Below, in pieces: positions 1-12,679 of a stretch of DNA of 12,679 nt. The position numbers and the translations under genes were made by a program. Location of the stretch: positions 1 to 12,679 of the forward strand of contig JAQURJ010000064.1 in the NCBI GenBank assembly GCA_028715705.1, written 5' to 3'. Every line of letters starts with the position of its first letter. Position 1 is the stretch's first letter. Source of the DNA: Phycisphaerae bacterium. GTDB lineage: Bacteria; Planctomycetota; Phycisphaerae; Sedimentisphaerales; Anaerobacaceae. The notes under the pieces are model-generated. The model was not told the origin of the DNA, did no database searches, and saw only the letters and a list, made by a program, of their open reading frames with translations.

Positions 1-89
1 TTCGACCCGGACCGATACAATTCAACAGTTTTTTACTATTTTTCTCGTTCCTTCGAAACGCCCGGCTGTTTCCTATCCCCTATACCCTG

Positions 90-98
90 CCCCCCCCC
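90..98. repeat. C9 homopolymer inside a ~90-nt polypyrimidine (CT-rich) non-coding stretch (approx. 61-150)
   Basis: Read directly: 'ctgccccccccctttccc'. Bases 61-150 on the + strand are about 85% C/T with very few purines, and no ORF of 60 aa or more lies on either strand in 1-237. Confidence 0.5.
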
Positions 99-157
99 TT
101 TCCCACCTTCAAACGTTTCTTACCTTTCCTCCCTTGTCCTGCCGGGCCCGCCTCAAA

Positions 158-170
158 GCCCCGAAGGGGC
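158..170. other. short GC hairpin GCCCC-GAA-GGGGC (5-bp stem, 3-nt loop)
   Basis: Perfect inverted repeat read in the sequence. It is not followed by a T-run on the + strand, and only 'ttt' follows on the - strand, so a terminator role is weak. Confidence 0.3.
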
Positions 171-237
171 GACACAAAACCGCTAAAATGTTATATAATA
201 ATTTGACTCCCCACCCTTAACCGGACATAATGCCCCC

Positions 238-516
238 ATGAAAGATTCATTAGCGAAACTGCCGGACAGGAAAAGAGGCGAACTTGCCCGCATCACAAGC
301 ATTATCCGCTCTTCCGCCCCGCAGGCCGAGATGATAATCATCTTCGGCTGGCATATGACACTTCATTACGCTCCTGATAATATTCACACACATACACTTT
401 CTGCTTCTATGAATAAAGATACCTCTGCCATATCTTCCACACCAGCATATTGGCCGCATCTGCTACCTGCTCCAGAGTTATCTTCGGATTTTTCTCCCCT
501 GAGTCGAGTTGTCTGA
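238..516 (+). pseudogene. N-terminal fragment of a minimal nucleotidyltransferase (MNT/HEPN-partner type) gene, disrupted after about codon 37 (about nt 347)
   Basis: The first ~37 aa, 'MKDSLAKLPDRKRGELARITSIIRSSAPQAEMIIIFG', match the characteristic N-terminus of small nucleotidyltransferase-domain proteins (..LP..K..EL..I...I......E.IILFGSYARG). The expected 'SxARG...D.D' continuation is absent: after FG the frame runs into sequence belonging to the adjacent IS remnant, 'WHMTLHYAPDNIHTH...'. TATAAT at 194-199 and ATG at 238 give a plausible start. Confidence 0.4.
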
Positions 517-854
517 TCGGCCAAAAAATACATCGCAAGCCTGGATGCAAGCCAGTGTCTTATCAGGCTCGTATAAGTTCGAACCTCAAACGCGCCAAAA
601 CCGCATTCCTGTTTGGCACGCTCAAACCACTTCTCAACGTGCCAGCGGCAAAAAGCTATTTCCATTAACGTCTCCAGCTTTTCTTTGACAGGAGCATCGC
701 TGACAAAATACTTTGTTTCACCTGTTTGCCTGTTATGTGCGACGATCGACCAGTAAGTGCGGTCGGTAGGAACCGGACAATAAGCTTTGCTGTCTTTATG
801 CTCTACCGAACTGCCGATTGTCCAAACCATAAAAAAGCGGTATAATCGCGCCTT
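384..854 (-). mobile_element. IS4/IS701-family DDE transposase remnant (C-terminal ~150 aa only; N-terminal catalytic part missing)
   Basis: The minus-strand ORF 384-830 (open frame continues to about 854) contains the IS4-type C-terminal signature 'FCRWHVEKWFERAKQECGFGAFEVRTYTSLIRHWLASRLAMYFLA' (R-x3-E-x6-K spacing). It also carries '...RQTGETKYFVSDAP', typical of IS701/IS4 transposases. Only about 150 of an expected ~400 aa are present, and the reading frame is cut off by the hypF promoter and start region. Confidence 0.6.
818..846 (+). promoter_or_regulatory. sigma70-like promoter for the hyp operon (TTGTCC-N17-TATAAT)
   Basis: Perfect TATAAT at 841-846, and TTGTCC at 818-823 with a 17-bp spacer. 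A weak SD, AGGT (859-862), lies 6 nt before the TTG start at 869. The promoter sits inside or adjacent to the IS remnant. Confidence 0.35.
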
Positions 855-868
855 TTACAGGTAAAAAA

Positions 869-3202
869 TTGACCATACGCAAAAAAATCGCGATTTTTGG
901 CCGCGTGCAGGGCGTTGGCTTCAGACCAGCCGTCCACCGCATAGCCGCTGACCTTGCCCTCACCGGTTTCGTCTTCAACGACAGCCGAGGTGTCACCATC
1001 GAACTCCAGGGTAACCCGACTGCAATAAACCAGTTTCTCACCCGCCTCACCGGCCCAGATAGGCCTCCGGCAAGCGATCTTAAAGAAATACAAACCCTTG
1101 AAATAGCGACAGTTATCAACGAATCCTGTTTCACTATCCAGCCCAGCGAAACGCTCGGCAGTCCCACCTCGCAGGTCACGCCAGACTTGGCTGTATGCTC
1201 CGATTGCCTCCGCGAAATGAACGACAAAACCGACTTTCGTTATCGTTATCCATTCATCAACTGCACAAACTGCGGCCCCCGCTATTCCATCGTAAAGGCC
1301 ATTCCATACGACCGCCCCAACACCACGATGTCACAATTCGCTATGTGCCCCCAGTGTTCAGCGCAGTACACCGATGTAACCAACCGCCGTTTTCACGCCC
1401 AGCCGGTCGCCTGCCCAGCCGATGGGCCCAAGATATGGCTTACCAATCCAGCCGGTAAAACCATCTGCTCCGGCACTGAGCAAACAATAGAAAAAGCCGC
1501 TTCACTGCTTAGAAACGGCCATATTGTTGCAATAAAAGGCATCGGCGGATTTCATCTTGCTGTTGACGCGTATAATAATGATGCGGTTGTGCGCCTTCGC
1601 CAAAGGAAGCATCGCGACCATAAGCCTTTTGCCATGATGGCCGCCTCGATAGAGACAATAAAGAAGCACGCCCTAGTTGACAGCCAAGCCGAAATATTAC
1701 TGAAAAGTGCGGCTGCGCCTATAGTTATACTTCCACAAAACCCAGATCACACCATTGCTCCCAACGTTGCGCAACAGGTTAATTCCTTTGGGTTTATGCT
1801 CTGTTACGCACCGCTGCATTTTCTTTTGTTCGAGCAGCGTCCCGAAGTTCTCGTTATGACAAGTGCGAATATCTCGGACGAACCGCTTATCTGCGATAAC
1901 GGCAAGACTCTGGAGCGGCTCGGCGATGTTGCGGACGCTTTTTTGATGCACGACCGCCAAATTTATCGCCAGCTTGATGATTCTATAATCCATTTTATTG
2001 ACGAACAGCCGGTAATGCTCCGCCGGGCAAGAGGTTATGTACCCACCCCTGTTTTTCTAAACGAAAATTGCCCAGACGATATTCTGGCAACCGGGGCGGA
2101 TATGAAAAACACTTTCTGCTTTGTAAAGGATGATTTCGCCTTATGTTCCGAGCATATCGGCGACCTTGAAGACGCAACAGTTTATCACCACTACACAGCT
2201 TCCATCGACCACCTTGCCGCTCTCTACGAGCATAAACCGGCGATAATCGCCCACGACCTGCACCCCGGTTACTTCTCCACGCAATACGCCCTCACTAAAA
2301 ATATCCGCGCCATCGGCATCCAGCACCACTGGGCGCATATCGCCTCCGTCCTTGCCGAGCATAATTATGACGGTTCGGTCATCGGTATCGAATGCGACGG
2401 CACAGGTTTTGGAACGGATGGTAATATCTGGGGCTGTGAAGTGATGATAGCCAACCTCGAAAAATTCGACCGCTTCGCTCATCTCGATTATTACACGCTG
2501 CCAGGCGGCGACAAAGCATCCAAAGAGGCTATACGACCCTTGATGGCGCTACTGAAAAAGGCGTTTGGTGATGGGTTTGAAATTTCCAAATTCGCCTGGC
2601 TTATGAACAGAATCGAACCCGATGTGCAAAAGCAGCAAATCATCCTCGCCCAGATCGAAAAAGGTATTAATACCGTCCAGACATCCAGCCTCGGTCGAGT
2701 TTTCGATGCTGTTGCAGCGGCTGTCGGGCTGGGCGGTTATAACTATTTCGAGGCGCAGCTTCCCATCGCTCTCGAAGCGATTACTCGCAAAAACTGCACT
2801 GAATGCTATGAATTCAATATTATTGACGATGGGAAACCAATCCGCCTTGACTTATGCATTACCATTCGGCAGATAATCGCTGATATCAAAAATTCGGTGG
2901 GTGCGGGTATGATCTCGACAAAATTTCATAACACCATCGCAGCGGCCTTGCTCGAACTTGCCCGAATCGTCCGCGAAAGAACCGGACTCGAAACGGTCGC
3001 TCTCAGCGGTGGGGTGTTTTGCAACAGATTTCTTGCCAATAGTCTCATTAAATCCTTGAAGGAAAGCGATTTTAACGTATTATTTAACCGCGAAGTACCT
3101 GCCAACGACGGCGGTATCGCACTAGGGCAGGCTGCCATAGCCGCAAATGTTATTTACAAGGAACGAAAAGATGTGTCTGGCTGTACCAGCAAGAATAATT
3201 GA
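869..3202 (+). CDS. hypF: [NiFe]-hydrogenase maturation carbamoyltransferase HypF
   Basis: 777 aa. N-terminal acylphosphatase motif 'VQGVGFRP'. Zn-finger 1 is 'CSDCL...(18)...CTNCGPR'. Zn-finger 2 is 'CPQC...(18)...CPADGP'. YrdC-like 'KGIGGFHLAVDA'. C-terminal Kae1/YgjD-like domain. TTG is the only canonical start codon placed ahead of the acylphosphatase motif. Confidence 0.93.
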   Translation: MTIRKKIAIFGRVQGVGFRPAVHRIAADLALTGFVFNDSRGVTIELQGNPTAINQFLTRLTGPDRPPASDLKEIQTLEIATVINESCFTIQPSETLGSPTSQVTPDLAVCSDCLREMNDKTDFRYRYPFINCTNCGPRYSIVKAIPYDRPNTTMSQFAMCPQCSAQYTDVTNRRFHAQPVACPADGPKIWLTNPAGKTICSGTEQTIEKAASLLRNGHIVAIKGIGGFHLAVDAYNNDAVVRLRQRKHRDHKPFAMMAASIETIKKHALVDSQAEILLKSAAAPIVILPQNPDHTIAPNVAQQVNSFGFMLCYAPLHFLLFEQRPEVLVMTSANISDEPLICDNGKTLERLGDVADAFLMHDRQIYRQLDDSIIHFIDEQPVMLRRARGYVPTPVFLNENCPDDILATGADMKNTFCFVKDDFALCSEHIGDLEDATVYHHYTASIDHLAALYEHKPAIIAHDLHPGYFSTQYALTKNIRAIGIQHHWAHIASVLAEHNYDGSVIGIECDGTGFGTDGNIWGCEVMIANLEKFDRFAHLDYYTLPGGDKASKEAIRPLMALLKKAFGDGFEISKFAWLMNRIEPDVQKQQIILAQIEKGINTVQTSSLGRVFDAVAAAVGLGGYNYFEAQLPIALEAITRKNCTECYEFNIIDDGKPIRLDLCITIRQIIADIKNSVGAGMISTKFHNTIAAALLELARIVRERTGLETVALSGGVFCNRFLANSLIKSLKESDFNVLFNREVPANDGGIALGQAAIAANVIYKERKDVSGCTSKNN

Positions 3203-3416
3203 ACTTGACGACAATGATAATGCTGTCGTGGATGCGATGGGCAACCGATGGCGGTGCAAGACGACGCTGCTTGCCGATGTGAAGCTCGGCGAGCTTGTGC
3301 TCGTGCACGCCGGTTTCGCGATAACCAAAGTCGATGAAGAGGAAGCCAAACAGACCTGGCAGCTTATTGCCGAACTTGACGATTTTAAGGATACCCCAAA
3401 CAAGATTTCAGGATAG
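3171..3416 (+). CDS. hypC: hydrogenase maturation chaperone HypC
   Basis: The protein begins 'MCLAVPARIIELDD' and the N-terminal Met-Cys is diagnostic of HypC/HupF. An AAGGA SD lies 7 nt upstream of ATG 3171. The gene overlaps the hypF 3' end by 32 nt. The ORF track's upstream start (3147) is unlikely. Confidence 0.88.
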   Translation: MCLAVPARIIELDDNDNAVVDAMGNRWRCKTTLLADVKLGELVLVHAGFAITKVDEEEAKQTWQLIAELDDFKDTPNKISG

Positions 3417-3422
3417 GACTAT

Positions 3423-4502
3423 ATGCTCCAAAGAATACTCAAGGCTCAGCAATCTATGGACAGCGCCTGCAACGCTCTGGGCAGGCAGATAAACATTATG
3501 GAAGTCTGCGGCACGCACACCGTTTCGATCTTTCGTAACGGCATCCGCCCGACTTTGTCGAAAAAACTAAAACTGCTGTCGGGGCCCGGCTGTCCGGTCT
3601 GTGTTACAGATCAGGCCTATATAGATACCTGCATAGAACTGTCGCAGAATCCAGATTGTATTATCACCACATACGGTGACATGATCCGAGTGCCGGGTAA
3701 AGGCGGTTCTCTCGAAACGCAACAATCTTCTCGAAATATCAAAGTTGTTCTAAGCGCAGAGGATGCTCTCGATTTCGCAAAGCAGAATCCTGAAAAAACA
3801 ATTGTTTTCGTTGCGGTGGGTTTCGAGACAACAACTCCCGCCACAGCCGTGGTCATAAAAGAGGCCGCAGAGCAGAACATAAAGAACTTCACGGTTTTGT
3901 GCAACCACAAGCGCGTAGTGCCTGCCATGAAAACTCTTCTCGCAGAAAAAAATCACAAGATCGACGCTTTCCTGTGTCCGGGGCACGTAAGCGTTATCAT
4001 CGGCAGTGACGCTTATAAACCGATTGTTGATGAATTCAAGCGTCCCTGCGTCGTCGGCGGTTTTGAGCCGATGCAGATAATCGAATCTCTTGCCGAGATA
4101 TGCCGACAGCTCGAAGAACAGAATCCGCAGGTAAAGTCACTTTACAGCGCAGCTGTCACTTCTCAAGGAAATCTGAAAGCTCAGAAACTTATCGATGAAA
4201 TTTTCACTCCCTGCGACGGTTACTGGCGAGGACTGGGTAAAATTACGACCGGCACATTGAAAATTAAGGACCAATACAGTGACTTTGACACTGCTGTCCG
4301 TTTCGGCATTGAAGAAAAATCGAACGAAGATGTCACCGGCTGCCGCTGCGGCGAGGTTCTTTGCGGGCTGATAGACCCGCAGGATTGCGGCCTTTTCGCA
4401 ACAGGCTGCACGCCGCAAAGCCCTGTCGGTCCGTGTATGGTAAGCTCCGAAGGTGCGTGCTCGGCTTGGTACAAGTATGGACGAAAGAGAGCTGCCCGAT
4501 GA
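3423..4502 (+). CDS. hypD: hydrogenase maturation factor HypD (Fe-S protein)
   Basis: Motifs 'CGTHT', 'GPGCPVC', 'GFETT', 'CPGHVS' and a C-terminal Cys cluster 'CRCGEVLCG...CG...GC...PC'. An AGGA SD precedes the ATG. Confidence 0.93.
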   Translation: MLQRILKAQQSMDSACNALGRQINIMEVCGTHTVSIFRNGIRPTLSKKLKLLSGPGCPVCVTDQAYIDTCIELSQNPDCIITTYGDMIRVPGKGGSLETQQSSRNIKVVLSAEDALDFAKQNPEKTIVFVAVGFETTTPATAVVIKEAAEQNIKNFTVLCNHKRVVPAMKTLLAEKNHKIDAFLCPGHVSVIIGSDAYKPIVDEFKRPCVVGGFEPMQIIESLAEICRQLEEQNPQVKSLYSAAVTSQGNLKAQKLIDEIFTPCDGYWRGLGKITTGTLKIKDQYSDFDTAVRFGIEEKSNEDVTGCRCGEVLCGLIDPQDCGLFATGCTPQSPVGPCMVSSEGACSAWYKYGRKRAAR

Positions 4503-5518
4503 AAGCAAACGACAAAATTCTACTCGCTCACGGCGGGGGCGGACAGCTTAGCGATTCGCTGATACACAATACCATCCTGCCGCGATTATCCAACGAAACA
4601 CTGAACGCCCTTGGCGATTCGGCCCTGCTGGATATAGACGGAACGAAACTATGCTTTACGACCGACAGCTATGTCGTAAAGCCGCTTTTTTTCAATGGAG
4701 GTGACATCGGAAAGCTGGCTGTTTGCGGAACGGTAAACGACCTCGCAGTAGCCGGAGCAAGACCCCTTGTTCTCTCGCTGGCCCTTATTATCGAAACAGG
4801 GTTTCCTATTGCCGACCTTGAAAGAATACTCGATTCAATTGCAAAAACAGCAGCTGAAGCCGGAGTAAAAGTTGTCACCGGTGACACTAAAACAGTAGAA
4901 ACGGGCGCAGCCGACAAAATCTTCATCAATACCGCAGGCATCGGCAAAAAACTTGACTGTGCAAATCTCGATACCAGCAGGGTGAAAGAGGGTGACAAGA
5001 TTCTCGTCAGCGGAACTATTGGCGACCATGGAATGACCCTTATATCCAAACGCGAGGGGATCGAATTTCAATCGACCCTGAAAAGCGATTGTGCGGCTCT
5101 GAACTCCTTAACGGTCAAACTGCTCGAAAATTTAAAAGACGAAATAAAGTTTCTTCGCGACCCAACTCGCGGGGGCATAGCGGTCACTTTAAACGATATC
5201 GCTCGCGGATCGGGACAGTCCGTTCTGATAAAACAAAGTGATATCCCTGTCAGTCCCAACGTTCAGGCTGCAGCGGACATGCTCGGTTTTGACATTCTTA
5301 ATATCGCCAACGAAGGAAAATTCATTGCTGTGGTAAGCTCTGATGCCGCCGAAAAAGCGGTTGCTATCTGCCGCAGTCACCGGCTGGGCAAAGATGCGAC
5401 CATCATCGGTGAAATTCAAAAATGTGTCGATGTCCCTACGGTAGAGATATTAACTGTTATCGGCGGCAAGCGAATTGTGCAGATGCCTTATGGGCGAGAA
5501 CTTCCGAGGATATGCTGA
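4499..5518 (+). CDS. hypE: hydrogenase maturation carbamoyl dehydratase HypE
   Basis: Begins 'MKANDKILLAHGGGG' and has a PurM-like fold signature. The C-terminus, '...PRIC', matches the conserved HypE terminal Cys that accepts the carbamoyl group. ATG 4499 overlaps the hypD stop (ATGA coupling). The longer upstream ORF start (4361) lies inside hypD and is rejected. Confidence 0.93.
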   Translation: MKANDKILLAHGGGGQLSDSLIHNTILPRLSNETLNALGDSALLDIDGTKLCFTTDSYVVKPLFFNGGDIGKLAVCGTVNDLAVAGARPLVLSLALIIETGFPIADLERILDSIAKTAAEAGVKVVTGDTKTVETGAADKIFINTAGIGKKLDCANLDTSRVKEGDKILVSGTIGDHGMTLISKREGIEFQSTLKSDCAALNSLTVKLLENLKDEIKFLRDPTRGGIAVTLNDIARGSGQSVLIKQSDIPVSPNVQAAADMLGFDILNIANEGKFIAVVSSDAAEKAVAICRSHRLGKDATIIGEIQKCVDVPTVEILTVIGGKRIVQMPYGRELPRIC

Positions 5519-5862
5519 TGCACGAAGCAGCCGTCGCGCAAAGCATTTTCGATACGGTAATGGCCGAAGCCCAAAAACAGAAGGGCAAACCCACCAAAGC
5601 AAAAATAACCTGCGGGACATTCGACGCCGTAAATGAAGAAATCCTCGCCTTTGCGTTTTCGGTTATTGCCAAAGATACTGTCGCAAAAGATATGAAAATA
5701 GGAGTCGAGCAAAAGCCGGTTATGGCATTATGTCGCCATTGTAAAAAAGAATTCAAATTTGATGTCACCAGTCCCAGTTGCGTTCACTGCGACTCTAACA
5801 GTTACAACATTCTGCCAGACCCGCCGCTGATACTCGAACAGATAATTTTTGAAACGGATTAA
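5518..5862 (+). CDS. hypA: hydrogenase nickel-insertion metallochaperone HypA
   Basis: The N-terminus 'MHEAAVAQSIFD' carries the MHE Ni-binding motif, which requires Met1-His2, so the start is set at 5518 rather than 5512 or 5422. Zn site is 'CRHC-x13-CVHC'. TGATG overlap with the hypE stop. Confidence 0.88.
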   Translation: MHEAAVAQSIFDTVMAEAQKQKGKPTKAKITCGTFDAVNEEILAFAFSVIAKDTVAKDMKIGVEQKPVMALCRHCKKEFKFDVTSPSCVHCDSNSYNILPDPPLILEQIIFETD

Positions 5863-5865
5863 TAA

Positions 5866-6528
5866 ATGGAAAAGCAAGTCCACATAGGCAAAAAAATACT
5901 CAGTGCAAACGAGGAATACGCCGCTATTAATGCAAAGTATCTGGCTGACAACGAAAAACTTTGTCTGAATATGATATCATCTCCCGGTTCTGGTAAGACG
6001 ACCATTCTTGCGCGAACAATCACCGACCTTCGCGGACAGATATCTATCGGCGTCATAGAAGGTGACATAAAAACGGAACTGGACGCAGAACGCATCAGGG
6101 CCGCGCAAGCGCCAGCCGTTCAGATAGAAACCCAGGGTTCGTGTCACCTCTCCGCACCGCAGGTACATTCGGCTCTGCGACAGCTTCCGGTTGACGACCT
6201 TGATATTATAATTATTGAAAACGTCGGCAATCTTGTTTGTCCTTCGGCTTTCGAGCTTGGTGAGAACGCGAAAGTCGTTGTGCTCAGCGTTCCTGAAGGC
6301 GATGATAAACCCGCCAAATATCCGGGGATATTTTCCAAAGCGAAAGTTCTTCTTGTTAATAAGATAGATTACCTTGCCATTTCCGGTTTTGACATTGAAA
6401 AGGTAAAATCAGATGCAAGATCATTGAATAAGGATATCGAGATATTTCCCATATCGGCTGTAACGGGCGAGGGAATGTCACTATGGTATGAATGGCTGAA
6501 AAGCTCCACTGCAAAATGCAAACAATGA
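5866..6528 (+). CDS. hypB: hydrogenase nickel-incorporation GTPase HypB (short form without N-terminal CxxCGC or His-rich region)
   Basis: P-loop 'SSPGSGKTT'. Metal site 'GSCHLSA'. 'ENVGNLVCP' and 'NKID' G-motifs. Only 3 nt separate it from the hypA stop. Confidence 0.9.
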   Translation: MEKQVHIGKKILSANEEYAAINAKYLADNEKLCLNMISSPGSGKTTILARTITDLRGQISIGVIEGDIKTELDAERIRAAQAPAVQIETQGSCHLSAPQVHSALRQLPVDDLDIIIIENVGNLVCPSAFELGENAKVVVLSVPEGDDKPAKYPGIFSKAKVLLVNKIDYLAISGFDIEKVKSDARSLNKDIEIFPISAVTGEGMSLWYEWLKSSTAKCKQ

Positions 6529-7175
6529 AAAAATACCGCCACATCATCTGGGATTTTAACGGTACGCTTCTAAATGACACCTGGCTTTGTGTTGAGATAC
6601 TCAATACAATGCTTGCCCGCCGCAAAAGGGCCGCGGTGACACAAGACCGGTACCGTGACGAATTTGATTTTCCTGTCGAAAGTTACTATAGAAAGATAGG
6701 CTTTGATTTTTCTATTGAATCTTATGACACGATAGCCGACGAATTCTTGCGTCCTTATAACAGCCGATTGGTGGAATGTACACTTCAAGGGGGTGTTATT
6801 GACACGCTCAATCATATAAAGGCCTGCGGTATTGGCCAATCGGTTCTTTCCGCATATCAGCACACACTGCTGGAAAGTGCGATTAACCGGCTGGGCATCA
6901 CTGATTATTTTGCTCATATCGTCGGGCTTGACCACGTTTACGCTGATTCAAAACTTGTCATCGGCAAACGCCTTATCGAGACCCTCGACATTAACCCGGC
7001 GCAGGTGCTGCTCATCGGTGACACAACCCACGATCATCAGGTCGCTTCGCATATCGGCGCCGATTGCGTCCTTATCGCTCACGGCCACCATCCACGCCAC
7101 CGGCTTACAAATGCAACTGCTATTGTTTTTGACAATTTGGCTGATGTAATTAATCTTCTGAAAAGCTGTGAATAA
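6525..7175 (+). CDS. HAD-superfamily hydrolase (phosphoglycolate-phosphatase-like fold) with variant motif I D-x-N
   Basis: Motif I 'WDFNGTLL' (nucleophile Asp present; the +2 residue is Asn, not Asp). Motif IV 'LIGDTTHD'. A cap-domain-length insert between them. ATG 6525 overlaps the hypB stop (ATGA), so the gene is translationally coupled to the hyp cluster. Confidence 0.72.
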   Translation: MKKYRHIIWDFNGTLLNDTWLCVEILNTMLARRKRAAVTQDRYRDEFDFPVESYYRKIGFDFSIESYDTIADEFLRPYNSRLVECTLQGGVIDTLNHIKACGIGQSVLSAYQHTLLESAINRLGITDYFAHIVGLDHVYADSKLVIGKRLIETLDINPAQVLLIGDTTHDHQVASHIGADCVLIAHGHHPRHRLTNATAIVFDNLADVINLLKSCE

Positions 7176-7239
7176 AGAGTTTAATCGAGATTATGGGCAT
7201 ATTTGGTCTAATTTTAATCTTTTAATTCCCAAAAAGGGC

Positions 7240-7267
7240 TTGCAAGTGAAGTTTTTTAGTATATAAG
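7240..7267 (+). promoter_or_regulatory. candidate sigma70 promoter TTGCAA-N16-TATAAG upstream of the flotillin-like gene
   Basis: Read in the 146-bp AT-rich spacer after the HAD gene. A strong SD, AGGAGA, lies 7 nt before ATG 7322. Confidence 0.35.
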
Positions 7268-7321
7268 AGGGTTTTGGTTTTGTTATTAATTTTGATCTAA
7301 CCTAAAACAGGAGAAGACATT

Positions 7322-8821
7322 ATGGAACATCATTTCGAGGTTGATTCTTTCAGTAATTTTCGCAAGATGTTATTTTTACTTTTTGTTTCGTTTATTATAG
7401 TAATGGGGCTGATATTTGTCTCTGTAACCAATATCGGCGGCAATGAGGTCGGGATAGTGGAAAAGATGTTCGGCGGGGGGAAAATGGGTGCGGGCAAAAT
7501 ACTTGCTGTTAACGGCGAGAACGGCATTCAGGCGCAGGTTCTTGCGCCAGGGTGGCATTTTTTCTACTGGCCATGGCAGTATAAAATATCAAAAATCGCC
7601 GTAACCGAAATCGCTGAGGGCTCTGTCGGCCTTGTTCAGTCGGCAGACGGAATAAGCCTTCCTCCGGATACTATCTATGCGCCGGAATGGAAAGAACCGG
7701 ATCAGATGCTTAAAGCGGAATATTTTCTTGGCGAAGGGAACGGCTATCGCGGTCCACAGCTTAGCGTTTTGAAACCCGGTAAATACCGTCTCAACAGCCG
7801 GCTGTTCAAAATTGAAACAGTGCCGGTAACAAATGTCCGAGTCGGAACGGTGGCGGTTATCAAAAGCAATGTTGGAAAGGCGGTCGATTCGGATGAACGG
7901 CTTGTGGAAGTCGGTCAGCGGGGGATATGGAAAACGCCGCTGGGCGAGGGACAGTTTTATCTGAATACAAAAGCGTATGAAGTGACAATGATAGACACTC
8001 GTCAGGCAACGATAAGCTATACTCCTGAAAGAGATAAAAAAACAAATGCCGAGGCGCTAAGCCCTATGACGGTTCGTAGCAGCGACGGCTTTACTTTTCC
8101 GGTCGATGTTCGAGTGACATATCAAATAGACCGTGACAATGCCCCGCGTGTTGTCGCGACGGTGGGTGACGATGCTATGGTGCTTACAAAGCTGGTGACA
8201 CCTTCGGTTCGGGCTATATTTCGGAATAACGCCGAAAAAGTAAAGGCTCTCGATTACGTTCAACAGCGTTCGCAGCAGGAGCAGCAGAGTAATATACTTT
8301 TGAAAGAGGAACTGGGAAAGTATGGCGTGACATTGCTGGCGGTGCGAATAGGGGACGTGGGTAATGTAGAAACTCTTGGACAGTTGCTCAAGACGCAGAC
8401 TGACCGTGAGATTGCTCTTCAGGAACAAAAGACATTTGAGGAACAGCAGCGGGCTGCTGAAAAACAAAAGGCCCTGACGAAAACCACGCAGGAAGCCGAA
8501 GAGGAAAAACGGCTGGCCACGGCTTCATACAGCGTGAAGGTCGCAGAGCAGGAAAAACAGCGGGTTATCATAGAGGCACAGGCAGAGGCCGAGCAGATCA
8601 AACTTGTTGCCGACGCCAAGAGCCAGGCATATAAACTGATAGCCTCGGCTATTGGCGAAAATAACGCGGCATTGATCGAGATAATGAAGATAGCGTCCGA
8701 GCGGGGTATTAAGATAACGCCTGATGTTATGGTTGGCGGAACGGCTGGCGGTGCGACCGATGCACTGATGGGCACGATTCTGAAAGGGATGCTCAACGGT
8801 GAAGCTGTGAAAAAGAATTAG
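7322..8821 (+). CDS. flotillin-like SPFH/band-7 domain membrane protein (YqiK/FloT-like) with C-terminal E/Q/A-rich coiled-coil
   Basis: N-terminal TM segment 'MLFLLFVSFIIVMGLIFVSV'. SPFH-like core. A long 'EQQRAAEKQKALTKTTQEAEEEKR...QAEAEQIKLVADAKSQAY' repeat region is typical of flotillins. Good SD. Confidence 0.75.
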   Translation: MEHHFEVDSFSNFRKMLFLLFVSFIIVMGLIFVSVTNIGGNEVGIVEKMFGGGKMGAGKILAVNGENGIQAQVLAPGWHFFYWPWQYKISKIAVTEIAEGSVGLVQSADGISLPPDTIYAPEWKEPDQMLKAEYFLGEGNGYRGPQLSVLKPGKYRLNSRLFKIETVPVTNVRVGTVAVIKSNVGKAVDSDERLVEVGQRGIWKTPLGEGQFYLNTKAYEVTMIDTRQATISYTPERDKKTNAEALSPMTVRSSDGFTFPVDVRVTYQIDRDNAPRVVATVGDDAMVLTKLVTPSVRAIFRNNAEKVKALDYVQQRSQQEQQSNILLKEELGKYGVTLLAVRIGDVGNVETLGQLLKTQTDREIALQEQKTFEEQQRAAEKQKALTKTTQEAEEEKRLATASYSVKVAEQEKQRVIIEAQAEAEQIKLVADAKSQAYKLIASAIGENNAALIEIMKIASERGIKITPDVMVGGTAGGATDALMGTILKGMLNGEAVKKN

Positions 8822-8914
8822 TTCCTGGTTGCTATTCTGGATTCGCGCTTTCGCTGGAATAACAATATACTTTAATGTATTTTTTCAACAGTTAATAAAA
8901 ACCGCGTGGGCAAC

Positions 8915-8931
8915 ATCCGCTAAAAGCGGAT
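8915..8931. terminator. short hairpin ATCCGCT-AAA-AGCGGAT between convergent genes (possible weak bidirectional terminator)
   Basis: Perfect 7-bp inverted repeat in the 135-bp gap between the flotillin gene (+) and the small membrane gene (-). The flanking runs are A-rich (+) and not clearly T-rich (-), so confidence is low. Confidence 0.22.
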
Positions 8932-8956
8932 AAAATTGTCCACCCTAAGAAACTTA

Positions 8957-9286
8957 TTACAGGTCTTGAATTTCGGATTTGCGGATTTCGTTTTCGATGC
9001 GGTTCTGGCTGTCCCAGATAGTAAAATACATAGTCAAACGCACATGCGCCCATATTTTTATAACAGCGACATTCACAATTCCCGTAAGCGCAAGGAACAA
9101 GCCCATAAAATGCTGTTTCAAATTATTGTCAGGTGCATCAATGAGAACATTAAGCCCCCAGATAGCAATTCCAACTGATATAAGCAGGAAAATCCAATAA
9201 GCTATTTCTGTCTTTTGGACTTTGTTCAGAATGTCATCGCATGTCGGTGTTTCTTTAAAACTCTGTGCCCAGTTAAATAATCTCAT
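8957..9286 (-). CDS. small two-TM membrane protein, paralog A (109 aa), C-terminus ...RKSEIQDL
   Basis: Predicted TM1 is 'IAYWIFLLISVGIAIWGLNVLI' and TM2 is 'HFMGLFLALTGIVNVAVIKIWA'. A charged amphipathic tail follows. A GGAG SD lies 8 nt upstream. It is the last gene of a 3-gene minus-strand operon and is paralogous to the upstream gene (shared 'ILNKVQKTEIAYW' / 'ILHKVERAEIMYNVW', 'WD', terminal 'QDL'). Confidence 0.6.
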   Translation of the reverse strand: MRLFNWAQSFKETPTCDDILNKVQKTEIAYWIFLLISVGIAIWGLNVLIDAPDNNLKQHFMGLFLALTGIVNVAVIKIWAHVRLTMYFTIWDSQNRIENEIRKSEIQDL

Positions 9287-9303
9287 AATATGTCTCCCTA
9301 AAA

Positions 9304-9630
9304 TTAAAGGTCTTGTGCATTCGTTTTTCTTTCTTCACTTTCCAGAAGTTCCATCTTGTCCCAAAGGGCTTTATACCTTTCCAGTTTGAGATGGCTTTTT
9401 ATCGAATTCTCAATCAAACCACCCACACTGCATACATACAAGGCTAACCCCAAAAAAGTGCCTTTGCTGCTCGATGGTGCTAACAAAATAATTGCTATAC
9501 CTAAAAATGTCATAAGCGTGTAACATCCGCCCCAAACATTGTACATAATTTCAGCCCTCTCGACTTTGTGAAGAATCTCTTCTTTCGAGCAGGTTTCTTG
9601 AATAGTATCTTTCCACTTTAAGAACTTCAT
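9304..9630 (-). CDS. small two-TM membrane protein, paralog B (108 aa), C-terminus ...RKTNAQDL
   Basis: Predicted TM1 is 'VWGGCYTLMTFLGIAIILLA' and TM2 is 'GTFLGLALYVCSVGGLI'. The charged tail is 'KSHLKLERYKALWDKMELLESEERKTNAQDL'. A GGAG SD lies 8-9 nt upstream. It lies 22 nt downstream of the HTH gene and 17 nt upstream of paralog A. Confidence 0.6.
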   Translation of the reverse strand: MKFLKWKDTIQETCSKEEILHKVERAEIMYNVWGGCYTLMTFLGIAIILLAPSSSKGTFLGLALYVCSVGGLIENSIKSHLKLERYKALWDKMELLESEERKTNAQDL

Positions 9631-9652
9631 AATTTTGTCTCCCTAAAAATAT

Positions 9653-9949
9653 TTAGCTTTCTTTATCTTTTTCAAATTCTTTTATCAGTATTCTCGCGAT
9701 TGAAATGTCGAGTTTTCCTTCGGCTGCGAGCGTTTGCACTTTCTGGTGGAACGGCGTTTTCGCTTTGTGTGAATCGAGGATGCGTACCTTGTCGATAAGA
9801 CGATTCAGCCGGATGCGGACGGTCGGGTAGCTGATGCCGTACTGATTGGCGACATCCTTCAGCGACCCCGAAGCCAGCAGCAGCCGCTTGATAAACTGCC
9901 AGTCCTCTTCGCTCAATTCCTTAGCCCATTGCGGTATATTTTCACTCAT
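9653..9949 (-). CDS. small HTH protein, DUF2089-like / sigma-70-region-4-like DNA-binding domain (98 aa)
   Basis: 'LSEEDWQFIKRLLLASGSLKDVANQYGISYPTVRIRLNRLIDKV' matches the DUF2089 C-terminal HTH consensus (L.EE..F...FL...GN.KE.E..LGISYPTV+.RL...I). It lacks the N-terminal Zn-ribbon seen in many family members. First gene of the minus-strand operon. Confidence 0.6.
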   Translation of the reverse strand: MSENIPQWAKELSEEDWQFIKRLLLASGSLKDVANQYGISYPTVRIRLNRLIDKVRILDSHKAKTPFHQKVQTLAAEGKLDISIARILIKEFEKDKES

Positions 9950-10019
9950 AATAAAAACCCATAACCTTTAATATTCTTAAATATCACTTTAACTTTTTTA
10001 AAGCAAGGGAAAACTTAAT

Positions 10020-10037
10020 AAAATTAAAAATAATTTT
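10020..10037. promoter_or_regulatory. inverted repeat AAAATTA-N4-TAATTTT (candidate operator) about 70-90 bp upstream of the HTH gene start
   Basis: Perfect 7-bp inverted repeat read in the AT-rich spacer. 'TAATTTTAA' recurs at 10031-10039 and 10081-10089, and a second inverted repeat, ACTAATT(10079-10085)...AATTAGT(10104-10110), is nearby. Confidence 0.25.
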
Positions 10038-10321
10038 AATATTGTTAAAGATTAGCGGGTGACAAATCAGTTATACATACTAATTTTAACAAAAATAGTA
10101 TATAATTAGTATTTCATAACATTTGTTATTGAAAAGACTTATGCATCAGTCACTCTTTTAAAAACATCGTTTTGAAAAAAAACCGGCACATCGTTTAATA
10201 TGTTTGGTTGTGCTTAAAACCGAAGGTTAGAAACAGTTTTCCAATTTTCTATAAAATGTTGAAAAATAGCGATTTGCTTTGACTGCGAGGGGTAATTTTG
10301 TTAAAAGAAAGAGTTTATTTT

Positions 10322-10365
10322 GATGGTGGGAGGTATTGCGCCTGCGATGTGGTAGTTTTCGCAGG
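10322..10365 (+). promoter_or_regulatory. pheA 5' leader: 11-codon mini-ORF (MMVGGIAPAMW) whose stop is embedded in a hairpin CCTGCGA-N11-TCGCAGG
   Basis: ATG ATG GTG ... TGG TAG at 10322-10357. A 7-bp GC-rich inverted repeat lies at 10341-10347 / 10359-10365. A TTGACT(10277-10282)-N17-TAAAAG promoter-like element lies upstream. Function is uncertain. Confidence 0.25.
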
Positions 10366-10385
10366 GCAGGTATTACTGAAAGTCT

Positions 10386-11468
10386 TTGAAAGATATGGAT
10401 TTAGATAAATTACGAAAAAGAATAGACGATCTTGATGTCGAATTGGTTCGGCTGCTCAATGAGCGTGCGCAGGTGGTGGAGGAAATTGGCAAGCTCAAGA
10501 ATAAGGGCGGCGGGCAGATTTACGCCCCCGACCGTGAAAAGCAGGTTTTCGAGCGGATCAAGGCAGCGAACAAAGGGCCATTGCCTGATAAGTGCCTCAT
10601 AGCCGTTTGGCGGGAGCTTATGAGCGGGTCATTCTTTTTGGAGAGGCCTTTGCGTATAGGGTATCTTGGTCCGGGCGGCAGTTTCAGCCATACGGCTGCG
10701 ATGCTGAAATTCGGGCAGAGCGTGGAATACGAACCTTTGACTGATATTCGGGCGATATTCGATGAGGTGAGCAAGGGGCATTGCGACCTTGGTGTGGTGC
10801 CGATAGAGAATACGACAGGCGGCGGCGTGATCGAGACGCTGGACGCATTTATAGATTCGGATGTGCATGTGTGCAACGAAGTTATGATGGCGATACATCA
10901 TAACCTGCTGGCGAATTGCCCTTTTGAAAAAATTGAAAAGATATATTCCAAGCCGGAGATATTTGCGCAGTGCCGCAACTGGCTGAGTGCTACGTTCAAA
11001 GAGGCCAAAACTATCCCTGTTGCCAGCAGCGCTCGTGCGGCACAGATGGCGGCACAGGAAGAAGGCGCGGCAGCGATAGGTTCGATAATTGCCGCTGAGC
11101 TTTACGGCTTGAAGGTTGTATGCGAAAATGTAGAAGATATAGCGAACAATACGACGCGGTTTTTTGTTATCGCCAAAGAGGATGCGCGTCCTACCGGCGA
11201 CGATAAGACCGCTATTGTGTTCAGTACGGGTCACAAGGCCGGTGCGCTTGCGGATGTGCTGGATGTTTTCAAGTCGTATAAGATAAATTTGACGAATATC
11301 GAATCGCGTCCGAGCAAGAAACGGGCGTGGGAGTATTATTTCTTTATGGATTTTGTTGGGCATCGTACGGATGCCAACGCGATTAAAGCTCTCGAGGAAT
11401 CTCGCGGGCATTGTTTGCAGCTTTCGGTGCTGGGCAGTTTTCCGCGAGCGAATGAGCTATTGGAATGA
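10386..11468 (+). CDS. pheA: bifunctional chorismate mutase / prephenate dehydratase (P-protein)
   Basis: N-terminal chorismate mutase helix 'LDKLRKRIDDLDVELVRLLNERAQVV'. Prephenate dehydratase core 'RIGYLGPGGSFSHTAA'. C-terminal ACT domain 'ESRPSKKRAWEYYFFMDFVGH'. The ORF-track start is TTG 10386, and ATG 10395 (MDLDK...) is an equally plausible start. Confidence 0.9.
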   Translation: MKDMDLDKLRKRIDDLDVELVRLLNERAQVVEEIGKLKNKGGGQIYAPDREKQVFERIKAANKGPLPDKCLIAVWRELMSGSFFLERPLRIGYLGPGGSFSHTAAMLKFGQSVEYEPLTDIRAIFDEVSKGHCDLGVVPIENTTGGGVIETLDAFIDSDVHVCNEVMMAIHHNLLANCPFEKIEKIYSKPEIFAQCRNWLSATFKEAKTIPVASSARAAQMAAQEEGAAAIGSIIAAELYGLKVVCENVEDIANNTTRFFVIAKEDARPTGDDKTAIVFSTGHKAGALADVLDVFKSYKINLTNIESRPSKKRAWEYYFFMDFVGHRTDANAIKALEESRGHCLQLSVLGSFPRANELLE

Positions 11469-11557
11469 TTATTAAATAGCCGCGAATGAACGAATCGAGA
11501 CGGATTAACACGTATTAAAAATTTGGTGATATTTTGATTGATTTTGGGAGCAGAATA

Positions 11558-12316
11558 ATGCGAAAGCCTTTTGTGGCTGGTAACTGGAAAATGAATATGG
11601 ATGGCGAGTCAAGTATCGCGCTTGTTAAAGGCATCGCCGCTGAGCTTGACGGTGATATTCGCGAGCGTGTCGATGTCGCTGTTTGTCCGCCGTTTGTATA
11701 TCTTGCGGAGGTGGTATCGGCTGCCAGAAGTACTGGTATAGCCGTTGGGGCGCAGGACCTTTATTTCGAAAAGAACGGTGCGTTTACCGGTGAGATAAGC
11801 ACGGCAATGCTCAAAGACGTTGGCTGTAATTATGTTCTCTGCGGTCACAGCGAGCGGCGTCATGTTATAGGCGAAACCGATGAGCTTATAAACAAAAAGG
11901 TTACAGCCGCAATTAGCGGCGGGCTGCTTCCGATTTTGTGTGTGGGCGAATTACTCGAACAGCGCGATGCCGGCAAGACCGAAGAGGTGGTCGAAAAGCA
12001 GATTCGAGCGGGATTGGCGGGACTTAATGAGGCAAGGGCAATGGCGGTAACGATTGCTTATGAGCCTGTGTGGGCTATAGGAACGGGACGGAACGCTACG
12101 CCGCAGCAGGCGCAGGAAGTGCATGCGATGATACGCGGGCTTCTTGCCGAGATGTATGGTCAGAAGCTGGCAGAGCAGACGCGAATCCAGTATGGCGGTT
12201 CGGCTAAGCCAGATAACGCTGGCGAACTATTGCGCCAGCCGGATATTGACGGTTTGCTTGTGGGCGGTGCGAGCCTGAAAGCCGATTCTTTCGCAGCGAT
12301 TTTTAGAAGTGTTTAA
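11558..12316 (+). CDS. tpiA: triosephosphate isomerase
   Basis: Motifs 'AGNWKMN', 'CGHSERR', 'AYEPVWAIGTG', 'QYGGS'. A GGGAG SD precedes ATG 11558. The upstream extension to 11534 is unlikely. Confidence 0.93.
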   Translation: MRKPFVAGNWKMNMDGESSIALVKGIAAELDGDIRERVDVAVCPPFVYLAEVVSAARSTGIAVGAQDLYFEKNGAFTGEISTAMLKDVGCNYVLCGHSERRHVIGETDELINKKVTAAISGGLLPILCVGELLEQRDAGKTEEVVEKQIRAGLAGLNEARAMAVTIAYEPVWAIGTGRNATPQQAQEVHAMIRGLLAEMYGQKLAEQTRIQYGGSAKPDNAGELLRQPDIDGLLVGGASLKADSFAAIFRSV

Positions 12317-12401
12317 TTAAGACAAGAATTTACGCGGAAATTTTAGACACCGGTTACAAATGTTTTAAAGTATAAAATTTGAAAATTGAGAGGAAAAAAA
12401 G

Positions 12402-12679
12402 ATGACGATTTGCCCGATACTGGCGGTAGGTTTCATAATGAAAGCGGTGGCTGTTTTGTGGTTTCTGAGTGCTTTGGTTTTGATACTAATAATCCTTATT
12501 CAAAAAGGTCGCGGCGGCGGTCTTAGTGGCGCGTTCGGCGGCGGCGGAATGGCCAGCAGTGTTCTTGGGACCAAGACCGGCGATTTTCTGACCTGGGCTA
12601 CGATATGTTTGGTGGGACTATTTTTTGTGCTGCTTATTGTGATGGCTCGTTTCTATCATCCTTCGGTGGGGCAGTATGC
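12402..12679 (+). CDS. secG: preprotein translocase subunit SecG (5' partial, runs off window end)
   Basis: '...FLSALVLILIILIQKGRGGGLSGAFGGGGMASSVLGTKTGDFLTWAT...' matches the SecG TM1/Gly-rich loop/TM2 pattern. Conserved tpiA-secG synteny. A GAGAGGA SD precedes ATG 12402. Confidence 0.8.
   Translation, partial: MTICPILAVGFIMKAVAVLWFLSALVLILIILIQKGRGGGLSGAFGGGGMASSVLGTKTGDFLTWATICLVGLFFVLLIVMARFYHPSVGQY

Follow-up and report, generated by a model that had tools for sequence, protein, structure and literature searches.

What is a compact group of three small genes doing on the minus strand of a Phycisphaerae contig on which every gene around it points the other way? The question arises from a stretch of 12,679 nt, here called the window, that comprises positions 1-12,679 of contig JAQURJ010000064.1 in the assembly GCA_028715705.1 of a Phycisphaerae bacterium. 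A first-pass annotation had recognized an HTH gene followed by two small membrane-protein genes, and had taken them for a self-contained regulated unit that resembled no described system.

A three-gene module among changing neighbours

The three genes encode a regulator and two membrane proteins, which we call type B and type A in the order in which they follow the regulator (Table 1). Their coordinates, and the gaps of 22 nt and then 17 nt that the list of open reading frames gives between them, agree with the initial description of tightly spaced minus-strand genes facing opposite to their neighbours; the latter, all on the plus strand, are hypFCDEAB, genes for a HAD hydrolase and an SPFH/Band-7 protein, pheA and tpiA. 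The intergenic blocks that carry the two Shine-Dalgarno-like sequences are direct repeats (D5 and D7) with a spacing of 345 nt and 79-94% identity. A stem-loop and U-run lie beyond the type A gene, and this possible terminator stays tentative because a consensus terminator scan of the window did not call the hairpin at 8906-8943. Rfam and tRNA scans of the whole window gave no match. Horizontal transfer of the module, which the low GC content of the two membrane genes might suggest (0.39, with GC3 of 0.42-0.44), seems doubtful to us, as the regulator gene is host-like (GC 0.485, GC3 0.60) and the GC3 of hypB is equally low (0.44). The SPFH/Band-7 gene adjoins the module in no other locus, and we therefore do not regard it as a functional partner.

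Table 1. Features of the three-gene module and its flanks, with positions in the window
Feature	Positions	Strand	Remarks
Regulator gene (short DUF2089, HTH)	9653-9949	-	98 aa
Membrane protein type B gene	9304-9630	-	108 aa, 2 TM, predicted N-in/C-in
Membrane protein type A gene	8957-9286	-	109 aa, 2 TM helical hairpin
Putative operator O1	10035-10049	.	Palindrome TTTAACAATATTAAA (TTTAA-N5-TTAAA); starts 100 nt upstream of the HTH ATG; position kept in related loci
Putative operator O2	10014-10028	.	TTTAATTTTATTAAG; centre 21 bp from O1; starts 79 nt upstream of the ATG
Putative operator O3	9988-10002	.	TTTAAAAAAGTTAAA; centre 26 bp from O2; starts 53 nt upstream of the ATG; between the -35-like and -10-like elements
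Putative operator O4	9967-9981	.	TTTAAGAATATTAAA; starts 32 nt and is centred 25 nt upstream of the ATG; centre 21 bp from O3
-35-like hexamer	10001-10006	-	TTGCTT; conserved; putative promoter
-10-like AT-rich element	9979-9985	-	GATATTT (TATATT in most relatives); putative
Shine-Dalgarno-like sequence 5' of type B	9639-9643	-	GGGAG; inside repeated intergenic block TTTTAGGGAGACA
Shine-Dalgarno-like sequence 5' of type A	9294-9298	-	GGGAG; repeated intergenic block
Type B tail codons	9307-9366	-	Last 20 residues, motif ending DL; common to all membrane genes of related modules and to Firmicutes partners
Type A tail codons	8960-9019	-	Last 20 residues, motif ending DL; conserved cytoplasmic tail motif
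Possible terminator	8897-8943	-	Long stem-loop (8906-8943), then U-run (8897-8901); RNA fold MFE -23 kcal/mol, z=-2.4; tentative

Examination of gene neighbourhoods showed that the HTH and small membrane-protein genes recur together. About 40 related Planctomycetota loci have this short DUF2089 gene ahead of one to four small membrane-protein genes, and wherever a related locus includes sufficient flanking DNA, the HTH gene lies directly upstream of the membrane genes. The membrane parts themselves are of at least three types, with one common tail. The neighbours of these modules differ and are mutually unrelated from locus to locus, and most are housekeeping genes such as gyrA, mutS, priA, hyp genes and pheA. 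Retention of the HTH and membrane genes amid unrelated neighbours, together with a conserved palindrome array of their own, bears out the view that they form a self-contained regulated unit.

The same neighbourhoods bear on an anti-phage role, in which the membrane proteins would be an abortive-infection effector pair under a dedicated regulator. Small proteins with two transmembrane (TM) segments and charged tails would suit such a role, and defence-like genes do adjoin the module in a minority of loci, namely RloB/AAA_21 in L047 and HEPN/MNT in L050. No phage or defence gene recurrently accompanies the planctomycete modules, however; no sensor or enzymatic component is conserved with them, no PADLOC model matches, and housekeeping genes predominate on either side. 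We regard an abortive-infection function as very improbable, and the link to defence islands raised at first reading finds no recurrent context among the related loci examined.

A short DUF2089 protein and its candidate operators

Residues 12-55 of the regulator match the Pfam family PF09862, DUF2089-HTH (E=6.5e-17, 61.4 bits against a cutoff of 33.4), and weaker matches to sigma-70 region 4 appeared in the same domain search; the HTH, of the sigma-r4/GerE type, spans residues ~12-59. The protein, whose HTH begins at residue ~12, contains no cysteine and therefore has no Zn ribbon. The N-terminal Zn ribbon of canonical full-length DUF2089 is likewise missing in all close relatives, and the original assignment to a DUF2089 or sigma-region-4 type without this element is thus sustained. 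DUF2089 has been dissected into ZnR, HTH and SHOCT-like domains (Ravi et al., mSystems 2024). An AlphaFold2 model of the regulator (pLDDT 82.5; helices H14-25, H30-37, H41-59, H66-76 and H82-97) predicts that a C-terminal two-helix SHOCT-like domain (H66-76 and H82-97) follows the HTH, a label that is taken from that dissection and rests on no profile match; the conserved residues F67, G78, L80 and A85 map to this region. Foldseek comparison of the model with the PDB gave nothing significant (best E=0.12), the top-ranking, non-significant folds being sigma region 4, LuxR-type HTHs and the plasmid repressors ArdK/KorA. A PDB sequence search with the regulator gave no match, and a PADLOC search only noise (E~0.01). 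Its relatives number 779, and the 120 closest are 96-106 aa long and 69-94% identical to it, compared with 49-72% identity for the membrane proteins, which are less conserved.

Like full-length DUF2089 proteins, the regulator combines the HTH with a SHOCT-like C-terminal domain and is encoded in an operon with membrane proteins (Ravi et al., mSystems 2024). In neighbourhoods with Toastrack, PspC or LiaI-LiaF-TM, DUF2089 has been proposed to pass membrane-associated signals to transcription (Ravi et al., mSystems 2024). The window protein differs in lacking the Zn ribbon and in having as partners novel small proteins whose common feature is a tail motif; no Toastrack (DUF4097/DUF2154), PspC or LiaI-LiaF-TM Pfam domain was found in the module or elsewhere in the window.

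Upstream of the regulator gene lie four palindromes of the form TTTAA-N5-TTAAA, which we designate putative operators O1 to O4. The pattern TTTAA-N5-TTAAR has seven strand matches (four sites) in the window, against 0.12 expected, and all are inside 9967-10049. The 21/26/21 bp spacing of the palindromes is kept across loci, and in 39 non-redundant loci strict matches numbered 55 in 4.8 kb of HTH-upstream DNA and three in the remaining 211 kb, these three being the displaced promoter of L004. At the O3 position the sequence CTTTAATAAAATTAAAG is nearly invariant among relatives and is present in Subdoligranulum too. The consensus derived from 28 aligned upstream regions reads cTTGCTTTAAtAAaATTAAAG-TGTATaTT. 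We assigned the promoter by eye from cross-locus conservation, and grade it as putative because a generic sigma-70 promoter scan of the window did not call this conserved promoter-like element. Since O3 and O4 overlap the -35/-10-like element, the geometry is that of a repressor.

Membrane proteins of several types with a common tail

Type B and type A align from end to end (29% identity, E=2e-18) and both end in QDL, as expected of the two paralogous proteins of ~108 aa described in the first-pass annotation. Each has two hydrophobic segments (~31-50 and 59-82), and each terminal segment carries four to six Lys+Arg residues, compared with one in the loop; both termini are therefore predicted to be cytoplasmic, which accords with the N-in/C-in topology and charged C-terminus proposed at the outset. 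An AlphaFold2 model of type A is a helical hairpin (H16-50 and H56-108, pLDDT 81). Judging from their homologues, types A and B are real genes: type A has 52 close homologues at 49-72% identity, type B has five, and an exhaustive profile search returned 79 cluster representatives. Type A is the most frequent partner of the HTH protein across related loci, and type B is its sole membrane partner in L049. Searches of Pfam, NCBIfam and PADLOC with types A and B found no family, and likewise none was found for a third type, C, or for Firmicutes partners when PHROGs were searched as well. For types A and B, no PHROG match was better than E=0.0085, and the families concerned are of unknown function. 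Foldseek comparison of the 2-TM model with the PDB returned generic helical hairpins only (best E=0.65).

Resemblance to class II holins, in size, in two TM segments, in N-in/C-in topology and in a charged C-terminus, had led to the suggestion of a holin/antiholin pair, which would here belong to a prophage remnant. These features are generic and not diagnostic, and such an origin is hardly credible when a broad-alignment scan of 2.9 million viral contigs contains no relative, the PHROG search has no significant match, and neither the window nor ~45 related loci contain an endolysin, a spanin or any other phage gene. It is also the cytoplasmic N-terminal ~30 residues and the C-terminal amphipathic helix, not the TM helices, that are the most conserved parts of the type A and type B proteins.

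QDL forms the end of a longer tail motif, missed in the earlier reading, that is common to otherwise different membrane proteins. In types A and B the amphipathic helix ends ...E-x-x-K-x-x-A/I-x-D-L, the individual tails being ...IWDSQNRIENEIRKSEIQDL in type A and ...LWDKMELLESEERKTNAQDL in type B, and the consensus in related Planctomycetota modules is ...E[IM]xK[SM][EQ]AxD[LI]. The same tail is carried by types A/B, by type C, and by the 1-TM and other proteins of L046, which makes at least three distinct membrane scaffolds. Because the tail and the repressor are co-conserved, and the repressor is the only other conserved component, we propose that the tail contacts the repressor and serves as a docking or signalling element.

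Leaderless-bacteriocin relatives and a proposed mechanism

The statement that the module is not recognizable as a described system proved partly wrong, for a short DUF2089 protein beside a small membrane protein is a type of pair represented by AucIB/AucIA, BawC/BawB and DdC/DdD at Firmicutes loci for leaderless bacteriocins. Pairs of the AucIB/AucIA type are found at the aureocin A53 locus (S. aureus pRJ9), as BawC/BawB, as saprophyticin orf9/orf8, as toyoncin T35 ORF12/ORF11, and on L. plantarum, Terribacillus and Priestia plasmids. In such aureocin A53-type and enterocin L50-type clusters, as in the window, a short DUF2089 protein without a Zn ribbon (~90-100 aa) adjoins a multi-TM protein of ~90-100 aa with a basic, helical, cytoplasmic C-terminus, and the Firmicutes layout, a DUF2089 gene adjacent to and co-oriented with a multi-TM gene of ~90-110 aa, is also that of the window. 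The likeness extends to sequence: in plasmid copies of these pairs the HTH protein is 37-49% identical to ours, the partner ends ..E[LM]xKMxxxD[LIM], and palindromes of the TTTAA-N5-TTAAA type lie upstream. This comparison used the plasmid copies, and AucIA and AucIB themselves are likened by description. Across Firmicutes plasmids and Subdoligranulum the HTH identity covers >90% of the protein, the partners end ..KKELEKMKISDI, ..EMDIMKTKDL and ..QLEKMNVQDL, and in Subdoligranulum a palindrome of the same kind, TTGACTTTAATAAAATTAAAGTATATAT, lies upstream. Profile-profile comparison (hhalign) related the Firmicutes partners to type C with 84% probability over the last TM segment and tail.

There are differences as well. 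The Firmicutes partners of the AucIB/AucIA type have three TM segments, unlike the 2-TM proteins of the window, and such pairs normally occur alongside a bacteriocin structural gene, PH-domain proteins and an ABC exporter. Neither the window nor the called genes of nine related planctomycete-type loci with listed neighbours include a bacteriocin gene, a bPH_2 (PH-domain) protein or a dedicated ABC exporter. On sequence grounds, then, the planctomycete module appears to be a bacteriocin-free relative of the regulator and membrane-protein pairs with which Gram-positive producers of leaderless bacteriocins guard against their own products.

Function is best documented at the enterocin DD14 locus of E. 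faecalis, where a DUF2089 protein, DdC, is followed by DdD, a small multi-TM protein with a prominent cytoplasmic helix and the only membrane partner of such pairs for which there is genetic evidence of function. The ddD gene can be deleted only if the bacteriocin genes are absent, and DdD confers immunity, resistance being restored from a multicopy plasmid (PMC13262744; 2026). AucIA/AucIB are required for full aureocin A53 immunity. Deletion of the bacteriocin genes down-regulates the ddC-J genes, and the operon therefore responds to the peptide.

Such findings weigh on the idea of a toxin-antitoxin or addiction module, with the membrane proteins as depolarizing toxins and the HTH protein as an antitoxin that acts through their tails and co-autorepresses the operon. 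A regulator gene followed by small membrane-protein genes, palindromic operators of the autoregulatory type, variable genomic context and the occasional RloB/AAA_21 or HEPN/MNT neighbour would all fit, as would the presence of homologous pairs on numerous Firmicutes plasmids, not all of which have an annotated bacteriocin. The relative DdD is protective, however, and not toxic, as it cannot be deleted while bacteriocin is made, and AucIA/AucIB raise immunity; PADLOC gives no match, up to four different membrane genes per regulator would be atypical of toxin-antitoxin pairs, and an HTH protein that is 69-94% identical in its 120 closest relatives suggests a conserved cellular role rather than a selfish element. 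An addiction module is in our judgment unlikely.

We favor, with about an even chance of being right, an autorepressed three-gene operon that makes two small inner-membrane proteins which protect or monitor the cytoplasmic membrane and whose tails signal to the repressor. An oligomer of the 98-aa DUF2089 protein very probably binds the four palindromes over its own promoter and represses the operon, and its SHOCT-like two-helix C-terminus would mediate oligomerization. The two downstream products, predicted from their sequences to be 2-TM hairpins with both ends in the cytoplasm, may dock on or signal to the repressor through their co-conserved tails; if the tail does dock, the state of the membrane proteins would feed back on transcription. 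A membrane-active peptide or other bilayer stress, for example, might cause the tails to capture or release the repressor and thereby induce the operon. By analogy with AucIB/AucIA and DdC/DdD, the output would be tolerance to cationic peptides that damage membranes, or to related envelope stress, with no coupling here to bacteriocin production genes.

A more tentative extension, which we would sooner bet against than for, is that interchangeable membrane proteins, with one, two or three TM segments and one to four to an operon, use the ~20-residue tail (...E-[ILM]-x-K-[SM]-x-A-x-D-L) as a portable docking element to capture or release a SHOCT-bearing DUF2089 repressor at the inner membrane face. 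If so, it would constitute a previously unrecognized route from membrane state to transcription that crosses phyla (Planctomycetota, Bacilli, Clostridia), and would supply the missing regulatory logic behind leaderless-bacteriocin immunity operons.

It is also conceivable, if rather improbable, that the membrane proteins are regulated effectors without feedback, the DUF2089 protein being an ordinary autorepressor for an unrelated signal and the tail serving the membrane proteins themselves, in homo- or hetero-oligomerization, in contact with lipid head groups, or in capture of antimicrobial peptides as proposed for the DdD helix. AF3 docking places the cytoplasmic helix of DdD on the bacteriocin peptide DdA, and its authors propose that this helix binds the bacteriocin and not DdC (PMC13262744). 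Modules with two to four tail-bearing genes could reflect co-assembly via the common helix, and the modelled structure, in which one long helix runs out of TM2, would suit coiled-coil packing. Against this, the tail is kept across phyla with the HTH and the palindrome while the scaffolds are exchanged; as scaffolds, and presumably threats, change and the tail stays constant, a purely self-interacting or peptide-specific helix is not expected. Nor does a bacteriocin gene lie near the planctomycete modules examined.

Some observations count against the feedback operon that we favor. DdD, the one functionally tested membrane partner, ends ..KKYLKEKFFNEK and has no DL motif, its partner DdC is a divergent DUF2089 protein, and the pair, which is embedded in ddABCDEFGHIJ, has no TTTAA-N5-TTAAA palindromes upstream. 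Types A and B match the Firmicutes partners in the tail only, with a probability of 11% for type A and nothing significant outside the tail (hhalign). Finally, a search for small cationic or leaderless-bacteriocin-like open reading frames beside the module in the window and in L001 gave nothing convincing, and mining for aureocin A53-like leaderless bacteriocins has yielded them in Bacillota and Actinomycetota only.

Many papers on leaderless bacteriocins note a DUF2089 protein paired with a small membrane protein and label the two as of "unknown function" or "possible immunity". New with respect to the literature surveyed are a defined putative operator (TTTAA-N5-TTAAA, in four copies at 21/26/21 bp), a conserved C-terminal tail motif on unrelated membrane scaffolds, and the fact that the module exists beyond Gram-positive bacteria and away from any bacteriocin locus. 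The operator, the tail and the occurrence beyond bacteriocin loci together point to a general device for membrane-to-DNA signalling or protection rather than a bacteriocin-specific accessory, and the short planctomycete operon offers a minimal system in which to study it.

Analogies of mechanism, although not of sequence or family, can be drawn with HAAS-PadR systems and with membrane anti-sigma/sigma pairs, which likewise combine one cytoplasmic DNA-binding protein with interchangeable membrane modules and a common cytoplasmic helical element; here the putative coupling element is the ~20-residue C-terminal tail. The HTH of the regulator resembles sigma region 4, which is the target of anti-sigma sequestration (3hug).

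The three-gene unit and its surroundings

The first-pass annotation suggested a self-contained unit on a contig from a Phycisphaerae metagenome-assembled genome: a DUF2089-type helix-turn-helix (HTH) gene followed by two genes for small two-transmembrane (2-TM) proteins, here called type B and type A. All three minus-strand reading frames lie where it placed them, with gaps of 22 and 17 nt, and all other sizeable genes in the window (hypF, hypC, hypD, hypE, hypA, hypB, a HAD hydrolase gene, a gene for a 499-aa SPFH/Band-7 protein, pheA and tpiA) are on the plus strand. Self-containment is borne out by the approximately 45 related loci that we collected, in which a gene for a 97–105-aa DUF2089 protein stands directly upstream of the membrane-protein genes wherever upstream DNA suffices. 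The flanking genes show no relation between loci (gyrA/ndk/GH130, GntR-ABC/mutS, mcsB, priA/BlaR-like, hyp genes and others), and the membrane genes vary in number and kind.

Positions of the module genes and operator palindromes on contig JAQURJ010000064.1
Feature	Position	Strand	Product or location
DUF2089 HTH gene	9653-9949	-	98 aa
Type B membrane-protein gene	9304-9630	-	108 aa
Type A membrane-protein gene	8957-9286	-	109 aa
Operator O1	10035-10049		starts 100 nt upstream of HTH ATG
Operator O2	10014-10028		starts 79 nt upstream of HTH ATG
Operator O3	9988-10002		starts 53 nt upstream of HTH ATG
Operator O4	9967-9981		starts 32 nt upstream of HTH ATG

The hyp genes form a complete hydrogenase-maturation operon (869-6528, +); hydrogenase structural genes are absent from the window. 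In a 397-kb metagenome contig (L050, 3001-6303), an HTH gene paired with a different membrane partner, type C, directly adjoins hypB-hypA-hypE-hypD, a partial synteny with the window, where HAD and SPFH genes stand between; a HEPN/nucleotidyltransferase pair lies upstream. The flotillin-like SPFH/Band-7 membrane-protein gene (7322-8821, +) is convergent with the module but adjoins it in no other locus examined; Band-7 proteins have been tied to membrane-stress systems (the PSP paper of Ravi et al., mSystems 2024). A 148-aa reading frame (384-830, -) with a weak DDE transposase match (PF01609, E=0.0015, below cutoff) is probably what remains of an IS at the edge of the contig.

The proposed regulator and its putative operator array

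Against Pfam DUF2089-HTH the 98-aa protein scores above the gathering threshold (E=6.5e-17); its matches to sigma-70 region 4 are weaker. It has no cysteine and thus no Zn ribbon, as had been proposed from the sequence. Among solved structures, sigma region 4, LuxR-type HTHs and the plasmid repressors KorA/ArdK come closest in fold, with no score reaching significance. As modelled (pLDDT 82.5), three HTH helices precede two C-terminal helices (H66-76 and H82-97), an arrangement in line with the division of DUF2089 into a Zn ribbon, an HTH and a SHOCT-like two-helix domain (Ravi et al., mSystems 2024); the modelled two-helix domain could plausibly serve in oligomerisation or in binding a partner.

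Alignment of 28 non-redundant upstream regions revealed a nearly invariant block, cTTGCTTTAAtAAaATTAAAG-TGTATaTTAATAAtaTtAAAG, which resolves into four TTTAA-N5-TTAAA palindromes (O1–O4) with centre-to-centre distances of 21, 26 and 21 bp, the same in relatives. The window contains seven strand matches to the palindrome (four sites) against 0.12 expected by chance, all within one 83-bp stretch, and in 39 non-redundant loci taken together, 55 strict palindromes fall within the 4.8 kb of DNA upstream of the HTH genes and three within the remaining 211 kb. Those three all belong to the displaced promoter of a single hypersaline-lake locus (L004/L016, 1300-1520), where their distance upstream from the HTH start is 165-212 nt rather than 32-105 nt; judging from the sequence, extra DNA is inserted there between operator and gene.

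This co-conservation lets us predict, with good confidence, that the DUF2089 protein acts at O1–O4 as a repressor of its own operon. O3 is flanked by a conserved TTGCTT on one side and a TATATT-like element on the other, with O4 just downstream. We infer that these elements are the -35 and -10, on which a generic promoter scan of the window made no call; if so, protein bound at the operators would occlude RNA polymerase. The 21-bp site pairs would suit a dimer of dimers. Between the array and pheA is a spacer of ~335 nt (10050-10385, 29% GC) containing several inverted repeats, such as 10084-10097/10293-10306 (93% complementary) and 10077-10088/10101-10112; it yielded no Rfam match and no convincing reading frame.

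A common tail on different membrane scaffolds

Types A and B align end to end (29% identity, E=2e-18), each with two hydrophobic stretches and a terminal QDL, so the earlier description of them as paralogous 2-TM proteins holds. Short DNA repeats with ~345-nt spacing, among them a block, TTTTAGGGAGACA, that precedes both genes, are the trace of a tandem duplication. Lys and Arg are enriched in the two terminal segments, and the AlphaFold2 model of type A is a single long helical hairpin (H16-50 and H56-108, pLDDT 81). Neither protein has a match in Pfam, NCBIfam, PADLOC or annotated PHROGs. The family is small: word-indexed searches returned five close homologues of type B and 52 of type A, and an exhaustive profile search only 79 matches at E<=0.001 among 1.84 billion representatives. 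The six genome matches are all from Planctomycetota, in most cases Phycisphaerae. One profile-search match, a 983-aa protein (P0112), resembles the cytoplasmic N-terminal part of the profile (positions 9-34) in eight separate stretches, and could be either a repeat protein with this short motif or a spurious match caused by low complexity.

The holin/antiholin and abortive-infection readings offered by the first-pass annotation lack any support. Relatives among 2.9 million viral contigs, PADLOC and PHROG matches, and phage or lysis neighbours were all absent, and defence-like neighbours occur in just two loci.

Type A is the sole membrane protein in about 16 non-redundant loci, and type B in one (L049). 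Type C (113 aa, about three hydrophobic segments, a Gly-zipper and a start of MEQWFD...) is found either by itself or upstream of type A, and a locus may hold up to four membrane genes (L035, L046), one for a 73-aa single-TM protein. All module membrane proteins have a C-terminus in common (e.g. ...EIRKSEAADL, ...EMRKMQAKDL, ...ERKTNAQDL, ...ELNQMKAKDL), so QDL is the end of a tail motif of ~15-20 residues carried on otherwise different scaffolds. Within type A, invariant positions are grouped in the cytoplasmic N-terminal 30 residues and the tail (M1 F4 W6 F10 P14 T15 C16 ... W91 N95 E100 I101 K103 D108); the TM helices are variable. In L046 (1-957), a contig that stops short of the regulator region, four tandem genes encode proteins with differing membrane parts, one of them the 73-aa single-TM form, and every complete protein ends ..KAKDL, ..KAQDL or ..EAQDL.

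Gram-positive relatives and the function of the module

A tblastn search of a plasmid collection returned 101 records with DUF2089 proteins of 90-100 aa (37-49% identity over essentially full length), all Gram-positive: Bacillus, Priestia, Lactiplantibacillus, Lactococcus, Staphylococcus, Enterococcus, Corynebacterium and Subdoligranulum. In every record examined, the next gene encodes a multi-TM protein of ~93-108 aa, with C-termini such as ..KKELEKMKISDI, ..RELDKMIGKDLK, ..KEMEKMKAKDHISQ, ..KEMDIMKTKDL, ..KELDKMKIYDMK, ..KNKMLSKDLTDEKNKK and ..KQLEKMNVQDL. Profile-profile comparison relates these partners to type C over the last TM and tail (84% probability), and weakly to type A over the tail alone (11%). 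Some Firmicutes partners extend a few residues past D-L, so the motif does not need a free carboxylate at its end; this speaks against the tail as a C-degron or PDZ-type signal. TTTAA-N5-TTAAA-type palindromes precede most Gram-positive pairs examined (by eye only for the Staphylococcus and E. casseliflavus copies), though none was found upstream of the L. plantarum plasmid pair; the Subdoligranulum copy, TTGACTTTAATAAAATTAAAGTATATAT, is nearly identical to the planctomycete consensus.

Pairs of a short DUF2089 protein and a small membrane protein have been described before in association with immunity, so the first-pass statement that the module is not recognisable as a described system is in part mistaken. 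The pair is listed in the loci of aureocin A53 (AucIB/AucIA), bawcin (BawC/BawB), saprophyticin S, toyoncin T35 and enterocin DD14 (DdC/DdD). Full immunity to aureocin A53 requires AucIA/AucIB. DdD confers immunity, and ddD is deletable only when the bacteriocin genes are absent (June 2026; PMC13262744); bacteriocin-gene deletion down-regulates the ddC-J genes, as would be expected if the regulator senses the peptide. DdC/DdD is a divergent pair: DdD lacks the DL tail, and we found no palindromes upstream. Several Gram-positive pairs adjoin aureocin A53-family or enterocin L50-family leaderless bacteriocin genes, PH-domain proteins and ABC transporters, whereas no bacteriocin-like reading frame, PH-domain protein or ABC exporter lies by the module in the window or in the related planctomycete loci with called genes listed. 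The layout, palindromes and plasmid occurrence would also fit a toxin-antitoxin, or addiction-type, pair, but both the protection given by DdD and the pairing of one regulator with many membrane genes contradict that reading.

As read from its sequence, the operon encodes a single DNA-binding protein together with two 2-TM proteins whose ends are cytoplasmic. We propose that the DNA-binding protein represses the operon through O1–O4, which the data strongly suggest, and that the tail may talk to it: HTH, operator and tail are constant across phyla while scaffolds are swapped, and the most economical partner for the tail is thus the only other conserved component, the repressor. The main rival keeps the autorepressor and makes the membrane proteins effectors only, with the tail serving oligomerisation or peptide capture, a role of the kind that the DdD authors suggest from docking (PMC13262744). 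By analogy, the output of our proposed circuit could be tolerance to membrane-active peptides or bilayer stress. Since bacteriocin-type neighbours are lacking and aureocin-like peptides have been mined from Bacillota and Actinomycetota only, the module in this organism may be either an orphan system with a protective role or, more generally, a sensor of membrane state.

In the literature that we consulted on such pairs we found no statement of a planctomycete, bacteriocin-free version with 2-TM partners, of a tail motif shared by at least three scaffolds, or of a four-palindrome operator extending from Planctomycetota to Clostridia and Bacilli. The module is unlikely to astonish a specialist, and the gene pair is now open to sharp, cheap experiments. 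On an S. epidermidis plasmid (L053, 1698-2260), a second pair, an 86-aa XRE-type HTH protein and a 98-aa membrane protein, is encoded directly upstream of the DUF2089 pair.
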